From the NCBI GenBank assembly GCA_030696455.1, contig JAUYSH010000039.1, forward strand, positions 379-64,378: 64,000 bases of DNA, in the 5' to 3' direction. The notes under the pieces are model-generated. The model saw only the letters and a list, made by a program, of their open reading frames with translations, did no database searches and was not told the DNA's origin. The position numbers were made by a program, and so were the translations under genes. Below are positions 1-64,000 of the stretch, piece by piece (within the stretch, counting starts at the first letter, position 1; the number at the start of each line of letters is the position of its first letter). This DNA is from Elusimicrobiota bacterium (GTDB lineage Bacteria > Elusimicrobiota > Elusimicrobia > UBA1565 > UBA9628).

Positions 1-332
1 TCGCCTTGCCGCTCGGGGTGTTCGCCTTCACCCCTCTCAAGCGGCTTCCCCCCTGGCTTCAGTTCCTCGAGCCGCACCGCGAGAGGATGCGCGCCGAGGA
101 TTCCCTGATCACGGTCGACGACCTGGTCAAGTACAGCCACGGCGACCTGATCTTCAAGCTGGATAAATACCTCGGCGGCGGCATCACGGCAACGCCGTAT
201 TACGAGGACGTGGTCGGGCAGATCGTGGAGAACGCGCGCGTCGCCTGGCGCAAGCAGCGCCTGCTCCGTTATTCGTGCTTCGTCGTCGGACTCGGGCAGT
301 TCGGCCTGCTCGGCCAGCTGATCTGGCGTTAA
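1..332 (+). CDS. hypothetical protein, C-terminal fragment (5' end outside window)
   Basis: ORF open to the window edge, TAA at 330-332. Hydrophobic C-terminal tail FVVGLGQFGLLGQLIW. No family recognised. Confidence 0.4.
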   Translation, partial: ALPLGVFAFTPLKRLPPWLQFLEPHRERMRAEDSLITVDDLVKYSHGDLIFKLDKYLGGGITATPYYEDVVGQIVENARVAWRKQRLLRYSCFVVGLGQFGLLGQLIWR

Positions 333-349
333 ATAGTAATATCGGACCG

Positions 350-1300
350 ATGACCGACCCTCTGGCCGCGAAACGCGAGCGCTTTCTCGCCCTGGCCGCG
401 GACCTCCCGGCGCGCTGCCGCCTCGTCGAGGCGAGCGAAGGCAACGCCGTGCTGCGCAAGCTGCGCAAGCTGCGCCTCTTCGGCTCCCGCTATCTGCGCT
501 GGGCCGGCGCGAAAGCGGGCCTGCGGCCGGGCGTCGTCGAGCTCACCTTGTTCTGGGGCGGGCGCATGCGCCTCCCGTACAACGACGACGCGGACTTCGT
601 GACCTTCTACCTCGTGGGCGCGCCCGGCGGGCCCGAGTACAAGCTCGCGCGCTGGTTCATCCGGAACCTGAAGCCCGGCGACTCGTTCTACGACGCGGGC
701 GCCAGCTACGGGTTCTACACCATGCTCGCCGCCGAGTTCGTCGGCCCGCGGGGCGAGCTCCACGCGTTCGAGCCCATGCCCGAGATCCACGCCTGGCTCA
801 GGCGCAACGCGCCCCCCTCCATCTCCCGCGTCGAGGACGCGGCGCTGTGGGACCGCTCCGGCTCGGCGGTCCTGCACCGCAACCCGCTCAGCGACTCGTG
901 CAACACGCTCGAGGCCGAGGTCGCCGCGCTCGGCGCGACGGCCGGCTCGACGGAGGTCGAGGTGCGCTGCACGACGCTCGACGAGTACGCGCGCGAGCAC
1001 CGCCCGCCCACGGTGATCAAGATCGACGTCGAGGGCGGCGAGAAGCGCCTGATCGCCGGCGGCCTCGCGACCTTACGCGACGAGCGCCCGGCCGTGGCGA
1101 TGGAGGTCTGGTCCGGGACGAACGGCGAACGCTTCTCCTTGCCCGCCTGCCGCGCCCTGCTCGAGCTCGGCTACGCGGCGCACCGCCTTGAGGAGGACGG
1201 CACGGCGTCCCCCTTGAGTAAGGACGAGCTGCCCCGGTACATCGCGTCCTTGCCGGGCATCTGGGACAACCTCGTCTTCCTGCCCGAAACAACTCCTTAA
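350..1300 (+). CDS. FkbM-family SAM-dependent methyltransferase
   Basis: Motifs FYDAGASYGFYT (SAM-binding loop) and VIKIDVEGGE, typical of FkbM methyltransferases. ATG at 350 preferred to the upstream in-frame start at 275. Confidence 0.7.
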   Translation: MTDPLAAKRERFLALAADLPARCRLVEASEGNAVLRKLRKLRLFGSRYLRWAGAKAGLRPGVVELTLFWGGRMRLPYNDDADFVTFYLVGAPGGPEYKLARWFIRNLKPGDSFYDAGASYGFYTMLAAEFVGPRGELHAFEPMPEIHAWLRRNAPPSISRVEDAALWDRSGSAVLHRNPLSDSCNTLEAEVAALGATAGSTEVEVRCTTLDEYAREHRPPTVIKIDVEGGEKRLIAGGLATLRDERPAVAMEVWSGTNGERFSLPACRALLELGYAAHRLEEDGTASPLSKDELPRYIASLPGIWDNLVFLPETTP

Positions 1301-1329
1301 CGACGGGCGGCTACACTCCGGATGCCGCC

Positions 1330-2097
1330 ATGATAGACACCGAACGATCGCTTCAGAGCGTCGCGCGACTCCACGACGAAATCCTGCGGGAGCGCGCAGA
1401 GGGCCTGCACGAGGCCGCCCAAACGGCCAAGGCCCGCCTCGCCGAGCGCGAGAAGGCGCTCTCCCGCCTGCGCGCTCAGGTGGCCTCGCTGAAGGCCTCC
1501 CTCGCGCCCGCGCCCGCTCCCGCGCCCGTCCGGTCCGTCCCGACGCTTCCCGCCCCCACGGCGGTCCCCGCAAAGGAGGCCCCCGCGAACTCGGCGATTC
1601 CGAAGACCTCCATCCCGCGTACCGCGGGATGGTCTCATATCGCCCCTTACGCCGCGATCGCCGCCTGCGCCTTGCTGCTTGAGCTCGGCGGAGCGCGCCG
1701 CACGGAGACGGCTTCTCCGAACATCGCACTCTTGGCCCATCCCGCGCCCGCGCCGGTGACCGGCGGCCGGCCCGCGGCGAAGGGCGCGCCCGTCGTCGTC
1801 GACGACGACCGCTCGCAGGAGGCTCTGCTGCTCGTCCACGAGTGGAAGCTTCCCGGCGACGATAAGTCCCTGGGCGAGCGTCTCGGCGGGGAGCACGAGC
1901 TTCCCGGCGGGCGACCGTACTGGCGGGTCGAGCGCACCGCCGAGCACGGCTATCGCGTGACGTTCCAGCCGGCGCCGAAGGACCTGCCCTACGCCTTCGA
2001 GGCCGACATCGAGGCGCGCGTCGTCTGGCCCACCCCCGAGACGCAGGAACTGCTCGCTCCCCGCTTCACCGCCGCGTTCCGCGACGCGGTGCGCTGA
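1330..2097 (+). CDS. hypothetical membrane-anchored protein (coiled-coil N-terminus, Pro/Ala-rich linker, one TM)
   Basis: 255-aa ORF in a coding-like frame. TM segment HIAPYAAIAACALLLELGG. No family recognised. Confidence 0.45.
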   Translation: MIDTERSLQSVARLHDEILRERAEGLHEAAQTAKARLAEREKALSRLRAQVASLKASLAPAPAPAPVRSVPTLPAPTAVPAKEAPANSAIPKTSIPRTAGWSHIAPYAAIAACALLLELGGARRTETASPNIALLAHPAPAPVTGGRPAAKGAPVVVDDDRSQEALLLVHEWKLPGDDKSLGERLGGEHELPGGRPYWRVERTAEHGYRVTFQPAPKDLPYAFEADIEARVVWPTPETQELLAPRFTAAFRDAVR

Positions 2098-2132
2098 CCT
2101 TTCGGGCCTGGCGCCGCGCCGGCGGCTGAAGC

Positions 2133-2618
2133 TCAGGCCTCGAAGCGCTCGAACAGGCCGGTCAGCTCGGCCCGCCCCAGCACATGCCCTTCCATCGCGC
2201 GCGCGAGCTCGGACGTCGTCGCGCGCGGCGGCAGGCCCAGGATCTTGTCGAGGGCGATGAGCTGGAAGACATACCGGTGAGGTTTGCCCGGAGGAGGGCA
2301 CGGGCCGCCGTAGCCCACCCGGCTGAAGCTGTCCACGCCCCAGCTCGCCCCGTGCTTCGCCGCGCCCAGGACGCGCTCGGTCTTGGGCAGGTTCGCCGGC
2401 AGGCCGGTGCGGTCCGCGGGGATGTCGTAGAGCACCCAGTGCACCCACAGCCCGACGGGCGCGTCCGGGTCGTCCATGACGAGCGCGAAGCTTTTCGTCC
2501 CGGCCGGAGCGCCGGACCAGCTCAGCTCAGGCGAGGGGTCCTTTCCCTCGCAGGTATGAAGCTCTGGGATCGTCTCCCCCTCCTGGAACGCCGGGCTCGT
2601 CAGTTTGAACATGGCCAT
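2133..2618 (-). CDS. YbhB/YbcL (PEBP, Raf-kinase-inhibitor-like) family protein
   Basis: PEBP signature FALVMDDPDAP..WVHWVLYDIP..GYGGPCPPPG.PHRYVF. Confidence 0.8.
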   Translation of the reverse strand: MAMFKLTSPAFQEGETIPELHTCEGKDPSPELSWSGAPAGTKSFALVMDDPDAPVGLWVHWVLYDIPADRTGLPANLPKTERVLGAAKHGASWGVDSFSRVGYGGPCPPPGKPHRYVFQLIALDKILGLPPRATTSELARAMEGHVLGRAELTGLFERFEA

Positions 2619-2644
2619 GCCGCCGCAACGATACGGCCCGCGGG

Positions 2645-2965
2645 CTAGCGGCGGGCGGCGACGAAGCCGACGGCCTTGAGCACTTCTTGGACGCAGGCGA
2701 ACCCCTGGCCGGGATCCTCGAGCTTGGCGACCTTGACCACGGCGGCGAGCACCGCGTCGGAACGGGACGGCTCGACGACGATGAAGATCACGCGCTTGGA
2801 CGGCTCGATGTTCGCCGCCATAGGTCCCAGGCGCTGACGGATGCCCGTGCCCTCCGCGCCGAAGTAGGTCGCACCCGTGGCGCCCGCGGCGATGGCCGCC
2901 GCGATCGCCTCCTCGCCGACCTTGCCCTGCACGACGGCGGTGATGAGGTGGAGTTTGTTGGTCAT
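2645..2965 (-). CDS. P-II (GlnB-like) family small signalling protein, divergent
   Basis: About 106 aa starting MTNKLHLITAVV. A beta-alpha-beta pattern and length like P-II family proteins. Start chosen at the MTNK ATG. Tentative. Confidence 0.45.
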   Translation of the reverse strand: MTNKLHLITAVVQGKVGEEAIAAAIAAGATGATYFGAEGTGIRQRLGPMAANIEPSKRVIFIVVEPSRSDAVLAAVVKVAKLEDPGQGFACVQEVLKAVGFVAARR

Positions 2966-3173
2966 GGGCCCAGTGTATCCCCGGTCCCCGCGCCTGTCAA
3001 CGCCCGCCGCCCTCCATGTCGTCGACGAGATCATCCCCTATGCCGCCAGCGCTGACGGTAAAGGGGATGGCGCCGGCAGGTCTGGGCTTGGCTTCGAGGG
3101 TCATCGGACTGCAACCACTCGAAGGCGCAACTGTTTAAGGAAACAGCTCGATCAGCTCTCGCCGGCGCGAGCG

Positions 3174-4355
3174 CTATTTGATCAGCGCGAGGCTCGACGT
3201 GTAGCCGTGCACGAAGTTGCGGCCGCCGACGGGGCCGAACTCGCCGTTGGCGAAGAAGCCGGCCAGCGGCAGCGGCCCGCGCAGGGTCTGCACCAAGGTC
3301 GCGTCGTGATCGGACTCGCCGTAGAGGCCCTTGCCCCGGCCGCAGCAGGAGAAAAGCAGGGCCCCGCGGGGCGCGGCGTCGTTCTCGGGCAGAAGGCCCA
3401 AGAGCGTCGAGAAGTCCAGGTCGGAGGTGCTCGCGTCGCGCAGCTGGAACTGCAGGGTCTGGCCGCGGCGGAGGTTGGCGCCGAGCACGAGGGAGCCCGA
3501 CTTGTCGTCGTAGCCGAGCAGGTTGCGGATGACGAAGTCGCCGCGGCGGAACTCGGAACGGCCCTCGTTCATGACGAGGCCGGCGAACAGCGAGCTGCGC
3601 GCCAGGCGCTGATCTTCGGGCGTGCACTTCGACAACGTCTCGCGCAGGACCTCGAGCGGGTTGCGTCCGCCGAGCTCGTGCAGGACGTTGCCCTCCGCCT
3701 TGGTCACGATCAGCGGGTCGCCGATCGGACGGCAGCCCTGCGCGACCACGGTCTGAATGTCGACGGGGCCGACCAGGGCCACGCCCGCGAAGCCCTGCTC
3801 GACGACCGACGAGCCGAGCAGCATCCACGACGGCTTATGCAGCAGCAGGCCGCTGGCCATGCCGCCGACGAGCGGCGCGCCGGGGTAGCCCTCGTTGAAC
3901 AGCGCGGCCATGCGCTCGGCGTCGGCGCTGGCCGGGTCGCCGAGGACCATGAATTTCGGGAGCTCGTTGGGGTAGATGTCGAGCTCTTTGACGAGCGCCG
4001 CGCCGTTCTCGAAGCCGGCAAGCTCCGCCGGGGCGAAGGCGAAGGGATGCACGCGCACGCCCGGCAGGCGCATGGCGAGAATTGATATGCCGGGTGTCCG
4101 CTCGACCTCCTTGCGGCCCGCGATGACCCCGCTGGCGTTGCAGCCGAGCACGCGCAGGGGGGCCAGGCCCTTGGCGAGCAAGGTCGAGAACTCGGCGGGA
4201 TCGAAGCCCTCGAACGCCTCGGAGACGAAGACGAGCGCCAGGTCGCAGGGGCCGGGCCCGAGGCGCGTGCGCGCCGCCCTCGAGGCGGCGGCGGCCGCTT
4301 TGCGCCAATCCTTGTCATCGGAGAAGCCCTCCGCGAAGCGCTTGGGCTCGGTCAC
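3174..4355 (-). CDS. FIST-domain signal-transduction protein
   Basis: FIST_N/FIST_C-like layout. C-terminal LLFSCCGRGKGLYG..GFFANGEFGP motif. GTG start 4355 overlaps the upstream stop (GTGA). Confidence 0.7.
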   Translation of the reverse strand: MTEPKRFAEGFSDDKDWRKAAAAASRAARTRLGPGPCDLALVFVSEAFEGFDPAEFSTLLAKGLAPLRVLGCNASGVIAGRKEVERTPGISILAMRLPGVRVHPFAFAPAELAGFENGAALVKELDIYPNELPKFMVLGDPASADAERMAALFNEGYPGAPLVGGMASGLLLHKPSWMLLGSSVVEQGFAGVALVGPVDIQTVVAQGCRPIGDPLIVTKAEGNVLHELGGRNPLEVLRETLSKCTPEDQRLARSSLFAGLVMNEGRSEFRRGDFVIRNLLGYDDKSGSLVLGANLRRGQTLQFQLRDASTSDLDFSTLLGLLPENDAAPRGALLFSCCGRGKGLYGESDHDATLVQTLRGPLPLAGFFANGEFGPVGGRNFVHGYTSSLALIK

Positions 4356-5911
4356 CGGCTCTCCCCCTTCACCGCGTCGGCCACGGCGGCGACGTCCGCG
4401 GGCACGGACGCGTCGGCGAGGCGGCGCAGGTCGGGCCCGCAACCGAACAGGCGCGGATAGGAGTCGGCCTGGAGGCGGTGCGCGAGGATGTAGTCCTGGT
4501 CGTCGGGGTCGACGAAGGAGATCACCTTACGCGGCAGGTAGAGGCGGTGCACGGCCGCGAGCAGGGCGTCGGCCTTGCCCTCGCCCGGGCGGCCGACGAG
4601 CTCGAAATCCTGGCGACCGCGGGCGTGCAGGTCGGCGACGCGCGCCAGCCCGGCGAGGGCGCGAGGCTCGTTGAGCGCCCCGCCCCACGCGCCCCGCAGG
4701 CCCCACTCGAGCCAGCGCCGGTAGTTGTGGTTGCCCTTGAGGTGGTGAAGGCGCCGGCAGACCTCGAGGGCGACGGCGTTGAGCGCGGGGTCCACGCGGG
4801 GCTCGCGCAGGATGGCCGGGTCGCCGGCGCGCGTGACGCGGTCGAGGAAGCCTCCCCCCTCGCGCTCCCACAGCTCCTGGAAGAGGAAGCGCAGCATCGC
4901 GTCGGCGAACTCCCGGTGCGCCTTCATGCCGGTGGCGAGGAAGCCGTCGGTGAACGCGAGCGCCGTCGCGGCGGCGTCGCCGAGGAGGCCGACGACGGAC
5001 TCACCGTCGCCGCCGGCCGCGTGCTGGAGGCCGAGGACCGGATCGTAGAGGCGGGTCTGCAGGAAGCTCAGGGCCTTCAGCGCGGCGTCGCCCGCGCCGG
5101 GATGGCCGAAGGCGTGCGCGCGCAGCAGCGCGGAGGCCGCCAAGGCGTTGCCGTCGGCGGGATAGACGGCGGCCTCGGGCTTGCCCGCGCGGCGGAAGGC
5201 GCCGGCGGCCGGGTCCCACAGCCCTCGGAGCAGACGGTCGCTGGCCGCGGCCGCGGCCTCGCGCCATCGAGCCTCGCCGGTCAGCGCGTGGGCGTCCCAG
5301 AATAGGGCGGCCCAGCGCGCGTGCAGGACGAGAGGGGAGCCGGCGCCGGACAGGAAGCGGCGGCCCGCCGCGTCCCAGCCCGCCCATCTAGCCTCGAGCG
5401 TCTTCGTCAGCAGCGCGAGCGCCGCGGCGTCGCCGCGCTCGCCCGCGGCGTGCAGCAGAGCCTCGACGAGCGCCTCGTCGGCCTCGGCCGGAAGAGCGGT
5501 GAGCGCGGCGAAGACGGCGTCGATCTTGGCACCGTCGGGAGCCGCCGAGAGCTCGGTGTCGCGCACGGCGCCGGTCCACGCCGGAGGGGCCGGCGCATCG
5601 GGGCGCAGCGGCGTGACCGCCTCGAGCGCCAGGCGGGCCAGCGATTCGCCCAGGCCCAGCGAGGGCAAGGGCAGGACCGCTCGGCGCGCCCCATCGGGAT
5701 CGAGGACCACGGCGTGGCCGCGGCCGATGCGCGAGGCCGCGTCGGGACGCGTCTCGGGGTCGGCCAGCACGGCCACGAAGCGCCGCGCGATCTCCCCTTC
5801 CGAGGACTTCAGCTGCTCCGGCGGCAGCGGTCCGATCGCCGCGAGGATGGGCAGCCCCTGCGCCTTAGCGCGGGCGAACGCCTCCGCCGACCAGGACACC
5901 CAGGAGCTCAC
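4352..5911 (-). CDS. DUF255/YyaL-like protein (degenerate thioredoxin-like N-domain plus alpha/alpha-toroid domain)
   Basis: N-terminus WVSWSAEAFARAKAQGLPIL..RFVAVLADPETRPD aligns with the DUF255 pattern W..W..EAF..A...KPI...FV.IKVDREERPD, but the CxxC is absent. Long Ala/Leu-rich helical repeat region follows. Confidence 0.55.
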   Translation of the reverse strand: MSSWVSWSAEAFARAKAQGLPILAAIGPLPPEQLKSSEGEIARRFVAVLADPETRPDAASRIGRGHAVVLDPDGARRAVLPLPSLGLGESLARLALEAVTPLRPDAPAPPAWTGAVRDTELSAAPDGAKIDAVFAALTALPAEADEALVEALLHAAGERGDAAALALLTKTLEARWAGWDAAGRRFLSGAGSPLVLHARWAALFWDAHALTGEARWREAAAAASDRLLRGLWDPAAGAFRRAGKPEAAVYPADGNALAASALLRAHAFGHPGAGDAALKALSFLQTRLYDPVLGLQHAAGGDGESVVGLLGDAAATALAFTDGFLATGMKAHREFADAMLRFLFQELWEREGGGFLDRVTRAGDPAILREPRVDPALNAVALEVCRRLHHLKGNHNYRRWLEWGLRGAWGGALNEPRALAGLARVADLHARGRQDFELVGRPGEGKADALLAAVHRLYLPRKVISFVDPDDQDYILAHRLQADSYPRLFGCGPDLRRLADASVPADVAAVADAVKGESR

Positions 5912-6966
5912 GCCGCCGCCTTATCATCGGCGAGCTCGAACATGCGCTCGATCGGCCGCAGCGCGCGCGCCGCGACCGCCGCCGGCACCTCGACGCGCTG
6001 TGACGCCGACGGGCTTTCGAGAGCGGAGAGCACCCGCTCCAAGGTCACGGCCTTCATGTGCGGGCACAGCCGGCACATCGGCACGAACGCCTTGTCGGGG
6101 AACTTCGTGCGCGCCAGGTCGCCCAGGCCGCACTCGGTGATCAGCATGTAGGAGGAGGCCTTGTGATCGGCCACCCACTTCATCATGTCGCCGGTGCCGC
6201 CGATATAGTCGACGACCGAGGTGAGCGCGGGGGTGCACTCGAAGTGCGCGAGGATCTTCACGCCGGGATACATCTTGCGGTAGAACTCGACCGAGGCGGC
6301 GTCGAAGTTGTCGTGAACGATGCAGCTGCCTTCCCAAATGATCAGGTCCTTGCCGATCGTCTTGCCGAGCTCCTTGGCGAGGTTCTTGCCCATCATCGCG
6401 TCGGGCGCGAAGATGGCCTTCTCGTGCTTCTCGTACAGCTTGCGCAAGATCTTCGGCGCGTTCGCGGAGGTCACGACCACGTCGCACTCGGCCTTCACCG
6501 CGGCGGTGGTGTTGATGTACACGACCACCGGCGCCCCCGGGTGTTTTTTCTTCAATCCCCGGACGTCGGCCGCCGTTATGGATTCGGACAGAGAGCACCC
6601 CGCCTCCGGCGCCGGCAAGAGGACCTCCTTATCCGGACTCAAGATCTTCGCCGTCTCGGCCATGAAACGAACGCCGCAGAAGACGATGGTTTTCGCGTCC
6701 GAGGCCGCGCCGAGCTTGGCGAGCTTGTAGGAATCCCCGACGAAATCCGCCACGCCGAGAAGAATCTCCGGTCTTTGATAGACGTGGGCCGGTATGACCG
6801 CGTTTTTTTCCTTCTTCAGCCGGTTGATGCGCCAGGTCAGCCGAGCGGCGCGCTCGAGCTCCTCGTCGCGGTAGCCGAGCCCGGCCAGGCCCTTGTCGGC
6901 TAGGCGGGCGGCCTCGTGCTCGAGCTCGGACGCGGACGGCTCGGCGGCGGCCCGTATCAGCGCCAC
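5908..6966 (-). CDS. nadA: quinolinate synthase
   Basis: NadA motifs VIPAHVYQRPEI, FVGDSYKLAK, FCGVRFMAETAKIL, CIVHDNF, ILAHFEC, CPHMK. Confidence 0.9.
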   Translation of the reverse strand: MALIRAAAEPSASELEHEAARLADKGLAGLGYRDEELERAARLTWRINRLKKEKNAVIPAHVYQRPEILLGVADFVGDSYKLAKLGAASDAKTIVFCGVRFMAETAKILSPDKEVLLPAPEAGCSLSESITAADVRGLKKKHPGAPVVVYINTTAAVKAECDVVVTSANAPKILRKLYEKHEKAIFAPDAMMGKNLAKELGKTIGKDLIIWEGSCIVHDNFDAASVEFYRKMYPGVKILAHFECTPALTSVVDYIGGTGDMMKWVADHKASSYMLITECGLGDLARTKFPDKAFVPMCRLCPHMKAVTLERVLSALESPSASQRVEVPAAVAARALRPIERMFELADDKAAA

Positions 6967-7670
6967 AGGTTCAGCTCCGGGTAGTTGCAGAAGATGCCGT
7001 CCACGCCGAGCTTGTCGAGGCGGTCGCGCTCGGCCGGCGTGTTGACGGTGTAGACGAGGAGCCTGCGGCCGCGGTCGTGGACCGCCTTGACCGTGCGCGC
7101 CAGCGTCTGTCGGACGCTGAGGTTGAGGCTCTCGGCGTCGATCTCCTTCATCTCCCGCAGCGCGGTCTGCAAGGTCGTCAGGCCCAGCAGGTAGCCGATG
7201 CGCACCTTCTCGTCGAGAGAGCGCACCGAGTACAGCGCCGCGTGGTCGAAGCTCGAGACGACGGTGCGGGCCGAGGCGCCGCGCTTGTGGATGAGGTCGA
7301 CGACGCGCTCCTCGATGCCGGGGTAAATGGAGGAGCCGCGCTTGATCTCGACGTGCAGCTCGACGCTCGGGGGAAGGATGTCGTAGACGTCCTCGAGCCG
7401 GGGCAGCCTCTCGCCGGTGAATTCCTTCCCGAACCAGGAGCCGACATCGAGCCCCGAGATGTCTTCCCAGTGCGCGTTCTTGAGGCGGCGCCGGTCCCGG
7501 CCGCAGCGCTTGAGGTCGTCGTCGTGGGCGACGACGAGCTCGTGGTCGAGGGTCTGGTGCACGTCGAGCTCGATGGCGGGCGCGCCCATCGCGAGGGCGC
7601 GCAGGAAGGCGGCCATCGTGTTCTCCGGAGCGTGTCCGCTGGCTCCGCGGTGGGCGATGACGAGCATCAA
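6957..7670 (-). CDS. glycerophosphodiester phosphodiesterase (GDPD family)
   Basis: VIAHRGASGHAPENT..ELDVHQTLDHELVVAHD, the GDPD catalytic motifs. Confidence 0.85.
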   Translation of the reverse strand: MMLVIAHRGASGHAPENTMAAFLRALAMGAPAIELDVHQTLDHELVVAHDDDLKRCGRDRRRLKNAHWEDISGLDVGSWFGKEFTGERLPRLEDVYDILPPSVELHVEIKRGSSIYPGIEERVVDLIHKRGASARTVVSSFDHAALYSVRSLDEKVRIGYLLGLTTLQTALREMKEIDAESLNLSVRQTLARTVKAVHDRGRRLLVYTVNTPAERDRLDKLGVDGIFCNYPELNLWR

Positions 7671-8488
7671 TCTATCCGTTCCATGACGGCGCCATAGGCG
7701 GCGTCATCATACTCGATTCCGAGCCTTTCTTCCCGCCCGGTGTTCGGGCCGTGGAAGTCCGAGCCGCCGACGGCGAGGAGGCCCTTGGTCCGGGCCCAGT
7801 CGCCGTACGTCCGGATCTGCGAGGGCGTGTGCCCCGAGTAGAGCACCTCGATGCCCTGGAGGCCGTCTCGGAACAGCGCGTCGAGCTCCCCCTCCTTGCC
7901 CGCGGTCTGCGGATGCGCCAGGCAGGCCGTGCCGCCGGCGTCGCGGATCAGCGCGATGGCCTCCGCCGGGCTCGGGCCCATCGACTCCACGTAGCCGGGC
8001 TTGCCCTTGATGAGGAAGCGCTCGAACGCCTCCTTGCGGCTCTTCACGACGCCGAGGCGCCGCAGGGCGTCGGCGACATGGGGGCGGCCCAGGGTCTCGT
8101 GCGCGCCGGCCCGCACGTCCGCGAAGTCGATCGCGATGCCGAGCGCGCGCAGGTTGTCGACGATGCGCTGGGAGCGCACGGCGCGGCGCTCGCGGAACTC
8201 GGAGAGGCGATCGGCGAAGCCGGGAGAGGCGGTATCGATGCCGTAGCCGAGCATGTGGACCCGGTCGGCGGCCCCCTCCCCCGCGCAGTTGATCTCGATG
8301 CCGAGCCGGACGTCGAGCCCCGCCTCTCTCGCCGCGGCGAACAGCTCCGGCCCGCCCGAGACGCTGTCGTGGTCGGTCAGGGTCAGGAGCTCGACGCCGT
8401 TCTTGACCGCGCGCGCCACGAGCTCCGCCGGGGTCAAAGTCCCGTCGGAGAAGACCGAATGGCAGTGCAGCTCGACGCGTTTCGGCAC
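7667..8488 (-). CDS. PHP-domain phosphoesterase (TrpH/YciV-like)
   Basis: VELHCHSVFSDG...LTLTDHDSVSGG, the PHP metal-binding motifs. About 273 aa. Confidence 0.8.
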   Translation of the reverse strand: MPKRVELHCHSVFSDGTLTPAELVARAVKNGVELLTLTDHDSVSGGPELFAAAREAGLDVRLGIEINCAGEGAADRVHMLGYGIDTASPGFADRLSEFRERRAVRSQRIVDNLRALGIAIDFADVRAGAHETLGRPHVADALRRLGVVKSRKEAFERFLIKGKPGYVESMGPSPAEAIALIRDAGGTACLAHPQTAGKEGELDALFRDGLQGIEVLYSGHTPSQIRTYGDWARTKGLLAVGGSDFHGPNTGREERLGIEYDDAAYGAVMERID

Positions 8489-8503
8489 GTGTGGGCCCGG
8501 CGC

Positions 8504-8734
8504 TTAAACCGCGACGACTTCCTTGATCTCGGGTATTTCCTGGCGCACCATGCGCTCGACGCCGCCTTTCAGCGTCGCCGTCGAGCTCGGGCAGGTGCCG
8601 CAGGCCCCGGACAGGCTCACCTTCACGATGCCCGCCGCCTCGTCGACCGAGACCAAGGTGATGTCGCCGCCGTCGGACTGGATATAGGGCCGGATCTTCT
8701 CCAGCACCTTCTCGACGCGTTCGTAGATCGTCAT
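8504..8734 (-). CDS. NifU-like (Nfu C-terminal domain) Fe-S cluster carrier
   Basis: 76 aa with IRPYIQSDGGDI..V......V.L.GACGTCPSS, the Nfu CxxC motif. Confidence 0.85.
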   Translation of the reverse strand: MTIYERVEKVLEKIRPYIQSDGGDITLVSVDEAAGIVKVSLSGACGTCPSSTATLKGGVERMVRQEIPEIKEVVAV

Positions 8735-8746
8735 AAATGTTTCCTC

Positions 8747-9214
8747 CTATTTTCCCGGCGCCAGCTTCTCGAGCCAGGCCGGAACGGCGCCGCAGGAGCC
8801 CGCTTTCTGCTCGAGGATCGCGGCCAGCGTCACGCTCTCGAAATAGCGCGTCACGATCTCGCCCAGCTTCGTCCACACGGGCGAGATCGCGCATTGGCCC
8901 TGGTGGCGGCAGTCCTTCGAGCCCGCGTCGTAGCGCTCGCAGACTTCCTCGAAAACGGAGCCGTCCACGGCGCGCACCACCTGCTCGATGGTGACCTCGC
9001 GCGGCGGACGCGACAGCGAGTACCCGCCGGCGCTGCCGCGGTGGCTCGTCACCAGGCCGGCGCGGCGCAGCTTGACGAGGATCTGGCTGACGAAATCGGC
9101 CGGGACGTTGTCGATCTCGGCCAGCCGCTCGGCGGGAAGCGGGGCCTTTCCGTGCTCGGCGGCCAAGGTGACCATCAGCCGCGTCGCGTACTCGATGGAG
9201 CTCGTGATTCTCAT
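8747..9214 (-). CDS. Rrf2-family transcriptional regulator (IscR/SufR-like)
   Basis: N-terminal wHTH MRITSSIEYATRLM...GGYSLSRPP. Cys-containing C-terminal half. Embedded in the suf cluster. Confidence 0.8.
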   Translation of the reverse strand: MRITSSIEYATRLMVTLAAEHGKAPLPAERLAEIDNVPADFVSQILVKLRRAGLVTSHRGSAGGYSLSRPPREVTIEQVVRAVDGSVFEEVCERYDAGSKDCRHQGQCAISPVWTKLGEIVTRYFESVTLAAILEQKAGSCGAVPAWLEKLAPGK

Positions 9215-9221
9215 GGTCTGC

Positions 9222-9560
9222 CTAGTAGAGGCCCAGCTGCTCCTTGGCGTCCTCGGTGGCCATCGTGCGCGGATCCCACCCGGGATTGAAGGTCAGGTCC
9301 ACGTCGACGTCCTTGATGCCCGGGAGCTTCGTCAAAGCGGTGTGAACGGAGGCGAGGAGCATCGGGCCGTAGGGGCAGGCGGGCGAGGTCAGGCTCATGC
9401 GCACCTTGACCGAGCGGCCCTTGGGCGACTCGCCGAACTCGGCGCCGTAGACGAGGCCGAGGTCCACGATGCTGAGATGTATCTCGGGATCGACGACGGG
9501 CCGCAGCGCCTCGCCGACCTGCTTGAAGGTGGCGGCTTCGACGGCGGCTTTCGCGTTCAT
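9222..9560 (-). CDS. sufT: SufT/DUF59 (MIP18-family) Fe-S assembly protein
   Basis: 112 aa with VVDPEIHLSIVDLGLVY....V.MSLTSPACP. ATG at 9560 overlaps the sufU stop. Confidence 0.8.
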   Translation of the reverse strand: MNAKAAVEAATFKQVGEALRPVVDPEIHLSIVDLGLVYGAEFGESPKGRSVKVRMSLTSPACPYGPMLLASVHTALTKLPGIKDVDVDLTFNPGWDPRTMATEDAKEQLGLY

Positions 9561-10006
9561 GATTTGGAAGCCTCGAATCCCTGCATGACGGTGTTCCAGC
9601 CCAAGGTCGCGCACTTGACCCGCAGCGGGAACTTGCGCACGCCCTCGAGGCTCGCGAGCTGCTCGAGCTCCGGGGGCAGGGACGCCGCGTCTCCGTTCTC
9701 GAGCATGAGCTTCTTGAACGCGCCGACGAGCGCCTTCGCCTTGGGGATGTCGGCGCCCTCGAGCGCCTCGGCCATCATCGCCGCGCTCGCCTGGCTGATC
9801 ACGCAGCCGTGACCGGCGTAGCGGAGCTTCGCCACCTTGCCGTCCTTCAGCTCGGCCGTGATCTCGAGCTCGTCGCCGCACACGGGGTTGATGCCGTGCG
9901 CGCGCAGGTCCGCCGGGTCGCACTTGCCCTTGCGGGTGCTGGACCGGAAATAATCGAGAAGAACCTCGCGATAGAGATCCTGCAGCTCCGCGTCGCCTTC
10001 CATCAC
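9557..10006 (-). CDS. sufU: SufU/IscU-like Fe-S scaffold (sulfur acceptor)
   Basis: NPVCGDELEI, GHGCVISQASASMM-like, RVKCATLGWN motifs. Confidence 0.85.
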   Translation of the reverse strand: MMEGDAELQDLYREVLLDYFRSSTRKGKCDPADLRAHGINPVCGDELEITAELKDGKVAKLRYAGHGCVISQASAAMMAEALEGADIPKAKALVGAFKKLMLENGDAASLPPELEQLASLEGVRKFPLRVKCATLGWNTVMQGFEASKS

Positions 10007-11253
10007 CGCACCCCCGCTTTCGGCGTGACCTTGAAAAAATCGAGCGTGCGCTTGAGCGCGCGCGCGAAGGCCTCGACGTCCGACTCGTCATTATAGAGAT
10101 AAAAGCTGGCCCGCGCCGTGCCGCCGCACTGGAGCTTGTGCATCAGGGGCTGGCAGCAGTGATGGCCGACCCGGACCGCCACGCCTTCCAGGTCGAAGGC
10201 GGTGCCCACGTCGTGGGGATGCAGGCCGGGCACGTTGAAGGAGACCACGCCGGAGCGCTTGGCGGGATCCGTCGGCCCGAGGACCGTCATGCCTTCGGCC
10301 GCGAGGATCGCGCGCGTCTTCTCGGCGAGCGCGTGCTCGTGCGCGGAGATGTCGTCGAGGCCGACGGCCGTCAGGTAGTCGAGCGCCGGGCCGAACGCGG
10401 CCTGGTCGGCGAAGTTCGGCGTGCCCGCCTCGAACTTGTAGGGGAGCGCGTTCCAGGCGGACTTCTCGAGCGTCACGCGGGAGATCATGTCGCCGCCGCC
10501 GAGGAAGGGGTCCATCGCCTCAAGCAGCTCCTCGCGGCCCCACAGGACGCCGATCCCGGTCGGCCCCAGCATCTTGTGGGCGGAGAAGGAGACGAAGTCC
10601 GCGCCCCAGGTCTTGAGGTCCATCGGTTTGTGGGGAGCCCACTGGCAAGCATCCACATGTATCGTTGCCGTTGCCGCTTTGCCCAGCTTGATGAGCTCAA
10701 GGACCGGGTTGACGGTCCCGATGGCGTTCGACAAAGCGGTGAAGGTGAATAATTTCGGTCCCTCGGCCAGCAGCGCCTTGACCTTCTCCAGATCAAGGGT
10801 GCCGTCCGGCTCGACCGGCACGAACTTGAGGACGATCCCCCGCTCCGCCGCCAAAAGCTGCCAAGGGACGATGTTCGAGTGGTGCTCCATCTCGGTGGAC
10901 AGAACGATGTCGCCGGCCTTCAGGAATTTCCTGGCCCAGGCGTGCGCCACCAGATTGATCGACTCGGTCGCGTTGCGCGTGAAGATCAAGGTCTCGGCCT
11001 TTTCCGAGCCGACGAATTTGGCGAGTTTCGTCCGAGTCGCCTCGGCCATGTTGGTCGATTCCTCGGAAAGGGTGTGGACTCCCCGGTGCACGTTGGCGTT
11101 GTGGTTCTCGTAGAAGTCGGTCAGGTATTTGATGACTTGCCGCGGCTTCTGCGTGGTCGCCGCGTTGTCGAGGTAGGCCAGGGGCTTGCCGCGCACGAGG
11201 CGCTTCAAGATCGGGAAGTCTTCGCGGAGCTTCTTCGCGTTCAGGCCGGCCAT
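10003..11253 (-). CDS. sufS: cysteine desulfurase, SufS subfamily
   Basis: PLP-lysine motif SFSAHKMLGPTGIGVL and active-site RVGHHCCQP. 416 aa. Confidence 0.9.
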   Translation of the reverse strand: MAGLNAKKLREDFPILKRLVRGKPLAYLDNAATTQKPRQVIKYLTDFYENHNANVHRGVHTLSEESTNMAEATRTKLAKFVGSEKAETLIFTRNATESINLVAHAWARKFLKAGDIVLSTEMEHHSNIVPWQLLAAERGIVLKFVPVEPDGTLDLEKVKALLAEGPKLFTFTALSNAIGTVNPVLELIKLGKAATATIHVDACQWAPHKPMDLKTWGADFVSFSAHKMLGPTGIGVLWGREELLEAMDPFLGGGDMISRVTLEKSAWNALPYKFEAGTPNFADQAAFGPALDYLTAVGLDDISAHEHALAEKTRAILAAEGMTVLGPTDPAKRSGVVSFNVPGLHPHDVGTAFDLEGVAVRVGHHCCQPLMHKLQCGGTARASFYLYNDESDVEAFARALKRTLDFFKVTPKAGVR

Positions 11254-11254
11254 A

Positions 11255-12423
11255 TCAAAGGTTCCCCTCGGGCATGCGCCCGTGCAGCGCGTCGGCGAGC
11301 GCCAGCTTCAGCGGCTCGAGCGCGACCCGGTCCACCATCTCGGAGCCGAAGGCGTAGACGAGCAGACGCCGGGCCTCGTCGGCGCCGATCCCGCGCGAGC
11401 GGAGATAGAACAGGGCCTCGAGCGAAAGCTGGCCCACGGCGCCGCCGTGCTTGCAGGATACATCATCGGCGAGGATCTTGAACTCGGGATTGGTGTTCAC
11501 TCGGGCCTCCTCCGAAAGGAGGAGGTTCTTGTTGTAGACCTGGGCGTCGGTCTTCTGCGCGCCGGGCTTGACGGAGATCAGGCCGTCGAAGACGTAGCGC
11601 GCCTTGTCGTCGATGACCGCCTTGTAGAGCTGGCGGGTGACGCCGTTGACGGCGGCATGCTCGACGATCGAATGGTGGTCGGCGAACTCTGAGCCGCCGA
11701 GCAGGGCCAGGCCGTTGAGCGCGCACTCCGCGCCTTCGCCCTCGAGCCGGACCCGCAGGTCCTCGCGGGCGAACAGGCCGCCGAAGTTCAGGGCGTGGGA
11801 CTCGTAGCGGGCGCGGGAGGCCAAGGTCACCTCGAGGCCGACGGTCAGGCGCCCCTGCGTCCCTTCGCGGACGATGCGGTGATGGCGCAAAAAGGAGCCC
11901 TCACCGAGTTCCACCTGAGACCGGACGTTCTTCCAGGACGGCGCGTCGCCGAAGGACAAGGTCTCCTCGACGAGCTCGGCCGAGGCGCCGGGCTCGAGGA
12001 CGACGACCACTCGAGCCTGGGAGGACTGGGCGGCGGCGGTGGCCTGCGAGATGTGGACGAGATGGATGGGGCGGTCGACGCGCGCGTGGCGCGCGACGCG
12101 GACCACGAAGCCGTCGCGGGCGGCGGAGGCGATCTTAGCGAGAGGCAGGTCGTCGGGGACGAGACGGCCCAGCAGCTCCTCGAGCCCGGAGGCCCGCGCC
12201 AGCGGCTCGACCGTCACGCCGTCGGGGAGCTTGAGCACCGCGTGCTTGGCCTCCCAGCGTCCGTTGACGAGCGCGGCGCGGTGGAACCCGACGGGGCACA
12301 GCACGCGTCCGGCCAGCGGGAGTATGCTCTCCGGCACGCCGGCGGGCTTGAAGTCCGGGCCGGTCAGGGTCGCGGCGGGGGTGTAGCGCCAGCCTTCCTT
12401 CTGGGCGGCGAGGGCTTCGGCGA

Positions 12424-12427
<4 letters not shown>
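11255..12427 (-). CDS. sufD: Fe-S cluster assembly protein SufD
   Basis: SufB/D beta-helix C-terminal region (..DDVSCKHGGAVGQL..EALFYLRSRGI). Position between sufC and sufS. Confidence 0.85.
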
Positions 12428-13176
<749 letters not shown>

Positions 13177-13185
13177 GGGGTTCCT

Positions 13186-14625
<1,440 letters not shown>

Positions 14626-14631
14626 AGCGTC

Positions 14632-14660
14632 AGTATACCATTCCTGACCTTTTTAGTCAA
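14632..14660 (-). promoter_or_regulatory. putative sigma70-type promoter of the suf operon (TTGACT-17-TATACT)
   Basis: On the minus strand, TTGACT (14660-14655), a 17-nt spacer, then TATACT (14637-14632). The -10 ends 6 nt before the sufB GTG. Confidence 0.5.
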
Positions 14661-14705
14661 GAATGGGGTCTGGACGAGAATCTGTCTTCCTGCTATAACC
14701 ACCTC

Positions 14706-15596
14706 ATGACCTCCGTTCCCTGTCCCCGTTGCGGCATGCTCGTCGAGCTGGAGCAGGAGGTTTGCTCCCATTGCCGCACCCCCCGCGACGACATGGAGAT
14801 GGAGGAGGGCCGGGCGCTCGTCCGCAACGAGGAGCTTCGGCGGAAGCGCAGGCCCAAGCGCATCGCCGCCGGCGTCGGCGCAGTCGCCCTGCTCGGATCG
14901 ATCTGGCTGCTTCGAGGAGTTTGGACGCCTCCCTTGATCGACTCCTGGAACCGATTCCAAGCCGAGGTCGAGAAAACCCGGCAACCGAGCCACTGGCTCA
15001 AAGGTCAGCCCGCCCTGACGGCCGCGGCCCCGCCGGTCACGATTCAGCCTTCTCGAACCGCCGTTCCCATCGCCGTATCGTCCTTCGTCTACCTCAATCA
15101 GTCGGGCGCTCCGCCGGCCCCCCAAGCCACCCCCGCCCCTGCGGAGCCCTCGTCCGAGGCGCCTCCGCCGCCTCCGCCCCTCGGGCATTCCCCTCCGCCG
15201 CCTTCCCGTCAGTTGGGGCCGGGGGAGATGCGCGTGCAGGGGTTCGTCTATGACCTCGCGACCAGTCGGCCGGTCGGGAATACCACCGTCAAGTTCGATG
15301 CGCCGGCCATCCATTCAGAATGGACGGCGCTGACCGACTCGGCCGGACGGTACGAGGTGTACCTGTTCAAGAGTCACGACCATCCCGTCACCGTCATGAT
15401 CGAGGCGCCGGGCTATCGAAAAGGCCTGCTCGAGGACCGGGACCCGCCCTTTCGCGACCGCTCGCAGCAGTCGCGGAAAGATTTCATCGCGGAAACGGTC
15501 GACAGCGATCTCGAAGCCGTTCCGTTGCGGCACAGGGAAAGCGAGAGGATCGTACGCCTCGATCTCGTCCTCGTCCCCTTGGCGGAAAAAAAGTGA
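14706..15596 (+). CDS. zinc-ribbon / single-TM / CarboxypepD_reg-like domain protein (paralogue 1)
   Basis: CPRCG..N10..CSHC zinc ribbon, TM IAAGVGAVALLGSIWLL, Pro-rich linker, then VQGFVYDLATSRPVGNTTVKF...TDSAGRYEV. Confidence 0.6.
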   Translation: MTSVPCPRCGMLVELEQEVCSHCRTPRDDMEMEEGRALVRNEELRRKRRPKRIAAGVGAVALLGSIWLLRGVWTPPLIDSWNRFQAEVEKTRQPSHWLKGQPALTAAAPPVTIQPSRTAVPIAVSSFVYLNQSGAPPAPQATPAPAEPSSEAPPPPPPLGHSPPPPSRQLGPGEMRVQGFVYDLATSRPVGNTTVKFDAPAIHSEWTALTDSAGRYEVYLFKSHDHPVTVMIEAPGYRKGLLEDRDPPFRDRSQQSRKDFIAETVDSDLEAVPLRHRESERIVRLDLVLVPLAEKK

Positions 15597-15597
15597 T

Positions 15598-16458
15598 ATG
15601 ACCGAAAAAGACTCCCTCCCCTGCCCCGGCTGCCATACCGCTCTTCCTCCGGAGGCGACCGGCTGCCAGATCTGCATGCGTCCGCGCACCCGTCAGGAGA
15701 TCATGCGCGGGTACGCCAAGCTCCGCGACGACAAGGCGCGCAAGCGCCGCCGGCCCTTCCAGATCCTCGCGGCGCTGCTCCTCCTGGGCGGGGCCGGCTG
15801 GCTCGTCAAAGAGCGCGGGAGCGAGCTGAAGGCCCCGCTCTCCTCGGGAGCCGCGGCCGTCGGCCGCTGGGCCGACGACATGCGAAACCCGTCCAATTAC
15901 GCCTCACGCAAGGAGCCGGAACCCGCCCCGAAGGCGGAGCCGTCCGAGCCTGGAGGCCCGGTCGCGCCTGAAAGCGCACTGCGCTCCCAGCTCTTTCCCG
16001 ACGACTACGCGCGGTCGGCTCCATCCGAGGGCGGCCCCGGCGGGGCTCCCGCGGGGAAACCGGCGGCCCAAAAACCGCTGAAGAAGAACGCCTGGCGCGT
16101 GTCGGGAACGGTTTACGACCTCGCGACCCTCGAACCCGTCGCGGGCGCGAAGGTCGTTTTCCTCCGCGACGAGAAGGAGCTCGTCGAGGAGACGACCGAC
16201 GACGCCGGCGCGTACGCGGCCGATCTCTCCAACGGCGGCGGCTGGACCGTGGCCCTCCAGGCCCCCAACCGCCGCCGCGGACAGATCCTCGATCTCGACC
16301 CGTCGTACCGCGTCCGCGACGACGACGAGCGCCGGGCCGTCTACGACAATGTCAGCGTCGGGGATCTCGCCCCCGCCCCGGTCGAGTGGAGCGCCTCGAC
16401 CGTGAAAACGAGGCTGGACCTCTTCGCCGTGCCGCACCACTGGACTCGCCGCCCCTGA
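15598..16458 (+). CDS. zinc-ribbon / single-TM / CarboxypepD_reg-like domain protein (paralogue 2)
   Basis: CPGC..N10..CQIC, TM ILAALLLLGGAGWLV, then VSGTVYDLATLEPVAGAKVVF...TDDAGAYAA. Starts 1 nt after the paralogue 1 stop. Confidence 0.6.
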   Translation: MTEKDSLPCPGCHTALPPEATGCQICMRPRTRQEIMRGYAKLRDDKARKRRRPFQILAALLLLGGAGWLVKERGSELKAPLSSGAAAVGRWADDMRNPSNYASRKEPEPAPKAEPSEPGGPVAPESALRSQLFPDDYARSAPSEGGPGGAPAGKPAAQKPLKKNAWRVSGTVYDLATLEPVAGAKVVFLRDEKELVEETTDDAGAYAADLSNGGGWTVALQAPNRRRGQILDLDPSYRVRDDDERRAVYDNVSVGDLAPAPVEWSASTVKTRLDLFAVPHHWTRRP

Positions 16459-16490
16459 CGTCCTCGCGCGGGATTTGGTACGTTCTCCCG

Positions 16491-17663
16491 GTGCTGAAAT
16501 CCCTTGCCCTGCGGGCGGCGCTATGCGCCGCCTCGCTGTGCGCCGCCCCCCCGGCCTTCGCTCAGGGCTCCTCCTCGACCCAAACCTACGCCTCGGTGAG
16601 CGAGTTCCGGGGAGTGCACTTCTCGGGCTGGGCCGCCGGCTCGACGAAGGCTCGACGGCGCTTCATCGCCGACATGACCGGCGCCGGCTTCAACGCGGTC
16701 GTCGTCGCGCTGAAGGACTACGACGGCAAGATGTTCGTGCGAGACGTTCCTTTGGCCGCCGAGACGCGCGCCTACGTCAACGCCATCCCGGACCTTCCCG
16801 GGATGGTCAAGGACTTCGAGGACGCCGGCATCTACACGATCGCCCGGATCGCGATCTTCAAGGACGACCACCTCGCGCGCGCGCGCCCGGATCTCGCCGT
16901 GCACTTCCCCGACGGGCGCATCTGGACCAACGACCAGGGCACGGCCTGGGTGGATCCCTATAAGAAGGAAGTCTGGAACTACGTCATCGACATCGCCTCG
17001 CGCGCCGCGGCCGCGGGCTTCGACGAGATCCAGTTCGACTTCATCCGCTTCCCCTCCGACGGCAAGACCCGCCAGTGCCGCTACTCGCGCGCGGATCACT
17101 CTCCCGCGACGGCGGCCGCGGCCCTGCGCGAGCTGCTGACGCTCGCCGGCGCTCGCCTGCGGCCCCTAGGGGTCAAGCTGTCGATCGACACTTTCGGCCT
17201 GACCGCGAGCGTCGACGACGGCATGGGCATCGGCCAGACCCTGGGGCAGATGGCGGACCTCGTCGATTTCGTCTCCCCGATGATGTATCCCTCGCACTAC
17301 GCCCGCGGCGAGTACGGGCTCAAGAGCCCGAACCACGCGCCGTACGAAACGGTGCGCCGCGGCACCCGGGACGCGCTGGCCCGGCTCGGGAACCGGCCGG
17401 CCGCCCTGCGCCCGTTCCTGCAGGACTTCACGATGGGGGTGCGCTACACCCCCGCCCACGTGCGCTCCCAGATCCTCGCCGTGGAGGAGCTCGGGGTCCG
17501 CGGCTGGATCCTCTGGAACGCCCAGAACCGCTATTCCTGGTCGGTCCTCCAGGCCGGCCCCGTCATCAAGCTGCCCCCGGAGGCGACGAGGCCTCCGAAG
17601 AAGAAGCCCGTCCCGGCGCCCGCCGCGCCGGTGAACTCGCCGGAAACTGTGGAGACCCCATGA
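16491..17663 (+). CDS. secreted putative glycoside hydrolase (DUF4015-like TIM-barrel)
   Basis: Signal peptide VLKSLALRAALCAASLCAAPPAFAQ. FRGVHFSGW...GFNAVVV.LKD..G pattern as in DUF4015 proteins. GTG 16491 chosen. Confidence 0.55.
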   Translation: MLKSLALRAALCAASLCAAPPAFAQGSSSTQTYASVSEFRGVHFSGWAAGSTKARRRFIADMTGAGFNAVVVALKDYDGKMFVRDVPLAAETRAYVNAIPDLPGMVKDFEDAGIYTIARIAIFKDDHLARARPDLAVHFPDGRIWTNDQGTAWVDPYKKEVWNYVIDIASRAAAAGFDEIQFDFIRFPSDGKTRQCRYSRADHSPATAAAALRELLTLAGARLRPLGVKLSIDTFGLTASVDDGMGIGQTLGQMADLVDFVSPMMYPSHYARGEYGLKSPNHAPYETVRRGTRDALARLGNRPAALRPFLQDFTMGVRYTPAHVRSQILAVEELGVRGWILWNAQNRYSWSVLQAGPVIKLPPEATRPPKKKPVPAPAAPVNSPETVETP

Positions 17664-20572
17664 CCATGCTCGCGCCCCTGCTTCTCGCCGCCGCGCTCGC
17701 CGTTCCCGCCGCCGCGAAGCCCAAGGCCGCCGCCCTGCCGGCGACGTCGGTGCCCCTGGTGCGGGAGATCCCCCGAGCCGACGACGCCATGGCGGTCACG
17801 ATCCACCGGCTGGCCAACGGGCTGACCGTCTACCTGAGCCCGAACAAAGGAGAGCCGCGCGTCTCGGCGCACATCGCGGTGCGCGCCGGCTCCAAGAACG
17901 ATCCCAGCGACAGCACGGGCATGGCCCACTACCTCGAGCACATGCTCTTCAAAGGCACCGGCCGCCTCGGGACGCTCGACTACGAGAAGGAGCGCCCCCA
18001 CCTCGAGCGCATCCGCGCGCTGTACGAAGACCTCTTCAAGACCAAGGACGAAGAGGGCCGGGCCAAGATCTACAAGGCCATCGACGCCGCCAACATCGCG
18101 GCTTCCTCGAGCGCGGTCCCCAACGAGTTCGATCGCTTCTACCGGAGCATCGGCGCCGAGGGCCTCAACGCCTACACCTCCGACGAGCAGACCGTCTACG
18201 TCGTGAGCATACCCGCCAACCGCCTCGAGCCCTGGGCCGCGGTCGAGGCCGAGCGCTTCAAGAACCCGGTCTTCCGCCTGTTCCAGACCGAGATCGAGAC
18301 CGTGTACGAGGAGAAGAACCGCTCGCTCGACAACGCGGAGCGCATACTCGGCGACGAGCTCGAGAACCGGCTCTACAAGAAGCATCCTTACGGCCAGCAG
18401 CCCACGCTCGGCAGCATCGAGCATCTGAAGAACCCGTCGCTGGCGAAGATGTACGCGTTCTACGAGCGCTGGTACTCGCCCAACAACATGGCGATCGCCC
18501 TGTCCGGCGACTTCGATCGCGCCAAGACGCTCGAGCTCATCAAGAGGCATTTCGGCGCCTGGACCCCGCGCCCGCTGCCCGCGCTTCCGAATTGGGAGCT
18601 GCCCCGGCCCAAGGGCGCGGAGACCTACGAGGTCAAGTACGAGGCCGAGCAGAAGGTCGCGATGGCCTGGCTCACCGTGCCGCACTCCCATCCGGACGCC
18701 GACGCGCTCTCCGTCATGGACATGATCGTCGACAACTCGGCGGCCGGGCTGTTCAACCTGCGCCTCAACCAGGCCCAGAAGGTCAAGGCCGCCGGCTCCT
18801 ACCCGTCGATGCGCAACGACGCGGGCTCCTGGAACGCGTGGGCCTTGCCCAAGAAGGGCCAGACGCCGGAGGAGGCCGCCGCCCTGCTGCTCGAGGCGGT
18901 GTCGGCGCTCAAGGCGGGCGACTTCAGCGAAGAGGACGTCGCCGCGGTCATCACCAACTTCGAGCTCGGCGAGAAGTCCCGCCTCGAGTCCAACGAGGCG
19001 CGTGTCGGCATGATGACCGCGTCGTTCGTCTCCGTGGAGGACTGGGAGCGCACGGTCACGCAGCTCGACCGCATCCGCAAGGTCACGAAGGCCGACGTCG
19101 TGCGGGTGGCCAACGAGTACCTGGGCCCGGACCGGATCGTCGTCTACCGCCGCGACGCCAAGGTCGAGCCGCCGAAGATCTCCAAGCCCTCCTTCACGCG
19201 CGTTGCGATCGACCCCTCCCGGGAGTCGTCGTTCATGACGGAGATCCTCGCGATCCCGGCGCCGCCGCTGGAGCCGCGCTGGCTCGTCTCCGGCCGCGAC
19301 TATCAGATCGCGCCCATCGACGGCGGCCGCCTGTATTCGACGAAGAACCCCTACAACGACCTGTTCGCGCTCTCGTTCTACTACGAGCGCGGCTCGCGCG
19401 CCGAGCGCGAGCTGTGCGCGGCCGTCGACCTGCTCACCTTGGCCGGCGCCGGCCCGCTATCCGCCGATGAGTTCAAGAAGAAGCTGTTCGCCCTGGGCTC
19501 GTCCCTGTCCTACTCCTGCGGCGAGCAGGACACGTCGGTCCACCTCACCGGCCTCGACCGCAACCTCTGGCCGTCGCTCGAGCTGATGGCGCAGCGCTTC
19601 GACTGGCCCGCGATCGAGCCCGGGACGCTGCAGAAGATGATCGACGTCGAGCTCGGCGCGCGCGAGGACGAGAAGAAGGATCCCGGCTCGGTGCATTACG
19701 CCCTGGGCCAGCTCGCGTCGCGGGGCCGCGACAGCAGCGTGCTCAAGCGCCTGACCAACGCCGAGCTCAAGGCGCTCGGCGAGCCTCGCCTTAAGAGCCT
19801 CATCCGGGACTTCATGCTCTATCCCTCGCGCGTCGCCTACGTGGGAAACCGCTCCCCGCGCGAGATCGGCAAGCTGCTGGAGACGGGCCGCCGCCTGCGC
19901 GCGGCGCCCGCGCGCGTGCCCTACCGCCTGCTGCGCCCGTCCTCCCCTCGCGTGCTGTTCACCCACCGCGACATGGTGCAGGCCCAGGTCGGGCTGTTCG
20001 CCGCCGACGAGATATTCAACAACGAGCGTGTCGTCGACTACGACTTCTACTCCCAGTACATGGGCGGCGACATGAGCGCGGTGATCTTCCAGGAGGTGCG
20101 CGAGTCGCGGGCCCTGGCCTATTCCGCCTCCGGAGGGCACACCGTGATCTCCAAGAAGGGCGACGACACCCAGCTCTGGGGCCGCCTCGGCTGCCAGGCC
20201 GACAAGACCCCGGAGGCCGTGAAGCTGATGATCAGCCTGTTCCAGGAATTCCCCGCCTCGGAGAAGCGCTTCCGGGAGACGGCCAAGTCCATCGAGGAAT
20301 CCTACCGCACCAGCCCGGTGCGCTTCCGCTCGATCCCGGCGACCGTCATCGGCTGGGAGGACCAGGGCCTCGCGGGCGGCGATCCGGGGCCGAAGCGCTT
20401 CGAGCGCTCCGTCGGCTATACCCTGCCGGAGCTGCGGTCCTTCGCCGAGCGCTTCAAGACGAAGCCGCTGAGCATCTGGATCCTCGGCCACCGCGACCGG
20501 GTGGGCCTGGACGAGCTCAAGACCCTCGGCGCCTTCGAGGAGAAGCCCCTCGACGCGCTGTTCCCTTACTGA
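17660..20572 (+). CDS. M16-family (pitrilysin/insulinase-like) zinc peptidase, double-length
   Basis: Signal peptide MTMLAPLLLAAALAVPAAA. Inverted zinc motif HYLEHMLFKGT. About 970 aa, with two M16 halves. ATG 17660 overlaps the upstream stop (ATGA). Confidence 0.85.
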   Translation: MTMLAPLLLAAALAVPAAAKPKAAALPATSVPLVREIPRADDAMAVTIHRLANGLTVYLSPNKGEPRVSAHIAVRAGSKNDPSDSTGMAHYLEHMLFKGTGRLGTLDYEKERPHLERIRALYEDLFKTKDEEGRAKIYKAIDAANIAASSSAVPNEFDRFYRSIGAEGLNAYTSDEQTVYVVSIPANRLEPWAAVEAERFKNPVFRLFQTEIETVYEEKNRSLDNAERILGDELENRLYKKHPYGQQPTLGSIEHLKNPSLAKMYAFYERWYSPNNMAIALSGDFDRAKTLELIKRHFGAWTPRPLPALPNWELPRPKGAETYEVKYEAEQKVAMAWLTVPHSHPDADALSVMDMIVDNSAAGLFNLRLNQAQKVKAAGSYPSMRNDAGSWNAWALPKKGQTPEEAAALLLEAVSALKAGDFSEEDVAAVITNFELGEKSRLESNEARVGMMTASFVSVEDWERTVTQLDRIRKVTKADVVRVANEYLGPDRIVVYRRDAKVEPPKISKPSFTRVAIDPSRESSFMTEILAIPAPPLEPRWLVSGRDYQIAPIDGGRLYSTKNPYNDLFALSFYYERGSRAERELCAAVDLLTLAGAGPLSADEFKKKLFALGSSLSYSCGEQDTSVHLTGLDRNLWPSLELMAQRFDWPAIEPGTLQKMIDVELGAREDEKKDPGSVHYALGQLASRGRDSSVLKRLTNAELKALGEPRLKSLIRDFMLYPSRVAYVGNRSPREIGKLLETGRRLRAAPARVPYRLLRPSSPRVLFTHRDMVQAQVGLFAADEIFNNERVVDYDFYSQYMGGDMSAVIFQEVRESRALAYSASGGHTVISKKGDDTQLWGRLGCQADKTPEAVKLMISLFQEFPASEKRFRETAKSIEESYRTSPVRFRSIPATVIGWEDQGLAGGDPGPKRFERSVGYTLPELRSFAERFKTKPLSIWILGHRDRVGLDELKTLGAFEEKPLDALFPY

Positions 20573-21324
20573 GCGGTTTTTGCCGTCGCGGAGGCGTTTT
20601 TCATCGCCTCATCGAGCTCCTTGAGCAGCTTGGCTCGCTGGTCCTCGGGCAGGCCCGAGGCCTCCAGCTGGCGGCGCAGGTCCGCCATCTTGCCGTCGGC
20701 GTCATCGGCCATCTTGCCCGCCGCGTTCACGGCGGCTCCGCCCTTGTTCCCCTTGAAGTTGTAGACCGGGCCCGCCGCGCGGCCCATCAGCTCGTTGCGG
20801 CTGGTCACGCCATAATGCACCGACGAGGCCACCGCGCCTTCGCCAGCCGCGACCTCCAGCTTCGGGGCCGGGGCTTTCCTGCCGGGCAAATCCGCGGCCT
20901 CCTTGGCCGGGACCGTGTTCTTCACCACCGCTTCGGCCGATGAGCTTCCTTTCTCGAGCTCCAGATGCCGGGTGACCTCGAGCGCCGGCGTCCTCGCGCC
21001 CGGCGCTGATTCTGGCGACGCGGCGGCGGCATCGGCGGAAGCGGAGGCCGAGACGCCCCCGGCCGGCTCCTCCTCGATCTCGCCGATCAGCGGCGCGGGC
21101 GACTCCGCCCGTCGCTCCTTCTGAACCGAGGGGCGGCCCATCGAAGGCGCGGGCATCGCGGCGCCGAGGTCGATGGGCGCGGCAGCCGGGGCCGGCTTCG
21201 CCGCGGAATTCGCCCGATGGGAGGAATGGAGCATCAGCCCGCCGCCGCCGACGGCCATGACGGCGATGAATCCGAGAAGGCCCGCGCCCAACGCCTGATA
21301 ATTGGACTTGCTCTGCTCGCTCAT
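20566..21324 (-). CDS. hypothetical membrane-anchored, low-complexity protein
   Basis: Start MSEQSKSNYQ followed by TM ALGAGLLGFIAVMAVGGGGLML. Ala/Pro-rich. No family recognised. Confidence 0.45.
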   Translation of the reverse strand: MSEQSKSNYQALGAGLLGFIAVMAVGGGGLMLHSSHRANSAAKPAPAAAPIDLGAAMPAPSMGRPSVQKERRAESPAPLIGEIEEEPAGGVSASASADAAAASPESAPGARTPALEVTRHLELEKGSSSAEAVVKNTVPAKEAADLPGRKAPAPKLEVAAGEGAVASSVHYGVTSRNELMGRAAGPVYNFKGNKGGAAVNAAGKMADDADGKMADLRRQLEASGLPEDQRAKLLKELDEAMKNASATAKTAQ

Positions 21325-21413
21325 GACATCCTCCGAAGACCCTTCAAGTGTAGACCCGCAGGCCCGCGGAATCAAGAGGGGCGGCCCAGTTTTCACCCGA
21401 TTTTTACCCGCTT

Positions 21414-22466
21414 TTAATGAGCGGCGGCGGCCGGGGCGAGCTTGGCCCGCAAGGCCGCCAAAACCTCGTCTCCGGGAAAACGGCGCAAGGCCGCCTCCGC
21501 GCAACGGGAGGCTTCCTCGCCTCGGGCGAGGGCCGCCAAGGCGCGGATGCCGTTGACATGGAAGGAGCGCTCGTCCGGGTACTTCTCCAGGCCGCGAAGG
21601 CACAGCTCCGCGCACTCCTCCATGCGGCCGCAACGGCCGTAGATCGCCGACAGGCCGACCCAGGCATAGGCTTCGTGGCCGCGTGACTCGAACCACTCGC
21701 ACAGCGCCTCCGCCTCCCCGTACATCTCGAAGGCGAGCAAGGACGCGAACAGGTCCTCGAGGTAGCGGCTGCCCTCGCCGCCGAGCGCCTGCAGCCGGCG
21801 CATCATCTGAAGGAAATGGCGGACCGGCATCCAGGCGTGCTTCTCGCCCAGCGGCAGGCGCACCAACCGGCGCAGGTCCTCGGGCGCGAACTTGCCCGCG
21901 TCGGGCATCATCATCAGGACGGGGTGGTCCTCTCCGGGCAGGGGCTGAAGCTTCCCGAAGGAAAGCCGCGCGCCCGCCGGGATCACGAGACGTTCGAACG
22001 GCAGCTCATAGCGTCTCTGCCCCTCGTCGTTGACGCGGCCCTCGGACAGCGCGCTCACCTCGGTCCACGGCACCGACACGGACACGCCCGAATCGAGAAA
22101 GAGCTTGATGCCCGCGAACCGCCGCACGCCGCGCAGCAGGCCGAACACCTGTCCGGGCATGTGGCCCATCCACAGGAACTCCTTGCCTTTCGGCGTCTTG
22201 AGATTCCGCGACGCGACGAAGTCCCGCACGCGGTCGCGCGCGGGGAACACCGGCACCCACACGCCGCCGAGCTCGGGGTCCTTGTCGGCCCAGACCGGGA
22301 ACGACGCGTCGGGCTTGGTGACGCGCTTCATCTCGCCTTCCGCCAGCGGGACATCCACGGTCAGCAGATAGGTCTCCGAACGCAGCAGCTCCTTATAAAG
22401 GGGCGTGCGGGGCAGACGCGGGTTGAGGAAGGCGCGCCGGATCAAGTGCTCGAGATTTTCGACCAT
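21414..22466 (-). CDS. hypothetical protein (SseB-like N-terminal region, TPR-like C-terminus)
   Basis: 350-aa ORF. The C-terminal helical repeats (YGEAEALCEWF..AYAWVGLSAIYGRCGRMEECAELCLRGLEKYPD) look TPR-like. Function unknown. Confidence 0.5.
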   Translation of the reverse strand: MVENLEHLIRRAFLNPRLPRTPLYKELLRSETYLLTVDVPLAEGEMKRVTKPDASFPVWADKDPELGGVWVPVFPARDRVRDFVASRNLKTPKGKEFLWMGHMPGQVFGLLRGVRRFAGIKLFLDSGVSVSVPWTEVSALSEGRVNDEGQRRYELPFERLVIPAGARLSFGKLQPLPGEDHPVLMMMPDAGKFAPEDLRRLVRLPLGEKHAWMPVRHFLQMMRRLQALGGEGSRYLEDLFASLLAFEMYGEAEALCEWFESRGHEAYAWVGLSAIYGRCGRMEECAELCLRGLEKYPDERSFHVNGIRALAALARGEEASRCAEAALRRFPGDEVLAALRAKLAPAAAAH

Positions 22467-22516
22467 CTTAACCCAACTTTAACCCCGATAATCCGGGGCG
22501 TCAAGGCCCAATTACG

Positions 22517-23326
22517 TCAGGGTTTTCTCGACGCCGGGCCCTTCAGCGAGCGGTCCATCCCGGTCAGCGAGCACAGCGCATCGCCGACGGCGCGGGGCAG
22601 GGCCTTCACGAGCGGGATGAGCTTGACCATGCCGGGCTCGCGCACGTACAGCCGGTCGGCCTTCACGGCCGCGACGACCTTATCCGCGAGCGCGTCGGGC
22701 TTCAGCCACGGCGTGAACAGCGGCGGGGTCGAATCCGGGAACATCCCGGTGTCGATGAAGCTCGGGCAGACGATGGTCATGCCCACGCCCTTGGCCCCCG
22801 CGCGCCGAAGCTCCAGGCGCAAGGATTCGGCGAAGCCGACGACTGCATGTTTACTGGAGCTGTAGACGGCCATGCCCGGCACTCCGAGCAGGCCCGCCGC
22901 CGAGGCGATCATGATCACATGTCCGGAATTCCGGGCGATCATGCCGGGCAAAAACGTTTTCGTGCACCAGTAATAGGAGTTTATGTTCACGTCCATCTGC
23001 CGTTTGATCTCATCATCAGACGTCGTCAAGAAGTCACCGGGCGCGTGCACTCCAGCGTTGTTATCGAGTATATCGACGGGGCCGAGTTCACGCTCGACTT
23101 GCAGCGCTCCTTCACGCACCGCGGAAGGGTCCGTCACATCCAATCCCCATCCTTTTGCCGTCATGCCGTTCGCGCGAAGCACGGCTGCTTTCTCCTCGGC
23201 CTTCTCGCCGTTGATATCCCACAGCGCCACCTTCGCGCCTTCTCGCGCGAGGGCAAGCGCGGTCGCAAACCCGAGCCCCCCCGCCCCGCCGGTGATGACC
23301 GCCGTTTTGCCGTTCAGGTCGAGCAT
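22517..23326 (-). CDS. SDR-family oxidoreductase
   Basis: TAVITGGAGGLG cofactor motif, NNAG, and YSSSKHAV (YxxxK) catalytic motif. Start at MLDLNGK. Confidence 0.85.
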   Translation of the reverse strand: MLDLNGKTAVITGGAGGLGFATALALAREGAKVALWDINGEKAEEKAAVLRANGMTAKGWGLDVTDPSAVREGALQVERELGPVDILDNNAGVHAPGDFLTTSDDEIKRQMDVNINSYYWCTKTFLPGMIARNSGHVIMIASAAGLLGVPGMAVYSSSKHAVVGFAESLRLELRRAGAKGVGMTIVCPSFIDTGMFPDSTPPLFTPWLKPDALADKVVAAVKADRLYVREPGMVKLIPLVKALPRAVGDALCSLTGMDRSLKGPASRKP

Positions 23327-24564
23327 CGGACCTGTCCTCCGCCGCGCACGACGTACTTCTCGCACGTCAGCCCCTCGAGCCCCACGGGCCCGCGCGCGTG
23401 CAGCTTCTGCGTGCTGATCCCCATCTCCGCTCCCAGGCCGAACTCCCCGCCGTCGGTGAATCGGGTGGACGCGTTCACATACACGGCGCCGGCGTCCACT
23501 TCCCGCAAAAATCTCTCCGCGCGCTTCTTATCGCGGGTCACGATGGCCTCGGCCAGGCCGGAGCCGTGGCGCGCGATATGATCGATCGCCTCATCGATAT
23601 TCTTGACGACCTTGACGGACAACACGAGCGCCAGGTATTCCGTGTCCCAGTCGGACTTCGTTGCCGTTTTGACGTTCGGAAGGATCTTCCGCGTTTCAGA
23701 GCAGCCCCTCAGCTCGACGTTCGCCCGCTCGAACTTCCCCGCCATATCCGTCAAAAATCGCTTCGCGATCTTCGCATGCACCAGCATCGTTTCCATGGCG
23801 TTGCACACGCCCGGCCGTTCCGCTTTCGCGTTGAGCACGATCCGTCCCGCCATGGCGAGGTCGGCCTTTTCATCGACGTAGGTATGACAAAGCCCCTTGT
23901 CGTGGGCCAGCACCGGGATGAGGGATTCGTGCCTCACCGCCGTGGTGAGATCCGCCCCGCCGCGGGGGATGACGAGATCGATCAAGGCGTCGAGCCGCAG
24001 AAGCCTTTTCACCGCCGCCCGGTCCGGATCGTTCACGAATCCGACCGAGCCGGGCGGAAGACCGGCCTTTTTCAAACCTTCGCGAAGGGCTTCGGCGATC
24101 TCATGATTGGTTTTGACGGTTTCCTTCCCGCCGCGCAGGATCGCCGCGTTGCCCGACTTGATGCACAACCCGGCGGCATCCGCGGTCACTCCCGGGCGGG
24201 ATTCATAGATGACGGCCACAACGCCGAGAGGAACACGCATCTTGCGTATGACTAGGCCGTTGGGCCTCCGCGCGAATTCCGTCGTCCTTCCTACCGGGTC
24301 CGGGAGCTTCGCGACAAGCTCCAGGGCCCGCGCGATGCCCTCGATCCGTTCGCCGTTCAAACTCATTCTTTCTATGAAGGCGGCGCTCCGGGACGTTTTT
24401 TGCACCGCCGATAGTTCCTGTCCATTTGCCGTTAAGATCCGCCCCGATCGCTTCCTCAGCGCCCGGGCCATTTCCAGCAAAGCCCTATTCTTGAGGGCCG
24501 TGGATGCGCGCGCGAGCACCCGACTCGCCGTTCTCGCCTCGCGCGCCATTTTTTCGATGTTCAT
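23314..24564 (-). CDS. proA: glutamate-5-semialdehyde dehydrogenase (gamma-glutamyl phosphate reductase)
   Basis: 416 aa with GVVAVIYESRP, the aldehyde dehydrogenase fold and NASTRFTDGGEFG. Adjacent to proB. Confidence 0.9.
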   Translation of the reverse strand: MNIEKMAREARTASRVLARASTALKNRALLEMARALRKRSGRILTANGQELSAVQKTSRSAAFIERMSLNGERIEGIARALELVAKLPDPVGRTTEFARRPNGLVIRKMRVPLGVVAVIYESRPGVTADAAGLCIKSGNAAILRGGKETVKTNHEIAEALREGLKKAGLPPGSVGFVNDPDRAAVKRLLRLDALIDLVIPRGGADLTTAVRHESLIPVLAHDKGLCHTYVDEKADLAMAGRIVLNAKAERPGVCNAMETMLVHAKIAKRFLTDMAGKFERANVELRGCSETRKILPNVKTATKSDWDTEYLALVLSVKVVKNIDEAIDHIARHGSGLAEAIVTRDKKRAERFLREVDAGAVYVNASTRFTDGGEFGLGAEMGISTQKLHARGPVGLEGLTCEKYVVRGGGQVRCST

Positions 24565-24651
24565 TTGATTTTCGCACTCGTCTCATCCACAAATCCTGCT
24601 CCAACTGTTGTCAACAACAGTTGAAGCACCCGGGGTGGATAACCCACGGCG

Positions 24652-25743
24652 CTACTTCCTCAAAACCGCCAAATTGTCCCGATGCACCACTTCGTCGGCC
24701 TGTTTGACCCCGAGCACCCCCTCGATCTCGGAGGTCTTCAATCCCTTTATCTTCTCCAGATCCCGCGAGCTGAAGTTGGTGAGCCCGCGCGCGAACTCCA
24801 CACCGCCCTCGACCAGGCTCACGACGTCGCCCGGCTCGAAAGCGCTGGCCAGGCCCTTGACCCCGGACGCGAGCAGGCTCCTCGCTTTGCCCGTCAGGGC
24901 TTCCCTGGCGCCCGCATCGACGATGATCCGTCCTTTCGGGTGGGACGCGAACGCGAGCCACTGACGCCGCTTGGCGAGGGGCTTCTCCCCCGGCAGGAAC
25001 CGGGTCCCCACCTCGTCGCCGTTCAACGCCGCCGTCAGCGTTCCCGCCGTGGTGCCGTTGGCCACGATCGAGAGCACCCCGCCCTCGGCCGCCTGGCTCG
25101 CCGCGCGCACCTTGGACTCCATGCCGCCCGTGCCCCACGGCCCGGCCTTGCCCGTGCGCGCGGGCTTGGCGCCCGGGAGAACCTCGGCGATCAACGTCGC
25201 CGCCGGATTCCGGCGAGGATCGTCGGTGTAAAGCCCGTCTTGATCGGTCAGCAGGACGAGAAGGTCGGCGTCCACGAGGCCGGCCACGAGCGCCGAGAGC
25301 CCGTCGTTGTCTCCGAACCTGATCTCCTCGACGGCGACCGTGTCGTTCTCGTTGACGATGGGGACCACGCCCAAGCGCAGCAAGGTCAGCAAGGTGCTGC
25401 GCGCGTTGAGGTAGCGCTCGCGGTGGTGGAGGTCGTCGCCGGAGAGCAGGACCTGGGCCACGGTGATCCGCGGGCGCGCGAACGCCGCCTCCCACGCGCG
25501 CATGAGGCGGCTCTGGCCCACGGCGGCCGCGGCCTGCTTGAGCTGCACGCTCGGCCGCTTCTCGAGCTTCAGCCGCTCGCGTCCCGCGAGGATCGCGCCG
25601 GAGGACACGACGATGATCTCGTCGCCGCCCGCGCGCGCCTTGGCGATCTCGCCGGCCAGGCGGCGCAGGGTCGCGCCGGAAAGGCCTTCGCCCCCGCCCG
25701 ACAGCACGCCCGAGCCGACCTTGACGACGATCCTCTTGGACAT
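24652..25743 (-). CDS. proB: glutamate 5-kinase (with PUA domain)
   Basis: IVVKVGSGVL, VSSGA, IPIVNENDTV, FGDND.LSA motifs. C-terminal PUA-like region. Confidence 0.9.
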   Translation of the reverse strand: MSKRIVVKVGSGVLSGGGEGLSGATLRRLAGEIAKARAGGDEIIVVSSGAILAGRERLKLEKRPSVQLKQAAAAVGQSRLMRAWEAAFARPRITVAQVLLSGDDLHHRERYLNARSTLLTLLRLGVVPIVNENDTVAVEEIRFGDNDGLSALVAGLVDADLLVLLTDQDGLYTDDPRRNPAATLIAEVLPGAKPARTGKAGPWGTGGMESKVRAASQAAEGGVLSIVANGTTAGTLTAALNGDEVGTRFLPGEKPLAKRRQWLAFASHPKGRIIVDAGAREALTGKARSLLASGVKGLASAFEPGDVVSLVEGGVEFARGLTNFSSRDLEKIKGLKTSEIEGVLGVKQADEVVHRDNLAVLRK

Positions 25744-25827
25744 CTTCCCCCGAGGGTATCATTACGACCATCCTTGAGGATAGTCGACGAGGTGACGCGC
25801 GCGGCCCGGATATGGCAAAATGAGTTT

Positions 25828-26370
25828 ATGACCGCCACTATCGTCGGCGTCGGAATACGAAAGGTCACTCAGCTGGGGCACCCGGTCCTGCGCAAGGTCC
25901 TGCGCAAGCTCAAGCCCGAGGAGATCCGCTCCGAGGACGTCCGCCGCCTCGTCCGGGAGATGGCCGTCACCATGGACGAGTACGACGGCGTGGGCGTGGC
26001 CGGCAACCAGGTCGGCGAGTACCTCTCGGTGTTCGTCATGGGCCTGCCCAAGGGCACCAAGCGCCATCCCGACGGCATCGAGCTGACGGTCGTCTTCAAC
26101 CCCGTCATCAAGCCCCTCGGCGACGATTTCGAGGAAGACTGGGAAGGCTGCCTCTCGGTCCCCGACCTGCGCGGCATGGTCCGCCGCCACGCGAAGCTCG
26201 AGCTCAGCGGCCACGGCCTCGACGGCAAGCCGTTCAAGAAGATCTACGAGGGCTTCCCCGCCCGGGTCGTCCAGCACGAGACCGACCATCTCAACGGCTT
26301 GGTCTACTTAGATCGCATGGACGGCCTCAAAACTCTCTCCTACATGAGCGAGCTCGGTCGCCGGGGCTAG
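25828..26370 (+). CDS. def: peptide deformylase
   Basis: GVGVAGNQVG, EGCLSVP and HETDHLNG, the three Def motifs. ATG 25828 lies inside a longer spurious ORF. Confidence 0.9.
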   Translation: MTATIVGVGIRKVTQLGHPVLRKVLRKLKPEEIRSEDVRRLVREMAVTMDEYDGVGVAGNQVGEYLSVFVMGLPKGTKRHPDGIELTVVFNPVIKPLGDDFEEDWEGCLSVPDLRGMVRRHAKLELSGHGLDGKPFKKIYEGFPARVVQHETDHLNGLVYLDRMDGLKTLSYMSELGRRG

Positions 26371-26372
26371 GC

Positions 26373-27353
26373 GTGGCCTTAGCGATCGAAACGAAGGGCC
26401 TCACCAAGGACTACCGCTCGCCGCTCAAGGAGCCGGGCCTGTGGGGCGGCGTCAAGTCTCTGTTCGACCGGAAATACAAGGATACCCGGGCCGTCGACGG
26501 CGTTTCTTTTTCAATTGAAGAAGGCGAGCTCGTCGGCTTCCTCGGCGCCAACGGCGCGGGCAAGACCACCACGCTCAAGATGCTCTCCGGCCTGCTGACC
26601 CCGACCGCCGGCACGGCGACGGCGCTGGGCCATGTCCCGTGGAAGCGAGAGCCGTCCTTCCAGCGCACGATCTCCCTCGTCATGGGCCAGCGCTCCCAGC
26701 TGTGGTGGGAGATCCCGGCCTACGAGACCTTCAAGCTCAACCAGGCCATCTACGGCCTCTCCGACGCGGACTTCCGCCGCCACCTCGACGAGCTCGTCGA
26801 GCTGCTCGAGCTCGGCGAGCACCTCGCGGTCCCGGTCAAAAAGCTCTCGCTCGGCCAGCGCATGCGCTGCGAGCTCGCCGCCGCCCTGCTGCACCGCCCG
26901 CGCCTGCTCCTGCTCGACGAGCCCACCATCGGACTCGACGTCGTCATGCAGAAGAACGTGCGCGAGTTCATCAAGGCCTACAACAAGCGCTCGGGCGCGA
27001 CCATCATGCTGACGAGCCACAACATGACCGATGTCGTCGAGCTCTGCAAGCGCGTGATCGTCATCGAGAAGGGCCGCCTGCTCTACGACGGCGCGCTCGA
27101 CCGGCTCGTCGAGCGCTACGCCGACCACAAGATCCTGCGCGCGCGCTTCACGACCGACGTCGAGCCCGACGACCTGAAGAGCCTGGGCTCCGTGGTCAAA
27201 TACGAGGACCGCACGGTGACGCTCGAGGTTCCGCGCGCGAAAATGGCGGCCAGCGCCGCCGCCCTGCTCGGCTCCTACCCCGTCGCCGACCTCAATGTCG
27301 AGGAGGTCGCCATCGACGACATCGTACGCCGCCTGTTCACGCACGCGGCATGA
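26373..27353 (+). CDS. ABC transporter ATP-binding protein
   Basis: Walker A GANGAGKTT, signature LSLGQRMR, Walker B LLLLDEPT. Confidence 0.9.
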   Translation: MALAIETKGLTKDYRSPLKEPGLWGGVKSLFDRKYKDTRAVDGVSFSIEEGELVGFLGANGAGKTTTLKMLSGLLTPTAGTATALGHVPWKREPSFQRTISLVMGQRSQLWWEIPAYETFKLNQAIYGLSDADFRRHLDELVELLELGEHLAVPVKKLSLGQRMRCELAAALLHRPRLLLLDEPTIGLDVVMQKNVREFIKAYNKRSGATIMLTSHNMTDVVELCKRVIVIEKGRLLYDGALDRLVERYADHKILRARFTTDVEPDDLKSLGSVVKYEDRTVTLEVPRAKMAASAAALLGSYPVADLNVEEVAIDDIVRRLFTHAA

Positions 27354-28144
27354 ACACGTACTGGGTCGCCTACCAGATCGCCCTCCAGGAGACCCTGCAG
27401 CGGCGTTCGACCTTGATCATGGACCGCCTCGGCGGCTTCGCGGTCGTCGTCAGCCTGTACGCCTTCTGGACCGCGCTGATCGGGGACAAGGCGACCTTCC
27501 TCGGCTACACGCGCGGCGAGATGCTGACCTACGTGCTCGCGCTGAACGTCCTGCGCTCCTTCGTGTTCACCGGCCGCGGCTGGCAGCTCGTCGGCGAGAT
27601 CTCGAGCGGCAAGATCTCCTCCTACCTGATCCGCCCGCTGCACTACTACGGCTACGCGCTGGCCCTCGACATGGCGCAGAAGACGGTCCACGTCGCCGCC
27701 TCCATCGTCGAGGTGACCCTTCTCGCCCTTCTGGTGCAGGGCGAGCTTTTCCTGCCGAGCGATCCCGCGACCTGGCTCCTGTTCGGCGCGGCCGTCCTGC
27801 TCTCTTCCTTGATCTTCTTCTTCCTCGAATTCATGATCAGCTCGCTGGCGTTCTGGACCTCGGAGTCCGGCGGCCCGCTGTTCTGCTTCGAGCTGTTCCT
27901 GCAGTTCGCCGCCGGCGCCTTCTTCCCCCTGGACGTTTTGCCCCTGGCTTTACGCAGAATCCTCGAGATGACGCCCTTCCCTTACATGGTCTTCTTCCCC
28001 GTGCGCATCTTCCTGGAGAAGGTGCCGCCTGCCGAGGCCCTGAGCCTGATCGGCATGCAGGCGCTGTGGCTGGCCGCGGTGTTCACGGCCGCGATGATGG
28101 TCTGGAAGCGGGGCGTGAGCTCGTACTCGGCGGAGGGCGGATGA
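27350..28144 (+). CDS. ABC-2 family transporter permease
   Basis: About 6 TM segments. ATGA overlap with the ATPase gene. Confidence 0.7.
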   Translation: MNTYWVAYQIALQETLQRRSTLIMDRLGGFAVVVSLYAFWTALIGDKATFLGYTRGEMLTYVLALNVLRSFVFTGRGWQLVGEISSGKISSYLIRPLHYYGYALALDMAQKTVHVAASIVEVTLLALLVQGELFLPSDPATWLLFGAAVLLSSLIFFFLEFMISSLAFWTSESGGPLFCFELFLQFAAGAFFPLDVLPLALRRILEMTPFPYMVFFPVRIFLEKVPPAEALSLIGMQALWLAAVFTAAMMVWKRGVSSYSAEGG

Positions 28145-28935
28145 CGGCCGTCGCCGGCAAGTACTGGCGCATCTGGCTGCGCACCGCCTCGATGGCGATG
28201 CAGGCCCAGCTCACCTACCGCCTGGGCTCCTTCGGCTTCCTGCTCGGCAAGATGATCCGCCTGCTGTTCTTCTTCGCCTTCATGGCCGCCGTGTTCAACC
28301 ACGTCGAGACCGTGGCGGGCTACAACCTCGTCGAAACGGCGCTCTTCTTCATGACCTTCAACCTCGTGGACATGACCGCGCAGATCTTCTTCCGCGGCGT
28401 GTACGGCGCGCGGCGGACCGTGACCGAGGGCGACTTCGATTTTTACCTCGTCCAGCCCTGCTCTCCTCTCTTCCGCATGACCTGCTCGAGCGTGGACTTC
28501 CTCGACATCATCACCATCCTGCCGGTCATCTTCATGACGGGCGTGGTCTTCGCCCGCCTGCCGCCGCTGCCCTGGGAGAACTACGCCGCCTACGGGCTGT
28601 TGATGCTCAACGGCGTCGCCCTGATCTACGCGATCCACGTTCTCGTGGCCGCCCTCGCCGTGCGCACCCAGGAGCTCGAGAGCGCCATCTGGATCTACCG
28701 CGACGTGATGTTCATGGGCAAATTCCCCGTCGACGTCTACGCCCCCGCCGTGCGCTGGGTCCTGACCATCGGCATCCCGATCGCCGTGATGACGACATTC
28801 CCCGCCAAGGCCCTGCTCGGCCGCCTGTCCCCGGCCTGGGTCGCCTACGCCTTCGCCCTGACCGCCGTCGCCCTCCCCCTCTCCTGGCTGTTCTGGAAGG
28901 ATTCCGTCGCCCGCTACACCTCCAGCTCCAGCTGA
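28141..28935 (+). CDS. ABC-2 family transporter permease (second subunit)
   Basis: About 6 TM segments. ATGA overlap with the preceding permease. Confidence 0.7.
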   Translation: MTAVAGKYWRIWLRTASMAMQAQLTYRLGSFGFLLGKMIRLLFFFAFMAAVFNHVETVAGYNLVETALFFMTFNLVDMTAQIFFRGVYGARRTVTEGDFDFYLVQPCSPLFRMTCSSVDFLDIITILPVIFMTGVVFARLPPLPWENYAAYGLLMLNGVALIYAIHVLVAALAVRTQELESAIWIYRDVMFMGKFPVDVYAPAVRWVLTIGIPIAVMTTFPAKALLGRLSPAWVAYAFALTAVALPLSWLFWKDSVARYTSSSS

Positions 28936-28965
28936 ATGGTGTCAGGCATTCCAGTATTTTCAGTA

Positions 28966-28994
28966 TTGACGCTGTAACGGCCTCCCGCTACCCT
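28966..28994 (+). promoter_or_regulatory. putative promoter TTGACG-17-TACCCT
   Basis: -35 at 28966-28971, -10 at 28989-28994. The -10 ends 6 nt before the PilZ ATG (29001). Confidence 0.45.
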
Positions 28995-29000
28995 AGACCG

Positions 29001-29384
29001 ATGACCAAGAACGGCCGCACCCATGAGCGTTGGCCCAGCGACCTCGCCGTCGAGGTCTTCAGCGGGCCCGTGGGCGGCGTGCGCATCGGCGAGGGTGTCC
29101 TGCTCGACCTGAGCCTCACCGGCTGCCTGCTGCGCGTGCGCGCCCTGCTCAAGGTCGGCGCGACCTACCGCATCAGCGTCAAATGGAAAGACGGGCTGCT
29201 CGACCTGCCCGGACGCGTCGCCCGCGACGCCGGCCGCTCCGGCACGGACGCCGCGGCCCGCCATTACGGCGTCGCCTTCAACCTCACCGGCGGCCAGGAA
29301 AAGGAGCTTCGGGTCCTCGTCGACGTCGTGCGCCGCACCGAGAGGCCCGAGGACAAGGGCTTCATGCGCTCCTACTGGGGATAG
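29001..29384 (+). CDS. PilZ-domain (c-di-GMP-binding) protein
   Basis: RxxxR (RTHER) near the N-terminus and DxSxxG (DLSLTG). Confidence 0.75.
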   Translation: MTKNGRTHERWPSDLAVEVFSGPVGGVRIGEGVLLDLSLTGCLLRVRALLKVGATYRISVKWKDGLLDLPGRVARDAGRSGTDAAARHYGVAFNLTGGQEKELRVLVDVVRRTERPEDKGFMRSYWG

Positions 29385-29412
29385 CCGGAGGCGTCACGGG
29401 CGCCTCGCCCGA

Positions 29413-29802
29413 TCAATTGCCAGCTGGCCGAAAAGCCTGAACGACGAGCGCATCCGCCTGCGGAAGCCCCTTGATCGGCTCGGAATCCTCGCGAAAAATC
29501 TCAAGCTCTCGAAGAAAGCCCCCAACGACATGAAGCAAGAAATGAAGGCCCATGCCGTCGGCATCCTTGGATTCCGCTTCGACGGGCACGCGTTGCAGGA
29601 CCGCGGCCTCATGCGCATCGGCAGGCACGACGAACACGATGCTTAGACAGCCGCAGCCGCATTCTTCAGCGACCCTTACCGTCTTAGCCTGCTCGCGTAG
29701 CGAGCCGCTTCCGGGGAAGTCCCTAGACAGCAGTCGCTGCAGCAGAGCCTCCTCATGAGGCCTGAGAGCACGCGGAGGGTTGATGGACTTTGGACCGTGC
29801 AT
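29413..29802 (-). CDS. putative immunity protein for the upstream toxin-domain protein
   Basis: 129-aa cytoplasmic ORF starting 1 nt after the stop of 29804-31090. Its pattern (LL.RLLS.DFPG...L..Q...V.V.......CGC.SI.F.........DADG..L.FLLHV..G.L.ELEI.R.D) resembles immunity proteins of polymorphic toxin loci. Tentative. Confidence 0.45.
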   Translation of the reverse strand: MHGPKSINPPRALRPHEEALLQRLLSRDFPGSGSLREQAKTVRVAEECGCGCLSIVFVVPADAHEAAVLQRVPVEAESKDADGMGLHFLLHVVGGFLRELEIFREDSEPIKGLPQADALVVQAFRPAGN

Positions 29803-29803
29803 T

Positions 29804-31090
29804 CTATTTCACAGGATAGTATGTGCCGACGTTCATCTGTCCCTGGCTGACGCGATAGGCTCGATACTCTATAACATGACCATCCACTTTGACTCGCCCC
29901 CAATGTCCTCCCGTCGAAGGCCTCAATTTCAACAAGGGCTCGAGCGCGTCGCGTATGGCCTGTTCGACCTTGCTGCGCTCGACTTTAGTGCCTTCCAGAT
30001 GGCGGCCGGCGTGCTCGGTCTTGAAGGTCACTTTAGGATCGATTCGATCGGGCTCTGCCGCCGTCGGCTCTTGCCCCGATTGGGAGTCCCCGGACATCAG
30101 CAGCGGCGCCGCCGCCGCCGCGCCCACGACCGCTACCTTAGTCGCGGTGACGCCGCTCGCCGTGACCGCGACGGCGCTCGAAGGCCCGCCGGCTGTCGCT
30201 AGCATCAGCCCCCCGCCTCCTATCCCGGCAGCGGGCAGCACGAGCCACGCCGTCAGCGCGACCGCGCCGACGCCGAGAGCGATCAAGGTCTTAGGGTTCT
30301 CGTGAATGAATTCCTTTGCACCGTCGGCAAGCTTGTCTCCGGTCGACTTGATCTTCTCGGCGCCGTCGTCGACGGCCTGCGAGGCACGGTCTCGGGCATT
30401 CTTTAGGCCGACTCCAATCCCCACGAGCCCGGCGCCGAAGGCCATGGCGTACGGCAGCCAAGGAGAACGCGGCCTGTTGGGCTCGGTTTCGTTCGGCTTG
30501 AGCCCCGGGACCGGGAGGGAGACGCCGAGCTTGGCCGCGGGCCTGAGCGGCCGGGTATCGAGGGAAAAACTCGCGGCGTTCGCTGGTGCTAGACCGCCGC
30601 CGGAAGGCGGCGGGGACGTTCCCAACATCGAGGGAGCGACACGGCCCTTTGAGGAATGGAGGATGCTGAGAGCGTCGGCATTTTTGGGATTTAGCCTGAG
30701 CGCCTCTTCGGCCAGGACTACGGCGGCCTGATAATCGCCGGCTTCGAGGCGTCCGGCGGCGGCGGCGATCAACTCGCCCCGCGGGCTCCCGTTTTCGTTC
30801 ACGAAGCGCGTCTTGCCTTCGAGGAGGGCACAGGCGGAGTCAAGGTCGACTAGCGCCTCCGGCGAGAGCTCCGCGCGGTCGAGTTCGTCGAGCTTGGTCT
30901 TCGCGACGAACCGTTTTTCGGGGGCGATTCTTTCCACAAGGCCATCTAAACTTTCAGCATCCTTCGGCTCACCGCCGGCGGCCTCCGCGAGCACGCGACG
31001 GACAGGCGTGTCGCGCGCGGGTGCGCTGTCGACGGTCTGAGCCATGACTGTGGTCGCGGCGAGCAAGAGGACGGTCGCGCGAATTTTCAT
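29804..31090 (-). CDS. secreted/membrane-spanning protein with C-terminal toxin-like domain (polymorphic-toxin architecture)
   Basis: Signal peptide MKIRATVLLLAATTVMAQT, then a TPR-like segment, 2-3 Gly/Ala-rich TM segments and a linker. The last ~85 aa read TEHAGRHLEG..VEQAI.....GRVKVDGHVIEYRAYRVSQGQMNVGTYYPV, reminiscent of small RelE/DUF4258-like RNase toxin domains. Confidence 0.5.
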   Translation of the reverse strand: MKIRATVLLLAATTVMAQTVDSAPARDTPVRRVLAEAAGGEPKDAESLDGLVERIAPEKRFVAKTKLDELDRAELSPEALVDLDSACALLEGKTRFVNENGSPRGELIAAAAGRLEAGDYQAAVVLAEEALRLNPKNADALSILHSSKGRVAPSMLGTSPPPSGGGLAPANAASFSLDTRPLRPAAKLGVSLPVPGLKPNETEPNRPRSPWLPYAMAFGAGLVGIGVGLKNARDRASQAVDDGAEKIKSTGDKLADGAKEFIHENPKTLIALGVGAVALTAWLVLPAAGIGGGGLMLATAGGPSSAVAVTASGVTATKVAVVGAAAAAPLLMSGDSQSGQEPTAAEPDRIDPKVTFKTEHAGRHLEGTKVERSKVEQAIRDALEPLLKLRPSTGGHWGRVKVDGHVIEYRAYRVSQGQMNVGTYYPVK

Positions 31091-31178
31091 AACCTAAGGC
31101 TAGCGTAGCCCCGCAAACCTCGCCCGTCAAGCCCGATCCAATCTGCGTCAAGGTCCTCGATCACGATGATCCGACTAC

Positions 31179-32240
31179 CTAGAAGCTCCTGCTGGGGATA
31201 GCCGTTCCCGAGCGGGCGAGGAGCTCGCGCAGGGACAGGATCACCGGGAAGACCTCCTGGTTGCGGTCTTCGCCCTGCTCGTCCCACGCGAGCTGCTCGA
31301 GCTCGACGACGCGGCGGTCCTGGTCCAGTATGCCGTCGGTGAAGCGCGCGATCACCGGCCAGAAAAGGTCGAGCAGCCACGGAAGCGCCGGCCGGCGGAT
31401 CGACATCAGGCCGAAGGCCCGGTTCGTCCTCTGCTCGCGGTCCTGGGGGACGTAGGAGAGCCAAAGGTCGAGCGCCGGCGCCGCCTTTCCGGCGCGGCGG
31501 AAGGTCAAGGTCTGGTAGGGGTAGCTCGTGCGGATCGTCATCGTGTCGCGGTCCTGGGAGGACTCGTCGCGCTCGCCGATCATCAGCTTCTCGCCCCACG
31601 GCCGCTTGCCCCCCGTGCGCTTGAAGGTGTAGCGGGCCTCGACCCAGCCGTCGCCGCTGTCCCGTCCGAGAAGGGCGGTCCCGATGCCGCCCATCAAGGA
31701 GCGATGCAGGAACTGATGGTTCATGTCGAGCAGGTTCTCGTGCAAGAACGAGTAGTGGCAGCGGATGAGGCGGTCGAGCGCGCGCGTCTTGTAGGACGGG
31801 TCCGAGAAGGACGGCACCTCGGGGAATGCGGCGCCCGCGGCCTTCGCCGGATCTCCCGGGAACACGAAGACGAGGCCGTAGGCCTCGCGGCAGGGATAGG
31901 CGCGCACGCCGTTGGGCGCCGCGCCCGCCAGGTACGGCACGTCCACGCAGCGGCCCGTCGCGTCGTAGGTCCAGCCGTGATAGCCGCAGCGAAGGCGCTC
32001 GCCGCTGACGGCGCCCTTGCTGAGCGGGACCTGCCGGTGCGCGCAGCGGTCCTCGAGCGCGAACAGCGCGCCGCTCTCGGTGCGCACGAGCGCGATCGGC
32101 TCGCCCGCGAAGCGCGCCGGGACCGTCCCGGGCGCGGCGAGCTCGGCGGAGCGGGCGACGGGATGCCAAAAATCGGGATGAAGGCCGATTCGCCTGAGGT
32201 CCACGTCCTCAGTGTAGCAGGGGCCCCGCCGCCCCGCCAT
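31179..32240 (-). CDS. Rieske [2Fe-2S] non-haem-iron oxygenase (PAO/Tic55-like family)
   Basis: Rieske motif CAHRQVPL..N16..CGYHGWTY. Mononuclear-iron region ENLLDMNHQFLH. The start could also be the internal VDLRR GTG. Confidence 0.75.
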   Translation of the reverse strand: MAGRRGPCYTEDVDLRRIGLHPDFWHPVARSAELAAPGTVPARFAGEPIALVRTESGALFALEDRCAHRQVPLSKGAVSGERLRCGYHGWTYDATGRCVDVPYLAGAAPNGVRAYPCREAYGLVFVFPGDPAKAAGAAFPEVPSFSDPSYKTRALDRLIRCHYSFLHENLLDMNHQFLHRSLMGGIGTALLGRDSGDGWVEARYTFKRTGGKRPWGEKLMIGERDESSQDRDTMTIRTSYPYQTLTFRRAGKAAPALDLWLSYVPQDREQRTNRAFGLMSIRRPALPWLLDLFWPVIARFTDGILDQDRRVVELEQLAWDEQGEDRNQEVFPVILSLRELLARSGTAIPSRSF

Positions 32241-32295
32241 GACCGGGGCGGAACCAAAAGGTGAAGGAGAAGAGCGACGTCGAGGGTCTACCTGA

Positions 32296-33324
32296 TCATC
32301 CGAGAGCGCGCAGGGCGGCCGCGGCCTCGGGATGAGCCGCCGCGAGGCGCTTGGCGCCGCGCGCGAGGCGAGCGTGCCAGCCGCGCGCTCGCAGCGCGTC
32401 GTGCGCGAGGCGCAGGTCGCCGGGGCGCGCCTCGGCGAGCGCTTCCAGCAGCTGCGCGGCCTGCGCGAGATCCTTGCCCGCCTTCGACTCCTGCGAGGCC
32501 GGCCGCTCGGGGGCGATGAGGACCTTGTGCAGCGCGAAACGCGCCGGGGAGGGCACGCTCACCAGGAAGCCGCCCGCGTCGAGCACGGCCGCCTTTTCCG
32601 GGTTCTCGATCAGGTAGTCCATGAACGGCAAGGGCTGAGCGCTCGTCTTGAGCCGCGGCATCGCGACCGGCGCGCCGGCCTTGCCCGGCGTGAGGAAGTC
32701 CACGCGCAAGGACTCGCCGCGCACCTTGAACGAGGTCGACGCGTGCCGCGAATCGAGGCCCGGGACCGGCAGGAAGCCCATCTCCAGACGCTCGAGCGCG
32801 CCCTCGGCGTCGGCGGTCGCGCCGGAGGCGGCGAGCAGGGAGACGGCCGCGAGATCGAGGTCGTCGGTGCGCAGGGAGGCGCCGGTCAAGCGCATGCCGA
32901 GCAGGTTTCCGATGACGCCGAACGCGTGCGTGCCGACGAGGACGGCGCCGGCCTCGAAGACGCCGGCGTCGGCGAACGCCTTGAGCACGCGGGCGGCGCG
33001 TACGCCCATGGACCAGCCGCCCCCGGCGCGCGTCTGGGCGCAGAGGCGCTCGAGGCCGGCGCGCTCCTTCTCGAACTCAGGCTTCTCGTTCTTGAAGCGC
33101 GCGGCGAGCCGCTCGAGCGCCGGGCCGGCGCGGCCGAGGTAAAGCTGGCGGACCTTGCCCCCCGGCTCGGAGTACTGGAAGTAGGCGTAGGCCTCGCCCT
33201 TGACCGTCTTCGTCGTGAACGTGCCCGGCGCCTTCCCGACGCCGCGGCGCGCGGATTCGGCGAGGAGCCGTTCGAGCAGCTCCGCGTAGAGGGTCTGGGT
33301 CTCGGCGGGGAGAAGGGAGGCCAT
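32296..33324 (-). CDS. GSU2403-like nucleotidyltransferase-fold protein (AbiEii-related)
   Basis: N-terminus GTFTTKTVKGEAYAYFQYSEPGGKVRQLYLGRA, then ...LVGTHAFGVIGNLLG....SLRTDDLDLA, as I recall for GSU2403-family NTase-fold proteins. Start at MASLL (33324). Confidence 0.55.
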   Translation of the reverse strand: MASLLPAETQTLYAELLERLLAESARRGVGKAPGTFTTKTVKGEAYAYFQYSEPGGKVRQLYLGRAGPALERLAARFKNEKPEFEKERAGLERLCAQTRAGGGWSMGVRAARVLKAFADAGVFEAGAVLVGTHAFGVIGNLLGMRLTGASLRTDDLDLAAVSLLAASGATADAEGALERLEMGFLPVPGLDSRHASTSFKVRGESLRVDFLTPGKAGAPVAMPRLKTSAQPLPFMDYLIENPEKAAVLDAGGFLVSVPSPARFALHKVLIAPERPASQESKAGKDLAQAAQLLEALAEARPGDLRLAHDALRARGWHARLARGAKRLAAAHPEAAAALRALG

Positions 33325-33397
33325 AGTTATACGCAGGTTCAGTGTAACATGCGTATAACTTACCGTCAAGGCCGATCAGGGAGGCAGGTTTATATTG

Positions 33398-33715
33398 ACC
33401 CGGATTTTGCATTAGAGCCGGAACATGCCGAATACGACATAACAAAATACGGCAAGATAAGCCTAATTTCTAATGCAATGCATTAGAAACGGGGAAAATT
33501 GATTCCGACTCTGTCGTTGTGATCGCCCGGCCCAGGCGGGTTCACTGTCCCGGTAAAAACTGATTCTTCCGAGGAGGGTTTTGATCACAATTGTGATCAA
33601 AACCCTAGAGGGAAGAATCAAAACCAAAAAAGTCTTGATGCCGGGCCAGGCTTTAACCACAGAGACACCGAGACCCAGGATTCGGACAGGTCGTCGGCTA
33701 ACGCAAAATCCGGGT
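33398..33715. repeat. 318-bp AT-richer element bounded by 18-bp (17/18) inverted repeats ACCCGGATTTTGC(A/G)TTAG; MITE-like or structured intergenic module
   Basis: Left IR 33398-33415, right IR 33698-33715. Internal palindromes at 33467-33489 and 33561-33620. Confidence 0.4.
33554..33620 (-). terminator. putative intrinsic terminator after the pmbA operon
   Basis: Perfect 32-bp palindrome AGGGTTTTGATCACAATTGTGATCAAAACCCT (33575-33606), extended by 10-bp arms (33561-33570 / 33611-33620). On the minus strand it is followed by GUUUUUA (33560-33554). Confidence 0.5.
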
Positions 33716-33749
33716 TGAGATAAACGAACGCCGAAGGGGCCAGGAGCAC

Positions 33750-35099
33750 CTAAGCGACGTCGAGGGCGGAGACCCTGAAGGTCGGGGAGCCCAGGGAGCC
33801 TTGGAAGGTCAGATCGTTCGCCACGCCGTCGACGCGGGCCAGCAGGTCGAGGAGATTGCCGGAGAGCATGGCGCCTTTGACGGGGCGGGCGAGGCGGCCC
33901 TTCTCGATGGACAGGCCCGAGACGCCGACCGAGAAGGCGCCGGAGACCGGGTCGACCATGTGCATGCCCAGGACCTCGGCGACGAGCAGGCCGGACTTCG
34001 TGCCGGCGATGAGCGCCTCGCGCGTCAGCGGGCCGGGCGCCAGGTAGAGGTTCGACGCGCCGGGGCCGGGAAGGCCCGCGTAGGAGTCGCGATAGGCGCA
34101 GCCGTTGGAGGCCAAGCCGTCCCGGGCCGCGGAGAAGGCATCGTAGAAGAACTCGCTCAGGACGCCGGCCTTGATCATGGCCTTGTCGCGCGTGGGCAGG
34201 CCCTCGTCGTCGAAGCGGCTCGACCCGAGGCCGCCGGGCAGGCGGGGATCGTCGCGCAAGGTGACGAGCGGCGAGGCGATCCGTTGGCCGAGCTTGCCGG
34301 CCAGCAAGGAGCGCCCGCCCTGGACCTCGTCGGCCGAGAGAACCTCGGCCAGGAGCTCGAGGAACTCCCCGGCGACCCAGGGCTCGAAGAGGACCGGCTG
34401 GCGGCCGGCCTTGGCGCGGCGGGCGCCGAGCAAAGACGACGCGCGCCCCCCCGCCTCGCGGCCGACGGCGGCGAATCCCAGATCCGAGGCCCGTCTCGCC
34501 GCCCGGTAGCCTTCGCCGAGCTGAACCTCGGGCCCGTCCTCCGCGGCGACGACGAGCGCGACGCTGGCCGAGCCCCCGCGCTCCACGGCGAACAGGCCGC
34601 TCGTGCCGGCGATGACGACGGTCCCGCGGTTCTCGGCGTACTCGACGCGCATGACCTTGGCCACATGGGGCTGGGCCTGCGCCGCGGCCTCGGTTTCCCT
34701 CAGGCGCGCCTCGACGGCGTCCCAGGGCGAGGCGAAAAGGGCGTCGTCCCAGAGGGTCGCGCCCAGCGCGTCGTCGCCGGCGGGCGCCTGCGGGCCCGGC
34801 AACGCGCGGCGCGGATCGGGCTCGGCGTGGGGCAGCTGCTCGAGGGCGCGCTCGTAAAGCTCCTTGATCTCCGCGAGCCCGGCGCCGCCGGCGGCGGCGA
34901 AGCCGACGCGGCCGTCGCGCGCCACGCGCACGCCGGCGCCCGCGCTCTCCGAGGCCTCGACGCCATCGCGCTCGCCCTCGCGCCGGGAGAGTGAGCGCTC
35001 CTCGCCCTGGGAAAGGAAGACCTCGGCCTGAGTTTCGCGAGACCGGGACTTCATCCAGGCCGCGGCGTCGCGCGCCAGCGATTCGAGGTCGGAGCTCAC
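33750..35099 (-). CDS. pmbA: TldD/PmbA-family metalloprotease
   Basis: 449 aa. C-terminal region ...GPGASNLYL.PG......LI......GLLV.E..G.H..D..SG.FS.G..G..IE.G is typical of PmbA/TldD. Confidence 0.8.
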   Translation of the reverse strand: MSSDLESLARDAAAWMKSRSRETQAEVFLSQGEERSLSRREGERDGVEASESAGAGVRVARDGRVGFAAAGGAGLAEIKELYERALEQLPHAEPDPRRALPGPQAPAGDDALGATLWDDALFASPWDAVEARLRETEAAAQAQPHVAKVMRVEYAENRGTVVIAGTSGLFAVERGGSASVALVVAAEDGPEVQLGEGYRAARRASDLGFAAVGREAGGRASSLLGARRAKAGRQPVLFEPWVAGEFLELLAEVLSADEVQGGRSLLAGKLGQRIASPLVTLRDDPRLPGGLGSSRFDDEGLPTRDKAMIKAGVLSEFFYDAFSAARDGLASNGCAYRDSYAGLPGPGASNLYLAPGPLTREALIAGTKSGLLVAEVLGMHMVDPVSGAFSVGVSGLSIEKGRLARPVKGAMLSGNLLDLLARVDGVANDLTFQGSLGSPTFRVSALDVA

Positions 35100-35100
35100 C

Positions 35101-35319
35101 TCAGCGTCCCAGCGCGGACCAGCCGGTATAGAGGAACAGGAAGGAAACCAGGAGGAAGAACACGCCCCACTTCTTGCGCTCGAGGGCGATGTAGGCGTCG
35201 TTGAGCAGGTAGTCGCGCAGCACGGCGTTCATGCGCTCGATGAGATCCGGCCGGTACAGGTAGCCGAGGCCGAGGATGAGGCTGACCAGGCCGACGACGA
35301 TCTTGAGGAGGGGGCTCAT
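35101..35319 (-). CDS. small membrane protein (2 TM), unknown function
   Basis: 72 aa with two hydrophobic helices. Overlaps the pth stop by 4 nt. Confidence 0.5.
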   Translation of the reverse strand: MSPLLKIVVGLVSLILGLGYLYRPDLIERMNAVLRDYLLNDAYIALERKKWGVFFLLVSFLFLYTGWSALGR

Positions 35320-35882
35320 GCGGTGGGATTATAGCGATTCATCGCGACGTCGATGCCGTTCTCGCGGACGGTTCCGACGGCCTCGGCCGCGGAAGCGAGA
35401 ACGGCGTCCAGCTCGTTCTCTTCGCTTTTATTGAAGCGGCCGAGCACGAAAGACGAGGCGTCCATCTTCTCCGGCTGAGGGCCTATCCCGATGCGAAGCC
35501 TCGCCACGTTCTCCGTTCCGAAGTGTTGAATGATCGACTTCATCCCTTTTTGGCCGCCCGCCGAGCCGTTCTTGCGCAGACGGATCTTTCCCAGGGGCAG
35601 CGCCATCTCATCATAGACGATCAATATATCCTCGAGCGCGATGTTGTGATACGCCGCGAACTTCTGCACGAACTCGCCCGACAGGTTCATATAGGTCATC
35701 GGCTTGGCGATCCAGAGGCCTCCGGCCTCTGATTTTGCCGCTATACCGAGGCCCTTGAAATCCTTCCAAGAAAAATCCGCCTCGCCGACCAATCGGTCGG
35801 CGAGGCGGAACCCCACGTTGTGGCGCGTATCCTCGTATTCCGGTCCCGGGTTGCCGAGTCCGACGACGAGCTTAAGCGCCAC
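35316..35882 (-). CDS. pth: peptidyl-tRNA hydrolase
   Basis: LVVGLGNPGPEYEDTRHNVGF signature. Confidence 0.92.
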   Translation of the reverse strand: MALKLVVGLGNPGPEYEDTRHNVGFRLADRLVGEADFSWKDFKGLGIAAKSEAGGLWIAKPMTYMNLSGEFVQKFAAYHNIALEDILIVYDEMALPLGKIRLRKNGSAGGQKGMKSIIQHFGTENVARLRIGIGPQPEKMDASSFVLGRFNKSEENELDAVLASAAEAVGTVRENGIDVAMNRYNPTA

Positions 35883-35894
35883 TGAAGGAAAGGT

Positions 35895-36623
35895 CTACTT
35901 GCCTTCCTTCTTCGGAGCCTTCTTGGCGTCGGCCGCGGCGGCGGGAGCGGCCGCCTTCTCGATGACCTTGCCTTCCTCGTCCTTCTTGCCCTTCGTGGAG
36001 GCGGATTCGGGCTCGGCCGGAACGGCGCCTTCGACGACGGCTCCGGGCACGGGCTCGGCCACGACCTCGACCTTCGCGAGGACGATGCGGATGATGGTGG
36101 CCTCAGCGTTGTCGAGGACCTCGATGCCCTCGGCCAGCGAGAGATCCTTGACCGAGATGCCCTGATGCAGCTCGAGCTTGGACACGTCGATGTCGATGTG
36201 CTGAGGGATGGCCGTGGGCAGCGCCTTGATGCGCAGCTCGCGCATGTCGATGGACATCATGCCGCCGGAGGTCTTGACGCCGGGCGCCTCGCCGACGATG
36301 TTCAGCGGGACCTTCGCCTCGATCTTCTTCGTCAGCGAGATGCGCTGGAAGTCCGCGTGCACGGGCCGGTCGGTGACCGGGTGGCGCTGCAATTCCTTGA
36401 CGACGACGGTCTCCTCGCCCTTGGCGTGCTTCAGGCGCAGGATGGCGTTGGCGCCGCCCTTGCGGCGGGCGGCCATGAATTCCTTCTCGGACAGCGCGAC
36501 GCTGATCGGAGCCTTCTCGCCTCCGTACACGACGGCCGGAATGCGGGATTCGGCGCGCAAAGTCGAGAGCACCTTCTTGGTGCCCTTCTCGGCGCGGACT
36601 TCTACGTTCAGCGTGATTTCCAT
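35895..36623 (-). CDS. rplY: 50S ribosomal protein L25 / general stress protein Ctc
   Basis: N-terminal L25 domain (R...GK...R.LR..G.IPAVVYG) plus a long Ctc-type C-terminal extension with a Lys/Ala-rich tail. Confidence 0.88.
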   Translation of the reverse strand: MEITLNVEVRAEKGTKKVLSTLRAESRIPAVVYGGEKAPISVALSEKEFMAARRKGGANAILRLKHAKGEETVVVKELQRHPVTDRPVHADFQRISLTKKIEAKVPLNIVGEAPGVKTSGGMMSIDMRELRIKALPTAIPQHIDIDVSKLELHQGISVKDLSLAEGIEVLDNAEATIIRIVLAKVEVVAEPVPGAVVEGAVPAEPESASTKGKKDEEGKVIEKAAAPAAAADAKKAPKKEGK

Positions 36624-36644
36624 ACTCTATTACTCTCCTGTGTC

Positions 36645-37667
36645 TTAAACGAACAAAGCGCTGATGGACTTGCCTTGATGGTTCCGCGCGATCGCCTCGC
36701 CCATGAGGGGCGCGATCGACAGGACCGTCAGCTTCCCCCCGGCCAGCGCATGGACCGGGATCGAATCGGTGAGGATCATCTCCTCTAAAGACGACTTGGC
36801 GATCAAGTCGTGGGCGGCGCCGCTCAGCACGCCGTGGACGCAGGCGGCGTAGACCTTCAGCGCGCCGTTCTCGCGGATCTTGTCGGCGACCTTGCACAAG
36901 GTGCCGCCGGTGTCCACCATGTCGTCCAGGATGAAGCAGTTCTTGCCCTTCACGTCGCCGATGATATTGTAGACCGAGGCCTCGTTGGGGCGCGGGCGGC
37001 GTTTATCGATGATGCACAGTCCCGCATTCAGCCGCTTGGCGAACGCGCGGGCGCGCTCGACGCCGCCGACGTCGGGCGAGACCACGACGAGGTTCTTGAG
37101 CGCCTTCTTCTTGACGTAGTCGATGATGATCGGCGCGGCGTAGAGGTGGTCGACGGGGATGTCGAAGAAGCCCTGTATCTGCGCGGCGTGCAGGTCCATC
37201 GTGATGACGCGGTTGGCGCCGGCCTCGACGATGAGGTTGGCCACGAGCTTCGAGGTGATCGGCATGCGTGGCGCCGTCTTGCGGTCGGCGCGGGCGTAGC
37301 CGTAGTAGGGCATGACGGCCGTGATGCGCCCCGCCGACGCGCGCCGGAGCGCGTCGATCATGATCAGGAGCTCCATCAGGTTCTCGTTGGTCGGGCGGCA
37401 GGTCGGCTGGATGACGTAGCAGTCGGCGCCGCGGACGTTCTCCTCGATCTGGAGGTTGATCTCGCCGTCGGCGAAGCGGCCGACGTGGGTTTTGCCGAGC
37501 GGCACGCCCAAGTATTTGGCGATATCATCGGCCAGGGGCCGGTTCGCGTTGCCGGAGAAGATCTTGATGCCGCGCAGGGACTTCAGGCCCTCCATCGGGA
37601 GGGGCTTCTCGACGAACTTATGCGACGCCATGCGCGCCTCCGCCTTCTCCGGGGATTTGATCGCCAT
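36645..37667 (-). CDS. prs: ribose-phosphate pyrophosphokinase
   Basis: [35 protein letters not shown]. The start could be the internal MASHKF. Confidence 0.9.
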
Positions 37668-37668
37668 A

Positions 37669-39057
37669 TCAGGTCTTGTTCACCTGGCGCGCGCGGGCGA
37701 TGGCCAGCGCGTCGTCGGGGACGTCCTCGGTCACGGTCGAGCCGGCGGCCACCTTGGCGCCGCGGCCGATCTTGACGGGGGCGATCAGGTTCACGTTGGA
37801 GCCGATGAAAGCCTTCGCGCCGATCGTCGTCTTGTGCTTCTCCTTGCCGTCGTAGTTGCAGGTGATCGTGCCGGCGCCGATGTTGACGTCCTCGGCGATG
37901 TCGGCGTCGCCGATATAGGAGAGGTGGTTCACCTTCGAGCCGAAGCCGATCTTGGAGGCCTTGACCTCGGTGAAGTTGCCCACGCGCGCGCGCGGGCCGA
38001 TGATCGACTCGGGACGGATGTGGGCGAACGGCCCCACCGACGTCTTCTCGAGCAGGCGGGCCTGGATGACGTACGAGAAGCGGACCTCGCACTCGTTGCC
38101 GATCTGGGTGTCCTCGATGTGGGTGAAGGGCCCGATGCGGCACATGCGGCCGATCTTGGTGTGGCCGCGCAGGATGGTGCCGGGGTAGATCACGGTGTCC
38201 TGGCCGATCTCGACGTCGGCGTCGACGTGGGTGGACTGCGGGTCGCGGATGGTGACGCCGGAGATCATCAGCCTCTCCAACATGCGCTTATTCAATACGC
38301 GCTCGGCGGCGGAGAGCTGGGCGCGGTTGTTGATGCCCTGGATCTCCTCGGAATTGGAGGACGTGTACGCGTGGATCCGGCCGCCCTTGCCGCGGATGGC
38401 CTCCATCACGTCGGTCAGGAAGTGCTCCTTCTTGGGGCCCTTCGCGCCGATCTCCTTGAGGCCCTGGACGAGGGCGTCGACCTCGAAGCAGTACGCGCCC
38501 GAGTTGACCTCGGTGAGCGCGAGTTCCTTGGGGGAGGCCACGCTTTCCTCGACGATGCGCTGCACCTCGCCGAGCGCGCCGCGCACGATGCGGCCGTAGC
38601 CCTTCGGGTTGGCGAGGCGCGCGGTGAGCAAGGTGGCCTGGCCCTTGAGCTGCTCGTGGGTCAGGAAGAGGTTGTAGATCGACTCGTAGGTCAAGAGCGG
38701 GGTGTCCCCGCACATGACCATCGCGGTCTTGAACTTCTTGAGGAAGGGCAGCGCCTCGAGGACGGCGTTGCCCGAGCCGAGCGGCTTCTTCTGGAGGATG
38801 GCCTGCAGCGGGCGACCGATCCCCACCGACTTGAGCATGTCCGTGGCGGCGGCCTTGACCTGCCCCGCCTCGTGGCCGACGACGATGCCGATCGAGCCCG
38901 GCTTGAGGGCGTTGGCGATGCGCAGGACGTAGAACAGCATGGGGCGTCCGCCGACATGGTGCAGAACCTTCGGGATGGTGGATTCCATCCGGGTGCCCTG
39001 GCCGGCGGCGAGGATCAGCACGCACAGCTGGCCTTGTCCCTTTTTCGTCGCGCTCAT
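37669..39057 (-). CDS. glmU: bifunctional UDP-N-acetylglucosamine pyrophosphorylase / GlcN-1-P N-acetyltransferase
   Basis: [11 protein letters not shown] nucleotidyltransferase motif. C-terminal left-handed beta-helix hexapeptide repeats. Confidence 0.9.
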
Positions 39058-39080
39058 TTCATTTTCCTCAAAATCGATAA

Positions 39081-39151
39081 TTCCCGGGCGTGGACTCGAA
39101 CCACGAATAACGGCTTCAAAGGCCGCTGTGTTACCATTACACCACCCGGGA
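39081..39151 (-). tRNA. tRNA-Gln (anticodon UUG)
   Basis: Manual cloverleaf: acceptor TCCCGGG/CCCGGGA, D arm GTGT-AATGGTA-ACAC, anticodon arm GCGGC-CTTTGAA-GCCGT, variable loop TATT, T arm CGTGG-TTCGAGT-CCACG, discriminator A. CCA is not encoded. Confidence 0.9.
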
Positions 39152-39156
39152 GTCTA

Positions 39157-39450
39157 CTATGTGCTGGGCAGCGTCAACTTGTTCCCTGCAGCGGCCTGGA
39201 GAACCTCCCGCTCGTAGCAGGCGAACACCTTGCTCTCCAGAAGAGCTCTAAATTCGACGGTGATCGGGTGCGCCACGTCCTTGAAGCTGCCGTCGGGCAT
39301 CTTCCGGGACGGCATGCAGAGGATGAGGCCTTTGTCGCTCGCGATCACCTTCATGTTGCGGACCACGAAGACGCGGTCGAACGTGACGGTGGCGAACGCC
39401 TTGAGCTTGTCCTCGTTGCGCAGGTGGACGCGGATTTCCGTGATCTCCAA
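39157..39450 (-). CDS. spoVG: SpoVG-family protein
   Basis: (L)EITEIRVHLRNEDKLKAFATVTFD..FVVRNMKVI....L...MPSRK..DG.F.D..HPI, the SpoVG signature. Probable TTG start at 39450, 3 nt after the ispE stop. Confidence 0.85.
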   Translation of the reverse strand: MEITEIRVHLRNEDKLKAFATVTFDRVFVVRNMKVIASDKGLILCMPSRKMPDGSFKDVAHPITVEFRALLESKVFACYEREVLQAAAGNKLTLPST

Positions 39451-39452
39451 GA

Positions 39453-40343
39453 TTAGCCGTGACAGCTCGTCAAATAGACTTTCCAGGGGTAAGCCTGGAG
39501 CCGCCGGACGACGCGCGCGCCTTCGGCGTGCGAGCCGACAAATCCGTAGACCGAAGAGCCCGAACCCGACATGCGCACCCCCTTCACACCCGCTGACTCC
39601 AGGATGCGTCGGGCTTGTGCGACTTCCTTCATGACCGGCAAATCCGCCTGTTCCAGGCGGTTGAAAAGAAGGCCTCCCCATTCCTCGACGGGACGGCCGC
39701 TTTTCAGACGACGGATGAGTTTACCAAGTTGGGTCAGACGCGTCAATATCTCGCTTCGGCGGCGGGGCGGAACGGCGGTGAACACGGGGCCGGTCGGGGA
39801 CGGAAAACCGGGCCAGACCAAAACCATAAAAGGCAGGGATTTGGCGATATTTATGGGCTTGAGCCTGTCTCCGATGCCCGTGGCGCGGCAAAAATTGGCG
39901 TCCTTGAGGAAAAACGGCACGTCGGCGCCCAGCTTGACGCCGATGTCGTGCAGCTTCTTCTTCTTCGCCGCCGTCAAATTAATCTGCAAAAGCCTCGCTA
40001 ATCCAAGGAGAGTTCCCGCCGCGTCCGAGGACCCCCCGCCCAGGCCGGCGCCCATCGGTATGCGCTTGGTCAGGACGATCTTGACCCCGACCCCGACCCG
40101 GAACTCCCGGTAGAAGGCGCGGGCGGCGCGCAGAACCAGGTTGTCGGGGCCGGCGGACAGGGGCATGGTGCCGAGCTCATCGACGATCTCGAGGGTCGGC
40201 TTGCCGCCGTTGACGACCTCCATGTCGAGCACGTCATAAATATTGATCTTGGCGAACAAGGTGGCCAAGGTGTGGTAGCCGCTTTTGCGCCTTCCGGTGA
40301 CCTCGAGAAACAGGTTCACCTTCGCGGGACATTGCTGCTTCAC
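39453..40343 (-). CDS. ispE: 4-diphosphocytidyl-2-C-methyl-D-erythritol kinase
   Basis: PAKVNLFLEV and GHMP-kinase motif PMGAGLGGGSSDAA. GTG start 40343 overlaps the upstream stop (GTGA). Confidence 0.88.
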   Translation of the reverse strand: MKQQCPAKVNLFLEVTGRRKSGYHTLATLFAKINIYDVLDMEVVNGGKPTLEIVDELGTMPLSAGPDNLVLRAARAFYREFRVGVGVKIVLTKRIPMGAGLGGGSSDAAGTLLGLARLLQINLTAAKKKKLHDIGVKLGADVPFFLKDANFCRATGIGDRLKPINIAKSLPFMVLVWPGFPSPTGPVFTAVPPRRRSEILTRLTQLGKLIRRLKSGRPVEEWGGLLFNRLEQADLPVMKEVAQARRILESAGVKGVRMSGSGSSVYGFVGSHAEGARVVRRLQAYPWKVYLTSCHG

Positions 40344-42457
40344 GGTTGGAATTCCGCTTTCGGCTCGGGGCAACTGATGGCGAGCTGCCAGAAGCGGCCC
40401 TTGGTCTCCATCAGGCGGGGCACCTGCCGCGCGCGCGCGCGCAGGAAGTCCGACAGCGAGACGGTGACGCCGTTGTTCGCGGGGGTGATCGACCGGGCCA
40501 GCCCTTCGCCGAGGTCGATCCTCCAGTCCGGCCGCATCAGGCTCGTGCGGCTCCAGCCCTTGTCCATGCGCGCCGGCCCCGGGGCGAAGGCCTCGCCGGA
40601 CAGCGCGGCCGCGATGCCCGCGAAGGCGCCCTGGGCGGCCTCCTCGACGCGCGCCTGGTCGACGCCGTCCACGGGAAACGGATCCATCGAGAAGCCCCGC
40701 TCGTCGAGGCGCGCGCGCCAGGCGGTCGAGAACATGGGGCCGAGCAGCTCGAAGGAGACCTCGCGCGGGGCGCGGAAGGTGAACAGGGCCTGGCGCGACA
40801 CGTCGTGGCCGGCGATGCGGCCCTTGAGCTCGCACAGGCCGCTCGTCTTCTTGACGCCGCCCTGTACCGCCTCCAGGTGGCGGCGCCACAGCTCGCCCAA
40901 AGCCTCGCTCGACATTCCCTTCTGGAGGGCCTCGGCCCGCTCGCCGGCCTTCGCGCCGCCGAGGGTTTGCGCGAGCCGCCACGCGAGCCACGCCGGCTCG
41001 ATTTCCCCTACGGCCTGATAGGCGTGGGCGAGGTGATCCCAGAGCGCCTCGTCGTCGGCGATCGCGCGCGCCGCCGCCTCGAGCTCGATGACGGCCGGCG
41101 CGAAATTCCCCTGCTTGAACAGCACCCAGCCGAGCGAATCGCGGTACGCGGCGTTGCCCGGCTCGAAGGCCAGCGCGCCGCGGATCAGGGACTCGGCCTC
41201 CGTGAGCTTGAGGCCGCGGTCGGCCAGCGCGTAGCCGAGGTAGTTCAACGCCGGAGCGTCGTCTGACTTGCTCGCGATGAGCGCGCGGAACTCCGTCTCG
41301 GCCTCGGCGATCTTGTCCATCTTCTCGAGAATCGTCGCCAGCTGCCAGCGGGCGTCGCGGTCGTCGGGCTTGAGCGCCAGCACCTCGCGCAGCAGCGCCG
41401 CGGCCTGGGCGCGCTCGCCCAGGTCGTCGTGGCCCAGGGCCAGGTAGTAGGCGATGCGGTCGTCCTTGGGCCAGCGCGCGCGCGCCTCCTTCAAGATGCG
41501 CATCGCCTCCTTGACCCCTCCGGACTGCAACTCGTAGTAGCCCAGGCGCAGATGCAAGGTCGGATCGTCCTTGAGCTCCGCGCTGTCCTTCAGGAAGCCG
41601 GCGGCCGCGCGGAAATCGCCGGCGCGCTCCGCGTCGGAGGCGAGCCAGGCCGCGGCCACGGGGTCGTCCGGGCGCTTCTCCTTGAGCCGCAGGAACTCGG
41701 CGCGGGCCGCCGCCTCGTCGCCGCGCGCGGCCTCGAGCTCGGCGATGTGCGCCCAAAGGCCGTAGTCGTCGGGGATCGAGCTCAGCACCTTGCGGTACTC
41801 GTTGATGGCCGCCTCGGTGTCGCGCGAGATCTCGTAGACCTGCCCCAAGGTCAGGCGCACCGGGTCGGACTCGGCCTCGTCGAGGGAGATCGAGCGCCGG
41901 AGGCGTTCGATCGCCGACTTGTACCTCGACTCCTGGGCGTCGAGCTTGGCCAGCTCGTGGAGCACGCGCGCCGCGTGGTCGGGGTTGGCGGCGAGAAAGC
42001 GCTCGAGCAGCGCACGCGCGCGCTTGGGGTCCTTCGGCGCGATCAGCTCGGTCAGCGCCATGATCGCGTCGATGGCCGCGCCGTCGAGCTTCAACGCCGC
42101 TTCGAACGCCGCGATGGCCTCCTCCTCCTGGCCCCGCGACCAGAACACGCGGGCGAGGATCATCATCGACTTGCCGTCGGTGGGCGCCAGCTCCAGCCGG
42201 CGGCGCGCCCATTTTTCAGCGCGCGCCCAATCCTCCACCTCGAGCGCCAGGTCCGCGGCCTCCCCGGCCAAGAACGCCGACTCGGGATCGAGCGCCAGCG
42301 CCTTTTCATACGCCGCGAGGGCCTCGGCGTACGCCCCGCGCCGCTCGAGCAAGGTCCCGCGCAGGTATTCCCGTTGGGCCCCCGCCGTCGAGCCCGAGCC
42401 TCCGGACGAGGAGGCCGCGGCCGGCGCGGCGAGGAGAAGCGCTAGGAGCAGGTTCAA
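40340..42457 (-). CDS. secreted TPR-repeat protein with LolB/DUF4292-like C-terminal domain
   Basis: Signal peptide MNLLLALLLAAPAAASS, about 10 TPR-like repeats, then a C-terminal ~200-aa beta-rich domain. Occupies the lolB position upstream of ispE. Confidence 0.6.
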   Translation of the reverse strand: MNLLLALLLAAPAAASSSGGSGSTAGAQREYLRGTLLERRGAYAEALAAYEKALALDPESAFLAGEAADLALEVEDWARAEKWARRRLELAPTDGKSMMILARVFWSRGQEEEAIAAFEAALKLDGAAIDAIMALTELIAPKDPKRARALLERFLAANPDHAARVLHELAKLDAQESRYKSAIERLRRSISLDEAESDPVRLTLGQVYEISRDTEAAINEYRKVLSSIPDDYGLWAHIAELEAARGDEAAARAEFLRLKEKRPDDPVAAAWLASDAERAGDFRAAAGFLKDSAELKDDPTLHLRLGYYELQSGGVKEAMRILKEARARWPKDDRIAYYLALGHDDLGERAQAAALLREVLALKPDDRDARWQLATILEKMDKIAEAETEFRALIASKSDDAPALNYLGYALADRGLKLTEAESLIRGALAFEPGNAAYRDSLGWVLFKQGNFAPAVIELEAAARAIADDEALWDHLAHAYQAVGEIEPAWLAWRLAQTLGGAKAGERAEALQKGMSSEALGELWRRHLEAVQGGVKKTSGLCELKGRIAGHDVSRQALFTFRAPREVSFELLGPMFSTAWRARLDERGFSMDPFPVDGVDQARVEEAAQGAFAGIAAALSGEAFAPGPARMDKGWSRTSLMRPDWRIDLGEGLARSITPANNGVTVSLSDFLRARARQVPRLMETKGRFWQLAISCPEPKAEFQP

Positions 42458-42879
42458 GGGATGTCGAGGTCCAGCAGGACGGCGTCGGAGCCATCATAGT
42501 AAAACTTCGGCCGCCGCCCGACAACGACGGCCCCGGCCTTTTGATAGAACGCCAGCGCGCGCGCGTTCGCCGCCGACGCCTCGAAAGAAATCCTCCGGCA
42601 GCCCCGGGCCTTCGCGGCCTGCTTCAGCGCCGCGAGCAGCGCCCGCCCGCAGCCCCCGCCGTCGAAAGCCGCCGCGAGGTCGAGCAGGAGGCAGTCGTCC
42701 CCCGCCGCGCGCGCCAGCGCGTAGCCGCGCTCCGGCGCGACGAGGAAGATCGAGTCCGCCCGCTCAAGCTCCGCCGCGAGAGCCTCCTGGCTCCAGCCCG
42801 CGGCGAAAGGCCGCGCGCCGACGCCGGCGACCATGCCCAGGTCCTGCGCCGTCGCGGGCCTAACCTCGAGGCCGCTCAT
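42454..42879 (-). CDS. rimI: GNAT acetyltransferase (RimI-like)
   Basis: GNAT core (..GCGRALLAALKQAAKARG..ISFEASAANARALAFYQKAGA). Synteny with tsaB/tsaE. Confidence 0.7.
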   Translation of the reverse strand: MSGLEVRPATAQDLGMVAGVGARPFAAGWSQEALAAELERADSIFLVAPERGYALARAAGDDCLLLDLAAAFDGGGCGRALLAALKQAAKARGCRRISFEASAANARALAFYQKAGAVVVGRRPKFYYDGSDAVLLDLDIP

Positions 42880-43444
42880 AGCTCGCCGGCTTGAGGTAAA
42901 AAGGCTTGAAGGGCGGGATCTTCCCCGAGGCCAGCGCCGCCGCCGCGACGGGCAGCAGGTCGGCCGCGGTGGTCTCTCCGAAGGACACCTCGAGGCCTCT
43001 CTTCTCGGCGGCCGCGCGAAAGGCGGGCCATTCCCCGGGCGGCGTCCACGCCGCCGTCCCCGCGGCCTTGCCCTTCCGGTAGGCCTGGGAGTACACCTCG
43101 TCCTTCCAGCCCGGGAGCGCCCCCAAAACCCGGCCGGCTTTCGACTTCCCCGCCGCGGCCGCCAGGCGGCTGATCGCGAGCGCGGGTATGTTCAGTTGGA
43201 ACCCCGCCGCAGCCGCGAAGGACATGCCGACGCGTATGCCCGTGAAGCGCCCCGGCCCCGAGGCTGCGGCGACCGCGTCCAGATCCTTCCAGGCGAGCCC
43301 GGCCTTCCTCAATAAGCGTTCGATGAGGGGCAGCAAGGCGTCGTCGTGCTTCTTGGAGGCCCGGCGCAGCTCGTGGCCCCCGACGGCGACGCTCAGTACC
43401 TCGCCCGTGGCGTCCACCGCCAGGATGACCTTGTCTTTAGGCAC
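42860..43444 (-). CDS. tsaB: tRNA t6A37 biosynthesis protein TsaB
   Basis: ILAVDATGEVLSVAV..., GPGRFTGIRVG motif. Confidence 0.8.
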   Translation of the reverse strand: MPKDKVILAVDATGEVLSVAVGGHELRRASKKHDDALLPLIERLLRKAGLAWKDLDAVAAASGPGRFTGIRVGMSFAAAAGFQLNIPALAISRLAAAAGKSKAGRVLGALPGWKDEVYSQAYRKGKAAGTAAWTPPGEWPAFRAAAEKRGLEVSFGETTAADLLPVAAAALASGKIPPFKPFYLKPASYERPRG

Positions 43445-43889
43445 GCGCAGATTCTAGGACTTTACGAGCCGCCGGTCCCGTCGCCTTGAGCGAGGCCCGC
43501 CGTCCCGGCGGCGCGTGCGCCAAGGTGATCTCGAGGCGGTCCTTGGGCCAGCGCCCGCCCGCCGCCGCCGGCCACTCCACGACCACCGCCGCGCGCGGGT
43601 CTTCCAGCAGCTCCTCGATGCCCACCTCCAGCTCCTCTCCCCGGGCGAGGCGGTAGAGATCCAGGTGATGCACCGTCAGACGCTTGCCGCGATAGACGTG
43701 CGCCAGCGCGAACGTCGGGCTCGACACCCGTCCCTTGAATCCCGCGCCGCGGGCCAGCCCGCGCGCGAGCGTCGTCTTCCCCGCGCCCAGCTCCCCGCGC
43801 AGCAGCACCACCGCCCCGGCGCGAAGCCCGCGTCCCAGGCGGGCGCCAAGCTTAATGGTCTCCTCCTCCGAGGTCAGCTTCAGGAGCAC
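43437..43889 (-). CDS. tsaE: tRNA t6A37 biosynthesis ATPase TsaE
   Basis: LRGELGAGKTTLARGLARG, SPTFAL...Y, HLDLYRL motifs. Confidence 0.88.
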   Translation of the reverse strand: MLLKLTSEEETIKLGARLGRGLRAGAVVLLRGELGAGKTTLARGLARGAGFKGRVSSPTFALAHVYRGKRLTVHHLDLYRLARGEELEVGIEELLEDPRAAVVVEWPAAAGGRWPKDRLEITLAHAPPGRRASLKATGPAARKVLESARA

Positions 43890-44800
43890 AGGGCTTTAAA
43901 CGCGTGCGGCAGGTAGCCGTCCAGGTCGTCGGAGGTCACGGCCCACGGGGTGAGCTCCTTCTCCGCCGCGTCCCCGGCCGCGCCGTGCAGCCAGGCGCCG
44001 AGCGCCGCCGCCTTGAAAGGCAGGTCCCCCGCCGTCCGCTCGGAGGCGAGCATCTGCGCCCAAAGGCCGGCGATGAGCCCGGTCAGCACGTCGCCCGTGC
44101 CGCCCTTGGCCAGCCCCGGCCCGCCGGTGGGATTGATGACCATACGCGCGCCCGAGCAGATCAAGGTCTTGCGCCCCTTGAGCAAAACCACCCCGCCGAG
44201 CTTGCGCGCCAGCTTCTCCGCGCACTTTTCGCGCTGCGCGCTCACCTCGCTCCTCTTCATCCCGAGCAGACGCGCGGCCTCCGCCGGGTGCGGCGTGTAC
44301 ACGCACGGCTGCTTGCGCGCGCGCAGCATCTGCTCCACACCGTCGCTGTCCTGCTGGGCCAAGGTGTTGAGCGCGTCGGCGTCCACGACGGCCGCGGCCG
44401 ACACGCCCGACAGCGCCAGCAGCACGAAGCGCGCCGCGTCCGCGTGCGTGGTCATGCCCGGACCGATGGCCATCGTCGTCACGCGCCGCTCCTTCGCGTA
44501 CTCCTTCAAGCGGTCGATCCCCTCGGGCCGGAACGTCCCCGCCGGGTTCTCCGGCAGCGCCAGGCTCATCGCCGAGGGCACGGCCCCGGCGACCGTCGCC
44601 GCGATGCCCGCCGGGACCGCCGCGGTCACCAGGCCCGCGCCGGACCTCAGCGCGCCGCGCGCGGCGAGTATGGCCGCCCCCGCCATCCCGCGTGAGCCGG
44701 CGACGACGAGCACATGCCCGAACGTTCCTTTATGATCTCCGGGCTCGCGCGCGACCAGCCCCTCGCGCAGCTCCGCCTTGCCCAGCGGCTTGGCGCTCAC
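43880..44800 (-). CDS. nnrD: ADP-dependent NAD(P)H-hydrate dehydratase (YjeF C-terminal type)
   Basis: HKGTFGHVLVVAGSRGMAGAAILAARGALRSGAGLV, GPGL, GGTGDVLTG. GTG 44800 overlaps the HNH gene stop (GTGA). Confidence 0.8.
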   Translation of the reverse strand: MSAKPLGKAELREGLVAREPGDHKGTFGHVLVVAGSRGMAGAAILAARGALRSGAGLVTAAVPAGIAATVAGAVPSAMSLALPENPAGTFRPEGIDRLKEYAKERRVTTMAIGPGMTTHADAARFVLLALSGVSAAAVVDADALNTLAQQDSDGVEQMLRARKQPCVYTPHPAEAARLLGMKRSEVSAQREKCAEKLARKLGGVVLLKGRKTLICSGARMVINPTGGPGLAKGGTGDVLTGLIAGLWAQMLASERTAGDLPFKAAALGAWLHGAAGDAAEKELTPWAVTSDDLDGYLPHAFKALCS

Positions 44801-45384
44801 GCGGCCTTCGGCGCTTGCGACGCCAGGAGCTTCTTCCAGCTTTCGGGGATGTGGGCGCGCGGATGCGGCACCAGGCTGCCGAGCAAGGTCCACCGCGGCC
44901 GCTCGGGCCGGCTCTTGAGCGGCATCCCCGCCTCATCCGGCAGGCGGTCGGCCTTCTTCAAGTTGCACGGCCGGCAGGAGGTCACGATGTTGGTCCACTC
45001 GTTGGACCCGTCGCGCGAGCGCGGGATCACATGGTCGAGATCGAGCTCGTCGCTGGGCTTGCGCTTGCCGCAGTACGCGCACTTGTACCGGTCGCGCGCG
45101 AAGACGTTGTGGCGCGTGAACGCCACCTCGCGATGAGGGATGCGGTCGTAGCGCACGAGCCGGATCACCTCGGGCACCGCGAAGCGCATCGTCGGCGAGG
45201 ACACGAACCCGCCCGGCAGCTCCACCCAGTTCGACGAGGCGGCGACCCAGGCCTCGAAATCGTAGGGGATCAGGTCCTCGTCGAGCGCCTCGGCCAACCC
45301 CATATAAACGAGCGTGATCGCGCGCCGCCAATCGGCGACGGCGACCGCCCTGAAGCTCCTGTTCAGCACGAGGGTCCGGCTCAT
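44797..45384 (-). CDS. HNH endonuclease-family protein
   Basis: CAYCGK.....LDLDHVIPRSRDG...W.N.VTSCRPCN.KK, the HNH motif. High GC and translational coupling to nnrD suggest a core gene. Confidence 0.8.
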   Translation of the reverse strand: MSRTLVLNRSFRAVAVADWRRAITLVYMGLAEALDEDLIPYDFEAWVAASSNWVELPGGFVSSPTMRFAVPEVIRLVRYDRIPHREVAFTRHNVFARDRYKCAYCGKRKPSDELDLDHVIPRSRDGSNEWTNIVTSCRPCNLKKADRLPDEAGMPLKSRPERPRWTLLGSLVPHPRAHIPESWKKLLASQAPKAA

Positions 45385-45471
45385 ATCCTAATAGCCTAAC
45401 AGGCAAATAAGGGGAAATCAACGCCCCCGAGGGAACTTTTCGCTCCCCAATTCGACCGTCAGCGGACAGTG

Positions 45472-45500
45472 TTGACAATAGGCACACATCGTGATACCCT
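45472..45500 (+). promoter_or_regulatory. putative promoter TTGACA-17-TACCCT
   Basis: -35 at 45472-45477, -10 at 45495-45500, 11 nt before the ATG at 45512. Confidence 0.5.
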
Positions 45501-45511
45501 CGTAACGGGCA

Positions 45512-45829
45512 ATGACCATGGCCAAGAAAAAAAATCCCTTCAAGAACCTCAAGCTCGATCCCGAGGAAAAGGAACTGCTCCGCTCGCTCGACGCGGGCGA
45601 GTGGAAGCTCGTGGACAATCAAGAGGCAGAGCGCAAGCGCTATCAGTCCTATGCCCGCTACACGCTCAAAAAGCTCAACAAAAATCGGCGGGTGAACATT
45701 CGCCTGAACGAAATGGATCTCAGCGCCCTGCGCCGCAAGGCGCACGAGGAAGGCCTGCCGTATCAAAGCCTCATGGCCAGCGTCCTCCACAAGTACGTGA
45801 CCGGCCGCCTCGTCGAGAAACGGCCCTAG
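45512..45829 (+). CDS. BrnA/CopG-like ribbon-helix-helix antitoxin homologue (no adjacent toxin gene)
   Basis: Paralogous to the brnA at 48190-48438. Shared pattern L..EE......L..GE(W/Y)..V....E.........K...(V/L)NIR(L/V)N..DL....(R/K)KA...G(L/I)PYQ(S/T)L....LH(K/H)Y. Confidence 0.65.
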
Positions 45830-45867
45830 CAAGGGAACTTTTCGCCCCCCTCATTCGTATGGTAAGT

Positions 45868-47091
45868 ATGAACCATACGAACGCCATCCACGTCCGCCCC
45901 GGCGAATCGGGGCGCCTCATCGTCGTTCTTCCCTATTCCTCCGAAAGGGTGGCGAAGATCAAGACCGTCCCCGGCCGCCTTTGGCACGGGCCGGAGAAGT
46001 ACTGGTCCGTGCCGTTCGACCCGGAGGCCGCCGCCCGCCTTCAAACGCTCTTCAAGGGCGACCGCCTCGAGCTCGACGCCTCGCTTCGCCCTGGAGCGGC
46101 CGTACTGAGCCCAGCCTCGGACGCGCTCGTGGAAAGGGTCCGCGCCGCCGTCCGCGCCCGCCACTTCAGCCCCCGAACGGGAGAGATCTATGCGGGCTGG
46201 ATCCGCCGTTTTCTCGCCCAAGCGGGCCCCGCACCGGAAAAGCTCGGCGAAGTCGAGATCGGCCGGTTTCTCTCCTCCTTGGCCACCGACGCCCACGTGA
46301 GCGCCTCGACGCAGAACCAAGCCCTCCACTCGATCCTCTTCTTCTACGAACATGTGCTCGGCATGGATATCGCGCGGCTGGACGGGGTCGTCCGGGCCAA
46401 GCGGGCCGTCAGAGTCCCGGTCGTTCTCAGCCGCCACGAGGTCCTCGCCGTGCTCAACTGCATGTCCGGCACTCCGCGCCTCATGGCGACACTTCTCTAC
46501 GGCGCGGGCCTGCGCGTGCTCGAGTGCTGCCATCTGAGGGTCAAGGACATCGACTTCGACCAGAACCAACTCGTCGTTCGCGCCGGCAAGGGCAACAAAG
46601 ACCGGTGCACGCCTCTTCCCGCCTCCAGCGTCGCGCCGCTGCGCCTGCACCTGGACGCCGTGCGCCGCCAGCACCAGGAAGACCTCCAAAAAGGCCTCGG
46701 CTGCGTCGAGCTTCCCGACGCGCTCTCGCGCAAGTATCCCAACGCCCCCAAGGAGTGGGGCTGGCAATGGGTGTTTCCCGCCACCAGCCATTACACCGAC
46801 CGCCTGACCGGCCAAAGGCGCCGCCACCATCTACATGAATCCGTTCTGCAGCGCGCCTTCAAGGTCGCCCGCCTCAAGGCGGATCTCTCCAAGCCCGCGA
46901 GCTGCCACACCCTGCGGCACTCCTTCGCCACCCACCTCCTCGAGGATGGCTACGACATCCGAACCATCCAGGAATTGCTGGGCCACAACGACGTCAGCAC
47001 GACCATGATTTACACCCACGTCCTCAACCGGGGCGGCCGCGGCGTCCAAAGCCCGGCGGATCGCCTGGGCCTTGACGGGAGCCGGGCATGA
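45868..47091 (+). CDS. intI: integron integrase (tyrosine recombinase, IntI)
   Basis: Catalytic R/HxxR/Y context ([33 protein letters not shown]). IntI-specific insertion [47 protein letters not shown]. An alternative ATG lies at 45859. Confidence 0.9.
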
Positions 47092-47129
47092 TGTATACTC
47101 ATTGTAGATACATACCGGAGCTTGATGCC

Positions 47130-47372
47130 ATGAACGCGACCGTCCAAAAATGGGGCAACAGCCTGGCCCTTCGCATACCGAGCTCCGTCGCCAAGGATAT
47201 TCGATTGCGCCAAGGATCTCCCGTCGAGGTCGTCGTCGAGAACGGACGCATGATCGTCAAGCCGACGAAAAAGCGCAAACCGTCTCTTTCCCTCCTCCTC
47301 AAAAACATAACGAAAGATAATCGCCATGCCGAGCAGGGCTGGGGCGCGCCCATCGGCAAGGAAGCCTGGTAA
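47130..47372 (+). CDS. mazE: MazE/AbrB-SpoVT-family antitoxin
   Basis: [30 protein letters not shown], the SpoVT/AbrB swapped-hairpin motif. TAATG overlap with mazF. Confidence 0.85.
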
Positions 47373-47704
47373 TGGCCTACTGCCCGAAGCAGGGCGACGT
47401 AGTCTGGCTCTCGTTCAACCCCCAGGCGGGGCATGAACAGGCCGGGGTTCGACCCGCCCTGACGCTTTCTCCCGAGTCGTACAATCGCAAGGCGGGGCTG
47501 GCGCTCTTCTGCCCGATCACGACCCAGGCCAAAGGCTACCCGTTCGAGGTCCCCCTGCCGGCCGGGCTCAAGGCGTCCGGCGTCGTGCTTTCGGATCAGG
47601 TGAGGAGCCTCGATTGGCAGGCTCGGAATGCCCGGTTTTCATGCAGGGTGCCTGCGGGTGTGCTTGCCGACGTGCAGAGCCTGCTCGAAGTCCTCCTAAG
47701 CTGA
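47372..47704 (+). CDS. mazF: MazF/PemK-family endoribonuclease toxin
   Basis: P.QGDVVWLSFNPQAGHEQAG.RPAL.LSP..YN...GL...CPITT..KGYPFEV.L.....G.VL.DQV.S.DW, the MazF pattern. Confidence 0.85.
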   Translation: MAYCPKQGDVVWLSFNPQAGHEQAGVRPALTLSPESYNRKAGLALFCPITTQAKGYPFEVPLPAGLKASGVVLSDQVRSLDWQARNARFSCRVPAGVLADVQSLLEVLLS

Positions 47705-47828
47705 CCCCCCGCCCGCGCTAGCCTGACCCCGCCTGCAAGGTTTGCCGATTTCTATATTCCGCCACAAACCTGGCATACCCCTTGTTTTCCAATTACAATC
47801 CGACAATACTGACTATTCAGGTCACTTT

Positions 47829-47859
47829 GTTAGCCTGACCAATCTAATAGTAGTTAGAC
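47829..47859 (+). other. putative attI core (two GTTAGNC boxes; crossover box GTTAGAC at 47853-47859)
   Basis: GTTAGCC (47829-47835) and GTTAGAC (47853-47859). The latter is the exact reverse complement of the R'' box GTCTAAC that opens the first attC (48447). The extent of attI to the left is unknown. Confidence 0.5.
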
Positions 47860-47895
47860 GTCCTATATGCGCAAACGAACGGCATTTAGAACCCC

Positions 47896-47924
47896 TTGAC
47901 TTGTATATACATTTGAATTACACT
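47896..47924 (+). promoter_or_regulatory. putative cassette-internal promoter TTGACT-17-TACACT for brnTA
   Basis: -35 at 47896-47901, -10 at 47919-47924, ATG at 47936. Confidence 0.55.
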
Positions 47925-47935
47925 AAATAAGGATC

Positions 47936-64000: not shown

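Follow-up and report, generated by a model that had tools for sequence, protein, structure and literature searches.

Sec-dependent polymorphic toxins of the 'T2SS / signal-peptide-only' type, with TPR or Sel1 repeats, have been described (Zhang et al. 2012, Biol Direct 7:18, Table 1, PMC3482391). A close parallel to the locus studied here is the diffusible S8-PTS / BetaH-Ntox35 toxin of Staphylococcus aureus, which is Sec-secreted, has a small predicted BECR RNase tip (about 78 aa) and a cytoplasmic immunity protein, and carries a pre-toxin part that helps target the membrane (Li, Tan & Zhang 2022, PMC9424270; Mwangi et al. 2025, bioRxiv 10.1101/2025.07.24.666436). BECR RNases of both the colicin-like and RelE-like groups place their active-site residues on the pre-α helix and the terminal strand (bioRxiv 10.64898/2026.08.28.747851). 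The locus that we analysed lies within a 64,000-nucleotide stretch of DNA, the window, from an Elusimicrobiota bacterium. As a whole, it is likely a polymorphic toxin-immunity cassette, probably acquired horizontally, with a tip that is probably an RNase and a DUF6984 antidote. Polymorphic toxins, BECR RNases and downstream immunity genes are an established paradigm, to whose catalogue this cassette adds and of which it overturns nothing.

The cassette comprises two genes on the minus strand. The toxin gene (29804–31090, minus strand), taken from the list of open reading frames, encodes 428 aa followed by a TAG stop. An identical protein is deposited at NCBI as Q8T11_05290, annotated as hypothetical in an Elusimicrobiota MAG, and orthologues are 70–79% identical to it. 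The immunity gene (29413–29802, minus strand) encodes a protein of 129 aa with no signal peptide, which matches Pfam DUF6984 (PF22480) at 45 bits, above the gathering threshold of 24.6 (E=1.2e-11, profile positions 2–101 of 101). Toxin stop and immunity start meet at the junction AAA TAG A ATG, with a spacer of exactly 1 nt. Coordinates and junction are as a sequence-only reading of the window had given them. Given the exact NCBI copy, the orthologues and the DUF6984 match, these are not chance open reading frames. GC3 is 0.75 for the toxin gene overall, 0.75–0.80 for its scaffold, and 0.64 for both the toxin domain and the immunity gene, compared with 0.91–0.93 for the genes adjoining the cassette. 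Since the cassette lies below its neighbours in this measure it is probably foreign, and the Elusimicrobiota genome has probably acquired it horizontally. A promoter-like match over the toxin stop and immunity start was set aside because transcription would begin inside the immunity gene.

Like the Sec-dependent polymorphic toxins, the 428-aa protein has a signal peptide as its sole recognisable export signal, a body with repeats, and an exchangeable C-terminal toxin cassette with the immunity gene immediately downstream. The Sec-type signal peptide spans residues 1 to about 18 (31037–31090, minus strand; MKIRATVLLLAATTVMA followed by QT). By inspection, its n-region is basic, its core is hydrophobic and positions -3 to -1 read V-M-A, a pattern kept in orthologues and scaffold variants. 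The exported N-terminal region of roughly 190 aa contains a TPR-like segment at residues 105–143 (30662–30778, minus strand), with sub-threshold matches to TPR_19, TPR_14 and TPR_2. The TPR_19 match, at E=3.3e-4, scores 21 bits where 25 would be needed. The TPR-like segment noted earlier therefore stays below threshold in the window protein itself, but the corresponding segment of a homologue (L077) passes the TPR_14 threshold with 30.8 bits against 23.5.

Downstream of this segment is a Gly/Ala-rich hydrophobic region, residues 211–332 (30095–30460, minus strand), which ends in the junction motif APLLMxGD. Hydropathy analysis delineates hydrophobic segments at residues 211–230, 266–301 and 304–334. 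Within the region, segment 211–230 is succeeded by a K/R-rich loop at 231–266, a segment at 267–288, a GGGG turn and a segment at 304–332. The region is the best-conserved stretch of the scaffold across variants with different toxins, in the form of the block 'NPKTxIAxGxGxVAxxxWLxLPAAGxGGGGxxLATAGG...APLLMxGD'. An acidic Ser/Gly/Gln/Glu linker, placed by alignment at residues 333–350 (30041–30094, minus strand; SGDSQSGQEPTAAEPDRIDP), directly follows the hydrophobic segments, and it is here that scaffold variants start to diverge. Inspection and hydropathy thus recovered the signal peptide, hydrophobic segments and linker that had been proposed. In PHROGs, the Gly-rich hydrophobic region aligned with tape-measure proteins at E=0.05–0.8, which we treated as compositional. 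The hydrophobic block, with its two to three Gly/Ala-rich segments, sets the window protein apart from the described Sec-dependent toxins, as it lies between repeats and toxin and is absent from the pre-toxin and trafficking modules listed in PMC3482391; unlike them, the window cassette also has no processing peptidase. The region would either anchor the protein in a membrane or aid the toxin's passage through one. A domain search of the 428-aa protein detected no T6SS, T7SS, CDI, Rhs, LXG or PT-HINT module, in line with the earlier statement that T6SS, T7SS, CDI and Rhs delivery domains are lacking. The route proposed there, Sec plus membrane insertion, may apply.

The scaffold is found with three C-terminal types: the toxin domain paired with DUF6984, an RNase of the barnase type paired with Barstar, and a further domain ahead of two small open reading frames. 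Two scaffold variants, P0176 and L078, with scaffold identities of 41% and 53%, end in a PF00545 Ribonuclease domain with a Barstar gene downstream, and P0177 (L077) has the same scaffold with a third C-terminal domain that has no family assignment and is followed by the two small open reading frames. In the alignment, the variants diverge immediately past '...APLLMxGD'. In P0024 the N-terminus has diverged (38–41% identity overall), yet the toxin domain and its DUF6984 partner are highly conserved, the latter at 70% identity. The N-terminal scaffold therefore carries alternative toxin-immunity pairs. By sequence, the window toxin is not related to barnase, nor its immunity protein to Barstar. 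C-terminal position, downstream partner gene and alternative tips on one scaffold are the marks of a polymorphic toxin (Zhang et al. 2012), and all three were found here. A check suggested earlier, whether C-termini are swapped together with their downstream partner genes, was thus positive, with three tips on one scaffold. In a metagenome scan for the scaffold, one further locus was detected, a barnase variant; the scaffold accordingly looks rare.

The toxin domain occupies residues 351–428 (29807–30040, minus strand; HMM E=5e-32). A word-indexed search with this domain returned one match only, P0001, and the family was found by exhaustive profile search: 582 cluster representatives (50% identity clusters) at E<=1e-3, with 276 at E<=1e-10. 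The domain ends 7 or fewer residues from the C-terminus in 150 of 151 proteins, whose lengths range from 76 to 2596 aa, and it is an exchangeable C-terminal cassette. Its carriers are Rhs/YD-shell, PT-HINT (6/86), LXG (L063), signal-peptide-only and short stand-alone proteins. The window protein shares its C-terminal domain family, followed by DUF6984, with the Rhs/YD, PT-HINT and LXG toxins, but lacks their delivery modules. No match in Pfam, NCBIfam, PADLOC or PDB sequences covers the domain. PDB sequence searches, started from the domain by itself or from a profile of either protein, gave nothing meaningful; matches to a P450 and a topoisomerase had E of about 1 and were attributed to chance. 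Judged by these searches, it is a new family of putative toxin domains without a curated model, spread over more than 12 phyla on carriers of the Rhs, LXG, HINT and Sec-only kinds.

Conserved residues of the domain are H360, R363, H364, E376, G398, R410, T423, Y424 and Y425, with H360 and R363-H364 retained in 93–99% of the family and T423 in 98%. The domain's pI has a median of 6.3 across the family, which is not uniformly basic, and is 9.75 for the window copy. As the domain is outside all curated families, and the functions of both proteins are predicted only, one could imagine a structural or adhesive tip that is no toxin, with DUF6984 as its chaperone or assembly factor. This is highly improbable: on Rhs carriers the domain sits after the core 'DPxGL' motif and elsewhere after a HINT domain, the canonical toxin position, it is interchangeable with barnase on one scaffold, its invariant His, Arg, His, Glu, Arg, Thr and Tyr residues are of catalytic type, and orphan DUF6984 genes adjoin Barstar, as in immunity islands.

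We modelled the toxin domain with AF2 (pLDDT 83, pTM 0.75) and obtained a β-α-α-β-β-β topology with elements E8-11, H13-20, H27-42, E50-57, E60-70 and E73-82. H360, R363 and H364 lie on the first (pre-α) helix and T423, Y424 and Y425 on the last strand, in line with the earlier description of an H..RH helix followed by a sheet ending in T.Y. Against the PDB, the best Foldseek match of the model was the weak one to HigB2 (5jaa_D, E=0.012, TM 0.55), with further weak matches to BrnT, YafQ, ParE (7r5a, 8c24), the CDI toxin CdiA-CT and XendoU/Nsp15, and nothing at E<=0.001; against viral structures, it gave unnamed, non-significant matches only. Compared with published descriptions, the model has the BECR core topology and active-site placement. 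Like HigB2 (5jaa), BrnT (3u97), YafQ (4mmg), colicin D/E5 and CdiA-CT, the domain is small and α+β, with helices followed by an antiparallel sheet, and its conserved residues sit on the pre-α helix and last strand as in the RelE-superfamily and colicin-like BECR toxins. It differs from these toxins in that their sequence models do not match it and its structural E-values fall short of significance. The Pfam HMMs of DUF4258/Ntox49, RelE and ParE found nothing at E<=1 for the window domain, nor at E<=10 for 64 family members and the family consensus. Of the earlier proposal of a RelE/DUF4258-type BECR module, the predicted topology and the kinds of weak structural match agree, while sequence membership in RelE or DUF4258 does not, and a significant fold match was not obtained.

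Among known toxin families, only Pfam Ntox35 (PF15534) is linked to the domain by sequence, below threshold and in 2 of 64 members; the better match (E=0.023) scores 14.6 bits, where the cutoff is 23.6, in a collinear alignment that covers profile positions 9–72 of 78. Ntox35 has two conserved N-terminal histidines ('H, KH') and a Ser/Thr on the C-terminal strand (PMC3482391), and H360, R363-H364 and T423 of the window domain reproduce this pattern as a resemblance only. Unlike the S. aureus BetaH-Ntox35 toxin, the window protein has no BetaH and no linked S8 peptidase, belongs to a diderm host, scores below threshold for Ntox35, and is paired with an immunity protein of the DUF6984 family. 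From fold class and residue conservation, we predict that the toxin domain is probably a small RNase with a BECR fold, either RelE-like or colicin-like.

Could the pair be a toxin and its immunity protein, with the toxin something other than an RNase? It might be a metal-binding mini metallo-hydrolase or nuclease built on H-x-x-x-H and E376, or a non-catalytic toxin acting as ParE does on gyrase. ParE toxins (7r5a, 8c24) are among the weak structural matches, RNase family models have no sequence match to the domain, and the predicted helix places H360 and H364 at an i, i+4 spacing, a geometry that metal sites use too. We nevertheless consider this unlikely. Most of the top structural matches are RNases (HigB2, BrnT, YafQ, EndoU and the CDI toxin), and a sister variant on the same scaffold bears a barnase-type RNase. 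To our knowledge, ParE-type toxins have no such invariant histidines. The His/Arg/His pre-α helix and Thr/Tyr last strand, moreover, fit the layout of BECR RNases and that of Ntox35 specifically (PMC3482391; bioRxiv 10.64898/2026.08.28.747851).

For the partner gene, we searched for related loci with an alignment of 10 toxin-domain sequences as the query. Among genomic loci where the toxin domain is complete and DNA beyond it is available, 65 of 65 have a DUF6984 gene downstream in the same orientation, mostly with a spacer of less than 50 nt. They come from a range of bacteria, among them Actinomycetota, Acidobacteriota, Chloroflexota, Planctomycetota, Firmicutes, Paraburkholderia, Cyanobacteria and Patescibacteria, and the pairing recurs in L001–L007. 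DUF6984 is thus an invariable partner of the toxin domain, and the claim of a 129-aa immunity-like gene gains a Pfam family and a constant position. Together with the swapping of toxins, this supports the broader claim of a C-terminal toxin module with a coupled immunity gene. Distance matrices of the two proteins are correlated (Mantel r=0.70, reached by 0 of 2000 permutations), which may reflect mere shared descent of the cassette. The strict synteny and co-variation suggest that the DUF6984 protein is an immunity protein that would bind and block the toxin in its producer. Public annotation starts the gene at an internal GTG, giving 74 aa; the 129-aa form is the conserved one, with F29, G31, L35 and Q38 invariant, and on this conservation the public start is an annotation error. 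AF2 predicted the DUF6984 fold with high confidence (pLDDT 92), and Foldseek found no match for it in the PDB (best E=0.26, TM 0.23). A full-text literature search returned no paper mentioning DUF6984 or PF22480, and DUF6984 is likewise absent from the main text of the 2026 preprint that classifies BECR proteins. Through the pairing, a Pfam family that had been uncharacterised gains a concrete role that experiments can test, that of immunity protein to one particular toxin domain.

Whether the toxin leaves its producer bears on a further reading, in which the cassette acts inside its own cell as a toxin-antitoxin or defence module tethered to the membrane, whose cytoplasmic tip is restrained by DUF6984 and freed on an envelope signal via the TPR region. 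The membrane topology is ambiguous: if the chain crosses the membrane three times downstream of its signal peptide, the toxin domain would stay in the producer's cytoplasm. The fold class resembles that of the type II toxins RelE, HigB and BrnT, and the toxin domain also occurs with DUF6984 in short stand-alone pairs (L001 and many proteins of 76–120 aa). DUF6984 genes standing alone beside ThsB_TIR and RES genes would fit as well. However, the same domain tips exported Rhs, LXG and PT-HINT toxins, and on this scaffold the domain can be replaced by barnase, which with Barstar forms a classic pair of secreted toxin and inhibitor. Unlike RelE-superfamily type II toxins (RelBE/HigBA), the domain is fused to exported carriers, here a signal-peptide scaffold, and its partner is not a DNA-binding antitoxin: a domain search of the DUF6984 protein detected no HTH, RHH or AbrB match, and PADLOC had no matches for the cassette. 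By the positive-inside rule, the acidic flank past the last hydrophobic segment and the K/R-rich loop at 231–266 would favour an external C-terminus. We therefore regard an intracellular module as quite improbable.

Under the preferred reading of an exported polymorphic toxin with its immunity protein, the toxin protein would presumably be exported by Sec, since a signal peptide comes first in the protein. The TPR-like region of about 190 aa would be followed by the Gly/Ala-rich region as an anchor or crossing aid, and past APLLMxGD and the acidic linker the 76-aa domain would form the toxin tip. Killing would most likely occur by RNA cleavage in a competitor's cytoplasm, as fold class and conservation suggest. 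DUF6984, made in the cytoplasm from a start 1 nt past the toxin stop, would neutralise the toxin in the producer. A bolder proposal, which we hold as tentative and on balance doubtful, is that the scaffold is an undescribed self-sufficient delivery module of diderms, in which Sec export and a hydrophobic hairpin ('WLxLPAAGxGGGGxxLATAGG') ferry interchangeable RNase cassettes across a membrane without T5SS, T6SS or T7SS, and that the toxin domain and DUF6984 form a new multi-phylum family with an immunity fold that has no solved counterpart. A comparison of the neighbourhoods of cassette loci showed no secretion or processing gene conserved beside the cassette. As the N-terminal carrier in Elusimicrobiota-like bacteria swaps RNase cassettes with no known specialised secretion domain, its delivery route is a question approachable by experiment.

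Within the window, a search found one toxin domain and one DUF6984 gene, with no second copy of either. Other loci show more varied arrangements: tandem modules in L048, a truncated toxin domain with DUF6984 behind a giant Rhs gene in L080, and a toxin-domain remnant, DUF6984 and Barstar together in L005–7, where the DUF6984 and Barstar genes are adjacent. Stand-alone DUF6984 genes adjoin ThsB_TIR and RES genes.

The sequence-only reading proposed a toxin gene and an immunity gene, and an ORF listing confirmed the coordinates and strand of both exactly. The toxin gene (29804–31090, minus strand) encodes 428 residues and the immunity gene (29413–29802, minus strand) encodes 129, with a 1-nt spacer between stop and start (AAA-TAG-A-ATG). 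NCBI records both products as hypothetical proteins of an Elusimicrobiota MAG, the 428-aa one exactly and the 129-aa one as a fragment with 99% identity. The annotated immunity gene (Q8T11_05285, 29413–29802) starts at an internal GTG and spans only 74 residues; because the 55 residues upstream are conserved in homologue alignments, the protein is 129 residues long. By inspection, the N-terminus of the toxin protein (MKIRATVLLLAATTVMA/QT) resembles a Sec signal peptide, as had been claimed, and the Gly/Ala-rich hydrophobic segments were recovered by hydropathy at residues 211–230, 266–301 and 304–334. In the proposed TPR-like segment, residues 105–143 match TPR models below threshold only; the equivalent segment of a homologue matches above it. 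After the hydrophobic segments come an acidic linker and, at the C-terminus, a domain of ~76 aa, here termed the toxin domain.

C-terminal swapping with cognate downstream genes had been named as the critical test of this pair, and we found it. A search with residues 1–342, the scaffold, returned the query protein itself, three orthologues (70–78% identical) and P0176, a 452-aa homologue with 41% identity to the scaffold over 98% of its length. The C-terminus of P0176 is a barnase-type ribonuclease (PF00545), and its downstream gene encodes Barstar; a second barnase/Barstar variant of the scaffold occurs in a JGI metagenome (L078). In a further homologue, P0177 (locus L077), the same scaffold is split by a frameshift and carries a third C-terminal domain, followed by two small ORFs. 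Aligned scaffolds are conserved up to '...VVGAAAAAPLLMxGD', beyond which the sequences are unrelated, and the most conserved stretch is 'NPKTxIAxGxGxVAxxxWLxLPAAGxGGGGxxLATAGG'. The scaffold carries alternative C-terminal cassettes: the toxin domain with DUF6984, barnase with Barstar, and the third domain. In P0024 (513 aa), the N-terminus has strongly diverged while the toxin domain and DUF6984 are still highly conserved (70% identity for DUF6984). Codon composition agrees with this swapping signature, with a GC3 of 0.64 for the toxin domain and immunity gene, 0.75–0.80 for the scaffold and 0.91–0.93 for the Rieske, nucleotidyltransferase and PilZ genes on either side. No neighbouring gene is common to the loci compared, and the cassette therefore has no dedicated exporter or protease alongside it. 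Neither the P0177 C-terminal domain (~100 aa, …KHARRPSTKLRP…GFGVRYSSDGKFLYFLE) nor the two ORFs behind it (79 and 97 aa) matched Pfam, PADLOC or PHROG; together (L077 2348–2887 and the P0177 C-terminus) they may constitute another undescribed toxin–immunity pair.

The toxin domain has no covering match in Pfam, NCBIfam or PDB sequences. A word-indexed search returned a sole relative, the short ORF P0001, with a DUF6984 gene directly 3′ at an overlapping TAATG junction. An exhaustive search of 1.84 billion representatives with a two-sequence profile yielded 582 relatives at E ≤ 1e-3 and 276 at E ≤ 1e-10. Across 151 sequences examined, from carriers of 76 to 2596 aa, no more than 7 residues follow the domain in all but one (150/151). 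The long carriers are Rhs/YD-shell proteins, including those at L058 (Paraburkholderia) and L028; some mid-sized carriers contain PT-HINT (6/86) or RHS repeats (7/86), and an LXG protein carries the domain at a Lachnospiraceae locus (L063). The consensus is xITFGHGARHLxGTGL..VExAI......S.TGSFWGRVxVxG..IEYRAYTL..GtINVGTYYxP, with H, R, H, E, G, R, T and Y conserved at 92–99%. It can be exchanged as a C-terminal cassette and represents a new putative toxin family that lacks a curated model. Among family members P0023–P0172, a raw count of 43 in 124, Rhs proteins included (e.g. P0045, P0075, P0090 and P0140), have a Gly/Ala-rich hydrophobic 17-mer (Kyte–Doolittle ≥1.5) no more than 75 residues upstream of the domain; this hints that the stretch may be a membrane-passage (entry) helper that moves together with the toxin.

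The 129-aa protein matches PF22480 (DUF6984) at 45 bits (cutoff 24.6). Scanning one genome per species, we located 67 loci encoding the toxin domain in Actinomycetota, Acidobacteriota, Chloroflexota, Planctomycetota, Gemmatimonadota, Cyanobacteria, Bacteroidota/Ignavibacteria, Patescibacteria, Clostridia, Streptococcus, Paraburkholderia, Alphaproteobacteria, Beggiatoa-like bacteria and Verrucomicrobiota. With HMMs of both domains run over six-frame ORFs, DUF6984 was always linked to the toxin domain: it is the next same-strand ORF, usually under 50 nt downstream, in 65 of 65 loci with a complete toxin domain and downstream DNA, and at the other two the contig ends there. Pairwise distances of the two domains correlate (Mantel r = 0.70, 57 pairs, reached by 0 of 2000 permutations), which fits co-inheritance as a cassette and does not by itself prove binding. 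DUF6984 proteins lack signal peptides and are acidic (median pI 4.8). A full-text literature search found no paper mentioning DUF6984 or PF22480, and we infer a new functional assignment for the family as an immunity protein. Its orphan arrangements are typical of immunity genes: a toxin-domain remnant with DUF6984 and Barstar (L005-7), tandem modules (L048), a 2744-aa Rhs gene followed by a truncated toxin domain and DUF6984 (L080), and lone distant DUF6984 genes that lack an upstream toxin domain (L079, Cohnella thailandensis, and L081). Of these lone copies, one neighbours a ThsB_TIR gene and the other a RES-domain gene, a setting suggestive of orphan immunity genes within conflict-system islands. 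The closest orthologous loci have a DUF7674 gene (E = 4e-11) 3′ of DUF6984 (L002 2221–2589, L003 755–1123); it may be another orphan immunity gene and is absent from the window.

An AlphaFold2 model of the toxin domain (64-sequence alignment; pLDDT 83, pTM 0.75) comprises β(8–11), α(13–20), α(27–42), β(50–57), β(60–70) and β(73–82). Foldseek against the PDB gave nothing at E ≤ 0.001; the top ranks above that value are mostly RelE-superfamily toxins (HigB2, E = 0.012, TM 0.55; BrnT, YafQ and ParE), with further weak matches to a Serratia CDI toxin and XendoU/Nsp15. The proposed RelE-type BECR fold is consistent with the predicted topology and with these weak matches. DUF4258, RelE and ParE models matched neither the domain nor its family members. 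In the predicted model, the first (pre-α) helix bears the conserved H..RH and the last strand bears T-Y-Y. Colicin-like BECR RNases have active-site residues at the pre-α helix and last strand, and RelE-like ones have a central C-terminal tyrosine (2026 preprint, bioRxiv 10.64898/2026.08.28.747851). In Ntox35, a BECR domain, two histidines ('H, KH') lie towards the N-terminus and a Ser/Thr is conserved towards the C-terminus (Zhang et al. 2012, PMC3482391). The Pfam Ntox35 model gave sub-threshold, full-length collinear matches in 2 of 64 family members (E = 0.023–0.054; 14.6 bits vs 23.6), a possible lead to remote homology rather than membership. Given the fold likeness, the positions of H..RH and T-Y-Y and the resemblance to Ntox35, we predict that the domain is somewhat more probably a metal-independent RNase than not. 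The predicted DUF6984 structure has high confidence (pLDDT 92), and nothing in the PDB matches it structurally (best E = 0.26, TM 0.23).

The two genes would be co-translated, with DUF6984 neutralising the toxin in the producer's cytoplasm while the signal peptide directs export by Sec; the toxin would then act on RNA in the cytoplasm of a target cell. Because loop 231–266 is K/R-rich and the flank past residue 332 is acidic, the positive-inside rule favours an external C-terminus. A membrane-tethered toxin–antitoxin, with three membrane crossings and the toxin domain in the cytoplasm, has a low probability. The toxin–immunity interpretation is supported by all three genomic hallmarks of polymorphic toxin systems, to which the cassette belongs: a C-terminal tip on diverse carriers, a downstream immunity gene and alternative tips on the scaffold. 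Zhang et al. 2012 (PMC3482391) list a signal-peptide-only ('T2SS/Sec-dependent') class with TPR repeats, into which the cassette falls. Its closest functional counterpart is the S. aureus diffusible toxin S8-PTS/BetaH-Ntox35 (PMC9424270; bioRxiv 10.1101/2025.07.24.666436); unlike that system, the cassette lacks a BetaH domain and a linked S8 peptidase, has a conserved hydrophobic block and uses a different immunity family. The scaffold is a new and unusual, putatively Sec-only hydrophobic carrier, and toxin family, DUF6984 assignment and carrier all lie inside the well-known polymorphic toxin paradigm.

About 15 kb from the cassette lies a mobile island (45469–52600) with a tyrosine integrase (45469–47091), MazE (47088–47372), MazF/PemK (47372–47704) and an IS110-family transposase (49052–50161, minus strand). 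The stretch after the transposase has a G+C content near 0.50, against a window mean of ~67%, and holds four ORFs without a Pfam match (50273–50785, 50891–51301, 51539–51985 and 52206–52598). Directly upstream of the toxin gene is a Rieske/VanA_C oxygenase (31179–32240, minus strand). Among NCBIfam models, the sterol 4β-methyl monooxygenase SdmA fits it best (E = 8e-47); at 160 bits the match falls far below the 600-bit cutoff, so the protein is no more than a relative in that family of oxygenases. An NTP_transf_8 nucleotidyltransferase (32296–33369, minus strand; E = 6e-52) lies further upstream, and a single-domain PilZ protein (29001–29384, plus strand) is convergent with the immunity gene; unlike the cassette, both have a host-like high GC3 of 0.91–0.92.
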